DNA of 16,462 bases from a virus. Lineage: Duplodnaviria; Heunggongvirae; Uroviricota; Caudoviricetes. The DNA is taken from IMG/VR virus record IMGVR_UViG_3300000059_000156, positions 1 through 16,462 of that record; one strand, 5' to 3'. The position numbers were made by a program, and so were the translations under genes. The notes under the pieces were generated by a model. That model ran no database searches and had not been told where the DNA came from. It was given only the letters and a program-made list of their open reading frames with translations. Numbering within the stretch: position 1 is the stretch's first letter; each line of letters begins with the position of its first letter. Below are positions 1-16,462 of the stretch, piece after piece.

Positions 1-34
1 CGGGATTGCAACCCCGGATATCTAAGTGACGCAT

Positions 35-55
35 AGCCGCGTTAGCGGTTTTTTT
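35..55 (+). terminator. Candidate intrinsic terminator ending an upstream plus-strand gene outside the window
   Basis: Stem AGCCGC (35-40) / GCGGTT (45-50, one G-U pair), loop GTTA, followed by a T-run to 55. Short stem, so modest confidence. Confidence 0.35.
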
Positions 56-136
56 ATGCGTAAAGTACAGCTACATCTAAATTATGGTGGGCTGGGCAGG
101 GCCATCGTAAGATGGGCCGGTTTCACTTAGGCCGGT

Positions 137-195
137 TGTTGCAACCTTGTCCAGCTCACCACCCAATGATTGCAACCTGACGGTGGTGAGTTTTA
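137..195 (+). promoter_or_regulatory. Repeat- and hairpin-containing leader of the antirepressor gene (candidate operator/attenuator region)
   Basis: 9-bp perfect inverted repeat CTCACCACC (155-163) / GGTGGTGAG (182-190) followed by TTTTAT (191-196), ~20 nt before the SD of the 217 ORF. The 18-nt loop contains GATTGCAACC (168-177); the same 10-mer is at 4-13 and a palindromic variant GTTGCAAC at 138-145. Direct repeat GGCCGGTT at 115-122 and 130-137. Confidence 0.3.
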
Positions 196-216
196 TCACT
201 AAGTGAGGTCAATATC

Positions 217-1011
217 ATGACAACTCAAATTTCCGCACAAACTCTTTCCCCAATCTCTCATCAAAATACGCTTGTCATCACCACCGAATTGCTTGCACAA
301 CTGTATGGGACTGAACAAGTCCGAATTCGTCAAAACTACTCTCGTAATGAAGGGCGGTTTGTTGAAGGGAGACATTATTTTTTGGTGGAAGGCGATGAAC
401 TACGGGAGTTGAAACGCAAAGTATCTCAAAGCTACTCTGTGAAAATTGCCAAAAATGTACGTACTATCATTCTCTGGACAGAACGCGGCGCAGCTCGCCA
501 TGCCAAAATGCTGGAAACAGAACAGGCCTGGGAAGTTTTCGAAAAGCTGGAAGATTGTTATTTTAGCCAGCGTCCAGAGAGGCGGAGTACAACTACCGAT
601 GACCGTACTCCCTTACGTGATGCCGTTAATATGCTGGTCGGTAAGAAAGGCATGATGTATCCCGATGCCTACACCATGATTCATCAACGCTTCGCCGTCT
701 CTCACATAGAACAACTGTCACAGACGCAAATGTTAGAGGCGATTGAATACATCCACTGCCTGCTACTCGATGAAAATCAGCCAACCATTCCGGATTTTTC
801 TTTTATCACCACTATCAAAAATGGAAAAGTGACAAGGATGCGCCATGTTGCCAAAGGCGAACATCTGATGACCTTTGACGCTTTCAAAGAGATCGCTGAG
901 CGGGCAGGGTATCTGGTGATCCACAGCGACAATCTGCGAAGTATGACACTGGATAAATTGATGGTAATGGGGAAAAAGTCGGCTGTATCTGTTGCTGATT
1001 CAGCATTTTGA
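217..1011 (+). CDS. Phage antirepressor-like protein (ORF6N/Bro-N-type N-terminal domain)
   Basis: 264-aa ORF with SD-like GTGAGGT about 8 nt upstream of the ATG. The N-terminal stretch VITTELLAQLYGTEQVRIRQNYSRNEGRFVEGRHYFLVEGDELRELK fits my recollection of the ORF6N domain pattern of phage antirepressors. Family assignment is from memory, not a search. Confidence 0.7.
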   Translation: MTTQISAQTLSPISHQNTLVITTELLAQLYGTEQVRIRQNYSRNEGRFVEGRHYFLVEGDELRELKRKVSQSYSVKIAKNVRTIILWTERGAARHAKMLETEQAWEVFEKLEDCYFSQRPERRSTTTDDRTPLRDAVNMLVGKKGMMYPDAYTMIHQRFAVSHIEQLSQTQMLEAIEYIHCLLLDENQPTIPDFSFITTIKNGKVTRMRHVAKGEHLMTFDAFKEIAERAGYLVIHSDNLRSMTLDKLMVMGKKSAVSVADSAF

Positions 1012-1390
1012 CAGGTTGTTTGGGGTGGAAATACTCTATTTGCGCTTAGGATACTTGTTAGCTACTTCCACTTTTGTCACAAAGCGGACTATCTGGCTGA
1101 GCTGAGGGTCCGCAGTGAGTGAGGATCGAACATTTAAGCGTCGGTACTGATGACGGATTTGAGGTATTTAAAATATTACAGGAGCTAGTGTGGATGTGAC
1201 AGACATAAAAGTGGATGCAGTCAGAAAAGATATATGTATAGCAGGCTTCTTCGAGGACTAGATCAATCAATAAGATTTAGATAAAATTGCAGTGTTAAAT
1301 AAAAAGACTAGTAGTATTTAAACTTTAAGTGCGTTAGTAAAGTCGTGCAATTATATAAAACTAACGTTTTCTGAATGTTTGGAGAGTAAA

Positions 1391-2086
1391 ATGTTAGAAC
1401 CGCCAAAGAATTATAATGAAATGTTACCCATGCTCCATAAGGCAACTTTTATTACTACATTTATATTTTACCTATCATTGGTTATTTATGGCTACATACC
1501 ATTGGTTGGCATTAATACCAAGTACATTCCACCAATCAAAGACTACGAAGAGTTTATTAAATGGATATTAACATTCGGTATATTACCAATTGCATTCTCA
1601 ATTTTTTGGTCTGTGATTAGTGGAGTTTTAGATCTACATAATAACGTGGCAAAAATTCTTGGAATAAGAAAAGCATGGAATAATTACTTAATTGTTAAAC
1701 CATTGGCGCAAGTTGCAGGCGTTACAAGAAAATTAACTAGTGATGAATCCTCCAAAGTAATGAACAAACTGTATTACCCAGAAGTTAATGAGTTAAAAGA
1801 TAGACATTATGTTGAGCTCTTCTGGAATAAAGTTTATTACTTTTGGGTTTTCTTTGAACATACTGTGATTGCATTTATTACTGTTTTAGTAATAAGTTTT
1901 GCTAAATTAACCCATTTATTCTCTGTGACTGGTTCTTTAAAAATTCTTTGGTTGTGGGTTATTTTTATTGTTGTCTTTAATTTTCTTATTTTTATAGCAT
2001 CCGTTAAACCCAGAACTGAAGGCCAAGTCAGACAAATACCTGATGATAAGATAAAGGAATTTTTTAAAAATAACAGTATTTTTTAA
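1391..2086 (+). CDS. Hypothetical integral membrane protein (about 4 predicted TM helices), AT-rich island gene
   Basis: The ORF track starts at a TTG at 1379; I prefer the ATG at 1391, which has SD GGAGAG (1381-1386) 4 nt upstream. Four long hydrophobic stretches (e.g. FITTFIFYLSLVIYGYIPLVGI, ILTFGILPIAFSIFWSVISGVL, VYYFWVFFEHTVIAFITVLVISF, ILWLWVIFIVVFNFLIFIASV). Very AT-rich coding sequence. No family recognised. Confidence 0.6.
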   Translation: MLEPPKNYNEMLPMLHKATFITTFIFYLSLVIYGYIPLVGINTKYIPPIKDYEEFIKWILTFGILPIAFSIFWSVISGVLDLHNNVAKILGIRKAWNNYLIVKPLAQVAGVTRKLTSDESSKVMNKLYYPEVNELKDRHYVELFWNKVYYFWVFFEHTVIAFITVLVISFAKLTHLFSVTGSLKILWLWVIFIVVFNFLIFIASVKPRTEGQVRQIPDDKIKEFFKNNSIF

Positions 2087-2752
2087 ATGAGGCTAGTTTT
2101 GAATTACAAAATAAATGGAATGATTATACGTTCAGAAAATGCAGCAAAACCGCATACTATGCCATCTAACTATCTCTGTAACTATATTGAAAATTCTGTT
2201 AAAAATGGCATAGCCCTTGATTTCGGATGTGGAAAGCTTAGATATTCAGAACAACTAGTAAATAAATTTGAAGCTGTGACATTTTTAGATTCCAGAAAAC
2301 AGTTAGAAAGAGTGCAAATTATCAGAGGCGTACAAACCACAATTCCAGAGTATGTGGCTAATAATTATAAAAATGCTAATGTTGTCCCTTTTGAAAGTAT
2401 AGATAAAATAAAAGATAATTATGATTTCATACTTTGCGCAAACGTGCTTTCCGCAATTCCATGTAAATCAACAATTTACAAAATCATCAATGAGATTGGG
2501 AGATTATTAAAAAATGATGGTGAAGCAATTATTGTTAATCAATACAAAAGCTCATATTTCAAAAAGTATGAGACTGGAATTAAACATTTGCATGGATATA
2601 TATACCAAAACTCTCGCAATGCTTTCTATTATGGCTTATTGGATGAGAATATTGTAAGTAAAATTTGCTTAGATAACAATTTAGCAGTAATAAAGTCATG
2701 GAGCAAAGCTGGCAGTTCATATGTGGTTGTTGGTAAAAATAAACATAATTAG
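2087..2752 (+). CDS. Class I SAM-dependent methyltransferase-fold protein (substrate unknown; no DNA-methyltransferase catalytic motif seen)
   Basis: Start ATG overlaps the upstream stop (TAAATG at 2084-2089), indicating translational coupling. Canonical Rossmann-MTase motifs at canonical spacing: motif I ALDFGCGK (aa 43-50), post-I acidic residue in VTFLDSR (aa 64-70), motif II YDFILCANVL (aa 112-121), motif III LLKNDGEAIIV (aa 140-150). No (D/N)PP(Y/F/W) motif, so not a typical N6A/N4C DNA MTase. Confidence 0.6.
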   Translation: MRLVLNYKINGMIIRSENAAKPHTMPSNYLCNYIENSVKNGIALDFGCGKLRYSEQLVNKFEAVTFLDSRKQLERVQIIRGVQTTIPEYVANNYKNANVVPFESIDKIKDNYDFILCANVLSAIPCKSTIYKIINEIGRLLKNDGEAIIVNQYKSSYFKKYETGIKHLHGYIYQNSRNAFYYGLLDENIVSKICLDNNLAVIKSWSKAGSSYVVVGKNKHN

Positions 2753-3079
2753 TAAATTTAAAAATAATATTAGAGGGTGCCATTTTCTTATTACTTATTA
2801 ACTCACTGGGGTAGGGGCAACACGCCCCACCTCATCAAGTTACTGCAGGATTACAGACTTTTGTCAAAACGTTGGAAAAATTCAGTACAAACTTTTCCAT
2901 GTTTTTCCTAATCATAGATAATGATGCTCACTTATGTTAACAGCTTCTTGTACATAACGGTCTTCTTCAACAGGACAGCTATAAGTGAAGAAATAAAGTC
3001 GATAAACTATAAAGAGGCTCCAAATAAATATTATTCAATGAAGCCTGCTGTTTATTATTTGTTATTATTAAATCGCTAC

Positions 3080-3979
3080 TTATAATTCAACAATTTTTAG
3101 TATTATATCAATATTATTTAGCCTTGCAATCTCTGATGAATCGTTTGCAATTTTATCTTTTAAATTATCAATGTTAATCATATCTTCAGAGCTAATACAA
3201 ACCATATCACCTTGGTTAACTTTTGATTTGTTCACTATGGCTTGAATAACAGACAGATCGTCCATTACACCTCTCAGGAATTTAACCATGCTTTGATCCT
3301 TGAAATCAGATATCGATTTTGAACGTTGCTTACGTTGGATTGTTCCTTTTGTAATTATTTCGTTAATTTCTTTTAAACCGGCAAGCATATCAGATATGCT
3401 TCCTTCGCAACTCATCCTGTGTTTAATAGCATTGCGATTAATAACATTGAGTATTATTTCGAGTGAATCTCTATCATCCCATGGCGATAATAATGTATAA
3501 TCCTGATGGCGATGAATGGCATCAAGCATATCAAGGATCATATTTTCATCTGCTTTATCGCAAAGTTCATTTACAAAATAGCTGGGGTCGATTACTTTAC
3601 AATAACTTGGAACTGAGCATTTTGAGCTTTTACAAAACCCAAAAATATATAAAAAAGGGTATATGTCTTTTAGACTCTTTCCTGATTTATTTTCTTTTTC
3701 AAAGGCTGCGATTGTTTTTTTAATTTTTGCCGGGGTTGCTTTCGTTGTAACTTGAACTGCTATCATGTTTTTATTGTCAGCTAAATCAATGGCGGGAAAG
3801 TTAACTTTAATCTGATTCATGTTTTCCAGTTCCCCCATTTTCAGTGCGCGAAACATATAAATGGTCAATGACTCAATCATTCTTTCCATGTCATGAAAGC
3901 CAGTCTGTTTGCGTTGTTCGATATAAAGCTGAAGTAGCGCAATATCTTTCTGTAAGTTACTAATAAGTGGGGCAATCAT
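3080..3979 (-). CDS. SMEK-like domain protein (N-terminal SMEK-type domain, uncharacterised C-terminal region)
   Basis: 299-aa ORF with AAGGA SD 9 nt upstream of the ATG on the minus strand. The N-terminal segment NQIKVNFPAIDLADNKNMIAVQVTTKATPAKIKKTIAAF (aa 55-93) matches the hallmark I remember for SMEK domains (N-(F/A)-x-AIDL-x-D ... IA-x-QVT-(S/T) ... K-x-K-x-T-(I/L)-x-x-F). From memory only. Confidence 0.6.
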   Translation of the reverse strand: MIAPLISNLQKDIALLQLYIEQRKQTGFHDMERMIESLTIYMFRALKMGELENMNQIKVNFPAIDLADNKNMIAVQVTTKATPAKIKKTIAAFEKENKSGKSLKDIYPFLYIFGFCKSSKCSVPSYCKVIDPSYFVNELCDKADENMILDMLDAIHRHQDYTLLSPWDDRDSLEIILNVINRNAIKHRMSCEGSISDMLAGLKEINEIITKGTIQRKQRSKSISDFKDQSMVKFLRGVMDDLSVIQAIVNKSKVNQGDMVCISSEDMINIDNLKDKIANDSSEIARLNNIDIILKIVEL

Positions 3980-4512
3980 AGCTAATAATCCTTTTCAATT
4001 AAGTAGGGGATGTGTTTGAGCTTCTTTATTTGACTGTTAGTTTAATTTCTTGTTTTCATATTAACAAGCTCTACAATTTTATCAAGATTTCTCAAAAACT
4101 AATCCTCCGTGTAAATCCACTAACTATACTGAATTTATTCCGCTGTAAAACATGTCCGCTCATGGCTGTGAGTTCAACGGGTCGATGTAACGCCATCCAC
4201 TCAGTAAAATTGTGTAATTCCAGTGAGCAGGCGAATCTTCAGTATGCTCTAGTTTCTTACTCACACCTGCTTATGCTTTAACTATGTACAATGTAGATAA
4301 ACTCTCATGTTGATTTATCGCCATGATCACATTTCCGGAAGAAAAATTTTGTTTGTAACCTTGCTAGATGAGACAGTATAGATATCATTACATATGAAAC
4401 AGTACATTAGGGAACACTGAAGGCCGTAACTTTAAAAAATATAATTAATTGTACATAATTTTATAACCATCAAGATGGTGGCAATTATATAAGTAATAAT
4501 AAGGGTTGATTA

Positions 4513-5865
4513 ATGATTAAATTCACAGAAAAGGAAATACAAAATTACATATGGGAAAATAGGAACAATTTTCCCGAACTGCTTATTGAACCTGCAGGTC
4601 TTGAAGTACTTGAATTCAACGAAGATCTCTCTGATGTAACAGCACAACTGCTAATAAAAAACAGAATAAATAGTAAACTATCCAATCTTCACTCTAAGCT
4701 TTATGGACTGGAATTTATCGGCTGCGAAGTTCCTTTAGAACAAAATTCAAACTCAACAATTAGAGCCGATTTTTTGGCTATATTCTGTGATGATACTGGG
4801 CTTGCTGTCATAGAGCTTAAAAAAAGTGAACAAACTGAAAGGCAAGCATTCACTGAATTGTTAGCATATTCAAACCATATGACAACATTATTTCCATCCA
4901 TGACGAAAAATGACAGTGTGTATATTTTAATATCACCAATGGAAACCAGAATAGCACGTGATGCTGTCATCCAAAGTTTAATATTTGACAATAGGGATAT
5001 CATTACTTTAATTCCAACATTCTCTGATCCTCTTGATATTACATCTCTTAAACTTGAATTATGGATTCCAGACCAAACAGAGTTAGCGACTTTCTCAAAT
5101 ATTGCATTTAGAGAAGATAATTTTAGTGTCTGTAAATTATCCTGGGAGTATGACGCAGAGCGATGGGATGCAGCTAGAGGAGAAGAACTTTTACATTCAT
5201 TTGTTAGTCAATTTGATAACATTTCCTGCCTTGCAGCTCAGTATATGGAAGAATCTGGAGTTCATGGTTTTACTTATTGCTCTCAGTTATGGCCTGAATT
5301 ATCTCAGGCATTACCTTTTACGAATTCATTAGTACTAGTTGGCATGAATCCTTATGCTGTCGGGAGTGTCCAGCATTTATCCACAGAAGACGATAACTAT
5401 GATGATATTCCAGACCCAAATTCTTACACTCCTCACATATCTGAATTAATTGGTAAACTAGGTGAAGGAGAACTATATGAGGCTAATATTGATGTCCTAA
5501 GTGGTTTACATTGTACATGGATCTCTCAATTATATCGTATAGGTAAGCAGGTAATTGAACTCACCACTAGAAATACAGATGGGAAATACGTCCACGTTGA
5601 ATATGGCTTTATGAATTGGGAAATCTATCAAAGGTCTCTACTTGAGGATGTTTTCTGTGAAAACTTCGCTATTAGGTCTACAGGTTTAATACGACATCTC
5701 TATACTGACATTCTTAAATTAGATTATGATTTTTGTAAAAATAACGGATTGGAAAATCACCCTATTCATGGAGACATGCCATACTTAGGTGTCAATTTTC
5801 TTAAATCCCACCAGCACTTTAGAGAATTTATTTTGCGAATGTTCTATGCCGAAATAGATGCGTAG
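4513..5865 (+). CDS. Predicted PD-(D/E)xK-family nuclease-like protein with a large uncharacterised C-terminal region
   Basis: 450-aa ORF with SD AAGGG 8 nt upstream. N-terminal motif E72 ... RAD86FLAIFCDDTGLAVIE101LK103 has the D-x15-ExK spacing typical of restriction-endonuclease-fold active sites. The remaining ~340 aa are unrecognised. AT-rich. Confidence 0.65.
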   Translation: MIKFTEKEIQNYIWENRNNFPELLIEPAGLEVLEFNEDLSDVTAQLLIKNRINSKLSNLHSKLYGLEFIGCEVPLEQNSNSTIRADFLAIFCDDTGLAVIELKKSEQTERQAFTELLAYSNHMTTLFPSMTKNDSVYILISPMETRIARDAVIQSLIFDNRDIITLIPTFSDPLDITSLKLELWIPDQTELATFSNIAFREDNFSVCKLSWEYDAERWDAARGEELLHSFVSQFDNISCLAAQYMEESGVHGFTYCSQLWPELSQALPFTNSLVLVGMNPYAVGSVQHLSTEDDNYDDIPDPNSYTPHISELIGKLGEGELYEANIDVLSGLHCTWISQLYRIGKQVIELTTRNTDGKYVHVEYGFMNWEIYQRSLLEDVFCENFAIRSTGLIRHLYTDILKLDYDFCKNNGLENHPIHGDMPYLGVNFLKSHQHFREFILRMFYAEIDA

Positions 5866-6422
5866 TGAGATTTTTTGGTTTATCTCTGCTGGAGAAAATT
5901 CATGGGTGAGGAAAGAGATAGATAATATTGAAAATAAAATCTTCAAAAGATGTGGAAATAAAGACATGATCTAAAATTTTTTGGCATTCATTTCATATGA
6001 AACAGCCCTTCTAAAAACTATACAGGCATGGATGATATTTTCTTATGATTTTTTAGTTGTAATTTATCTTTACTATATAATATATGGGGGGATTGTCGCC
6101 AGCTATTCACCGACTATCAAATATCAATAACTCCTGGCAGTTCTGTAAGGTATAGACATACAAATCGGCCTGAAGATTACGGATAGTTTCTTAAGGTCCG
6201 TTCCTGGCACAAAGTGGACTGTCAAATGAAATTCGGCTCCACGCCATAGATGTGTCAGCTCATATCTTATCTAATACACACAATAACTTTCTCATTCTTG
6301 GAGAATTATTTTTTTAAGGGTAGGTGTTGACGTTAGAGCAAAAGAATGGTGATTTTTTTGATGTGTATTACGTTGGAACTGATGGGAATAACTATCTGTT
6401 TTCAACGCACTGCTAATTTATC

Positions 6423-6444
6423 AAGGCCCTTTGATCAGGGCCTT
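6423..6444 (-). terminator. Perfect 8-bp hairpin just downstream of the minus-strand ImmA operon; possible terminator or protein-binding palindrome
   Basis: AAGGCCCT (6423-6430), loop TTGATC, AGGGCCTT (6437-6444), ~25 nt beyond the stop of the 6469-7074 gene on the minus strand. No clean U-tract on either strand, so terminator function is uncertain. Confidence 0.3.
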
Positions 6445-6468
6445 CGAAAGACTGTTGGACCGAGAGAG

Positions 6469-7074
6469 TTACTTGCGTTTAAAAAGGTATTTTGTCACGA
6501 CCAGCACGAGGCCGAATACCTCTGTCAAAGTACCGCCCATGTACAACTGGAGCGTTAAGTCTTTAAATACAAGCCATTCAGCACCAGTGGCAAAAAATAC
6601 ACCATTCATTATCAAAAGCTGGCAAGCAAGGATAATAAGGAACCATTTGCCATAGCGTTTTTTTAGATCGATTTCAGCTTCAAAATCTTTGTTGTTGAGT
6701 TGTTTGCGCTCATGCTCAGTATCAAGTGAATTCACCTGTTTCACAGATGTGAACTCGGTCAAGATTTTACTCTCAGTACGGGTGACTTGTTGAGAGGGGG
6801 TAGGAATTGGAATTCTTTTGATTGACGCAGCTACAGCCATTTTGCGAGCTTCGGCAGCTCTTTTTCTGGCTATTCCGTGAATACGGGCAGACGGTTTTTT
6901 TGGAGCGTGCGAAACCTTTGGCTGAGGTGAAGTTTCGTCAGGAGACTGAACCGGAGTTTCATCGTCCTCCGGCTCAACCTCTTCTGCTAACTGACGGTGT
7001 AGGTTGAGGGAATCCTTCAGTCGGCGTGCAACTTCCTGTTTGAAACGGCTGTTAAAATCGTCATCCGATGGCAT
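6469..7074 (-). CDS. Hypothetical membrane protein: acidic/Pro-rich N-terminal region, basic middle, two C-terminal TM helices
   Basis: 201-aa ORF starting 9 nt after the stop of the ImmA-like gene (operon). C-terminal hydrophobic segments WFLIILACQLLIMNGVFFATG and LTEVFGLVLVVTKYLF; N-terminus EEVEPEDDETPVQSPDETSPQP looks low-complexity/disordered. Confidence 0.7.
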   Translation of the reverse strand: MPSDDDFNSRFKQEVARRLKDSLNLHRQLAEEVEPEDDETPVQSPDETSPQPKVSHAPKKPSARIHGIARKRAAEARKMAVAASIKRIPIPTPSQQVTRTESKILTEFTSVKQVNSLDTEHERKQLNNKDFEAEIDLKKRYGKWFLIILACQLLIMNGVFFATGAEWLVFKDLTLQLYMGGTLTEVFGLVLVVTKYLFKRK

Positions 7075-7083
7075 TCTAAAGCG

Positions 7084-7572
7084 TTACCCCAACCTCAAGT
7101 TCTTTAAACGATAAGTCATCGCATCGTCAGATACGCCAAAATAATGCGCCATTATATAACTTGGTTGGCCGTCAGCGTGCAGTTTTCTGACCTCATCAAC
7201 CGGCATCAGAAGTTCTGCTGCGAACTTGTTCGCAAAAATTTCATCAGGATGCGTTCCGGCGCTTGCGGTTTCGCCACGTAAATCAACGTACTCATATTCA
7301 TCACTATGCGATGCTTGCCGGGCGATGTAATGCCCCAACTCATGCCCACATGAAAAACGTTGACGAACTTTGTTGTCATCACTGTTTAGAAAGATCGCTG
7401 GATCTTGATCTTTTTGTTTAATCAGTGCGCCAGAAACTTTCCCAGGAAGATCGGTAATAAAAACATCTAATCCCATGTCGTGAGCAATTTTCGCTGGATC
7501 AACAGGGAAACCACGCCCGCACCAGAACGTGTCCAGCACTCGCCGGGCGTGCTCTCTTGGGTTGGTAGCCAT
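7084..7572 (-). CDS. ImmA/IrrE-family zinc metallopeptidase-like protein
   Basis: 162-aa ORF with strong SD (GGAGGAG) upstream of the ATG on the minus strand. HEXXH zinc-binding motif in SCGHELGHYIA; size and motif context are typical of ImmA/IrrE (COG2856-type) peptidases of mobile elements. Confidence 0.8.
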   Translation of the reverse strand: MATNPREHARRVLDTFWCGRGFPVDPAKIAHDMGLDVFITDLPGKVSGALIKQKDQDPAIFLNSDDNKVRQRFSCGHELGHYIARQASHSDEYEYVDLRGETASAGTHPDEIFANKFAAELLMPVDEVRKLHADGQPSYIMAHYFGVSDDAMTYRLKNLRLG

Positions 7573-7948
7573 AGCTCCTCCAGTTACTGCATTACGATTA
7601 ATGGTCGAAATATAGACAGCATGTTCCGTACCACATTCCTGTAAAAGTGCAAATTCTGCACTTCTGGTACGATATTAACTGTTAGTAGTAAAGTCTTCCA
7701 GATAAATCACTTTAAAATCTTGTGAATTGCTTGCTTTTTACGCTGCATTGTGGATGGCTCAATGTTTCCAGTAAAAACATACAGGATAATCATGAGATTA
7801 GTGGTTTTTTAGGCGTCCATATGTTTCTGAAAAATACAGGTCTAACCTGATCTTATCGTTGAGATTTTTTGTACTCAGTATGTGTGAACGATTCGACCAG
7901 GTGACTGTGTACGTGAAGAAGACCGCCCTTAATATTTTAAATGTGCAA

Positions 7949-7964
7949 CCCCTCAGAAGAGGGG
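7949..7964 (-). terminator. Candidate terminator of the 7971-8204 minus-strand gene
   Basis: Perfect 6-bp GC stem CCCCTC / GAGGGG with 4-nt loop AGAA, 7 nt past the stop codon on the minus strand. The downstream minus-strand sequence (UUGCACAUUUAAAAUAUU) is only moderately U-rich. Confidence 0.35.
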
Positions 7965-7970
7965 CTACTC

Positions 7971-8204
7971 TCACTTCTGCAGTATCTCGCCAATACCTGC
8001 CAGATTCTCGTCCATCTTGTCACCGTTTTCGATAAGGATGGAGTTGAGCCGATTCAGTTGCATAGCAATTTCAAGTTTGATTAAGGTATCCACCGATACA
8101 CCAGTTTCTTTTGCTAACTTAGTAAGAGCCGCAGCTCGATTGGCTAAATTAAAATCATCGAACTCATAACGACTTCTGCACGGCTGGTTGCCTAACGTAC
8201 CCAT
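7971..8204 (-). CDS. Hypothetical small protein (77 aa)
   Basis: ORF with SD GAGGAA about 8 nt upstream of the ATG on the minus strand, followed by a hairpin. No family recognised; the segment LTKLAKETGVSVDTLIKLE could be HTH-like, but that is speculative. Confidence 0.6.
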   Translation of the reverse strand: MGTLGNQPCRSRYEFDDFNLANRAAALTKLAKETGVSVDTLIKLEIAMQLNRLNSILIENGDKMDENLAGIGEILQK

Positions 8205-8446
8205 AGTGATTCCTCATGATATAAAGACCCAACAATATAAATTACCAGGCACATCATAAGATGGGGTTCCAGCCCATATTTTCAAATATTTGCAAGTATC
8301 ACCGTTCAGTCTAAAAAGTTGGATGATGATTTAACGAGCCATAACAAAACCCTGCCTCGGAGGTTTTTTCTTTTTTATAGAACTCAGCGGCGTGAAAACG
8401 AATAATAAATTGTGCAAATAATGCAATTTTTTTATTCGAGGTAATT

Positions 8447-9088
8447 ATGAAAACCTTCTATGAGGACTGGCCTGAAACTTTCGTTAGCCGGTTAGATATG
8501 TTACGAGCTCTGGATGATCGCGGCTCTACCCGGAGGCTCTATCTTGAGCGGACCGGGGCAATATTTGACGCTCTGGCAGAAGAGATACGTACAGCCGTTG
8601 CCGGGCATCCTGAAATCGACGCGAGTGAACTTGATATCGGGCCGCTGTATCGCTATTACAAACGTGGAGAAAAGGGGAATTCGCTGGCTGACTTACTTAT
8701 TAAATTGGCTCCACCAACCTGTGAACGGGTTCGTATATCTCCTGAAGTGTACACAATCCCGTATTTGTTTTTTGCACTGTTGATAGCGCAAGGCGCTGAC
8801 AACGATGCCCGCGATTTTTTCAATATGATGATGCGACCGTTAATCATTGCTTACCGTTTCAAACAACTGGCGCGCTACCTTGGCACGAAGGGCGGAGGAC
8901 GGCCACAGCACAGATTAAAAAGCGAAGCCATTGAACTGGCTGATCGTTTTTTTACTGAAAACCCGACAGCGCCATTATCGCGTGGTGTGCAATACATATC
9001 CGGTATTTTTGTGGCGAAATACTCTGACCCACCTGCAGCGTCGACGATTAGAAAATGGTTAATTTCAATTTACAGGAGTGATAAATAA
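8447..9088 (+). CDS. Hypothetical protein (213 aa), prophage accessory gene of unknown function
   Basis: ORF with SD GAGG 6 nt upstream of the ATG; backbone-like GC content; no recognisable motif. Confidence 0.7.
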   Translation: MKTFYEDWPETFVSRLDMLRALDDRGSTRRLYLERTGAIFDALAEEIRTAVAGHPEIDASELDIGPLYRYYKRGEKGNSLADLLIKLAPPTCERVRISPEVYTIPYLFFALLIAQGADNDARDFFNMMMRPLIIAYRFKQLARYLGTKGGGRPQHRLKSEAIELADRFFTENPTAPLSRGVQYISGIFVAKYSDPPAASTIRKWLISIYRSDK

Positions 9089-9096
9089 TGACCATA

Positions 9097-9145
9097 AACG
9101 GTTTAATCCCCTATAAAACCGTTTAATAAAATTCACGACGTGAAT
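9097..9145. promoter_or_regulatory. Two dyad elements downstream of the 8447-9088 gene: a 9-bp inverted repeat (possible terminator) and a 15-bp perfect palindrome (possible operator)
   Basis: AAACGGTTT (9097-9105) / AAACCGTTT (9116-9124) separated by 10 nt; then the palindrome ATTCACG-A-CGTGAAT at 9131-9145. Confidence 0.3.
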
Positions 9146-9239
9146 ATAATTGTTCATTATTCCCTCATTGTATCTGGCGTTATGACAAATGCCATAAAAT
9201 ACTGTATAAATGCACAGGTAATGGCGTTAGGGGGAAGAC

Positions 9240-9419
9240 ATGAATATTCAAGAATCTATAGGCGAACTACCGGAAACATGCCGGGCTGTTATCAAGCGTA
9301 AGGACGGACACATCGTTGGTGTGCGTGTTCTGACTGATGATGAACGGATTGCCAGCCTGATGGCGTTTCTCGAGTTGGCAGAAATAGCTGGATATACTAT
9401 TACACCCCCTGACGCGTAA
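9240..9419 (+). CDS. Small hypothetical protein (59 aa), absent from the supplied ORF track
   Basis: My own translation: MNIQESIGELPETCRAVIKRKDGHIVGVRVLTDDERIASLMAFLELAEIAGYTITPPDA. ATG preceded by SD GGGGGA (about 6 nt spacing); TAA at 9417-9419 followed by a terminator-like hairpin. Just under the likely 60-aa cutoff of the track. Confidence 0.45.
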   Translation: MNIQESIGELPETCRAVIKRKDGHIVGVRVLTDDERIASLMAFLELAEIAGYTITPPDA

Positions 9420-9435
9420 AACACGGTATAATATC

Positions 9436-9467
9436 GGTGCTGGATTGAACACCCGGCACCATTTTCT
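9436..9467 (+). terminator. Candidate intrinsic terminator after the small 9240-9419 ORF
   Basis: Stem GGTGCTGG (9436-9443) / CCCGGCACC (9453-9460), 8 bp including one G-U pair, 9-nt loop, followed by ATTTTCT (9461-9467). A TATAAT hexamer also sits at 9427-9432 just upstream. Confidence 0.4.
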
Positions 9468-9496
9468 GAACACTGCCGCGCCACCTGGAGTTAACC

Positions 9497-10093
9497 ATGG
9501 CGCAGCATTCATTTATCAGGGTATCCGGCGGTTCGCTAATACCCGCGACACCAGACACGCAACGCTGGTTGACTGAACGAGTCAAACCAGGTGCTGTTGT
9601 GTATGCAGATTTCAAACAGGCGCGTAATCCCGCGTTTCATCGTAAATTTTTCTCACTTCTCAACCTGGGCTTTGATTACTGGCATCCGTCCGGAGGGGCT
9701 ATTTCTCCTGCGGAGCGCGAACTGGTTCACGGCTACGTTAAATTACTGGCGTATTACGGTGGACACGGCGATGTCATGGCAGAGCTGGCTGATCAGTATC
9801 TTCTCGATGAATCGGAAAAGCGCGCGGGGAATATCAGTGCGGTGAAGTCGTTCGAGGCGTTTCGCGCATGGGCGATTATGGAAGCTGGGTTTTATGACGT
9901 TCATCAGATGCCAGACGGCAGTTTGATGCGCGTACCTCGTTCAATCTCGTTTGCTGCGATGGACGATCTTGAGTTCGGTCAACTGTATTCAGCCGTTTTA
10001 GATGTGCTGTGGAATTATATTTTGTTCCGCACGTTTGCCTCTCAGGAGGCCGCTGAAAATGCTGCCGCGCAGCTGTTGGATTACACATCATGA
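9497..10093 (+). CDS. Conserved lambdoid-prophage nin-region protein (I recall it as DUF1367-like)
   Basis: 198-aa ORF with SD GGAG 6 nt upstream; its stop overlaps the next gene's start (ATGA). Family name from memory of similar prophage proteins, not verified. Confidence 0.75.
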   Translation: MAQHSFIRVSGGSLIPATPDTQRWLTERVKPGAVVYADFKQARNPAFHRKFFSLLNLGFDYWHPSGGAISPAERELVHGYVKLLAYYGGHGDVMAELADQYLLDESEKRAGNISAVKSFEAFRAWAIMEAGFYDVHQMPDGSLMRVPRSISFAAMDDLEFGQLYSAVLDVLWNYILFRTFASQEAAENAAAQLLDYTS

Positions 10094-10383
10094 AAAAAAT
10101 CGACCTGAGAAAAGCTGCACGTGGTCGCGCTTGTACTGTGCGTATCCCCGGTGTGTGCAATCACAAGCCTGAAACCAGCGTACTGGCTCATTATCGTCTC
10201 GCCGGAACGTGCGGCACAGCCATCAAACCTCACGATATGCAGGGCGCTATCGCCTGCAGTGCGTGTCACGATGCCATCGACGGACGTACAAAAACGGATT
10301 ACGAGCGTGATTCCTTATTACTGATGCACGCTGAGGGAGTTTTCAGAACACTGGCTATCTGGCGCGATGAGGGGGTTATCTGA
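10090..10383 (+). CDS. ybcO: YbcO-like (DUF1364) putative Cys-rich nuclease-like protein of lambdoid nin regions
   Basis: 97-aa ORF. LRKAARGRACTVRIPGVCNHKPETSVLAHYRLAGTCGTAIKP ... IACSACHDAIDGRT matches my recollection of E. coli DLP12 YbcO almost motif for motif. Translationally coupled on both sides. Confidence 0.75.
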   Translation: MKKIDLRKAARGRACTVRIPGVCNHKPETSVLAHYRLAGTCGTAIKPHDMQGAIACSACHDAIDGRTKTDYERDSLLLMHAEGVFRTLAIWRDEGVI

Positions 10384-10622
10384 TGAATAACGAGTATTTA
10401 TTGGAATATACCCGCATAAAACTGCGCGCTGCATTGCGGGATTTGTCTGGTGGTTCTAAGGGGCAACTGGAAGCATTGTGTGAGCACCCACCGGCAGACA
10501 AAAACGCATACCCACGCAAACATATTCACCGTGTGCAGCTGGAGGACCGGACCGTTGATGCTCTGGTTACGCCAGTTTACGCTCTGGAAAGTTTTAGCAG
10601 ACGTCGCCCGCGCCGCCGATGA
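10383..10622 (+). CDS. Hypothetical small protein (79 aa) with Arg-rich C-terminus
   Basis: Start overlaps the ybcO-like stop (TGATG) and its stop overlaps the next start (ATGA), so it sits inside a tightly coupled operon. No family recognised. Confidence 0.55.
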   Translation: MNNEYLLEYTRIKLRAALRDLSGGSKGQLEALCEHPPADKNAYPRKHIHRVQLEDRTVDALVTPVYALESFSRRRPRRR

Positions 10623-11053
10623 ATGATTTTGAATTTGCTGATTCATCCTGGCGGCGTTCTGTGAACTCGCTGGATGCAAGTCAGCAAGCGTGGTTGCGTT
10701 ATTGCTACGGTGGTAACCTGGCGTTCAAACACCAAACAGCTATTTGTGAGGCTGTCTGGAGTCGCTATAAAGGACACATCCCCGCGTCAACTCAGAGAAA
10801 AGTAGTTAAGCGCCTGCTTTCGTTGGTGTGGTTGTCCGTGCAGGCGGTTGCAGCAGCAAATAAACGCGAGGATTTTAAGGAGATGGCCGGGTCTGCGCTA
10901 GCTGGAATGTTGTCTGTTTCTCGTTCCACCTGGTGCGAAACATACTCCCCGCACTGGGCAGGAATGAAAGAGGCGGTGAGAGCACTTGATGAAATGGCAC
11001 TTCTTGCAACTTTGCATCATTATCAGAACCATTTAGACGACGTTTGCGTATAA
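10619..11053 (+). CDS. Putative late-gene antiterminator (Q-like), assigned mainly by position
   Basis: 144-aa ORF immediately upstream of a promoter-like hexamer, a terminator hairpin and the lysis cassette, which is the canonical Q position in lambdoid phages. I cannot confirm Q family membership from sequence alone. Confidence 0.45.
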   Translation: MNDFEFADSSWRRSVNSLDASQQAWLRYCYGGNLAFKHQTAICEAVWSRYKGHIPASTQRKVVKRLLSLVWLSVQAVAAANKREDFKEMAGSALAGMLSVSRSTWCETYSPHWAGMKEAVRALDEMALLATLHHYQNHLDDVCV

Positions 11054-11054
11054 T
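11049..11054 (+). promoter_or_regulatory. Consensus -10 hexamer TATAAT, candidate late promoter (PR'-like) overlapping the Q-like stop codon
   Basis: Exact TATAAT at 11049-11054. No good -35 at 17 bp spacing: TTGCAT at 11012-11017 is too far and TTTAGA at 11032-11037 too close, which is not unusual for activator/antiterminator-dependent late promoters. Confidence 0.3.
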
Positions 11055-11118
11055 GCTTGCAAAACCGAACAAAATAGACCATATTTAACGCTAATTTGGT
11101 ATGTTGCCAAATTTCTAA

Positions 11119-11150
11119 GAACCTCGCCACGGCGGGGTTTTGTCGTTTCT
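11119..11150 (+). terminator. Intrinsic terminator between the Q-like gene and the lysis cassette (tR'-like)
   Basis: Stem CCTCGC (11122-11127) / GCGGGG (11132-11137) with one G-U pair, 4-nt loop CACG, extended by A-U pairs, followed by TTTTGTCGTTTCT (11138-11150). About 65 nt downstream of the TATAAT hexamer and 16 nt before the holin SD. Confidence 0.5.
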
Positions 11151-11165
11151 GAATCAGGAAAAATC

Positions 11166-11549
11166 ATGTCTGAACCTCTAACCGCTGGCGTTGCTGCTGG
11201 CTCGGCGGGGGTGACGTTTGCTGCGTTATTTCCTGAGGCAACACCTGCAGTGATGATCTGTGCGCTGGCAGGCGCAGCTCTCTATGTGTTGTCATCCGGG
11301 CAGCATCGATTCTGGAAGCAGGTTATTTTCGCACTCATTTCGTTTGTTGGCGGTGTGTATTGCGCTGAGACAGCGTCAGCAATCATTACCGGTATTCTGA
11401 ATGCGATGCTGAGTCACCTGAACCCTCCCGTAACAGTAAAAGTCTCTCCCGCCATTGGTGCACTGGTTGCATCAGTAATCAGCGTTACATCACTGTTGCG
11501 GATCATGTCACAAGCTCGTTTATGGAAATCAGATAAGGGGATGAAATAA
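11166..11549 (+). CDS. Putative holin (small membrane protein, first gene of the lysis cassette)
   Basis: 127-aa ORF with SD AGGA 7 nt upstream; 2-3 hydrophobic helices (AVMICALAGAALYVL, VIFALISFVGGVYCAETASAII, AIGALVASVISVTSLL) and a charged C-terminus; sits directly upstream of the endolysin. Confidence 0.6.
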   Translation: MSEPLTAGVAAGSAGVTFAALFPEATPAVMICALAGAALYVLSSGQHRFWKQVIFALISFVGGVYCAETASAIITGILNAMLSHLNPPVTVKVSPAIGALVASVISVTSLLRIMSQARLWKSDKGMK

Positions 11550-11824
11550 TGACCCTGCACTCTGTCCTCATCAATGCCAATGCAATTATCTGTCTGATGC
11601 TGGCACTGCGGTTAATGTTTTTTCAAAAAACAGGCCGCTATCGTTTTTTCATCTCACTAACTGCTTACCTGGCGATTCTGTCTGCTGCGTGGATAGCCCT
11701 ACGAATTTTTTACGGGAAATATACGCAGGTTGATCCCGCAGAGTTCTTTCTCAACCTCACCATCTGTATTGCTGTCTGGCGGGCACGAGGGAATATTTCA
11801 AAAATAACAGGAGACAGGTCATGA
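11549..11824 (+). CDS. Second small lysis-cassette membrane protein (holin/antiholin-like)
   Basis: 91-aa ORF whose start overlaps the previous stop; hydrophobic helices AIICLMLALRLMFF, FFISLTAYLAILSAAWIALRIF, FFLNLTICIAVW; overlaps the endolysin start (ATGA). Confidence 0.55.
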   Translation: MTLHSVLINANAIICLMLALRLMFFQKTGRYRFFISLTAYLAILSAAWIALRIFYGKYTQVDPAEFFLNLTICIAVWRARGNISKITGDRS

Positions 11825-12300
11825 CCGATCCTAAATGGCTAATTGAGGCTCGAAAAAACCTCGGCATTCGGGAAATGAAAGGGAAGCAACATGCTGCAGA
11901 AATTGTGCAGTACTGGAAAGATATTAAACGCGGCGGTATTAAGGATGACGAAACACCATGGTGCGCCGCCTTCACCGGAGCAATGCTGGAACGTGTTGGT
12001 ATTCGCTCAACGCGTTTTGAGTCTGCGAATTCTTATCTCGATTGGGGTAATGAACTGAAGGAACCCGCCTATGGATGCATTGCTATTCTGTCTCGGTCTG
12101 GCGGTGGTCACGTTGGCTTTGTTGTCGGGAAAAATGCCGCCGGGGATTTAATGATTTTGGGTGGTAACCAGGCAGATGAAGTAAATATCAAAGCTTTTTC
12201 TCGTTCCCGCATAACAGGCTATCGCTGGCCAGCAGGTCAAACGGATGTTCCACAATCACTTCCATTGGTGAATGCTGAGAAATCTATCTCAGAAGCGTAG
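11821..12300 (+). CDS. Endolysin, cysteine-peptidase type (CHAP / NlpC-P60-like; I recall this phage family as TIGR02594)
   Basis: 159-aa ORF. Candidate catalytic Cys in ETPWCAAFTGAM and His in SGGGHVGFVVG, with the Cys...His order typical of papain-like peptidoglycan peptidases. Position after two holin-like genes. Confidence 0.7.
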   Translation: MTDPKWLIEARKNLGIREMKGKQHAAEIVQYWKDIKRGGIKDDETPWCAAFTGAMLERVGIRSTRFESANSYLDWGNELKEPAYGCIAILSRSGGGHVGFVVGKNAAGDLMILGGNQADEVNIKAFSRSRITGYRWPAGQTDVPQSLPLVNAEKSISEA

Positions 12301-12307
12301 GTAAAAC

Positions 12308-12502
12308 GTGAAAAAACTTCTCTTAGCTGTCGCGTTCTTCACGATGGCAGGCTGCACACATTCGACATACACCGAAGCGACTCGCGCTGACGGCAGCAGT
12401 ATTAAACACGTGATGATCGCGCCGGGTACGAAGATTACTACTGCGAACGGTGGTTGTATTGATTCAACCGGGGCAGAGGCTTCATGCCTTGGTGGAAAAT
12501 AG
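12308..12502 (+). CDS. Small lipoprotein (64 aa); possibly spanin-related, but no i-spanin partner recognised
   Basis: GTG start with AGGT SD. Signal peptide plus lipobox LAVAFFTMAG-C (Cys16); small, Gly/Thr/Ala-rich mature part with two further Cys. No C-terminal TM segment. Confidence 0.5.
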   Translation: MKKLLLAVAFFTMAGCTHSTYTEATRADGSSIKHVMIAPGTKITTANGGCIDSTGAEASCLGGK

Positions 12503-12523
12503 GGTAATTTACTTTAACGAGAG

Positions 12524-12547
12524 GCCGCCTTTTTGTTTTAAGGCGGC
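12524..12547. terminator. Hairpin between convergent genes (lipoprotein gene on plus, 86-aa ORF on minus); candidate bidirectional terminator
   Basis: Stem GCCGCCTT (12524-12531) / AAGGCGGC (12540-12547) with a T-rich loop; 22 nt after the plus-strand stop and 15 nt after the minus-strand stop. No flanking U-tract outside the stem. Confidence 0.4.
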
Positions 12548-12561
12548 ACACATTCAACAGA

Positions 12562-12822
12562 TTAAGGTAACTGATTTGACCATTTTGTTGCGCGCCAGTT
12601 GTTCTGAACCATAATCTTCTGAAGTATCTCATCTGAAGGCTCTGCTTCGCCGCTTAGCCATTCTCTTAAAGTTGAACAATTTAGATAAGAGGAGTTCGCA
12701 CGATAAAAAGATACGATGGCGTCCTCTGATAACTTCTCAGGAAACTTTTTTGGGTCAGCTTCTTTTAATATTACGCTCATTAAGGCTTCAATTTTTTCTC
12801 TGTTCATTTTTTGCGTTCTCAT
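12562..12822 (-). CDS. Hypothetical protein (86 aa) encoded antisense to the late operon between lysis and packaging genes (moron-like)
   Basis: ORF in a locally AT-rich stretch (about 12.55-12.95 kb) with a protein-like, charged/helical composition. Weak SD for both candidate starts (12822 or Met6 at 12807). Lambda bor is a known opposite-strand gene in the equivalent slot, but this protein is not Bor-like. Confidence 0.4.
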   Translation of the reverse strand: MRTQKMNREKIEALMSVILKEADPKKFPEKLSEDAIVSFYRANSSYLNCSTLREWLSGEAEPSDEILQKIMVQNNWRATKWSNQLP

Positions 12823-13039
12823 GGTTGTTGTTTTTCTGTAATGATATCAATAAGTTCAAGATATATACATATATGGAAAACTTGTTCGGTAGTCTATCGA
12901 TACAGCACAAAAGGATGGCTCGCTGCCAAAGTGAAAGCTTACGCTGATAATCAGATACACAAAGCTGATGTATGCAAACAAGTACGCCGCGAGGCTACAG
13001 TTGAGTTTGATGAACCTGATGCGAGCCCCTAATTCCTGT

Positions 13040-13175
13040 CCTGAAAGGGAGATAGCCCCCTGGTCGCGGGTCCTTTCCGAAATCCAAAACACCGAGGGTC
13101 GGTAGACGCGCAAAAACTCACTCATTTTTAGTATTTTTTCATTTTGGGTATTTCCGGTTCCGGTGAGGATTTTTA
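13040..13175. other. Putative cos region (cosN/cosB) upstream of the terminase small subunit gene
   Basis: Position immediately 5' of the Nu1-like gene, as in lambda. The octamer TCGCGGGT at 13064-13071 is identical to the sequence I remember directly following the lambda cohesive end (GGGCGGCGACC-TCGCGGGT-TTTCGC). The rest is not obviously lambda-identical. Confidence 0.3.
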
Positions 13176-13742
13176 ATGGCAAGTCAGGCTGAGGTCGCAG
13201 CACATTTACTGCTATCTGATCGTCGTCTGCGCGATCTCGCAAAACTTCCGGGAGCTCCAGTCCCACAGGGACGTGGCGATTGGGACCTTGATGCCTGGCG
13301 CCATTTTTATATTCATTATCTCCGGAGTAATAGACGCGACACAATTGGTACTGACGAACCGGAAGTGGGGGACAATTCTCCCGAAAAAAATCGCGAGCAG
13401 TGGCTGAAAAATGAGGAACGACAGGAGCGAATCCTGATGGCACGAGTAAAACGCCGCATTCTCGCTAAACGCTACGCGCCAATTGAATTAATTAGCGTTG
13501 CTGTATCTCGCGTCGCCGTTGAATTACGTACCCGCGTCGAGTCGTGGCCACCACGATTGAAAAAGGTGTGGCCTGAAATGCCGCAGGAGGCGAGCAGTGT
13601 ATTACGAGAGGAGCTGGCGATAGCCCTGAATGAACTGGCAGACATACGAGTCGACTTCAGCGATTACGATGTCAGCGATATCGAACGCGATCTCGACAGG
13701 GTTGAATCCCTTGCGCGTGACGATACCGATGACGGGGGTTAA
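13176..13742 (+). CDS. Terminase small subunit (Nu1-like position and architecture)
   Basis: 188-aa ORF with SD GGTGAGGA 6 nt upstream; basic N-terminal putative DNA-binding region and acidic C-terminus; immediately upstream of and overlapping the gpA-like large subunit. Weak direct similarity to lambda Nu1. Confidence 0.65.
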   Translation: MASQAEVAAHLLLSDRRLRDLAKLPGAPVPQGRGDWDLDAWRHFYIHYLRSNRRDTIGTDEPEVGDNSPEKNREQWLKNEERQERILMARVKRRILAKRYAPIELISVAVSRVAVELRTRVESWPPRLKKVWPEMPQEASSVLREELAIALNELADIRVDFSDYDVSDIERDLDRVESLARDDTDDGG

Positions 13743-15591
13743 GTGGGCTGATAAATATTTTTATCTCCCTGAGGGCTCCAGCCACATCGCTGGCCACTGG
13801 ACGACTCAGCCGGTCCAGGTAGTGATGCTCAATATGATGACTAACGACGCGATAAAAATCGTGTCTGTTCGCAAATCAGCTCGTCTCGGTTATACAAAAA
13901 TACTCGTCGCGGCGCTGCTCTATTTCGCTGAGCACAAAAAACGTAGTGCCGTGGTCTATCAGCCTATCGATGACGAATCGGATGGATTTGTCGCCGATGA
14001 GGTTGACCCCGCTATCGCCGAAATGCCGGTGATTCAGAAAATTTTCCCCGACTGGGATAAAAGCAACGAGCGTAACAATCTCCAGCGTAAAGAAATGAAC
14101 GGCGCGATTATTGATTTTCGCGGCGCGAGTACGCCAGGAAATTTCCGGCGACTAACGAAACAGGTTGTCGAGGGTGACGAAGTTGACGGCTGGCCGCTGG
14201 AAGTTGCCAAAAAAGGCAAAGGCGAGGGCTCGCCCATCGAACTGGCGCTCGTTCGAATTAAAGGGGCAGCGTACCCGAAGGCGATTTTCGGTTCGACACC
14301 GACAGTCACCGGTAAAAGTCATATCGAAATGTTGGAAGACGCTGCTGATCTGACATTTCGTTTTTACCTGAAGTGTCCGCATTGTAGCGAGGAGCAGACC
14401 CTGGTATTTGGTTTCGACGGTATCGAATACGGTCTCAAGTGGGATGACAGCCTGCAGACCAACGAGTCGAAATCGTCGTCCGCGTATTACCAGTGCTGCC
14501 ACTGCCCGGAGCATTTTTACTATCGCGATCTCGAAAAAATGGAGCTCGGGGGGCGCTGGATAGCCGAGGACTGCACCTGGACCCGAGACGGAATCCATTT
14601 TTTTGATCATGACGGTGGCGTCGTTCGCGCGCCGAAACACGCGGCGATCGTGATAAACGCCCTGTATTCACTGAATCTCGACGGCTGGGGCGAGATTGTC
14701 AGCGAGTGGCTGAAAGCGAAGGGCGAACCACTCAAAGAAAAAACGTTTCATAACACTACGCTCGGCGAACTCTGGAGCGAAGTGGCCAGCGAGCAGCTGG
14801 AACACGATATTCTCGTTAATCGCCGGGAAAGATACGCCAGCCAGGTTCCTGACGGTGTTGTTTATATAACCGGCGGCATCGACTCTCAGACGTCCGGGCG
14901 CTACGAGTGTTACGTGTGGGGCTGGGGAGCCGAGGAGGAGTGCTGGCTGATTGATAAAACAATCGTCCTCGGTCGCTACGACGAGGAGGATACGCTGCAG
15001 CGCGTCGACGGCGTGATTCGCAAACAATACCGGCGCAGCGACGGGACCACAATCGGCGTCAGTCGCTGGGCGTGGGATACCGGCGGCATAGATGCGCAGG
15101 TCGTTTATAACCGCTCGCTGAAACTCGGTCCGCTGTGGGTCATTCCAATCAAGGGCGCGAGCTCATACGGCCAGCCGGTCGTAAATATGCCTCGTACCCG
15201 TAACGCGAATAAAGTGTATTTGTCGTTGATTGGGACAGATACAGCGAAAGACCTGCTCGCAATGCGCCTGCAGCTGGAACCCGACTCCAAATCGGCGACA
15301 CCAGGTGCGATTCATTTTCCCAACGACGACGAAATATTCAGCACGACAGAGGCAAAACAGCTCGTCTCCGAGGTTCTGATCCCGAAACTCATTAACGGTC
15401 GCGTCGTTTATCGTTGGGACAACCAGGGCCGGCGAAATGAGGCGCTCGACTGCTGGGTGTACGGACTGGCAGCGCTGCGTATCAGTAAAATTCGTTTCCA
15501 GCTCAATCTCGAGACGCTCGCTGAGCAACGGAAAAAATCACAAAACAAACTGTCTCTCGAGGAGATGGCCAGAATGCTCGGAGGGAGCTAA
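13630..15591 (+). CDS. A: Terminase large subunit, lambda gpA homolog
   Basis: Extensive by-eye alignment to lambda gpA (VKWADKYFYLP vs VEWADANYYLP; KCPHCSEEQ vs ACPHCGEEQ; IPIKGASSYGQPVVNMPRTRN vs IPIKGASVYGKPVASMPRKRN; RNEALDCWVYGLAALRIS vs RNEALDCFVYALAALRIS). Start is uncertain: 13630 gives a 113-nt overlap with the small subunit gene; in-frame ATGs at 13669 and 13729 are alternatives. Confidence 0.9.
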   Translation: MNWQTYESTSAITMSAISNAISTGLNPLRVTIPMTGVKWADKYFYLPEGSSHIAGHWTTQPVQVVMLNMMTNDAIKIVSVRKSARLGYTKILVAALLYFAEHKKRSAVVYQPIDDESDGFVADEVDPAIAEMPVIQKIFPDWDKSNERNNLQRKEMNGAIIDFRGASTPGNFRRLTKQVVEGDEVDGWPLEVAKKGKGEGSPIELALVRIKGAAYPKAIFGSTPTVTGKSHIEMLEDAADLTFRFYLKCPHCSEEQTLVFGFDGIEYGLKWDDSLQTNESKSSSAYYQCCHCPEHFYYRDLEKMELGGRWIAEDCTWTRDGIHFFDHDGGVVRAPKHAAIVINALYSLNLDGWGEIVSEWLKAKGEPLKEKTFHNTTLGELWSEVASEQLEHDILVNRRERYASQVPDGVVYITGGIDSQTSGRYECYVWGWGAEEECWLIDKTIVLGRYDEEDTLQRVDGVIRKQYRRSDGTTIGVSRWAWDTGGIDAQVVYNRSLKLGPLWVIPIKGASSYGQPVVNMPRTRNANKVYLSLIGTDTAKDLLAMRLQLEPDSKSATPGAIHFPNDDEIFSTTEAKQLVSEVLIPKLINGRVVYRWDNQGRRNEALDCWVYGLAALRISKIRFQLNLETLAEQRKKSQNKLSLEEMARMLGGS

Positions 15592-15824
15592 TGACGTCGC
15601 GCGAGGTTTTAACAGAACGACTGCTGGAAGCGGAAATCGCTCTGCACAAATTATTAACGGGTAAATCGACCGTGTCGCTGTCTCACGGCGATTCAGCAGG
15701 AAATAACCGGAGCTATCAATACTCGCAGGCGAGTATTGAGCAGCTCCGAACGTACATTATCGAGCTGAAATCACAGCTCGGTCTGAGTACGGGACGCCGT
15801 CGGCCCGTGGGAGTTCGATTATGA
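15591..15824 (+). CDS. W: Head-tail joining / head completion protein, lambda gpW homolog
   Basis: 77-aa ORF aligning to lambda gpW (LHKLLTGK ... LRTYIIELKSQLGLSTGRRRP vs LHDLMTGK ... [21 protein letters not shown]); start overlaps the terminase stop (TAATG). Confidence 0.85.
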   Translation: MTSREVLTERLLEAEIALHKLLTGKSTVSLSHGDSAGNNRSYQYSQASIEQLRTYIIELKSQLGLSTGRRRPVGVRL

Positions 15825-16462
15825 CTGCTCCGCAGCAGCTGCTCGGGCCTGACGGTAAAACGCCACTACGCCGTTACGCGGGGTATAACGGCGGCGGTCC
15901 CGGTTTCGGTGGCCAGCTGATTGACTGGAACGCACCACAGCAGAGCGCCGACGCAGCACTGTTGCCGAATTTTTATCGCGGTAACGCGCGAGCAGACGAT
16001 CTCGTTCGCAATAACGGCGTCGCGTCGAACGCCGTGCAGCTGCACCAGGATCATATCGTCGGCAATCTGTTTAAGTTGAGTTATCACCCTAACTGGCGTT
16101 ACCTCGGCATATCTCGCGAGGACGCCAGGGCGCTGGCGCGTGACGTCGAGGTAGCGTGGACTGAATACGCCGAGGACCCTCACTGCACGATTGATATCGA
16201 GCGGAAACGGACGTTCACAATGATGATCCGCGAGGGCGTGGCTACTCACGCTTTCAACGGTGAAACCTGCGTACAACCAGTCTGGGAGAGTAGTGCCGGC
16301 AGCGTTTTTCGGACGCGATTCAAAATGGTCTCACCGAAACGGATTCGAAATCCGGGTTACGCAGCTGACACTCAATTTCGCCGCGCCGGTGTTGATATCG
16401 ATAAAAACGGGGCCGCGGTCGGGTACTGGATAGCCGAGGATACTTACCCTCTCGGCGGAGTC
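15821..16462 (+). CDS. B: Portal protein, lambda gpB homolog (5' part only; gene runs off the window end)
   Basis: ATG at 15821 overlaps the gpW stop (ATGA). My translation MTAPQQLLGPDGKTPLRRYAGYNGGGPGFGGQLIDWNAPQQSADAALLPNFYRGNARADDLVRNNG... matches the lambda gpB N-terminus closely. Absent from the ORF track because no stop occurs within the window. Confidence 0.85.
   Translation, partial: MTAPQQLLGPDGKTPLRRYAGYNGGGPGFGGQLIDWNAPQQSADAALLPNFYRGNARADDLVRNNGVASNAVQLHQDHIVGNLFKLSYHPNWRYLGISREDARALARDVEVAWTEYAEDPHCTIDIERKRTFTMMIREGVATHAFNGETCVQPVWESSAGSVFRTRFKMVSPKRIRNPGYAADTQFRRAGVDIDKNGAAVGYWIAEDTYPLGGV

Follow-up and report, generated by a model that had tools for sequence, protein, structure and literature searches.

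A mosaic cargo island with candidate anti-phage nucleases in a variable slot of a lambdoid E. coli prophage

Results

The window analysed here is the whole 16,462-nucleotide stretch of the viral record IMGVR_UViG_3300000059_000156. On its left side it carries a C4 antisense RNA (80-166; Rfam RF01695, 77.7 bits) and an ORF6N antirepressor gene (217..1011, plus strand; Pfam ORF6N, 3e-21; phrog_4792). On the right, an operon on the minus strand (6469..7572) encodes a 201-aa membrane protein, p201 (6469-7074), and an ImmA/IrrE metallopeptidase (7084-7572; Pfam Peptidase_M78, 7.7e-18; PADLOC capP, 2.4e-25). Four genes lie between these flanks, encoding orthologues of YmfE and YmfD, a SMEK-domain protein and a 450-aa nuclease. 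The insert that holds them (1049-6469; 5421 bp) has a GC content of 33.5% compared to 43-54% in the flanking phage genes. In a sliding window, GC falls from 0.44-0.46 (1-1250) to 0.30-0.37 (~1250-6500) and rises to 0.45-0.59 beyond, the 5.1-kb window of lowest GC starting at 1251. GC3 is 0.25-0.30 in the four island genes compared to 0.41-0.63 in 13 flanking phage genes. GC is not uniform, which agrees with the preliminary description of an AT-rich island at this place; the island's location stands, and its edges, put there at 1230-6100, are slightly wider.

The edges of the AT-rich cargo island (1049..6469) were taken from composition and from blastn comparison with three prophages (L120, L003 and L004). 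Against the empty-site prophage (L120), the insert spans 1049-6469; against an alternative-cargo prophage of the ST131 type, the variable part spans 1049-6195, and 6196-6469 is common to the island and the ST131-type cargo. In the related E. coli prophage GPEC172 the slot is empty, with the stop codons of ORF6N and p201 only 24 bp apart. Comparison with the empty site revealed a 12-bp direct repeat, present there as one copy and around the island as two. The left copy, TATTTGCGCTTA (1037..1048), is left over from a p201 allele and corresponds to its final codons (K-R-K-stop). The right copy, TACTTGCGTTTA (6470..6481; 10/12 identical), lies over the final codons of the intact p201 gene (stop codon, 6469-6471). 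ST131-type prophages hold other cargo in the slot, 3.3 kb with LprI-family and RTasTM-like genes, flanked by an 81-bp repeat. An accessory island between the ORF6N antirepressor and the ImmA/p201 operon, as originally proposed, is thus supported by both an empty site and alternative cargoes.

The slot separates the replication/antirepressor genes from the Q late-regulator region. ImmA and p201 can also be exchanged together as a module (6381-7937), and in one genome (EC28) the island is retained while the adjoining ImmA module is replaced. By its capP match, the ImmA/IrrE peptidase resembles the CapH/CapP and ImmR/ImmA protease switches, but no HTH partner was identified for it and it is co-transcribed with the 201-aa membrane protein; this comparison concerns the neighbouring module, the peptidase lying outside the AT-rich insert. 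The full island was found in 5 of 5426 complete E. coli genomes, which bears out the earlier view of its genes as accessory, not core, and they are dispensable for the phage, as also stated there. All four ORFs are intact in each of the five genomes and, with dN/dS values of 0.07-0.27 against homologues, all four genes are under purifying selection.

The YmfE orthologue (231 aa; 1391..2086, plus strand) is a polytopic inner-membrane protein with four hydrophobic segments (4-TM) and an all-helical AF2 model (pLDDT 88). It is homologous to K-12 YmfE over its full length (60% amino acid identity over 230 aa, E=4e-105). A fold search returned no informative match for it, and neither did a comparison with SLATT proteins, which gave no Pfam match and only E>1 in BLASTP against SLATT_5 proteins from beside a Pseudomonas SMEK homologue. 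The YmfD orthologue (221 aa; 2087..2752, plus strand) likewise matches K-12 YmfD over its full length (68% identity over 216 aa, E=2e-110) and is above the Pfam cut-off for Methyltransf_11 and TehB. The families matched (TehB, Methyltransf_11/12, BioC) are class I enzymes of the small-molecule type, and the protein resembles TehB/UbiG-type methyltransferases. The (D/N/S)PP(Y/F/W) DNA-methylase motif is absent from the YmfD sequence, and profile searches gave no match to DNA methylase families. These features identify YmfD as a predicted class I SAM-dependent methyltransferase, not a DNA methylase. In 2025, ymfD was listed among the experimentally uncharacterised E. coli genes (PMC12096079).

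The ymfE stop and ymfD start codons abut at 2086/2087. The two genes were paired in 27 of 27 viral loci, with or without SMEK, as well as in K-12 and, at ~40% identity, in a further locus (L014), and form a conserved prophage operon of a membrane protein followed by a methyltransferase. In K-12, the lit-ymfE-ymfD locus of e14 has the orthologous genes in the same abutting layout, is similarly AT-rich (GC 0.31 for ymfE and 0.35 for ymfD) and, like the island, places ymfED next to a single-gene abortive-infection-type protein. However, the e14 neighbour is the Lit peptidase, encoded divergently at the prophage end, whereas in the island, which fills an internal slot, ymfED adjoins the convergent gene of the SMEK nuclease. 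Elsewhere ymfED follows ogr in a P2-like prophage and neighbours a TIR-like protein in Enterobacter. The preliminary description had counted the pair of a membrane protein and a methyltransferase fold among the hallmarks of conflict systems. The pair is present, but it is not new, being orthologous to e14 ymfE/ymfD, and what marks it for conflict is its location only.

SMEK-300 (299 aa; 3080..3979, minus strand), encoded directly between ymfD and the 450-aa gene, matches Pfam SMEK_N (PF21941, 2.8e-23) and NCBIfam NF033859 (1.1e-31). Residues ~5-120 form a SMEK/Mrr-like PD-(D/E)xK nuclease domain, in which E36, D65, D68, Q76, T78 and K85 are invariant. Its catalytic competence is assumed, Q76-x-T78 standing where the canonical E-x-K is expected. 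Residues ~150-299 form a C-terminal domain that is confined to ~300-aa proteins of this one architecture and gave no informative structural or sequence match. In the PDB, the N-terminal region only matched 26bh_D (E=7e-9), the Mrr-domain structure of the Kordia Mrr-APAZ protein that partners a pAgo, and PADLOC Aga_REase-PNTD1-PNTD2 matched (6e-20) over profile positions 7-109 of 463 only. In short pAgo systems, the SMEK domain has been described as a nuclease effector (PMC10810196). SMEK-300 shares this N-terminal domain with the SMEK/Mrr-APAZ proteins of short pAgo (SPARDA-like) systems but lacks APAZ, and a scan of nine window proteins (217-9088) gave no match to an Argonaute model. If SMEK-300 functions at all, it does so without guide-based sensing. 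SMEK also occurs alone, in one genome (EC05) and in Enterobacter, Citrobacter, Cupriavidus and Pseudomonas, where integrases and IS elements are among its neighbours. The Citrobacter copy has a Lamassu-type operon (LmuB_C) on one side and an AAA_15/21 pair on the other, and others adjoin SymE or TacAT toxin genes.

The fourth gene (4513..5865, plus strand) encodes a 450-aa stand-alone nuclease. Residues ~60-185 form a NucS/RecB-like PD-(D/E)xK core with the invariant motif E72, D86 and E101-x-K103, and residues ~190-450 form conserved alpha/beta domains of ~250 residues, in which E262, N279, E378 and D404 are invariant across the family and H416 and D421 are conserved in at least 90% of members. 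The catalytic residues of this protein and of SMEK-300 are invariant across phyla. No Pfam or PADLOC family matched the 450-aa protein above threshold, the weak matches being HSDR_N (E=0.0027, below cut-off) and PADLOC REase_II (E=0.0023); a profile search of the PDB returned nothing, and the C-terminal half gave no informative structural or sequence match. Three of the four island proteins have the domains named for them in the preliminary description. The core has the RecB-like fold and D/E/K catalytic residues of NucS/EndoMS, and with NucS, Shedu SduA, Hachiman HamA, Can2 and type IV enzymes it shares both fold and E...D...ExK motif, but the similarity is structural only. Unlike NucS (~230-250 aa), the protein is twice that size, with ~250 extra conserved residues, has its nuclease in the N-terminal rather than the C-terminal half, and lacks both the NucS N-terminal DNA-binding domain and a Pfam NucS (DUF91) match. 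Unlike the stand-alone defence nucleases, it has no DUF4263, helicase partner or CARF domain.

Members of the 450-aa family were detected in 61 species genomes that range from cyanobacteria to a single archaeal MAG, and no conserved neighbour emerged across 64 loci. A P4-like satellite carries one homologue between Ogr/Delta and its integrase, and an OLD-type ATPase-TOPRIM protein also adjoins a family member. As descriptive counts rather than a formal enrichment test, the 148 neighbour ORFs included 5 AbiLi/AriA/AAA_21 and 2 Old/GajA proteins, together with ArdA, integrases and PIN proteins. Some members sit among housekeeping genes, as in Aeromonas, between transketolase and alcohol dehydrogenase.

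Nucleotide homology divides the island into cassettes that are joined end to end. Composite cassette A (1221..4166; boundary defined against L002) carries the ymfE-like, ymfD-like and SMEK genes and is 83% identical in nucleotide sequence to another lambdoid prophage slot; this trio of genes is present in 146 E. coli genomes (80-90% identity). Within it, ymfE-ymfD has its own boundary at 1380-2733 (against e14 of K-12 and a P2-like prophage of Enterobacter) and the SMEK cassette at 3111-4036 (against SMEK-only loci). Cassette B (4189..6180) consists of the 450-aa gene with its own flanks and shares 82% nucleotide identity with Serratia inhibens, where the copy adjoins a SIR2_2 and DUF87 gene pair. 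Each of the three cassettes, ymfED, SMEK and the 450-aa gene, also occurs alone elsewhere, and the four genes are not co-inherited as a block across distant taxa.

Discussion

We are nearly certain that this is a mosaic cargo ('moron') island, assembled from three autonomous cassettes by recombination, not transposition, and that the slot it occupies in a lambdoid prophage of E. coli is hypervariable. Variable cargo and defence hotspots of temperate phages and satellites, the P2/P4 hotspots, were reportedly described by Rousset and colleagues in 2022, and lambdoid moron slots are likewise variable cargo hotspots of temperate phages. The island resembles both in its conserved flanks around a slot that is empty or otherwise filled in related prophages, and in its AT-rich cargo of mix-and-match cassettes, distinct in GC and GC3 and made up of non-core genes. 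The P4-like element with a 450-aa homologue and the P2-like prophage with ymfED after ogr add to the likeness to P2/P4 hotspots. It differs from known hotspots in that its cargo contains no experimentally validated defence system by PADLOC-DB v2. To our knowledge, the slot between the ORF6N antirepressor and p201-ImmA has not been described in this prophage family.

The preliminary description had looked to the island for a single novel system; what lies there is three cassettes. That a membrane effector, a methyltransferase and two nucleases act jointly as one conflict system is very improbable, and the distribution data already go most of the way to refuting it. In its favour, the four genes sit side by side in one AT-rich block, and SMEK accompanies ymfED of the non-e14 type in 151 of 152 E. 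coli genomes. However, of the 151 genomes with ymfED and SMEK only 5 also have the 450-aa gene, whose family keeps no constant neighbour, ymfED lacks SMEK in e14, P2-like and other lambdoid prophages, SMEK stands alone in several genera, and every cassette has separate homology boundaries. Even less credible is a restriction-modification unit, in which YmfD would methylate host DNA and SMEK-300 and/or the 450-aa nuclease would restrict unmethylated DNA. One island does combine a methyltransferase with two PD-(D/E)xK nucleases, and the HSDR_N and REase_II matches, weak as they are, would fit, but YmfD has neither the motif nor the family matches of DNA methylases, its constant partner is a membrane protein rather than a nuclease, and both nucleases are widespread without a methyltransferase partner. 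YmfD does not provide the cognate DNA methyltransferase of a type I, II or III system.

Equally hard to credit is decaying, silenced foreign DNA that is currently functionless: strong AT-richness, probably with H-NS binding, and rarity would suit it, but intact ORFs in all five genomes, the low dN/dS values and the invariance of catalytic residues argue against it. Non-defence cargo is a possibility of some weight, if not a likely one, with YmfED changing the envelope or stress tolerance and the nucleases serving addiction, inter-element competition or DNA repair/recombination. It is consistent with the lack of a match to a validated defence model, with NucS being a repair enzyme, with the likeness of YmfD to TehB/UbiG-type enzymes, with the Aeromonas homologue among housekeeping genes and with SMEK near toxin-antitoxin genes. 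Against it, all three cassettes recur in cargo positions of mobile elements, the two nucleases adjoin known defence systems (SIR2-HerA-like, Lamassu-like and OLD-type), the sparse, patchy spread across phyla is typical of horizontally exchanged defence genes, and the 450-aa protein is without the DNA-binding domain and Pfam match of NucS.

For ymfED, a role in anti-phage defence is speculative and rather doubtful. Translational coupling of the membrane protein and the cytoplasmic methyltransferase is probable, and YmfE might bring YmfD to the membrane to methylate a small molecule, a lipid or a protein there. That YmfE/YmfD, found also in E. coli K-12, make up a membrane-anchored, non-nucleic-acid methyltransferase system for defence or exclusion is distinctly unlikely. 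Envelope modification by YmfED as non-defence cargo would amount to lysogenic conversion or stress tolerance. Given the AT-richness of the island, its silencing by H-NS is plausible.

The two nucleases probably serve in anti-phage defence. The PADLOC profile comparison that the preliminary description had called for gave only domain-level or weak matches, no island protein fitting a complete defence-system model in PADLOC-DB v2, and we therefore infer the defence function from context. Each nuclease is most likely a self-contained sensor-effector, in which the C-terminal region would block nuclease activity and, on sensing a cue of infection, release it to cut DNA. The sensor role is a guess, because the C-terminal halves of both proteins gave no informative match. 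It is conceivable, though the balance tips slightly the other way, that the 450-aa protein is the founding member of a so far undescribed family of single-gene anti-phage nucleases that spans phyla, with the conserved C-terminal module as a new kind of infection sensor. Overall, the locus belongs to a known class of elements, the prophage cargo hotspots, and carries candidate genes; the proposed action of its nucleases would render the lysogen immune to superinfecting phages, as in type IV restriction or Shedu.

The island is an AT-rich insertion in a lambdoid prophage

The window derives from a lambdoid prophage of E. coli, in which the island has the ORF6N antirepressor gene (217-1011) on its left and the genes for the p201 membrane protein and the ImmA/IrrE peptidase (6469-7572, - strand) on its right, followed rightward by DUF1367, DUF1364, the Q antiterminator, the lysis genes and the terminase. 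The order of these flanking genes therefore places the slot between the early/replication genes and Q. Directly 5' of the ORF6N gene is a C4 antisense RNA (80-166, + strand; Rfam RF01695, 77.7 bits, E=4e-14), so that this lambdoid prophage carries a control module in the style of P1/P7 immI.

The preliminary description had claimed a sharp drop in base composition and a distinct codon composition for the island, and calculation upheld both. In 500-bp windows, GC was 0.44-0.46 up to ~1250, 0.30-0.37 from ~1250 to 6500 and 0.45-0.59 beyond, and the 5.1-kb window of lowest GC in all 16.5 kb started at 1251. GC3 was 0.25-0.30 in the four island genes compared to 0.41-0.63 in 13 flanking phage genes. 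The four genes are intact and comprise a ymfE-like gene (1391-2086, +), a ymfD-like gene (2087-2752, +), the gene for the SMEK-domain protein SMEK-300 (3080-3979, -) and the gene for a 450-aa protein (4513-5865, +). No RNA families were found within the island in Rfam, and promoter and terminator scans gave no excess over shuffled expectation.

A synthetic junction, in which the 3' half of ORF6N was joined to p201, was used as the empty-site query. It matched one genome, GPEC172, where ORF6N and p201 are convergent and separated by 24 bp. Relative to this empty site the insert spans 1049-6469 (5421 bp, 33.5% GC). On either side is one copy of an imperfect direct repeat of 12 bp (10/12 identical), TATTTGCGCTTA at 1037-1048 and TACTTGCGTTTA at 6470-6481, which corresponds to the final codons of p201 and is present in one copy in the empty site. 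In ST131-type prophages the slot is filled by another cargo, of 3.3 kb, encoding an LprI-family protein (2680-3603, -, of locus L003; LprI domain, Pfam 4e-7) and a 232-aa protein (L003 4792-5490, +; weak PADLOC match to RTasTM (DRT-associated TM), E=1.8e-5). Copies of an 81-bp repeat, again from the 3' end of p201, lie on both sides of this cargo (L003 2531-2611 and 5954-6034; 72/81 identical). Related prophages thus show the slot either empty or with other cargo, which supports the reading as an accessory insertion.

The repeat search revealed no IS-like or transposon-like terminal repeats in the island. These footprints point to recombination anchored in the p201 3' end. The left repeat copy matches the empty-site allele, which, together with the repeats around both cargoes, suggests that cargo arrives by recombination and brings a different p201 allele along with it. 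A stretch of 274 bp (6196-6469) is common to both cargo types and missing from the empty site, and within it a GC-rich hairpin at ~6424-6445 (GGCCCT...AGGGCC), possibly the operon terminator, lies just 3' of the p201 stop codon. The full island was present in 5/5426 complete E. coli genomes and in a matching 52.5-kb IMG/VR contig, and its proteins are recorded in other Escherichia species too.

The adjacent p201-ImmA segment (6381-7937) is a separately swappable module; strain EC28 has kept the island and exchanged this module for two other, unrelated hypothetical genes. The p201 product (201 aa, phrog_5346) has a C-terminal TM segment, and the ImmA/IrrE peptidase matches PADLOC capP at 2.4e-25; an HTH partner of the peptidase was not found. 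The 201-aa protein might act as a membrane effector under protease control. Within the 3' end of p201, 32 nt (6487-6518) are 100% identical to a CRISPR spacer of E. coli strain 23CRST027, whose array repeat is GAGTTCCCCGCGC(C/T)AGCGGGGATAAACCG. The match is preceded in the window by AAG (6484-6486), a canonical type I-E PAM. A spacer that occurs naturally in E. coli therefore targets this prophage family.

A mosaic build from autonomous cassettes

Along the island, nucleotide homology with other loci stops at discrete points. Positions 1221-4166 are shared at 83% with another lambdoid slot, located between hokD and the replication genes. Inside that segment, only 1380-2733 is shared with K-12 e14 and with an Enterobacter P2-like prophage, and only 3111-4036 with SMEK-only loci; Serratia inhibens shares only 4189-6180 (82%). 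The genes also differ in their distribution. The ymfE-ymfD pair (ymfED) was detected in 434 E. coli genomes (5 at 98%, 146 at 80-90% and 283 of the K-12 e14 type), the SMEK gene in 152 (5 + 146 + 1) and the 450-aa gene in 5. On these homologies and counts, the island is a mosaic of autonomous cassettes.

ymfED is a two-gene unit related to K-12 e14 genes

The membrane protein and the methyltransferase of the first cassette are 60% and 68% identical to K-12 YmfE and YmfD, respectively. In K-12, ymfED occupies the int end of e14 and is oriented divergently to lit. Four hydrophobic segments are present in YmfE, for which AF2 gave a confident model made up of helices alone (pLDDT 88). Fold searching with YmfE returned generic helical matches only (Z <=8.5, large rmsd), with no informative structural neighbour, and a PDB profile search with the YmfE family gave nothing significant. 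YmfE was also considered as a SLATT-type effector; the similarity was not found and this candidate was rejected. YmfD scored above the Pfam cut-offs for Methyltransf_11 and TehB and is weakly similar to small-molecule methyltransferases of the TehB, BioC and UbiG types.

The ymfE stop codon abuts the ymfD start codon, and the two genes stay paired in 27 of 27 IMG/VR loci, as they do in one contig where identity is only ~40%. SMEK accompanies the pair in 22 of the 27 loci. Its other companions include lit and a TIR-like protein, and ymfED also occurs after lambda P (adjoining a BLUF-EAL gene), in the interval separating two integrases and within a P2-like tail region. Given these varied settings, ymfED is therefore a self-sufficient two-gene unit, and a model of ymfED plus a variable third effector (a Lit, SMEK or TIR-like partner) was rejected. 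The best reading is that ymfED is an autonomous moron repeatedly travelling in the same kinds of places. YmfE would dock YmfD at the membrane, where YmfD might methylate a lipid, a quinone or a protein. In the P2-like prophage of Enterobacter asburiae (L015), ymfED lies ~1.7 kb from a gene for a 300-aa protein (9058-9960, -) that has a PADLOC TIR-effector match (2.9e-8) and is adjoined by a CI-type repressor gene.

As of 2025, ymfD was listed as an experimentally uncharacterised E. coli gene, and its knockout grows without a defect (PMC12096079). The 2026 preprint 'H-NS silences antiviral immunity through 3D chromatin compaction' (bioRxiv 10.64898/2026.09.05.749240), which concerns immunity loci silenced by H-NS, has term counts of 11 for ymfE, 18 for lit, 6 for e14 and 0 for ymfD. 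As a lead only, it may bear on how this cassette's K-12 counterpart is silenced or what it does.

SMEK-300 and the 450-aa protein occur as single genes

Residues ~5-120 of SMEK-300 match SMEK_N (Pfam 2.8e-23, NCBIfam 1.1e-31), and this N-terminal region also matches the Mrr domain of a solved structure from Kordia (E=7e-9), in which an Mrr-APAZ protein is the partner of a short Argonaute. SMEK domains have been described as nuclease effectors in short-Argonaute systems (PMC10810196). In contrast to Mrr-APAZ/short Argonaute systems, SMEK-300 has neither an APAZ domain nor an accompanying Argonaute gene. When residues 150-299 were searched against 1.84 billion representative proteins, 50 proteins matched, and every full-length match was ~290-320 aa with the domain at the same position. 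Invariant residues are E36, D65, D68, Q76, T78 and K85 in the nuclease domain and R182, H187 and E192, among others, in the C-terminal domain.

SMEK-300 homologues are single genes in several settings, adjoining integrases, resolvases and IS elements, SymE and TacA-type toxin-antitoxin genes, or a DEAD-helicase/DUF87 cluster. A Citrobacter homologue has a Lamassu-type operon on one side and an AAA_15/21 pair on the other, and a Pseudomonas homologue occurs with a SLATT_5 protein. At the Pseudomonas locus (L010, 6001-9736), three co-directional genes come after that of the homologue (65% identity); they encode a 219-aa protein with weak HEPN-like matches, the SLATT_5 membrane protein and a protein of 309 aa, and the arrangement may be a multi-gene variant.

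The 450-aa protein belongs to no Pfam or NCBIfam family, its sole matches being weak ones to HSDR_N (E=0.0027) and phrog_30092, and a PDB profile search with its family gave nothing significant. Its homologues form 231 clusters, all ~430-480 aa. A genome scan located 61 loci in Cyanobacteria, Bacteroidota, Elusimicrobia, Alpha-/Beta-/Gammaproteobacteria, Campylobacterota, Chloroflexi and one archaeal MAG; tblastn against 50,697 phage genomes gave no match. Across 64 loci there was no conserved neighbour, from which we conclude that the 450-aa protein acts alone. Individual homologues were found in the stretch separating Ogr/Delta from the integrase in a P4-like satellite, directly 5' of a SIR2_2 + DUF87 (HerA-like) pair, next to an OLD-type ATPase-TOPRIM protein and, in Aeromonas, as a lone insertion amid housekeeping genes. 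Among 148 flanking ORFs, 5 were of the AbiLi/AriA/AAA_21 type and 2 of the Old/GajA type, and the others included ArdA, integrases, a resolvase, PIN proteins and a C5 DNA methylase. These figures, which are counts and not a formal enrichment test, are suggestive of a defence-linked neighbourhood.

Discussion

The analysis shows the insertion of the island, its mosaic build and the folds of its proteins; the function of its genes is inferred. In the best reading, the slot is a cargo hotspot and the two nucleases, SMEK-300 and the 450-aa protein, would be stand-alone sensor-effector defence proteins. The island had been proposed as the most likely home of a novel system. A single four-gene system is rejected on the distribution data, as the cassettes occur separately. 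A restriction-modification unit with YmfD as its methylase is likewise disfavoured by the motif data, since the (D/N/S)PP(Y/F/W) DNA-methylase motif was not found in YmfD. That the island is decaying junk is at odds with dN/dS values of 0.07-0.27 across all four genes, which denote purifying selection. The cargo, and ymfED in particular, may have a role other than defence. A literature search by accession number returned no match.

A prophage cargo hotspot is a well-known kind of element. Of the cassettes here, one consists of orthologues of named K-12 genes and another has a named domain; the 450-aa family is unannotated and is absent from PADLOC-DB v2 (2023), the defence catalogue compared. 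The island offers a clean case of lambdoid slot filling, in which the empty site and two alternative cargoes are defined together with the repeats that flank them, and the cassette junctions are resolved to the base pair. It also provides three compact, readily clonable anti-phage candidates. Two of them are nucleases that stand alone, each with a C-terminal module yet to be characterised, and the third consists of orthologues of ymfE and ymfD, y-genes beside lit in the best-studied bacterium. If every candidate were negative, the island would be an ordinary moron cluster; if ymfED were positive, these K-12 genes would gain a role.

Follow-up and report, generated by a model that had tools for sequence, protein, structure and literature searches.

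A ymfE–ymfD-like membrane protein and methyltransferase gene pair in a lambdoid prophage, a candidate phage-conflict module

The TehA/TehB operon encodes a membrane protein together with a class I methyltransferase (MTase). In the Kiwa system, a small protein with four transmembrane (TM) helices and a cytoplasmic partner (KwaA/KwaB) are encoded in a tight operon found in defence islands and prophages, a layout shared by ymfED, the ymfE–ymfD gene pair of Escherichia coli. To our knowledge, a methyltransferase partner does not occur in any characterised system of Kiwa-type architecture, nor does any characterised defence system combine a membrane partner with a methyltransferase of non-DNA type. 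The papers found on ymfD, ymfE, b1137 and b1138 assign no function to either gene: they list deletions, tabulate expression or, in one case, report a negative m6A test, and none describes a phage-protection assay of the pair. A K-12 strain without ymfD grew normally, and the gene showed no specific part in mRNA m6A (PMC12096079).

Here, we describe a related pair in a 16,462-nt stretch of viral DNA (IMG/VR record IMGVR_UViG_3300000059_000156), referred to as the window. BLASTP matched the product of its first gene to K-12 YmfE (60% identity over 230 residues, E 4e-105) and that of the second to K-12 YmfD (68% identity, 216/221 residues, E 2e-110). Judged by these alignments, the window pair is almost certainly a copy of ymfE–ymfD, first annotated in the cryptic prophage e14 of E. 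coli K-12. The first-pass annotation of this DNA had found no named counterpart for the pairing, and the e14 genes supply the names. Three alleles of the pair occur in E. coli, and that of the window differs from the e14 allele.

The two genes and their products

The features of the locus that are referred to below are as follows:

1232–1390, plus strand: upstream non-coding stretch travelling with the pair; similarity to an 84%-identical E. coli cassette begins at 1232
1391–2086, plus strand: ymfE-like gene, encoding a 231-aa inner-membrane protein with 4 TM helices
2084–2101, plus strand: gene junction, with TAA at 2084–2086, ATG at 2087–2089, the Shine–Dalgarno (SD)-like GAGG at 2090–2093 and TTG at 2099
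2087–2752, plus strand: ymfD-like gene, encoding a 221-aa class I SAM-dependent methyltransferase (217 aa if started at TTG 2099)
2799–2842, no strand assigned: GC-rich hairpin between the convergent ymfD-like and SMEK genes, from an RNA fold of 2753–2860
3080–3979, minus strand: gene for a 299-aa SMEK-domain (Mrr-like nuclease) protein (Pfam SMEK_N, E 3e-23)

The first-pass annotation had proposed a two-gene module, and this proposal stands: the open reading frames at 1391–2086 and 2087–2752 lie on the same strand, and their homologues are under purifying selection, with dN/dS values of 0.13 and 0.27 for the two genes against an 86%-identical E. coli variant. Both are thus real genes rather than chance reading frames. 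The junction required a different reading, as the TAAATG string had been described as an overlap of stop and start, and TAA merely abuts ATG. The family consensus of the MTase N-terminus aligns with residue 5, which corresponds to TTG 2099, and a sister allele carries ACG where the window has ATG 2087; the true start of the ymfD-like gene is probably the family-conserved TTG. Across all homologous loci, the junctions range from -23 to +15 nt, mostly with an SD-like motif. Of the obligate co-expression that had been proposed, co-expression from an operon is well supported, but obligate translational coupling is conjectural.

The upstream stretch presumably holds the promoter. Consensus promoter and terminator scans of the window returned sites no more often than in shuffled sequence. 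Downstream of the pair, the folded region reached -25.3 kcal/mol (z -2.6), and its hairpin is a possible bidirectional terminator; it has no T-run, and the terminator scan found no terminator there. A 10-bp inverted repeat, AGCAGGCTTC at 1240 with its complement at 3040, brackets the pair and was treated as a chance occurrence because it is missing from every other locus.

A Kyte-Doolittle profile of the ymfE-like protein displays four hydrophobic segments, as in the initial 4-TM call, and its AlphaFold2 model (pLDDT 86.5) places helices at residues 8–32, 53–80, 138–174 and 183–214. The N-terminus, a central helical domain (approximately residues 81–137) and the C-terminal tail are predicted to lie on the cytoplasmic side; the central domain and the tail, both assigned to the cytoplasm by topology prediction, are rich in lysine and arginine. 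The conserved polar residues of YmfE (H83, R93, D97, Y129, D137, H139 and E156) form a cluster on the predicted cytoplasmic face. Profile searches matched the protein to no Pfam or NCBIfam family, a Pfam scan of ten distant homologues returned only sub-threshold noise, and neither a sequence search of solved structures nor a search for fold relatives of the predicted structure gave a match. As modelled, YmfE-like proteins are 4-TM proteins of unclassified fold. A search of PADLOC-DB v2 at E values up to 0.1 likewise found no match. WP_001773972.1 (249 aa), listed by DefensePredictor as a 'predicted novel defense gene', was suspected to be a YmfE relative on length alone; it is not the same gene as the 249-aa YmfE-like locus, since that locus has no match in E. 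coli genomes.

The ymfD-like protein exceeds the curated threshold of a class I methyltransferase profile and adopts a seven-stranded fold. Of the SAM-binding motifs claimed at first reading, motif I, (D/E)xGxGxG, is present as DFGCGK at residues 45–50, and the acidic residue at the end of strand 2 is D68; both are at least 95% conserved in 51 homologues across phyla. The same reading had judged that the enzyme did not look like part of a standard restriction-modification system, and this view was upheld: the (D/N)PP(Y/F) motif of DNA amino-methyltransferases is absent from the entire 221-aa sequence, neither a target-recognition domain nor structural similarity to DNA methyltransferases was found, and the fold neighbours are small-molecule and tRNA methyltransferases. 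Sequence and model together indicate a class I SAM methyltransferase that is intact and belongs structurally with the small-molecule/tRNA enzymes. Solved structures matched it in sequence only through the generic SAM-binding core, UbiG being a weak match (E about 0.007), and UbiG- and PmtA-type lipid methyltransferases were among its weak matches. In PADLOC-DB v2, a weak generic match to mad2 (E 2e-4) was the only one.

The best specific family match of the enzyme is TehB (Pfam, 24.2 bits against a cut-off of 20.4), a match that covers only the SAM-binding core, positions 28–135 of 193, and the top NCBIfam matches, two TehB equivalogs, reached 29 bits (cut-off 218) and 26 bits (cut-off 303). 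This family match raises the alternative that the pair is a detoxification or resistance module of TehA/TehB type carried as mobile accessory cargo, in which the enzyme would methylate a toxic small molecule, such as a chalcogen oxyanion, a thiol, a halide or a heterocyclic toxin, and the membrane protein would take up, export or sense it. Toxin- and metabolite-modifying enzymes among the fold neighbours (Rv0560c, TmtA, XrdM, a halide methyltransferase and NmbA) and the occurrence of the pair in an integron cassette array agree with such a role. The 10-TM TehA is unrelated to YmfE, and the partner is not of TehA type. We regard this alternative as rather unlikely.

Pairing, distribution and gene neighbourhood

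To analyse co-occurrence, the two families were surveyed in genome, viral and metagenome loci, and their association was complete. Starting from the methyltransferase, a YmfE homologue was adjacent on the same strand in 28/28 informative genome loci, with the order swapped in 4, and the pair was present in 27/27 informative viral contigs. Starting from the membrane protein, a methyltransferase was adjacent in all 17 informative metagenome loci (17/17). Both genes were found in 433 of the 434 E. coli genomes with a match. The membrane partner, postulated from a single locus by the first-pass annotation, thereby proves obligatory, being adjacent in every informative locus. A 471-aa reading frame of Bradyrhizobium (L035, L036) that matches both profiles was first read as a gene fusion; six-frame translation identified it as a decayed pseudogene, because the N-terminal motif contains a stop and the membrane protein has its C-terminal half encoded in another frame.

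The pair ranges from enterobacteria as far as Planctomycetota, Acidobacteriota and Actinomycetota, with either gene first, and no further neighbour family is common to its loci. The homologues form about 240 clusters at 50% identity. In the window it occupies a low-GC island in the nin/moron region of a lambdoid prophage. Elsewhere it resides in prophages, an integrative and conjugative element (ICE), the cassette array of the Vibrio cholerae superintegron and chromosomal islands; in Yersinia it lies between two integrases at the end of a P2/186-like prophage. Viral contigs yielded no match below 63% identity, and outside enterobacteria the pair was not found in phages. On this comparative evidence, the pair is a self-contained unit that moves between genomes.

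The distribution also bears on a housekeeping role in lipid or quinone methylation, of UbiG/UbiE type, as given by some automatic annotations: JGI labels several homologues '2-polyprenyl-...-benzoquinol methylase', and the weak UbiG matches point in the same direction. Such a role is barely credible. Only 434 of 5426 complete E. coli genomes (8%) carry the pair, a sporadic distribution that effectively refutes it; the pair sits in a low-GC island, its neighbours differ between loci, and the matches are restricted to the generic SAM-binding core. Neither a housekeeping pathway nor a conserved chromosomal context emerged for the pair, and its two genes keep together; the outcomes by which the first-pass annotation would have counted its proposal refuted did not arise.

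Next to the pair, the convergent SMEK gene corrects the first-pass statement that no restriction endonuclease is adjacent, as its product has an Mrr-like nuclease domain at the N-terminus (PDB 26bh, the Mrr domain of an Mrr-APAZ pAgo partner, E 7e-9). A 450-aa reading frame at 4513–5865 also gave weak REase-like matches. The SMEK protein is 83% identical to WP_087896215.1, which, according to PMC13092281, was cloned alone, without ymfED-like genes, and validated as the single-gene defence system DS-27. The SMEK gene and the pair move together in three contexts, and SMEK is missing from most others.

These observations allow a three-gene system to be considered, in which the methyltransferase and its partner would provide self-protection or regulation for the nuclease in a restriction-modification-like manner. 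The block 1232–4160 moves whole between a lambdoid nin region, a Qin-like prophage and a Klebsiella ICE, divergence and dN/dS are alike for all three genes, and the SMEK N-terminal domain is of Mrr type. We consider this arrangement very unlikely: the DS-27 protein alone protects against phage, albeit in an MG1655 host that does carry e14 ymfED; more than 20 other contexts, among them e14, have the pair but no SMEK gene; and the methyltransferase is not of the DNA type. Being convergent, the SMEK gene is not in an operon with the pair, and no nuclease with the features of a cognate, methyltransferase-dependent partner is present, given its orientation, the activity of its homologue alone and its absence from most loci. 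Since that homologue works alone as DS-27, the SMEK gene was treated as a separate system, one that by gene comparison co-travels with the pair but stands outside it. The low-GC island of the prophage comprises a few separate conflict genes stacked together rather than a single system.

In raw counts, a partial survey of 26 independent contexts located a defence gene within approximately 3.5 kb of the pair in about 10; about 16 had no recognised defence neighbour. The neighbours were distributed as follows:

L025: Lamassu LmuACB, directly adjacent to the pair
L019: Olokun OloAB, directly adjacent to the pair
L005: retron I-C RT-Toprim gene, within approximately 3.5 kb
L014: Lamassu, near the pair
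L015: type II C5 DNA methyltransferase, near the pair
L020 and L022: Hachiman, near the pair
L034: type III Mod+Res, with its stop overlapping the MTase start
e14: Lit, beside the pair
Window, L002 and a Klebsiella ICE: DS-27-like SMEK gene, beside the pair

Mobile cargo of other kinds could show such an association with defence genes too. Neither protein of the pair has its accession among the DefensePredictor matches in the accessible part of the PMC13092281 supplements, and the pair was not included in a Vibrio integron defence screen or a metagenomic defence screen.

Proposed function of the pair

We hypothesize that YmfE and YmfD form a complex on the cytoplasmic face of the inner membrane, where the polar cluster, cytoplasmic domain and tail of YmfE would dock YmfD or present a substrate to it. 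YmfD could then methylate a membrane-proximal target, with YmfE, a lipid, a small molecule or a component of an incoming phage as candidates. A membrane-docked enzyme complex is, in our judgement, likely. The module may serve inter-genome conflict, as phage defence or exclusion; this conflict or defence role is plausible, with the balance tipped slightly against it. The explanation as a whole, comprising ymfED identity, docked complex and conflict role, is the reading we prefer, though it is about evenly poised between right and wrong.

Because it is always paired, mobile and often found beside known anti-phage systems, the pair was considered a candidate phage-conflict module; ymfED is a reasonable, though unproven, candidate for a new one. 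The standard permissive host of coliphages, MG1655, has ymfED in its e14 prophage, so the e14 allele either gives no broad laboratory protection or is silent.

As one option, YmfE may be a membrane sensor or effector whose state is set by YmfD-dependent methylation. That ymfED would represent a new type of two-gene anti-phage or conflict system, with a 4-TM sensor/effector set by a small-molecule-type SAM methyltransferase, is a tentative and rather doubtful proposition. It could take two forms. Methylation might keep YmfE silent, with release triggered by infection or by a phage enzyme that degrades SAM and so depletes it; alternatively, the YmfE–YmfD complex might methylate an incoming phage component at the membrane.

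Alternatively, a docked methyltransferase could act on the envelope in the service of lysogenic conversion or superinfection exclusion, by methylating a lipid of the inner leaflet or a lipid-linked precursor, with the changed envelope altering phage adsorption, DNA entry or another trait. The YmfE cluster of His, Asp, Glu, Arg and Tyr residues at the inner-leaflet boundary resembles a ligand-binding or active site more than a passive anchor, the enterobacterial pair stands at classic moron/conversion positions (int/att in e14 and Yersinia, the nin region in the window), and the weak matches include UbiG- and PmtA-type lipid methyltransferases. However, homology to lipid enzymes is lacking, the association with phages does not extend beyond enterobacteria, and the family is found in diderm as well as monoderm phyla, whose envelopes differ greatly, so that any envelope target would have to be universal. 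We hold an envelope role to be unlikely.

Small multi-TM proteins are common toxins, and a tight two-gene operon on mobile elements is also what a toxin-antitoxin or addiction module would present, with the membrane protein as a pore toxin and the methyltransferase as its antidote, or with the roles exchanged, so as to stabilise the mobile element. Toxin-antitoxin loci adjoin the pair in the Vibrio integron, and hokD adjoins it in E. coli. Such a module is nevertheless, on indirect evidence, highly improbable. In cryptic prophages either gene is found disrupted with its partner intact (membrane gene IS-interrupted in L065 and L074 and truncated in L050; MTase frameshifted in L091), strong conservation across phyla, with invariant residues of the kind seen in enzymes, applies to both proteins, and K-12 cells deleted for ymfD are viable and grow normally (PMC12096079).

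The ymfE and ymfD genes are among the uncharacterised 'y-genes' of K-12, and their obligate pairing, purifying selection and defence neighbours turn them into a defined, testable module. Should the docked complex serve defence or exclusion, bacterial immunity would gain a new enzymatic principle, that of a methyltransferase coupled to the membrane and acting off DNA, and an easily manipulated K-12 gene pair would acquire a function. Should it be detoxifying or envelope-modifying, it would still define a new membrane-protein family without a Pfam model.

Comparison with known systems

DS-27, whose protein is 83% identical to the window SMEK gene product, is independently functional according to PMC13092281 and falls outside the two-gene finding. 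Type II and III restriction-modification systems and orphan DNA methyltransferases resemble the window in having a SAM-dependent methyltransferase on a prophage with a nuclease gene nearby. They differ in that the YmfD-like enzyme has neither the (D/N)PP(Y/F) motif nor a target-recognition domain, and that the nuclease gene is convergent and absent from most loci. Kiwa, close in layout, is separate in sequence, as ymfED has no similarity to KwaA/KwaB or to any other PADLOC model. Like the pair, TehA/TehB is an operon of an integral membrane protein and a class I SAM methyltransferase, but it is a fixed chromosomal locus, in contrast to the sporadic and mobile ymfED, and the likeness is best taken as an analogy of architecture only.

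The closest counterpart is the e14 pair itself, YmfE (b1138) and YmfD (b1137), which shares with the window full-length homology, the order of membrane protein and then methyltransferase, and a stop codon abutting the start. Both pairs are prophage cargo beside a defence gene, although the positions differ: the e14 pair lies at the att/int end beside lit, and the window pair in the nin/moron region beside the SMEK/DS-27-like gene.

Pairing of the membrane-protein and methyltransferase genes

The two genes constitute an obligately paired, mobile and conserved operon. Both open reading frames of the first-pass annotation are present, followed by a hairpin and a convergent neighbour:

1391-2086, + strand, ymfE-like membrane protein with four transmembrane segments
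2087-2752, + strand, ymfD-like SAM methyltransferase
2799-2842, GC-rich hairpin separating the ymfD-like gene from the convergent SMEK gene (fold z-score -2.6)
3080-3979, - strand, SMEK-domain protein, convergent to the pair

The stop and start codons, initially read as overlapping, were found to abut (TAA 2084-2086, ATG 2087-2089). The family-conserved N-terminus of the methyltransferase aligns with a TTG at 2099, with GAGG just before it, and a sister E. coli allele has ACG in place of the methyltransferase ATG. Across homologous loci, the two genes overlap by as much as 23 nt or are spaced by up to 15 nt. Of the obligate co-expression proposed earlier, co-transcription and close coupling are well supported, while obligate translational coupling is not. 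The hairpin, which has no T-run, could serve as a bidirectional terminator.

When co-occurrence of the two families was checked, the partner was adjacent in every informative locus. A search with the methyltransferase only, using one genome per species, recovered 30 loci in Gammaproteobacteria, Planctomycetota, Acidobacteriota, Gemmatimonadota, Dormiibacterota, Actinomycetota and Bradyrhizobium. With a membrane-protein profile, a co-oriented homologue was found directly adjacent at each of the 28 loci that have a whole methyltransferase gene and available flanking sequence, the gene order being reversed in four. The pair was present in 27 of 27 informative viral-contig loci, and the reciprocal search from the membrane protein in metagenomes yielded a methyltransferase partner in 17 of 17. 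Both genes are under purifying selection (dN/dS 0.13 and 0.27). A toxin-antitoxin pair is one rival reading of this two-gene arrangement. So sporadic a distribution effectively rules out a housekeeping role in quinone or lipid methylation.

Three contigs of 2.4-3 kb, labelled Streptomyces sp., Candidatus Scatousia and uncultured Haemophilus, carry a pair 82-89% identical to that of the window; contamination, or enterobacterial prophage DNA assigned to the wrong bin, seems likelier than a true occurrence in those taxa.

Features of the two proteins

The operon encodes a novel four-transmembrane protein and an intact SAM methyltransferase of non-DNA type. Four hydrophobic segments were recovered by hydropathy in the membrane protein, in agreement with a confident AlphaFold2 model (pLDDT 86.5, pTM 0.80) that contains long helices at residues 8-32, 53-80, 138-174 and 183-214 and a helical domain at 82-133. 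Judged by charge bias, the central domain (10 K/R versus 6 D/E) and the C-tail are predicted to be cytoplasmic. Residues invariant across the family (Y8, H83, R93, D97, Y129, D137, H139, W152 and E156) lie together on the cytoplasmic side and within the inner-leaflet portion of TM3, a pattern that looks more like a binding or catalytic site than a plain anchor. An exhaustive profile search gave about 237 clusters at 50% identity, whose members are all stand-alone proteins of roughly 225-250 residues.

In the methyltransferase, the SAM-binding motifs were verified: motifs I (DFGCGK), II and III are all there, and D68 follows strand 2. The (D/N)PP(Y/F) motif is indeed absent. The model adopts a class I methyltransferase fold (pLDDT 89.8), and the SAM-binding residues of the family are unchanged across phyla. 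The protein exceeds the Pfam thresholds for both Methyltransf_11 and TehB, and a TehAB-like detoxification module is a further rival explanation. We propose that the two proteins may form a membrane-docked enzyme complex.

Prophage setting and the SMEK neighbour

The window belongs to a lambdoid prophage of E. coli: five complete genomes contain chromosomal prophage stretches 98-99% identical to it, and induced E. coli phages match its right half. Beyond the pair and its neighbour, the following features were mapped:

80-166, + strand, C4 antisense RNA (Rfam RF01695, 77.7 bits)
217-1011, + strand, ORF6N-domain antirepressor-like gene, just downstream of the C4 antisense RNA
about 1000-6500, low-GC island (30-37% GC versus 45-56% on either side), separating the early region from the Q region
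4513-5865, + strand, 450-aa open reading frame in the island, matching phrog_30092
6469-7074, - strand, 201-aa protein of unassigned function (phrog_5346), after the M78 peptidase gene
7084-7572, - strand, ImmA/IrrE M78 peptidase (PADLOC capP, E 2e-25)
right of the island, Q antiterminator, lysis and terminase genes

The C4 RNA and ORF6N gene resemble the P1/P7 immI (c4-ant) immunity module, here inside a lambdoid prophage. Just 5 of the 5426 complete E. coli genomes have the low-GC island in full. At least three distinct units of cargo seem to be stacked within it: the ymfED-like pair at its left end, the SMEK gene and the 450-aa frame. The latter has only weak restriction-enzyme-like matches (Pfam HSDR_N, E 0.003; PADLOC REase_II, E 0.002), and no solved structure is related to it; it may be another stand-alone defence nuclease. 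The M78 peptidase and 201-aa genes may form a regulatory protease module. One window gene has homologues at two other loci (L005/L006, cluster 2), which hold a 201-aa gene and an M78-peptidase gene side by side, some 4 kb away from ymfED-like genes.

The first-pass annotation saw no restriction endonuclease beside the pair, but the adjoining convergent gene encodes a nuclease. The N-terminal domain of the SMEK protein matches the Mrr nuclease domain of the Mrr-APAZ partner of a prokaryotic Argonaute (PDB 26bh, E 7e-9), and one paper names SMEK as a nuclease domain found in short Argonaute systems (PMC10810196); the C-terminal ~180 residues of the protein have no assignment. The protein is 83% identical to WP_087896215.1, which was cloned alone and listed as validated system DS-27 in the DefensePredictor study (PMC13092281). 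The pair and SMEK travel together as a block between the lambdoid prophage of the window, a prophage of Qin-like type and a Klebsiella ICE, and a three-gene system that includes SMEK is another of the rival readings. Since the pair occurs without SMEK in e14 (the K-12 cryptic prophage, where it sits beside lit), Yersinia, Vibrio, Pseudomonas and all distant taxa, we regard SMEK as a system in its own right, carried along with one sub-lineage of the pair. A comparison of neighbours found no third gene shared across homologous loci.

Within cryptic prophages and islands, genes of the block degenerate. At two loci (L065, L074) an insertion of about 1.1-1.2 kb interrupts the membrane gene, which is truncated at L050 and a pseudogene in two Bradyrhizobium strains (L035/L036); the SMEK gene is frameshifted at L045 and the methyltransferase at L091.

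Defence neighbours and relation to ymfE and ymfD

In a partial survey, the pair was frequently found in defence islands and at prophage moron sites; a recognised defence system lay within about 3.5 kb in about 10 of 26 independent contexts, a proportion with no background rate for comparison. The pair is directly preceded by a complete Lamassu system in Pseudomonas simiae and by Olokun in Microbulbifer, while Hachiman neighbours it in Amphritea and another Pseudomonas. An Acidimicrobiia genome carries a type III Mod-Res pair whose stop overlaps the methyltransferase start, and a retron I-C reverse transcriptase lies nearby at one locus. Two further Pseudomonas strains (L014, L015) hold the pair at one chromosomal locus with shared downstream genes and, within about 3 kb upstream, differing defence systems (Lamassu or a type II cytosine methyltransferase), so the pair may mark the edge of a variable defence hotspot. 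Other settings include the Vibrio cholerae superintegron, a P2/186-like prophage end between two integrases, and small insertions between housekeeping genes.

We hypothesize that the module could serve phage defence or exclusion; an envelope-modifying conversion module is a rival reading. Against defence, e14-bearing K-12 is permissive as a laboratory host, and the pair is absent from PADLOC models. It is not among the DefensePredictor tables, within the portions searched, and a K-12 ymfD knockout had no growth phenotype (PMC12096079).

The pairing, initially taken as undescribed, is homologous to ymfE (b1138) and ymfD (b1137) of e14 (60% and 68% protein identity, respectively), with the same gene order and abutting junction; a close homologue already carries the name ymfD in one source. 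Three E. coli alleles were distinguished: that of the window (5 complete genomes), a variant about 86% identical (146) and the e14 type (283, mostly K-12 derivatives), together 434 of 5426 genomes, with both genes in 433. The strict cross-phylum pairing, the unassigned fold and family of the membrane partner and the defence-island association were not found in the searchable literature, and they make the pair a reasonable candidate for experiment in a very tractable host, the more interesting if the defence reading is true. The genes add a new member to a family that is named though uncharacterised, so the pairing does not count as undescribed.

Follow-up and report, generated by a model that had tools for sequence, protein, structure and literature searches.

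A stand-alone SMEK_N protein with an orphan C-terminal domain in an E. coli lambdoid prophage, a candidate single-gene anti-phage defence nuclease

In the window, by which we mean the whole 16,462-nucleotide stretch of DNA that was analysed, a gene on the minus strand (3080..3979) encodes a protein of 299 aa in which an N-terminal SMEK_N domain is fused to an orphan C-terminal domain (C-domain). We propose that the gene is prophage cargo, or a moron, and that its product is a stand-alone anti-phage defence nuclease consisting of a single polypeptide. We put the probability of this reading at about one half. The name "SMEK domain-containing protein" is already public for this gene through RefSeq/PGAP. 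As far as the searchable literature shows, the stand-alone architecture of ~300 aa, SMEK_N followed by the orphan C-domain, has not been described, and our literature search found no paper on this ~300-aa family, its accessions or a phenotype.

The SMEK gene and its prophage setting

According to the open reading frame listing and the translation, the SMEK-family gene is complete, with its ATG at 3979 and its stop codon at 3080-3082, and the start Met is common to the homologs. The RefSeq protein WP_001559332.1 is 99.7% identical to the window protein. A Shine-Dalgarno-like AAGGA can be read from the sequence at 3989..3993 (minus strand), 9 nt upstream of the ATG. A candidate sigma-70-like promoter (TTGATA, a 16-nt spacer, TG and TAATAT) is present on the same strand at 4058..4085, ~80 nt upstream of the ATG; in a consensus scan it displayed 9 of 12 consensus matches together with the extended -10 TG, and sites of this kind are no more numerous here than expected by chance, so that it is no more than a candidate.

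The DNA of the window belongs to a lambdoid prophage of E. coli. The region 2700-4500 is 99.4-99.5% identical to five complete E. coli genomes, and the prophage genes in the window include those for the Q antiterminator, holins, lysin and terminase. In the best-matching E. coli locus (L001, 99.5%-identical) the order is integrase, repO, dnaB, cargo region, Q, holins, lysin and terminase, in agreement with the prophage island setting that had been proposed in an earlier note on this DNA. GC content and the gene order in L001 delimit a cargo island of about 5 kb (1200..6200), which has the replication genes on one side and the Q antiterminator region on the other, with a GC content of 30-36% versus 45-56% in the flanking phage genes. 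Such a low GC content is typical of a horizontally acquired moron. Within this island, the SMEK gene is oriented opposite to the neighbouring phage genes.

The Q antiterminator itself is split in the window into two open reading frames (10383-10622 and 10619-11053), both of which match Phage_antiter_Q. The split, at about 10606, corresponds to a 1-nt deletion in a C-run when compared with L001, a near-identical prophage in which the gene is intact (672 nt). This is probably a frameshift, in which case the prophage may be defective, or else a sequencing error.

The gene is patchily distributed in E. coli, being present in 151 of the 5,426 complete genomes (2.8%). The E. coli SMEK cassette exists as two alleles, ~85% identical to each other, which reside in two different lambdoid prophages. 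A tblastn search with the SMEK protein against 50,697 sequenced phage records detected no homolog. We also noticed a homolog, 83% identical to the window protein, on a 3,048-bp contig labelled Streptomyces sp. NPDC088196 (NZ_JBFBIU010000052.1). Its identity to the window protein is about that of the second E. coli allele, and it is most likely an enterobacterial contamination of the Streptomyces assembly rather than a true actinobacterial gene.

The SMEK_N domain and the orphan C-terminal domain

The earlier note had recognized an N-terminal SMEK-like domain, with the strand not given, from the motifs NFPAIDLAD, IAVQVTT and KIKKTIAAF. All three are present within aa 60-93 of the minus-strand product (aa 60-68, 73-79 and 85-93, respectively), and profile searches confirmed the domain. 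The protein matched Pfam PF21941 (SMEK_N) with 82.8 bits against a cutoff of 27 (aa 9-120, an alignment that spans only profile positions 2-108 of 140) and NCBIfam NF033859 (SMEK_N) with 108.6 bits against a cutoff of 30 (aa 5-98). The domain comprises ~aa 1-132 (3584..3979, minus strand) and displays the alpha/beta core fold of restriction endonuclease-like proteins. At the sequence level it matched PDB 26bh_D, described as "Mrr domain from Kordia jejudonensis Mrr-APAZ pAgo", with E = 7e-9, and the PADLOC Argonaute-associated model Aga_REase-PNTD1-PNTD2 recognized it at 6e-20. No PADLOC defence-system model, on the other hand, spans the whole 299-aa protein. According to previous studies, SMEK is an effector nuclease of the Mrr-like PD-(D/E)xK type that occurs in short-pAgo systems (PMC10810196; bioRxiv 10.1101/2023.06.08.544223; PMC12205087); for short Lamassu, it is listed as one of the effectors that LmuA can carry at its N-terminus (PMC12663957). 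Judging from these sequence relationships, SMEK_N is an Mrr-like PD-(D/E)xK effector nuclease fold and not a nucleotide-signalling module. The nucleotide-signalling role that had been assigned to SMEK was thus not supported, as the domain matches the Kordia Mrr domain and Aga_REase, and the literature describes an effector nuclease.

The putative catalytic core, delineated by conservation, lies at aa 36-89 (3713..3874, minus strand) and comprises E36, D65 (in 'PAID'), Q76-V-T78, K85 and T89. In an alignment of the family, E36, D65, Q76 and K85 were invariant in 139 of 139 members, while T78 was conserved in 98%. D65, Q76, T78 and K85 are also conserved in the alignment with the Kordia Mrr domain. 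T78 occupies the position of the canonical (D/E)xK lysine, and the invariant K85, seven residues downstream, may stand in for this catalytic Lys. E36, D65, Q76-x-T78 and K85 would in this case constitute a variant PD-(D/E)xK active site. As T78 replaces the canonical lysine, it is the analogy with the Kordia protein that leads us to assume catalytic competence. The activity of the Kordia pAgo-partner nuclease was reported to be weak, as cited in PMC12205087.

SMEK_N is found in several architectures. In a survey of loci, the ~500-aa pAgo-partner class, which includes the Kordia protein, accounted for 41 of 47. The others were ~1,100-aa STAND NTPases (nSTAND/AAA_16), found in Stutzerimonas and Massilia, a 1,304-aa PIN-containing fusion and a 321-aa form.

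The structure of the window protein was predicted with confidence (pLDDT 85.5) to consist of two domains. The second, at ~aa 133-299 (3083..3583, minus strand), is predicted to form a helical bundle and a beta-hairpin loop of basic character, with 6 K/R versus 3 D/E in the loop at aa 205-228. The earlier note had described a C-terminal region of ~200 aa that could not be assigned. The length is shorter, ~165 aa, but the lack of an assignment held in every search that was carried out. None of 23 members matched a Pfam family at E<=10, a profile search of the PDB with the C-domain gave no sequence match, and Foldseek with the predicted structure returned nothing significant (best E = 0.29, TM-scores <=0.47).

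Within the C-domain, the most conserved patch, aa 169-221 (3317..3475, minus strand), comprises D169, R182-N-A184-I-K-H187, E192-G193, G212 and K221. Among 139 sequences, A184 was conserved in 100%, E192 and G212 in 99%, D169 and R182 in 98%, and G193 and K221 in 97%, whereas H187 was conserved in only 88%, with D found instead in 13 of the 139. At aa 165 (3485-3487), the window protein has Ser where 72% of the family have His, in an 'HP(Y/W)xD' motif that precedes the near-invariant D169.

A HMMER search of 1.84 billion representative proteins with a C-domain profile resulted in only 84 matches. SMEK_N was also present in every full-length match (274-320 aa). The matches without SMEK_N were all shorter, mostly <190 aa with the exception of one 234-aa protein, and those of <190 aa are probably fragments. 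As all full-length matches carry SMEK_N and the total is 84, the fusion is obligate and the family is small. The full-length ~300-aa homologs occur in Gamma- and Betaproteobacteria and in a few other phyla, with identities down to ~32%. The dN/dS ratio of the whole gene against diverged homologs was 0.08-0.29. When the two halves were considered separately, the values were 0.34 for the N-terminal half and 0.23 for the C-terminal half, revealing purifying selection on both; both domains are therefore functional.

Genomic neighbourhoods and the other genes of the island

We examined whether the SMEK gene is accompanied by other genes. In 31 loci, the open reading frames located up to 3 kb from the gene and encoding at least 40 aa were clustered, and no conserved neighbour was found. 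Across these 31 loci the gene is thus not consistently accompanied by a partner, be it an antitoxin, an Argonaute, a Lamassu core or a cyclase. An Argonaute (PIWI) gene was present neither in the window nor in the homolog loci. Concerning cyclases, the earlier note was correct in stating that no cyclase/SMODS gene is adjacent, as there is none among the 20 larger open reading frames of the window. It had regarded this as an unusual context; there is also none in ~11 distinct homolog neighbourhoods. Taking into account that SMEK_N is an effector nuclease and that no source links SMEK to cyclic-nucleotide signalling, the absence of a cyclase is to be expected. In our literature search, SMEK and SMODS were never found in one paper, there was no link of SMEK to SMODS or CBASS signalling, and no paper contained 'Mrr-APAZ'. 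The papers that name both SMEK and CBASS are the Argonaute and Lamassu papers, and in PMC12663957 SMEK appears only among the LmuA effector domains.

Every context of a SMEK homolog that was inspected, about 11 distinct ones in which the association with defence islands was judged by eye, was a mobile element or a defence island. None was a housekeeping setting, in line with the conflict-related context that had been expected for this gene. The E. coli genes lie in the two lambdoid prophages, and the Pantoea gene is next to the primase gene of a P4-like satellite. The Yersinia locus is a T4SS element with AbiGi and ArdC, the Pseudomonas locus contains an integrase and SLATT_5, and the Enterobacter loci are integrase islands along with a SymE / TacA-T locus. 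Defence genes are found in Citrobacter (Lamassu, an AAA_15/21 system and ArdC), Cupriavidus (Hachiman and a DUF87 ATPase), Xanthomonas (a Gabija-like OLD-TOPRIM ATPase with a UvrD helicase, and PIN) and Burkholderia (an OLD-family ATPase and an Mrr_cat-nSTAND3 protein).

Convergent with the SMEK gene in the window is a two-gene moron (1379..2752, plus strand) encoding a predicted membrane protein (1379-2086; 231/235 aa, with four TM-like hydrophobic stretches) and, at 2087-2752, a class I SAM methyltransferase that resembles TehB and Methyltransf_11/12/23. All 151 E. coli carriers possess the full three-gene cassette of membrane protein, methyltransferase and SMEK gene, and we considered the possibility that the three genes form one system. 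This was rejected, as the pair is not found beside SMEK homologs in any other genus and is found downstream of ogr, with no SMEK gene, in P2-like prophages of Providencia and Enterobacter (L091-L095). For the same reasons we treat the pair as an independent, adjacent moron. A restriction-modification pairing between SMEK and the neighbouring methyltransferase was also rejected, because a motif search of the methyltransferase revealed neither [DNS]PP[YFWH] nor the PCQ/ENV motifs of DNA methyltransferases. The obligate linkage to a cognate DNA methyltransferase that defines Type II systems is likewise not seen; outside E. coli, the methyltransferase is not linked to SMEK. The membrane protein and methyltransferase are themselves a candidate defence or lysogenic-conversion module.

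Several other genes in this part of the window deserve mention. A hypothetical protein of 450 aa (4513-5865, plus strand) is encoded in the low-GC island, divergently from the SMEK gene. It shows weak restriction endonuclease-like matches (HSDR_N, E = 0.0027; PADLOC REase_II, 0.0023) and has no relative in the PDB. The 99%-identical prophage also has this gene, whereas the other prophage type with the SMEK cassette lacks it. The ORF6N-domain protein at 217-1011 (plus strand) matches the PADLOC phage-defence-candidate models PDC-S05 (3.6e-08), and shares only 86% identity with the L001 version, whereas the two prophages are otherwise roughly 99%-identical. About 3 kb from the SMEK gene, an ImmA/IrrE metallopeptidase (7084-7572, minus strand) matches the PADLOC model capP (2.4e-25), which represents the CBASS-associated regulator CapP. 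Immediately downstream of its gene (together 6469-7572, minus strand) is that of a 201-aa protein without a family match, and no obvious HTH partner was found upstream. The peptidase and the 201-aa protein may be a damage-responsive regulatory pair for a cargo gene. ImmA/IrrE peptidases are common in phages and mobile elements in general.

Comparison with known systems and proposed function

Among the known systems that come closest to the window protein is the SMEK/Mrr-APAZ effector of short pAgo (KjAgo 'SPARMA' of Kordia jejudonensis and the related DREN-APAZ of SPARDA). The N-terminal nucleases are homologous and share the D...QxT...K signature; in both cases a larger regulatory polypeptide bears the nuclease at its N-terminal end, and both occur in defence contexts. 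The window protein differs in its length (299 aa versus ~500 aa) and in its lower SMEK_N score (83 bits versus 130-147 bits in the pAgo-partner class). Its C-domain is not an APAZ domain but forms a separate sequence cluster, and the C-domain profile recovers only ~300-aa proteins. Furthermore, short-pAgo systems include an adjacent Argonaute (PIWI) gene, which accompanies the SMEK gene in none of the loci. LmuA of short Lamassu, when it carries SMEK, has the same swappable N-terminal effector, which is activated by oligomerisation in Lamassu (PMC12663957). An operon of LmuB (SMC-like) and LmuC was seen in only 1 of the ~11 contexts, that of Citrobacter, where it has its own LmuA, and the window C-domain has no detectable relation to LmuA C-terminal domains. 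In the single-gene STAND NTPase sensors (Avs-like, nSTAND), SMEK_N is likewise N-terminal and is followed by a C-terminal sensing module. The window protein, in contrast, lacks an NTPase domain and a repeat sensor, its non-nuclease portion being the ~165-aa helical domain. We regard the SMEK protein as a candidate single-gene defence system composed of an N-terminal effector nuclease and a C-terminal regulatory module.

A role in defence is supported by the identity of SMEK_N and its homology to the Mrr nuclease domain solved for a pAgo effector, and by the finding that SMEK_N acts as the effector at the N-terminus of other immune sensors, as seen in our survey and in previous studies (PMC10810196, PMC12205087, PMC12663957). 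The invariant E36/D65/Q76/K85, the confident two-domain model and the occurrence of the C-domain only in fusion with SMEK_N also argue for this reading, as do the purifying selection on both domains, the lack of a conserved neighbour in the 31 loci, the mobile or defence contexts throughout and the patchy distribution in E. coli. We count against it the lack of a whole-protein PADLOC model, the presence of T78 in place of Lys and the lack of a homolog in the phage records.

With regard to mechanism, we infer nuclease activity, a role for the C-domain, oligomerisation and an anti-phage phenotype. SMEK_N would be the Mrr-like PD-(D/E)xK DNase effector head. The C-domain occupies the position taken by APAZ-Argonaute, LmuA-CTD/LmuBC and the STAND modules in the systems above, and would therefore most likely regulate, sense or target. 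It would keep the nuclease off until a phage-derived cue, either a protein or a nucleic-acid feature, is encountered, or would direct the nuclease to its target. SPARDA and Lamassu effectors become active when they oligomerise or form filaments (PMC12205087, PMC12663957, 10.1101/2025.04.08.647717), and by analogy the nuclease domains would most likely be activated by associating with one another. Cleavage of invading DNA, and possibly of host DNA as well, would result in superinfection exclusion or abortive infection. That the C-domain acts as a sensor is something that we purely infer, and no recognisable sensor fold was found in it. A tentative and more specific version, which we regard as possible but doubtful, is that the C-domain is a minimal phage-sensing module which binds a phage component directly and switches on the fused nuclease by self-assembly.

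The main rival is a Type IV-like restriction endonuclease that depends on DNA modification or structure. Here, the helical C-domain with its basic beta-hairpin would read DNA and the Mrr-like N-domain would cut incoming DNA directly, with neither sensing nor a suicide step. Mrr and AspBHI-type Type IV enzymes do share the Mrr-like PD-(D/E)xK fold (10.1101/2023.06.08.544223), and they are likewise solitary, without a methyltransferase partner. However, the order of domains is reversed, with the catalytic domain of the window protein at the N-terminus, and the window protein carries no known DNA-reader domain. In addition, the Lys of (D/E)xK is replaced by Thr in the window family, the invariant Lys being located seven residues downstream. 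The C-domain shows no sequence or structural similarity to folds that bind DNA or modified bases (winged helix, SRA, YTH and others), and SMEK_N elsewhere is a triggered effector, not a sequence reader (PMC12205087, PMC12663957). We consider this alternative rather unlikely, although the data do not separate it from the sensor model.

A second alternative is that the gene provides a toxin or competition factor for its mobile element, either as an addiction-type nuclease held in check by a small RNA or peptide, or as a weapon against prophages, satellites and plasmids. The gene is indeed always found on mobile elements (prophages, a P4-like satellite, ICEs and integrase islands), and sometimes adjoins toxin-antitoxin genes, SymE or TacA/T. 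On the other hand, with no open reading frame of at least 40 aa maintained within 3 kb in the 31 loci, the antitoxin expected of a Type II system is not seen, and a conserved cis-encoded RNA antitoxin is unlikely because the flanking sequence is not conserved across genera. Such a role, which in practice overlaps with defence, seems to us distinctly unlikely. It is very improbable that the C-domain is a divergent HEPN RNase, which would make the protein a dual DNase/RNase; R182-N-A-I-K-H187 can be read as R-x4-6-H, with R182 conserved in 98%, and the domain is an all-helical bundle, but H187 is conserved in only 88% and similarity to HEPN was found by no method. Finally, a SMEK effector or sensor of cyclic-nucleotide (CBASS/SMODS-type) signalling that has been orphaned from its cyclase, to which the CapP-like ImmA/IrrE peptidase might point, is close to refuted and can essentially be excluded, as there is no cyclase/SMODS gene in the window or the ~11 homolog neighbourhoods, 23 C-domain sequences gave no SAVED, CARF or STING-like sensor at E<=10 and the structure gave no such match, SMEK_N is a nuclease fold, and SMEK and SMODS were not found together in the literature.

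We thus return to the stand-alone defence nuclease as the preferred reading. The SMEK protein is a plausible candidate, of ordinary appearance among the many nuclease fusions of defence islands, and would not surprise specialists. If the phenotype is confirmed, it would be a compact single-gene addition to the anti-phage repertoire. It would also indicate that the SMEK/Mrr head, so far known only in the multi-component Argonaute and Lamassu systems, can be paired with a sensor or regulator of 165 aa. If the C-domain does sense phage directly, this ~300-aa protein would rank among the most compact anti-phage systems to unite sensor and effector without further components, and prophages, satellites and ICEs would have carried it through the Proteobacteria. 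The ligand of the C-domain, once found, would reveal a new recognition principle. Carried on lambdoid prophages in ~3% of complete E. coli genomes, the SMEK gene could shape the host range of phages.

Follow-up and report, generated by a model that had tools for sequence, protein, structure and literature searches.

The DNA analysed here (the window) is a 16,462-nt stretch from a virus (Caudoviricetes; IMG/VR record IMGVR_UViG_3300000059_000156). The gene under study lies at positions 4513..5865 (+ strand). It belongs to a lambdoid prophage, in which the replication genes lie on one side of it and the Q antiterminator on the other. As proposed in a preliminary description of the same DNA, it is an intact ORF for a 450-aa protein, running from ATG to TAG (stop codon included), and an AAGGG ribosome-binding site is located 8–12 nt 5′ of the ATG. 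The AT-rich island in which that description placed the gene is also evident, with a GC content of 30–37% over positions ~1000–6500 vs. 45–56% in the flanks. A total of 231 homologs were retrieved, nearly all of them full-length (~430–480 aa), from Gammaproteobacteria, Bacteroidota, Bacillota and further phyla, and an exhaustive HMM search at E ≤ 1e-3 yielded 406 cluster representatives (50% clustering). Comparison with the copy from Serratia gave a dN/dS of 0.098, indicating that the + frame is under purifying selection. The 450-aa gene is thus real and well conserved, and no artefact of the ORF finder. An 89-aa ORF with a GTG start (4012–4281) was also considered as a gene and rejected; it has no family match, and RefSeq leaves its copy in the YZMc3-1 prophage unannotated.

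The prophage location suggested earlier could be specified as a variable cargo slot. The flanks of the slot, an ORF6N gene on the left and a pair formed by a hypothetical gene and an ImmA/IrrE gene from position 6205 on the right, are common to many E. coli prophages, and 610 genomes match some part of window 1–7700. Other strains carry at this site an LprI-family gene or a GIY-YIG/T5orf172 nuclease, plus small unknown genes; the same flanks with differing cargo define the slot (window ~1050–6205). In the window it is filled by two independent modules, the nuclease cassette and a block (1232–4166) composed of a hypothetical gene (1379–2086), a class I SAM methyltransferase (2087–2752) and a divergent SMEK-domain gene (3080–3979, − strand). 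Many E. coli genomes without the nuclease gene contain this block as a whole (~83.5% identity), and it may be a separate multi-gene system. The N-domain of the SMEK protein matches a PADLOC Argonaute-associated model (E 6e-20). The nuclease gene itself was found in 5 of 5426 complete E. coli genomes, one copy in each. No match to the family was detected in 50,697 deposited phage genomes, and in IMG/VR the family is carried by only 6 contigs.

Several other features of the prophage were observed. At 80–166 (+) the window encodes a C4 antisense RNA (Rfam RF01695, 77.7 bits, full length), directly 5′ of the ORF6N/antirepressor-like gene (217–1011); together they constitute a P1/P7-type c4-ant immunity module within a lambdoid prophage. 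A 35-nt segment of the ImmA/IrrE gene (7332–7366) is 100% identical to a CRISPR-annotated feature of E. coli JX21CE8 (NZ_CP178438.1, 2025065–2025099), which is probably a natural spacer against the prophage backbone. The Q antiterminator gene (10383–11053) is split into two ORFs by the loss of 1 nt from a C-run at ~10607, as compared with the YZMc3-1 prophage, in which the gene is intact (672 bp). This reflects either an error in sequencing a homopolymer or a prophage with a defect in late transcription.

A mobile single-gene cassette

To define the extent of the nuclease module, we compared the prophage with the chromosome of Serratia inhibens. DNA homology between the two spans window positions 4189–6180 at 82.3% identity, and the ends defined in this way are within ~25 bp of the boundaries deduced inside E. 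coli, the shared prophage backbone resuming at 6205. The cassette therefore comprises the gene, a 5′ flank (4189..4512, +) and a non-coding 3′ flank (5866..6180, +). The ~320 bp 5′ of the gene are about as conserved as its coding sequence, which suggests that the gene probably carries its own promoter. Two promoter-like sites were found there by scanning, TTGCTA-16-TATCAT (4361–4388, +) and TTTAAA-17-CATAAT (4431–4459, +), neither of them above the expectation from shuffled sequences. A terminator scan of 5866..6180 detected no terminator-like hairpin.

The gene is bracketed by an 18-nt direct repeat, with an upstream copy TCATTACATATGAAACAG at 4385..4402 (+) and a downstream copy TCATTTCATATGAAACAG, with the palindromic core TTTCATATGAAA, at 5988..6005 (+). 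A second match is expected by chance 0.01 times, so that a chance origin of the repeat is unlikely. Both copies are kept in Escherichia, yet the downstream one is degenerate in the Serratia cassette, which makes a function of this copy doubtful.

In Serratia the cassette adjoins a SIR2 + HerA pair, both members of which are confirmed by PADLOC models. The dS between the Escherichia and Serratia genes is only 0.46 and the GC content is ~35%; on these sequence measures the transfer would have been recent and from a low-GC source. The unit that travels between the defence hotspots of prophages and chromosomes is discrete, ~2 kb long and contains this one gene.

Domain structure of the 450-aa protein

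The preliminary description had assigned to the protein an N-terminal PD-(D/E)xK motif consisting of E72, D86, E101 and K103. All four residues are located as claimed (E72 4726–4728, D86 4768–4770, E101 4813–4815, K103 4819–4821; the peptide RADFLAIFCDDTGLAVIELK corresponds to aa 84–103), but the motif was incomplete, as a glutamate that is invariant superfamily-wide, E6, had been missed. The four residues are invariant in an alignment of 36 full-length homologs of 36–91% identity and in 49 N-domain sequences down to ~31% identity, a conservation that, judged from these alignments, is far beyond chance. A wider superfamily alignment of 55 sequences covered three architectures, namely the ~450-aa family and distant relatives of ~400 aa and ~700 aa. 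D86, E101, K103 and E6 are invariant in 55/55 of these sequences. Together with R110, T114, E115 and Y119 they make up the nuclease-domain positions kept across the three architectures, invariant or with at most a couple of exceptions (n = 55), and the C-terminal positions G252, F253, P280, W369 and G391 are kept likewise. Position 72 is E in the 450-aa family, while distant relatives have mostly D or E and in a few cases N or T. By this alignment, the fourth acid with the highest conservation is E6, the glutamate of helix 1.

An AlphaFold2 model built from the alignment is confident (pLDDT 87.5, pTM 0.88). It begins with a helical segment (aa 1–63; 4513..4701, +), which contains the invariant E6 (4528–4530) and a conserved Q10 in helix 1, followed by the nuclease core (aa 64–185; 4702..5067, +). 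The succession of a helix (44–63), three strands (66–75, 83–91, 97–102), a second helix (106–126) and a further strand (135–140) forms the canonical α-β-β-β-α-β core of the PD-(D/E)xK fold, in which strand 2 bears D86 and strand 3 bears E101-x-K103. The restriction-endonuclease-like core that had been predicted around D86, E101 and K103 is thus borne out by the model. The nuclease domain, however, reaches ~aa 185, leaving a C-terminal remainder of ~265 aa and not of ~340 aa as estimated before. The model's topology suggests that E6, E72, D86, E101 and K103 may cluster in space. A helix characterized by a QxxxY motif is typical of RecB- and NucS-type nucleases, and the helix that follows the core strands here, with R110, T114, E115 and Y119 (4840–4869, +), is presumably its counterpart. 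The best structural match of the protein is NucS. In addition, matches to HSDR_N recur in 26/36 members, below threshold (best E 0.0016), over aa 76–127, where the catalytic strands are located. Taken together, the results strongly suggest that the N-terminal 185 aa form a NucS-type PD-(D/E)xK domain, and we regard it as highly probable that the protein is a nuclease.

The C-terminal 265 residues (aa 186–450; 5068..5862, +) are confidently predicted as an α/β domain with a generic ferredoxin-like core and long helices. Its conserved positions comprise H251-G252-F253 (5263–5271), E262, N271, N279-P280, W369, E378, G391 and D404, and the invariant polar residues are found at H251-G252-F253, E262, N271, N279-P280, E378 and D404. 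Such a number of invariant polar residues argues for a specific pocket or interface over a passive scaffold. Searches for a specific structural or sequence relative of the domain found none, and no modified-base reader (SRA, EVE/PUA, HhH/EndoIII or winged helix) is detectable in it. In the 36-homolog alignment a conserved FRxFIxRMF stands at the C-terminus of the family, and the acidic tails beyond it vary; on inspection, no clamp-binding pentapeptide, as is present at the C-terminus of NucS/EndoMS, is plainly visible. Two other interpretations of this region were discarded. An hhalign comparison of the N-terminal with the C-terminal half gave no match, which speaks against a degenerate second nuclease domain. 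The fold resembles that of HUH endonucleases, but the His-hydrophobic-His motif and the catalytic Tyr are absent.

Relation to known systems and genomic contexts

The preliminary description did not place the protein in a specific named family, and our searches agree with this. The 450-aa protein has no family above threshold in Pfam and no match in NCBIfam, and PADLOC-DB v2.0.0 gave no significant system match for it (best REase_II E 0.0023 and PDC-S11 E 0.025, both partial) or for its distant relatives. Sequence searches of the PDB with the full-length profile, the N-domain profile and two ~700-aa relatives returned no meaningful match, nor did a viral structure library contain a significant one. 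Public sources label the protein hypothetical, the sole exception being one Vibrio homolog for which the submitter used the label DUF91; a literature search for the accession WP_042097802 found no mention of it. Both the catalytic fold and the general concept of a mobile defence locus that encodes a solitary nuclease plus accessory domain are well known. For the family itself, its C-terminal domain and the three-architecture superfamily, no description was found in the libraries or the literature searched.

Comparison with characterized nucleases points to several differences. The nuclease domain is structurally similar to that of NucS/EndoMS, an archaeal and actinobacterial mismatch/flap endonuclease (PDB 2vld), yet neither the window protein nor the 36 members match Pfam NucS/DUF91 at E ≤ 0.1. 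In NucS a β-barrel DNA-binding/dimerisation domain is N-terminal and the nuclease C-terminal, whereas the window protein has its nuclease at the N-terminus, lacks the β-barrel domain (aa 1–63 being helical) and carries an unrelated 265-aa C-terminal domain. NucS is, moreover, a core repair gene, while the window gene is distributed as an accessory mobile gene. The only Pfam family with recurrent matches is the N-terminal nuclease of Type I restriction R subunits (HSDR_N/HSDR_N_2), at 18 vs. a gathering score of 25.1 bits; unlike an R subunit, the window protein has no helicase/motor domain and no HsdM/HsdS partners. The PADLOC models of the PD-(D/E)xK defence nucleases Shedu SduA, Hachiman HamA and Can2/Card1 do not match it, and their regulatory domains are unrelated, since it has no DUF4263, DUF1837 or CARF; in SduA, furthermore, the nuclease is at the C-terminus and not at the N-terminus.

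END-Mag, in which a NucS-like PD-DExK nuclease is combined with an inactive EndoIII, has been shown experimentally to have anti-phage activity (PMC12191111). The window protein is similar to it in that a NucS-like nuclease is fused to a separate domain in one polypeptide. We rejected an identification as an END nuclease, as the iEndoIII/Ogg1 helix-hairpin-helix sensor is missing and the C-terminal domain is of a mixed α/β, ferredoxin-like type. PDC-S11, a PADLOC single-gene defence candidate of a similar size class (models of 358–379 aa), matches weakly through the nuclease core; the E value of the window protein is 0.025, and alphaproteobacterial members of the family reach values as low as 1.1e-6. 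This match spans only ~75 residues, and the window protein is not a member. No function of PDC-S11 was described in the literature found. YhcG/DUF1016 was also dismissed as a relative (hhalign probability 1.4%); YhcG corresponds to PADLOC PDC-S02 and not to PDC-S11.

The genomic neighbourhood was compared in 62 non-redundant loci from many phyla, which share no conserved partner gene. The most widely shared neighbour family is present in 4/62 loci, all of closely related Pseudomonas. An SNF2 helicase was rejected as a partner, since it adjoins the Pseudomonas copies as a clade-specific and convergently oriented neighbour. An adjacent cognate methyltransferase, as in Type II restriction-modification, was likewise not found: DNA methylases account for 2/122 flanking ORFs. 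A restriction-modification pairing with the 2087–2752 methyltransferase of the window was rejected as well, as the 1232–4166 block and the cassette (4189–6180) occur independently. The gene is stand-alone. Recurring among the 122 flanking ORFs (2–5 ORFs each) are AAA_21/AAA_15 OLD- or Gabija-like ATPases, resolvases, C5 methylases, ArdA and SNF2/ResIII helicases. Among individual copies, that of Aureibacter has a complete Type II restriction-modification system in its context, that of Priestia an OLD-family ATPase-nuclease and that of Bacillus toyonensis an Mrr_cat-pentapeptide protein; in Vibrio the context is HicAB and ParDE at the edge of a prophage, and in Owenweeksia it is YefM-YoeB. The Aeromonas copy is a lone insertion between transketolase and alcohol dehydrogenase, one of several copies that stand alone among housekeeping genes.

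Distant relatives occur in comparable surroundings. A 403-aa relative (hhalign probability 97.8%, E 1e-12, over aa 1–276) is encoded on an E. coli plasmid of ~112 kb that is non-mobilizable (NZ_CP061757.1; locus L072, 4147–6206), 27 nt 3′ of an AbiGi gene, and related ~111-kb non-mobilizable plasmids bear the same protein, which matches no PADLOC model and no Pfam family above threshold. It occupies the place of the classical AbiGii after the AbiGi gene, and the two may be a new AbiGi-partnered nuclease pair on phage-plasmid-like replicons. Two further contexts of short relatives are devoid of AbiGi, and a general pairing was therefore rejected; there is also no AbiGi gene in the window or in the 62 family loci. 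A 718-aa relative (locus L073, 6001–8157) follows KwaB, a Pol-beta nucleotidyltransferase, HsdR and YgjP in a Kiwa/Type I restriction island. The ~700-aa proteins (P0211, P0220, P0223, P0226 and similar) have the N-terminal nuclease and the ferredoxin-like module plus ~300 further residues, for which Pfam, PADLOC and the PDB gave no match. A 382-aa relative (locus L084, GCA_013048725.1, around 5001–6149) is one of an extended series of small ORFs, all on the same strand, which may represent a chromosomal integron cassette array.

Proposed function and significance

We propose that the gene encodes a stand-alone, metal-dependent DNA endonuclease and acts as a prophage-borne anti-phage or anti-mobile-element defence gene, a reading to which we assign a probability of roughly one half. 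Of the earlier proposal of a single-protein defence nuclease with a C-terminal sensor, the nuclease part has become strong, while the defence part is supported by association. On these associative and qualitative grounds a role in defence is, at even odds, the best-supported biological reading. It is suggested by the swappable prophage cargo slot, the extreme patchiness and the recent horizontal transfer as a self-contained cassette, as well as by the repeated nearness to restriction-modification, OLD, SIR2-HerA, Kiwa and toxin-antitoxin genes and by the AbiGi-paired relative. Counting against it are the want of a significant PADLOC match, the several lone insertions among housekeeping genes, the absence from the 50,697 deposited phage genomes with no more than 6 IMG/VR contigs, and a C-terminal domain that offers no clue to its ligand.

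In the mechanism that we envisage, Mg2+ binding and the activation of a water molecule would fall to E6 (helix 1), D86 (strand 2) and E101-x-K103 (strand 3), with E72 as an auxiliary acid. The C-terminal 265 aa, a putative new ferredoxin-like domain, would pack tightly on the nuclease and may provide target specificity or control of activation. With no methyltransferase and no partner gene, the protein itself should be what discriminates self from non-self, and the C-terminal domain would be the obvious candidate for this role. Host DNA might be spared if the feature that the enzyme recognises, be it a modified base, DNA ends or a replication structure, is missing from it, or if the enzyme is inactive until infection. 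The conserved ~320 bp upstream, presumably containing the gene's own promoter, would allow expression from the lysogen.

Two alternatives are concerned with how such an enzyme would be controlled. As a specific sub-case of the defence-endonuclease explanation, the protein could be a modification-dependent (Type IV-like) restriction endonuclease, its C-terminal domain reading a non-canonical phage base and the NucS-like domain cutting nearby; we consider this rather unlikely, given that the domain is mixed α/β and not helix-hairpin-helix, with none of the known modified-base readers detectable in it. It might also be an abortive-infection or toxin-type effector, with the nuclease held inactive until a phage cue at the C-terminal domain releases it to degrade host and phage DNA. 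The distant relative encoded directly after an AbiGi gene and the many copies that adjoin toxin-antitoxin modules would accord with such an effector, and the absence of a methyltransferase fits activation control. Yet the window has no adjacent antitoxin-like or AbiGi-like gene, none is conserved in the 450-aa family, and AbiGi pairing is confined to one lineage, the two other short relatives being without it, so that this account seems improbable to us.

The readings that dispense with immunity, as a NucS-like repair enzyme or a selfish cassette, fit the data less well than defence. Recombination nucleases are classically encoded, in lambdoid phages, between the replication genes and Q, and a function in mismatch, flap or junction processing for phage or host, in the manner of NucS/EndoMS or of an Hjc-type resolvase, would agree with this location, with NucS as the best structural match and with the DUF91 label of the Vibrio homolog. 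We nevertheless hold it to be very unlikely, as Pfam NucS/DUF91 is not matched, the N-terminal β-barrel is replaced by helices (aa 1–63), and the gene is patchy (5/5426 E. coli genomes), absent from deposited phage genomes and part of the swappable cargo rather than of the phage backbone. That the nuclease drives its own spread as a selfish mobile cassette, like a homing endonuclease or a transposase, to which the HUH-like fold of the C-terminal domain could contribute, appears to us the most improbable of all.

Extended to the whole superfamily, the defence reading becomes a more tentative one. It would imply a widespread new superfamily of immune nucleases, with the ferredoxin-like domain as a new sensor of a phage nucleic-acid feature or protein, spreading as a self-contained 2-kb cassette. 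Such a superfamily, proposed with the same reserve, would comprise the 406 representatives (50% clustering) in stand-alone (~450 aa), short (~400 aa, one lineage being AbiGi-paired) and extended (~700 aa) forms. Its range includes Pseudomonadota, Bacteroidota (among them the gut species Parabacteroides), Bacillota, Cyanobacteria and other phyla. If this is true, a broadly distributed single-gene defence family, which current defence-annotation tools miss entirely, would be added to those known, and a well-understood catalytic fold would be joined, in the C-terminal domain, to a new module for regulation or specificity. Should the role not be defence, this would still be a large and strongly selected family with a predicted active nuclease. 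The clean 2-kb cassette and its defined slot in a common E. coli prophage backbone offer a convenient natural case in which prophages and the defence islets of chromosomes exchange single genes as cargo. If the immune reading holds, the family would also be a tractable system for studying how, with no methyltransferase, a nuclease that acts alone distinguishes foreign DNA from that of its host.

Follow-up and report, generated by a model that had tools for sequence, protein, structure and literature searches.

What does an ImmA/IrrE-type metallopeptidase do when its gene is followed by that of a small membrane protein and has no helix-turn-helix (HTH) repressor gene beside it? The question is raised by two genes in the 16,462-nt stretch of viral DNA that was analysed, hereafter the window. 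A sequence-only reading had proposed for this pair either a protease-controlled membrane effector resembling abortive infection or an induction switch with a non-canonical substrate. Both open reading frames were confirmed on the minus strand, the peptidase gene (162 aa) at 7084..7572 and the membrane protein gene (201 aa) at 6469..7074, and the domains, signals and hairpins located below lie on this strand as well. Our analysis indicates that the pair is probably a RosmerTA-type toxin-antitoxin or abortive-infection cassette, carried as an independently transcribed moron in a lambdoid Escherichia prophage. Pfam, PADLOC and homology to Gordonia phage Kita mark the first gene as rmrA-like, encoding a stand-alone M78 zinc metallopeptidase and predicted antitoxin. 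The second is rmrT-like, and a profile alignment with a Kita protein and genetic linkage point to a predicted pore-forming or depolarising toxin.

The pair is flanked by the replication/nin genes on one side and by Q on the other, and its orientation is opposite to that of the nin, Q and lysis genes of the prophage. It had been described as sitting at an island boundary; in fact it lies inside the lambdoid prophage, but it does border a low-GC variable cargo segment. On the downstream side the toxin gene is followed by a hairpin and then by unrelated cargo. This GC-rich 8-bp hairpin, AAGGCCCT-N6-AGGGCCTT (6423..6444), was read from the sequence 25 nt 3' of the toxin stop codon; it has no U-tract behind it and was not called by the terminator scan, and it may mark the transcript end. 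A close relative of the prophage in E. coli, L001, encodes an Ant antirepressor.

The peptidase matched the whole Pfam Peptidase_M78 profile (PF06114; E 7.7e-18, residues 32-157), which together with its HELGH motif bears out the ImmA/IrrE-type assignment. The HEXXH motif is H77-E78-L-G-H81, and Glu111 is the third zinc ligand. H77, E78, H81 and E111 were 99% conserved among 166 distinct homologues, which indicates that catalysis is under selection. The 162 residues contain neither an HTH nor a GAF domain, and Pfam gave no HTH match. Among PADLOC models CapP fitted better (2.4e-25) than RmrA (5.8e-12), in both cases through the peptidase part only: the RmrA models were covered from about profile position 145 to 291 and the CapP profile from 3 to 151 of 242, the window protein stopping at residue 162. 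The best fold matches of a homologue were IrrE (3dti) and CapP (7t5t), the latter being the sole PDB sequence match for the peptidase domain. CapP consists of peptidase, HTH and GAF parts, has about 280-290 aa and binds ssDNA (PMC13228613). The extra HTH and GAF domains with which CapP and IrrE bind ssDNA are absent from the window peptidase, which ends after the peptidase domain and, unlike CapP with its cysteine-switch loop, has no Cys in that loop. The window pair further differs from CapP/CapH and IrrE/DdrO in having neither a CapH or DdrO partner nor a downstream immune operon.

The membrane protein matched no Pfam, NCBIfam or PADLOC family (PADLOC at E <= 0.1) and belongs to phrog_5346, of unknown function. 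The acidic, Pro-rich N-terminus and the two C-terminal transmembrane segments described earlier were refined by an AlphaFold2 model (mean pLDDT 67) into three parts. Codons 4-32 (6979..7065) form a conserved amphipathic helix (pLDDT 86-90) with the pattern V/L-x-x-L-K-x-T/S-L-N-x-H/Q-R-Q, common to Enterobacterales members in the alignment. Codons 33-118 (6721..6978) encode a disordered linker, first acidic and Pro-rich and then basic, with pLDDT about 50 and no secondary structure; the alignment has gaps here, and in homologues the linker length varies widely, between 0 and about 100 residues. Codons 119-197 (6484..6720) encode a conserved juxtamembrane helix and a two-helix membrane hairpin, with modelled helices at 128-164 and 172-197. 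A hydropathy scan detected TM1 clearly, and TM1 alone exceeded the threshold in the window protein as well as in the other Enterobacterales members scanned (L004-L007), but in four distant homologues (L008-L011) TM1 and TM2 both did so; TM2 is the less hydrophobic helix and carries an invariant Glu. Residues D130, L137, K138, Q152, N157, T182, E185 and G188 were invariant or nearly so in the toxin alignments. The family is large, comprising 1720 cluster representatives at E <= 1e-3, and is un-modelled, with no Pfam entry. Many of its members have only 107-125 aa in total and are almost without N-terminal extension. In an AlphaFold model of a natural peptidase-toxin fusion (P0211), computed on a block alignment, the peptidase domain reached pLDDT >90 and the toxin part was helical.

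The two genes are arranged for joint expression. The toxin start lies in the same frame as the peptidase gene, 9 nt past its stop codon, and the spacer (7075..7083) contains no strong Shine-Dalgarno sequence of the toxin's own, which implies translational coupling. The peptidase ATG is preceded at 3 nt by the Shine-Dalgarno sequence GGAGGA (7576..7581). When the approximately 400 bp upstream of five distant loci were aligned, only this element was conserved, and hence no hidden third component is present. The earlier view that 7573-7970 holds no convincing open reading frame was upheld: a 58-aa GTG-initiated frame (7798-7974) matched no family, and nothing across the loci was conserved in support of a gene. 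An Rfam search of the upstream region found nothing, and a promoter scan found no consensus sigma-70 promoter 5' of the peptidase gene. On these alignment, Rfam and promoter results, a hidden upstream HTH gene or conserved non-coding element was rejected. No XRE-family repressor gene was found beside the peptidase gene, nor any HTH gene inside the operon or the 7573-7970 interval.

The nearest upstream gene, a 77-aa ORF at 7971-8204 on the minus strand, was considered as a cognate repressor since its segment LAKETGVSVDTLIKLE looks HTH-like by eye. Its best HTH match was MerR at E 0.13, with no meaningful PDB match and no significant support from Pfam, PADLOC or NCBIfam. It was rejected as part of the module: a terminator-like hairpin with a T-run, found 3' of it by the terminator scan (7837..7849), lies between it and the peptidase gene, a different gene takes its place in E. 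whittamii, and it is missing from all other contexts of the pair. The same hairpin separates this unrelated ORF from the peptidase operon, so that the latter must have its own promoter within 7582-7836.

The two genes make up a conserved module that moves through unrelated positions and elements. An M78 gene was found directly 5' of the membrane gene, on the same strand, in 66 (97%) of the 68 related loci whose upstream DNA was long enough, drawn from prophages, P4-like islands and metagenomes; the membrane protein homologues thus occur almost always together with ImmA-type genes. These comprise 54 distinct pairs with gaps of -8 to +11 nt, a spacer range counted over 65 related loci. Starting instead from peptidase homologues at 53-56% identity, chosen without regard to their neighbours, a homologous two-helix (2TM) gene was next in 4/4. 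In the two exceptions the 2TM gene accompanies a dCTP-deaminase-like gene (L063) or an unknown 102-aa ORF (L072), so that the 2TM protein can work with non-protease partners. The pair is positioned after Q and before the holin gene in Enterobacter and Serratia, beside arsenic genes and AlpA in Leclercia, in P4-like primase/AlpA/integrase islands in Pectobacterium and Silvimonas, near tail-fibre genes in Salmonella, and between tail genes and the integrase in Kita. The cassette is present in a lambdoid prophage of about 8% of complete E. coli genomes (453/5426); a scan of a genome collection holding one genome per species gave three loci only.

The functional assignment comes from Kita, which was reached via the peptidase and then by profile comparison of the toxin. 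The window peptidase is 43% identical over 157 residues (E 1e-41) to Kita gp32 (RmrA_D25, YP_009301393.1), which has a Peptidase_M78 domain only and no HTH. A tblastn search of sequenced phages with the toxin found nothing. The alignment of the membrane protein family matched Kita gp33 (RmrT_D5, YP_009301394.1) with an hhalign probability of 92.4% (E 5.3e-7) across TM1, the loop, TM2 and the C-terminal T-x-x-E-V-x-G-L...LFK motif, and an HMM comparison of the family with RmrT_D5 gave E 4.8e-10. The likeness is remote, about 30% over 61 columns and confined to the membrane hairpin; T182, E185 and G188 are retained even in RmrT_D5. Both loci show the same gene order with overlapping or nearly abutting genes, an M78-only peptidase without HTH, about 160-180 aa long, followed by a small protein with a C-terminal two-helix hairpin, and a moron position in a temperate phage. 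The differences are that the toxin has 119 aa in Kita and 201 aa in the window, that the N-terminal helix and the disordered linker of some 85 residues occur in the window only, that Kita lacks the juxtamembrane L-K-K motif seen in the proteobacterial family, and that the hosts belong to different phyla. The arrangement of an HTH-less peptidase with a membrane protein, earlier viewed as an anomaly, had thus already been described as RmrA_D25/RmrT_D5.

In E. coli the Kita transmembrane protein alone is toxic and both depolarises and permeabilises the cells (Ernits et al. 2023, PMC10440598). The Kita peptidase, expressed from a separate plasmid, neutralises it in trans, partly, and the native operon protects E. 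coli from Bas54 and Bas59 (PMC10440598). AlphaFold gave no prediction for the antitoxin-toxin complex (PMC10440598).

Canonical RosmerTA (Millman et al. 2022) is likewise a two-gene toxin-antitoxin-type defence system with an M78 Zn-peptidase antitoxin and a toxin of an otherwise unknown family. Anti-phage defence was shown for it, and rmrA deletions were unobtainable, by which RmrA was established as the antitoxin. Canonical RmrA differs from the window peptidase in its 360-400 aa and its N-terminal Xre HTH, and the toxin is often the first gene. PADLOC-DB v2 describes canonical RosmerTA by a fused Xre HTH and a match to an RmrT model, and the window pair shows neither. Because the HTH is likewise missing from the validated RmrA of Kita, this domain does not define the wider family. 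Of the features of the D25-D5 type, an M78 antitoxin, a co-oriented adjacent RmrT homologue and bicistronic linkage were found. The E101 TA module (Rousset 2021) was considered as a match and set aside, since it is another system, in which the toxin gene comes first.

We propose that the toxin is the product of the downstream gene. It would be a small protein of the inner membrane, and its conserved two-helix hairpin, with an invariant membrane-embedded Glu, would oligomerise and depolarise or permeabilise the membrane. The antitoxin, encoded upstream, would be a minimal M78 zinc peptidase without HTH that keeps the toxin inactive, and translational coupling would yield the two in a fixed ratio. 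On infection by a sensitive phage neutralisation would fail, the membrane would be depolarised and phage growth would no longer be supported. We infer that neutralisation is proteolytic and acts on the cytoplasmic part of the toxin (N-terminal helix, disordered tether and juxtamembrane helix), and that the phage trigger blocks or out-titrates the peptidase. Cutting of this cytoplasmic part by the peptidase is a likely route because the catalytic residues are so strongly conserved (about 99%). The partial neutralisation and the lack of a predicted complex in Kita leave a direct effect of the peptidase on the toxin a presumption. More tentatively, the peptidase may be a truly proteolytic antitoxin that continuously cuts the tether or juxtamembrane helix of its own toxin, with sensitive phages inhibiting it and so triggering suicide; we regard this as possible but doubtful. 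By analogy with DdrO, which is cleaved between L and R, the invariant Leu137-Lys138 of the toxin would be a candidate cleavage site, weakened by its absence in Kita. CapH, which offers the same analogy, is cleaved between F and R (PMC13228613).

The same architecture could be read as activation by cleavage, in the manner of gasdermins. The N-terminal helix and tether would then auto-inhibit the protein, and the peptidase would sense infection, cut the tether and free a killing pore hairpin. The conserved helix, the disordered linker of variable length and the very conserved hairpin would suit a protease substrate, and the catalytic residues of the peptidase are conserved. The characterised M78 peptidases are all known to act, once a signal arrives, on a partner encoded with them, as in ImmA/ImmR and IrrE/DdrO and as CapP does on CapH with ssDNA. 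Bacterial gasdermins also couple a protease gene to a pore-forming effector in defence, but the analogy is functional only: the folds are unrelated, and cleavage is needed for gasdermin activity whereas the RmrT homologue is active without the peptidase. Because the toxin of the tested homologue is toxic on its own, its toxicity being lowered by the peptidase, activation by cleavage is improbable. Moreover, the many family members of 107-125 aa leave little for an inhibitory domain, and the 162-aa peptidase has none of the GAF/HTH sensor domains of CapP and IrrE. The proposal of a protease-controlled, abortive-infection-like membrane effector broadly agrees with the Kita homology, but in the tested homologue control is by neutralisation, so that cleavage probably does not activate the toxin.

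The proposed induction switch is very improbable. In it an ImmA-like peptidase would cleave the prophage's short, probably non-self-cleaving repressor some 12 kb away, and the membrane protein would tether or regulate the peptidase. ImmA, MpaR and similar M78 peptidases do act on repressors in other elements, and the ImmA/ImmR pair of ICEBs1 and phage-type ImmA-repressor pairs share with the window a minimal peptidase of about 165 aa with HEXXH...E on a mobile element. In a related prophage the immunity region lies about 12 kb from the pair, and the cI-position gene of L001 encodes a protein of about 131 aa annotated as 'HTH domain-containing protein', which suggests the lack of an S24 domain; the Ant antirepressor of L001 would also fit. 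Against this, the window pair has no adjacent HTH repressor, lies outside the immunity/regulatory module and has a membrane protein as its conserved partner, and the self-contained cassette travels through unrelated elements, P4-like islands included. The 97% linkage is to the 2TM gene and to no repressor type, and a Plesiomonas prophage with the pair (L007) has a classical self-cleaving cI/LexA-type repressor (HTH_3 + Peptidase_S24). In addition, the Kita pair acts as a toxin-antitoxin or defence system in a heterologous host without the phage repressor.

Reversed roles, with the peptidase as a toxic effector that cleaves, in the way Lit acts on EF-Tu, an essential protein of host or phage, and the 2TM protein as its membrane inhibitor or sensor, we hold to be highly unlikely: the toxic, depolarising Kita component is the transmembrane protein, which the peptidase neutralises, rmrA could not be deleted in RosmerTA, and a 2TM hairpin with invariant polar residues within its membrane helices looks effector-like. 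The idea draws on the prediction of COG2856 peptidases as toxins, reportedly made first by Makarova and colleagues in 2009, on one source that labels the close homologue P0053 'toxin', and on the single pairing of the 2TM gene with a dCTP-deaminase-like enzyme, an effector type in other defence systems. It also draws on PD-lambda-2B, an Xre-peptidase fusion that is toxic by itself. PD-lambda-2 (Vassallo et al. 2022) is an E. coli defence system whose TA-like operon includes an ImmA/IrrE-type peptidase domain, but it has three components (HigB-like, Xre-peptidase fusion and P4 antitoxin-like), its peptidase protein is the toxic one and it contains no membrane protein.

Judged by homology, the Escherichia pair is an unannotated member of the already known RosmerTA class. 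The present annotation reads 'ImmA/IrrE family metallo-endopeptidase' and 'hypothetical protein', and the tested PADLOC models miss the toxin; through the link to the validated Kita RosmerTA, both genes now have a function that can be tested. The pair also offers a reason why an ImmA-type peptidase can stand alone, with no repressor beside it. If the peptidase is a proteolytic antitoxin, the RosmerTA class would gain its first mechanism, that of an enzyme-antitoxin system in which the antitoxin degrades the toxin, and the N-terminal helix and disordered linker of the Enterobacterales toxins would be a docking and recognition element. How RosmerTA neutralisation works could conveniently be studied in this compact, E. 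coli-native version.

The two genes of the pair lie on the minus strand. The first (7084-7572) encodes a 162-aa protein that matches Pfam Peptidase_M78 end to end (E 7.7e-18) and carries H77-E78-x-x-H81, with Glu111 downstream inside an E-x-x-A-N-x-F-A-x-x-L-L-M-P motif; it has neither an HTH nor a GAF domain. In PADLOC it scored best against CapP (2.4e-25), in an alignment confined to positions 3-151 of the 242-position profile; the RmrA models came next, matched in their peptidase part (5.8e-12). CapP (7t5t) was also the sole PDB sequence match, and the predicted fold of a close relative matched both IrrE and CapP. The second gene (6469-7074) starts 9 nt past the peptidase stop codon in the same frame, with no separate strong ribosome-binding site. 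Its 201-aa product had no match in Pfam, NCBIfam or PADLOC and was assigned to the function-unknown family phrog_5346. In an AlphaFold2 model built with a 59-sequence alignment, residues 4-32 form a confidently predicted N-terminal helix and residues 33-118 are disordered; a juxtamembrane helix then runs on into TM1 (128-164), and a second helix spans 172-197. Homologues of this protein, the 2TM family, combine a variable N-terminus and a linker of 0 to ~100 residues with an extremely conserved C-terminal hairpin; Q152, N157, T182 and E185 in the membrane helices are invariant or nearly so.

A tblastn search of sequenced phages returned gp32 of Gordonia phage Kita and its relatives as the top non-identical matches of the peptidase (44% identity, E 5e-31), and pairwise BLASTP of the window peptidase against Kita gp32, which has Peptidase_M78 as its only domain, gave 43% identity (E 1e-41). 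Profile comparison of Kita gp33 with the 2TM family covered both membrane helices and the C-terminal motif (probability 92.4%, E 5.3e-7), the 2TM-family HMM matched gp33 with E 4.8e-10, and T182, E185 and G188 are kept as far as Kita. Kita gp32 and gp33 are RmrA_D25 and RmrT_D5 of the RosmerTA system (Ernits et al. 2023, PMC10440598; supplement accessions). The C-terminal region of RmrT_D5 was localised to the membrane, and in E. coli the protein caused an immediate growth stop, depolarisation and permeabilisation; it was partially neutralised by RmrA_D25 from a separate plasmid, and the native Kita operon protected E. coli against Bas54 and Bas59 (PMC10440598). In its architecture and gene order, and in the families of both proteins, the window pair matches this already validated RosmerTA subtype. 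The differences are modest: the window toxin has a longer N-terminus, with a conserved helix and a ~85-residue disordered tether, the host is proteobacterial, and the toxin goes unrecognised by the PADLOC models tested.

From genomes, viral contigs and metagenomes we retrieved 73 loci with a substantial 2TM match, 68 of them with enough upstream DNA. An M78 gene lies directly upstream of the 2TM gene on the same strand in 66 of these 68 (54 distinct pairs), with spacers of -8 to +11 nt, which bears out the co-occurrence of membrane-protein homologues with ImmA-type genes. Conversely, four peptidase homologues of 53-56% identity, chosen blind to their neighbours (Pectobacterium, Silvimonas, Pseudoalteromonas and Salmonella), each have a homologous 2TM gene after them. 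The two genes form a mobile module that is conserved as a unit and whose contexts are mutually unrelated: it occurs past Q and ahead of a holin, adjoining arsenic-resistance genes and AlpA, in P4-like primase/AlpA/integrase islands, close to tail-fibre genes, and in a prophage of Plesiomonas that has a classical HTH_3 + Peptidase_S24 protein as its repressor. An exhaustive 2TM profile search gave 1720 cluster representatives at E <= 1e-3 and 356 at E <= 1e-10, with match lengths of 49-236 aa among the 150 best-scoring of the 1720. At one metagenomic locus (L063; 691-1748) the 2TM gene has no M78 partner and overlaps a dCTP-deaminase-like gene by 4 nt (Pfam DCD, 9e-25); at another (L072; 2338-2960) it follows an unknown 102-aa ORF instead of the peptidase. 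A single 277-aa ORF (P0211) joins an M78 peptidase to a 2TM protein via the four-residue junction VSWV; because it is known from one 1766-bp Logan contig it may be an assembly artefact; failing that, either the fusion is natural or a stop codon has been lost. HTH-less M78 peptidases that are more distant, at 31-45% identity, also precede small membrane proteins of families unrelated to 2TM in Mycobacterium phage Che9c (gp32/gp33; L095), the P2-like OU784750 (L094) and Pseudoalteromonas phage ACA1 (gp1/gp2; L096), the last peptidase being annotated as an antirepressor. Pairings of a stand-alone M78 peptidase and a membrane protein seem to recur among phages.

The window belongs to a lambdoid prophage; from 6196 onward it shares 97.6% identity with a prophage in E. 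coli Ecol_AZ159. Its plus-strand genes include DUF1367, YbcO, Q, two holins, an endolysin-like protein and the large terminase. The pair, which 453 of 5426 complete E. coli genomes carry, is encoded on the opposite strand and edges a ~5-kb segment of ~30% GC (1250-6200) that varies from prophage to prophage. This segment encodes a SMEK-domain protein (3080-3979, minus strand), a SAM-methyltransferase-like protein (2087-2752), an unknown 235-aa ORF (1379-2086) and a 450-aa protein with weak HSDR_N/REase similarity (4513-5865). Because a closely related E. coli prophage (L001) and an Escherichia whittamii locus (L002) carry entirely different cargo here, ~1250-6200 is probably a defence-gene hotspot. 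Of the 2TM gene, many prophages keep just the final 25-28 codons, in some cases with downstream DNA, beyond the variable cargo (L001 6271-6348; L002 10129-10470; L027-L031, L033-L035, L077, L078, L080, L088-L092). These remnants look like recombination scars and suggest cargo exchange by recombination inside the toxin gene's strongly conserved 3' end. Elsewhere in the window, an Ant/ORF6N antirepressor gene (217-1011, plus strand) is immediately preceded by a C4 antisense RNA (80-166, plus strand), a full-length match to Rfam RF01695 at 77.7 bits; this is antirepressor control of the P1/P7 immI type in a lambdoid setting. The Q antiterminator gene (10383-11053, plus strand), which is intact in L001 at 672 bp, has lost 1 bp from a C-run at about 10606 and so reads as two ORFs (10383-10622 and 10619-11053); late-gene activation may be impaired in this prophage, or the missing base may be an error of sequencing.

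In the 398 bp upstream of the peptidase gene (7573-7970) no ORF is supported. Next on the same strand is a 77-aa ORF with an HTH-looking stretch (7971-8204), which was rejected as a partner: its best HTH match was MerR at E 0.13, its PDB matches are designed repeat proteins, a terminator-like hairpin (7837-7849) comes after it, and in E. whittamii, where the pair is 99% identical, it is swapped for an unrelated 92-aa ORF. It is missing from all other contexts of the pair. A GGAGGA Shine-Dalgarno is the only thing common to the upstream regions of five distant loci, and an Rfam search of the upstream region found nothing. Together these results confirm the factual part of the sequence-only reading, that no repressor adjoins the peptidase. 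A 19-bp perfect palindrome (7645-7663, AAGTGCA-GAATT-TGCACTT) precedes the peptidase start by about 75 bp, and a possible -10 element, TATATT (about 7607-7612), comes shortly after it. The palindrome could be an operator, but chance alone could produce a 7-bp inverted repeat in 400 bp. The 77-aa gene (phrog_5550) and a divergent 213-aa gene (phrog_5215; 8447-9088, plus strand) lie between the peptidase operon and nin-type genes, and neither product matched a known-function family.

By homology to the Kita proteins, the 2TM protein is most likely a depolarising toxin and the peptidase its antitoxin. The cassette would be an independently transcribed moron serving abortive-infection-type defence, element stabilisation, or both. 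An abortive-infection-like membrane effector under protease control had been proposed earlier. The effector role is favoured by the Kita homology, but a peptidase cut that switches the membrane protein on is disfavoured, since the homologous Kita toxin needs no peptidase to be active and since the N-terminal extension is almost absent from many 2TM family members. The other earlier option, a prophage induction switch, is disfavoured by the mobility of the cassette and by the toxin-antitoxin and defence function that the homologous Kita pair shows in a heterologous host. A swap of roles that makes the peptidase the toxin could appeal to PD-lambda-2B toxicity and to the dCTP-deaminase pairing of the 2TM gene but is contradicted by the Kita data.

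For the peptidase as antitoxin, the zinc ligands and catalytic Glu are 99% conserved among 166 distinct peptidases of the family, which argues that catalysis, beyond mere binding, matters. The toxin's cytoplasmic portion is the only family-wide partner on offer as substrate, and proteolysis would take place there. CapH is cleaved at an F|R site and DdrO at an L|R site, and by analogy the cut might fall at the invariant L137-K138 of the toxin; Kita lacks this dipeptide, which weakens the idea. The trigger is unlikely to be a DNA-damage signal like that of CapP, since the window peptidase, unlike CapP and IrrE, is without GAF/HTH ssDNA-sensing domains. As we found no description of the mechanism of RosmerTA neutralisation in the literature searched, the locus is of some value as a model for it.
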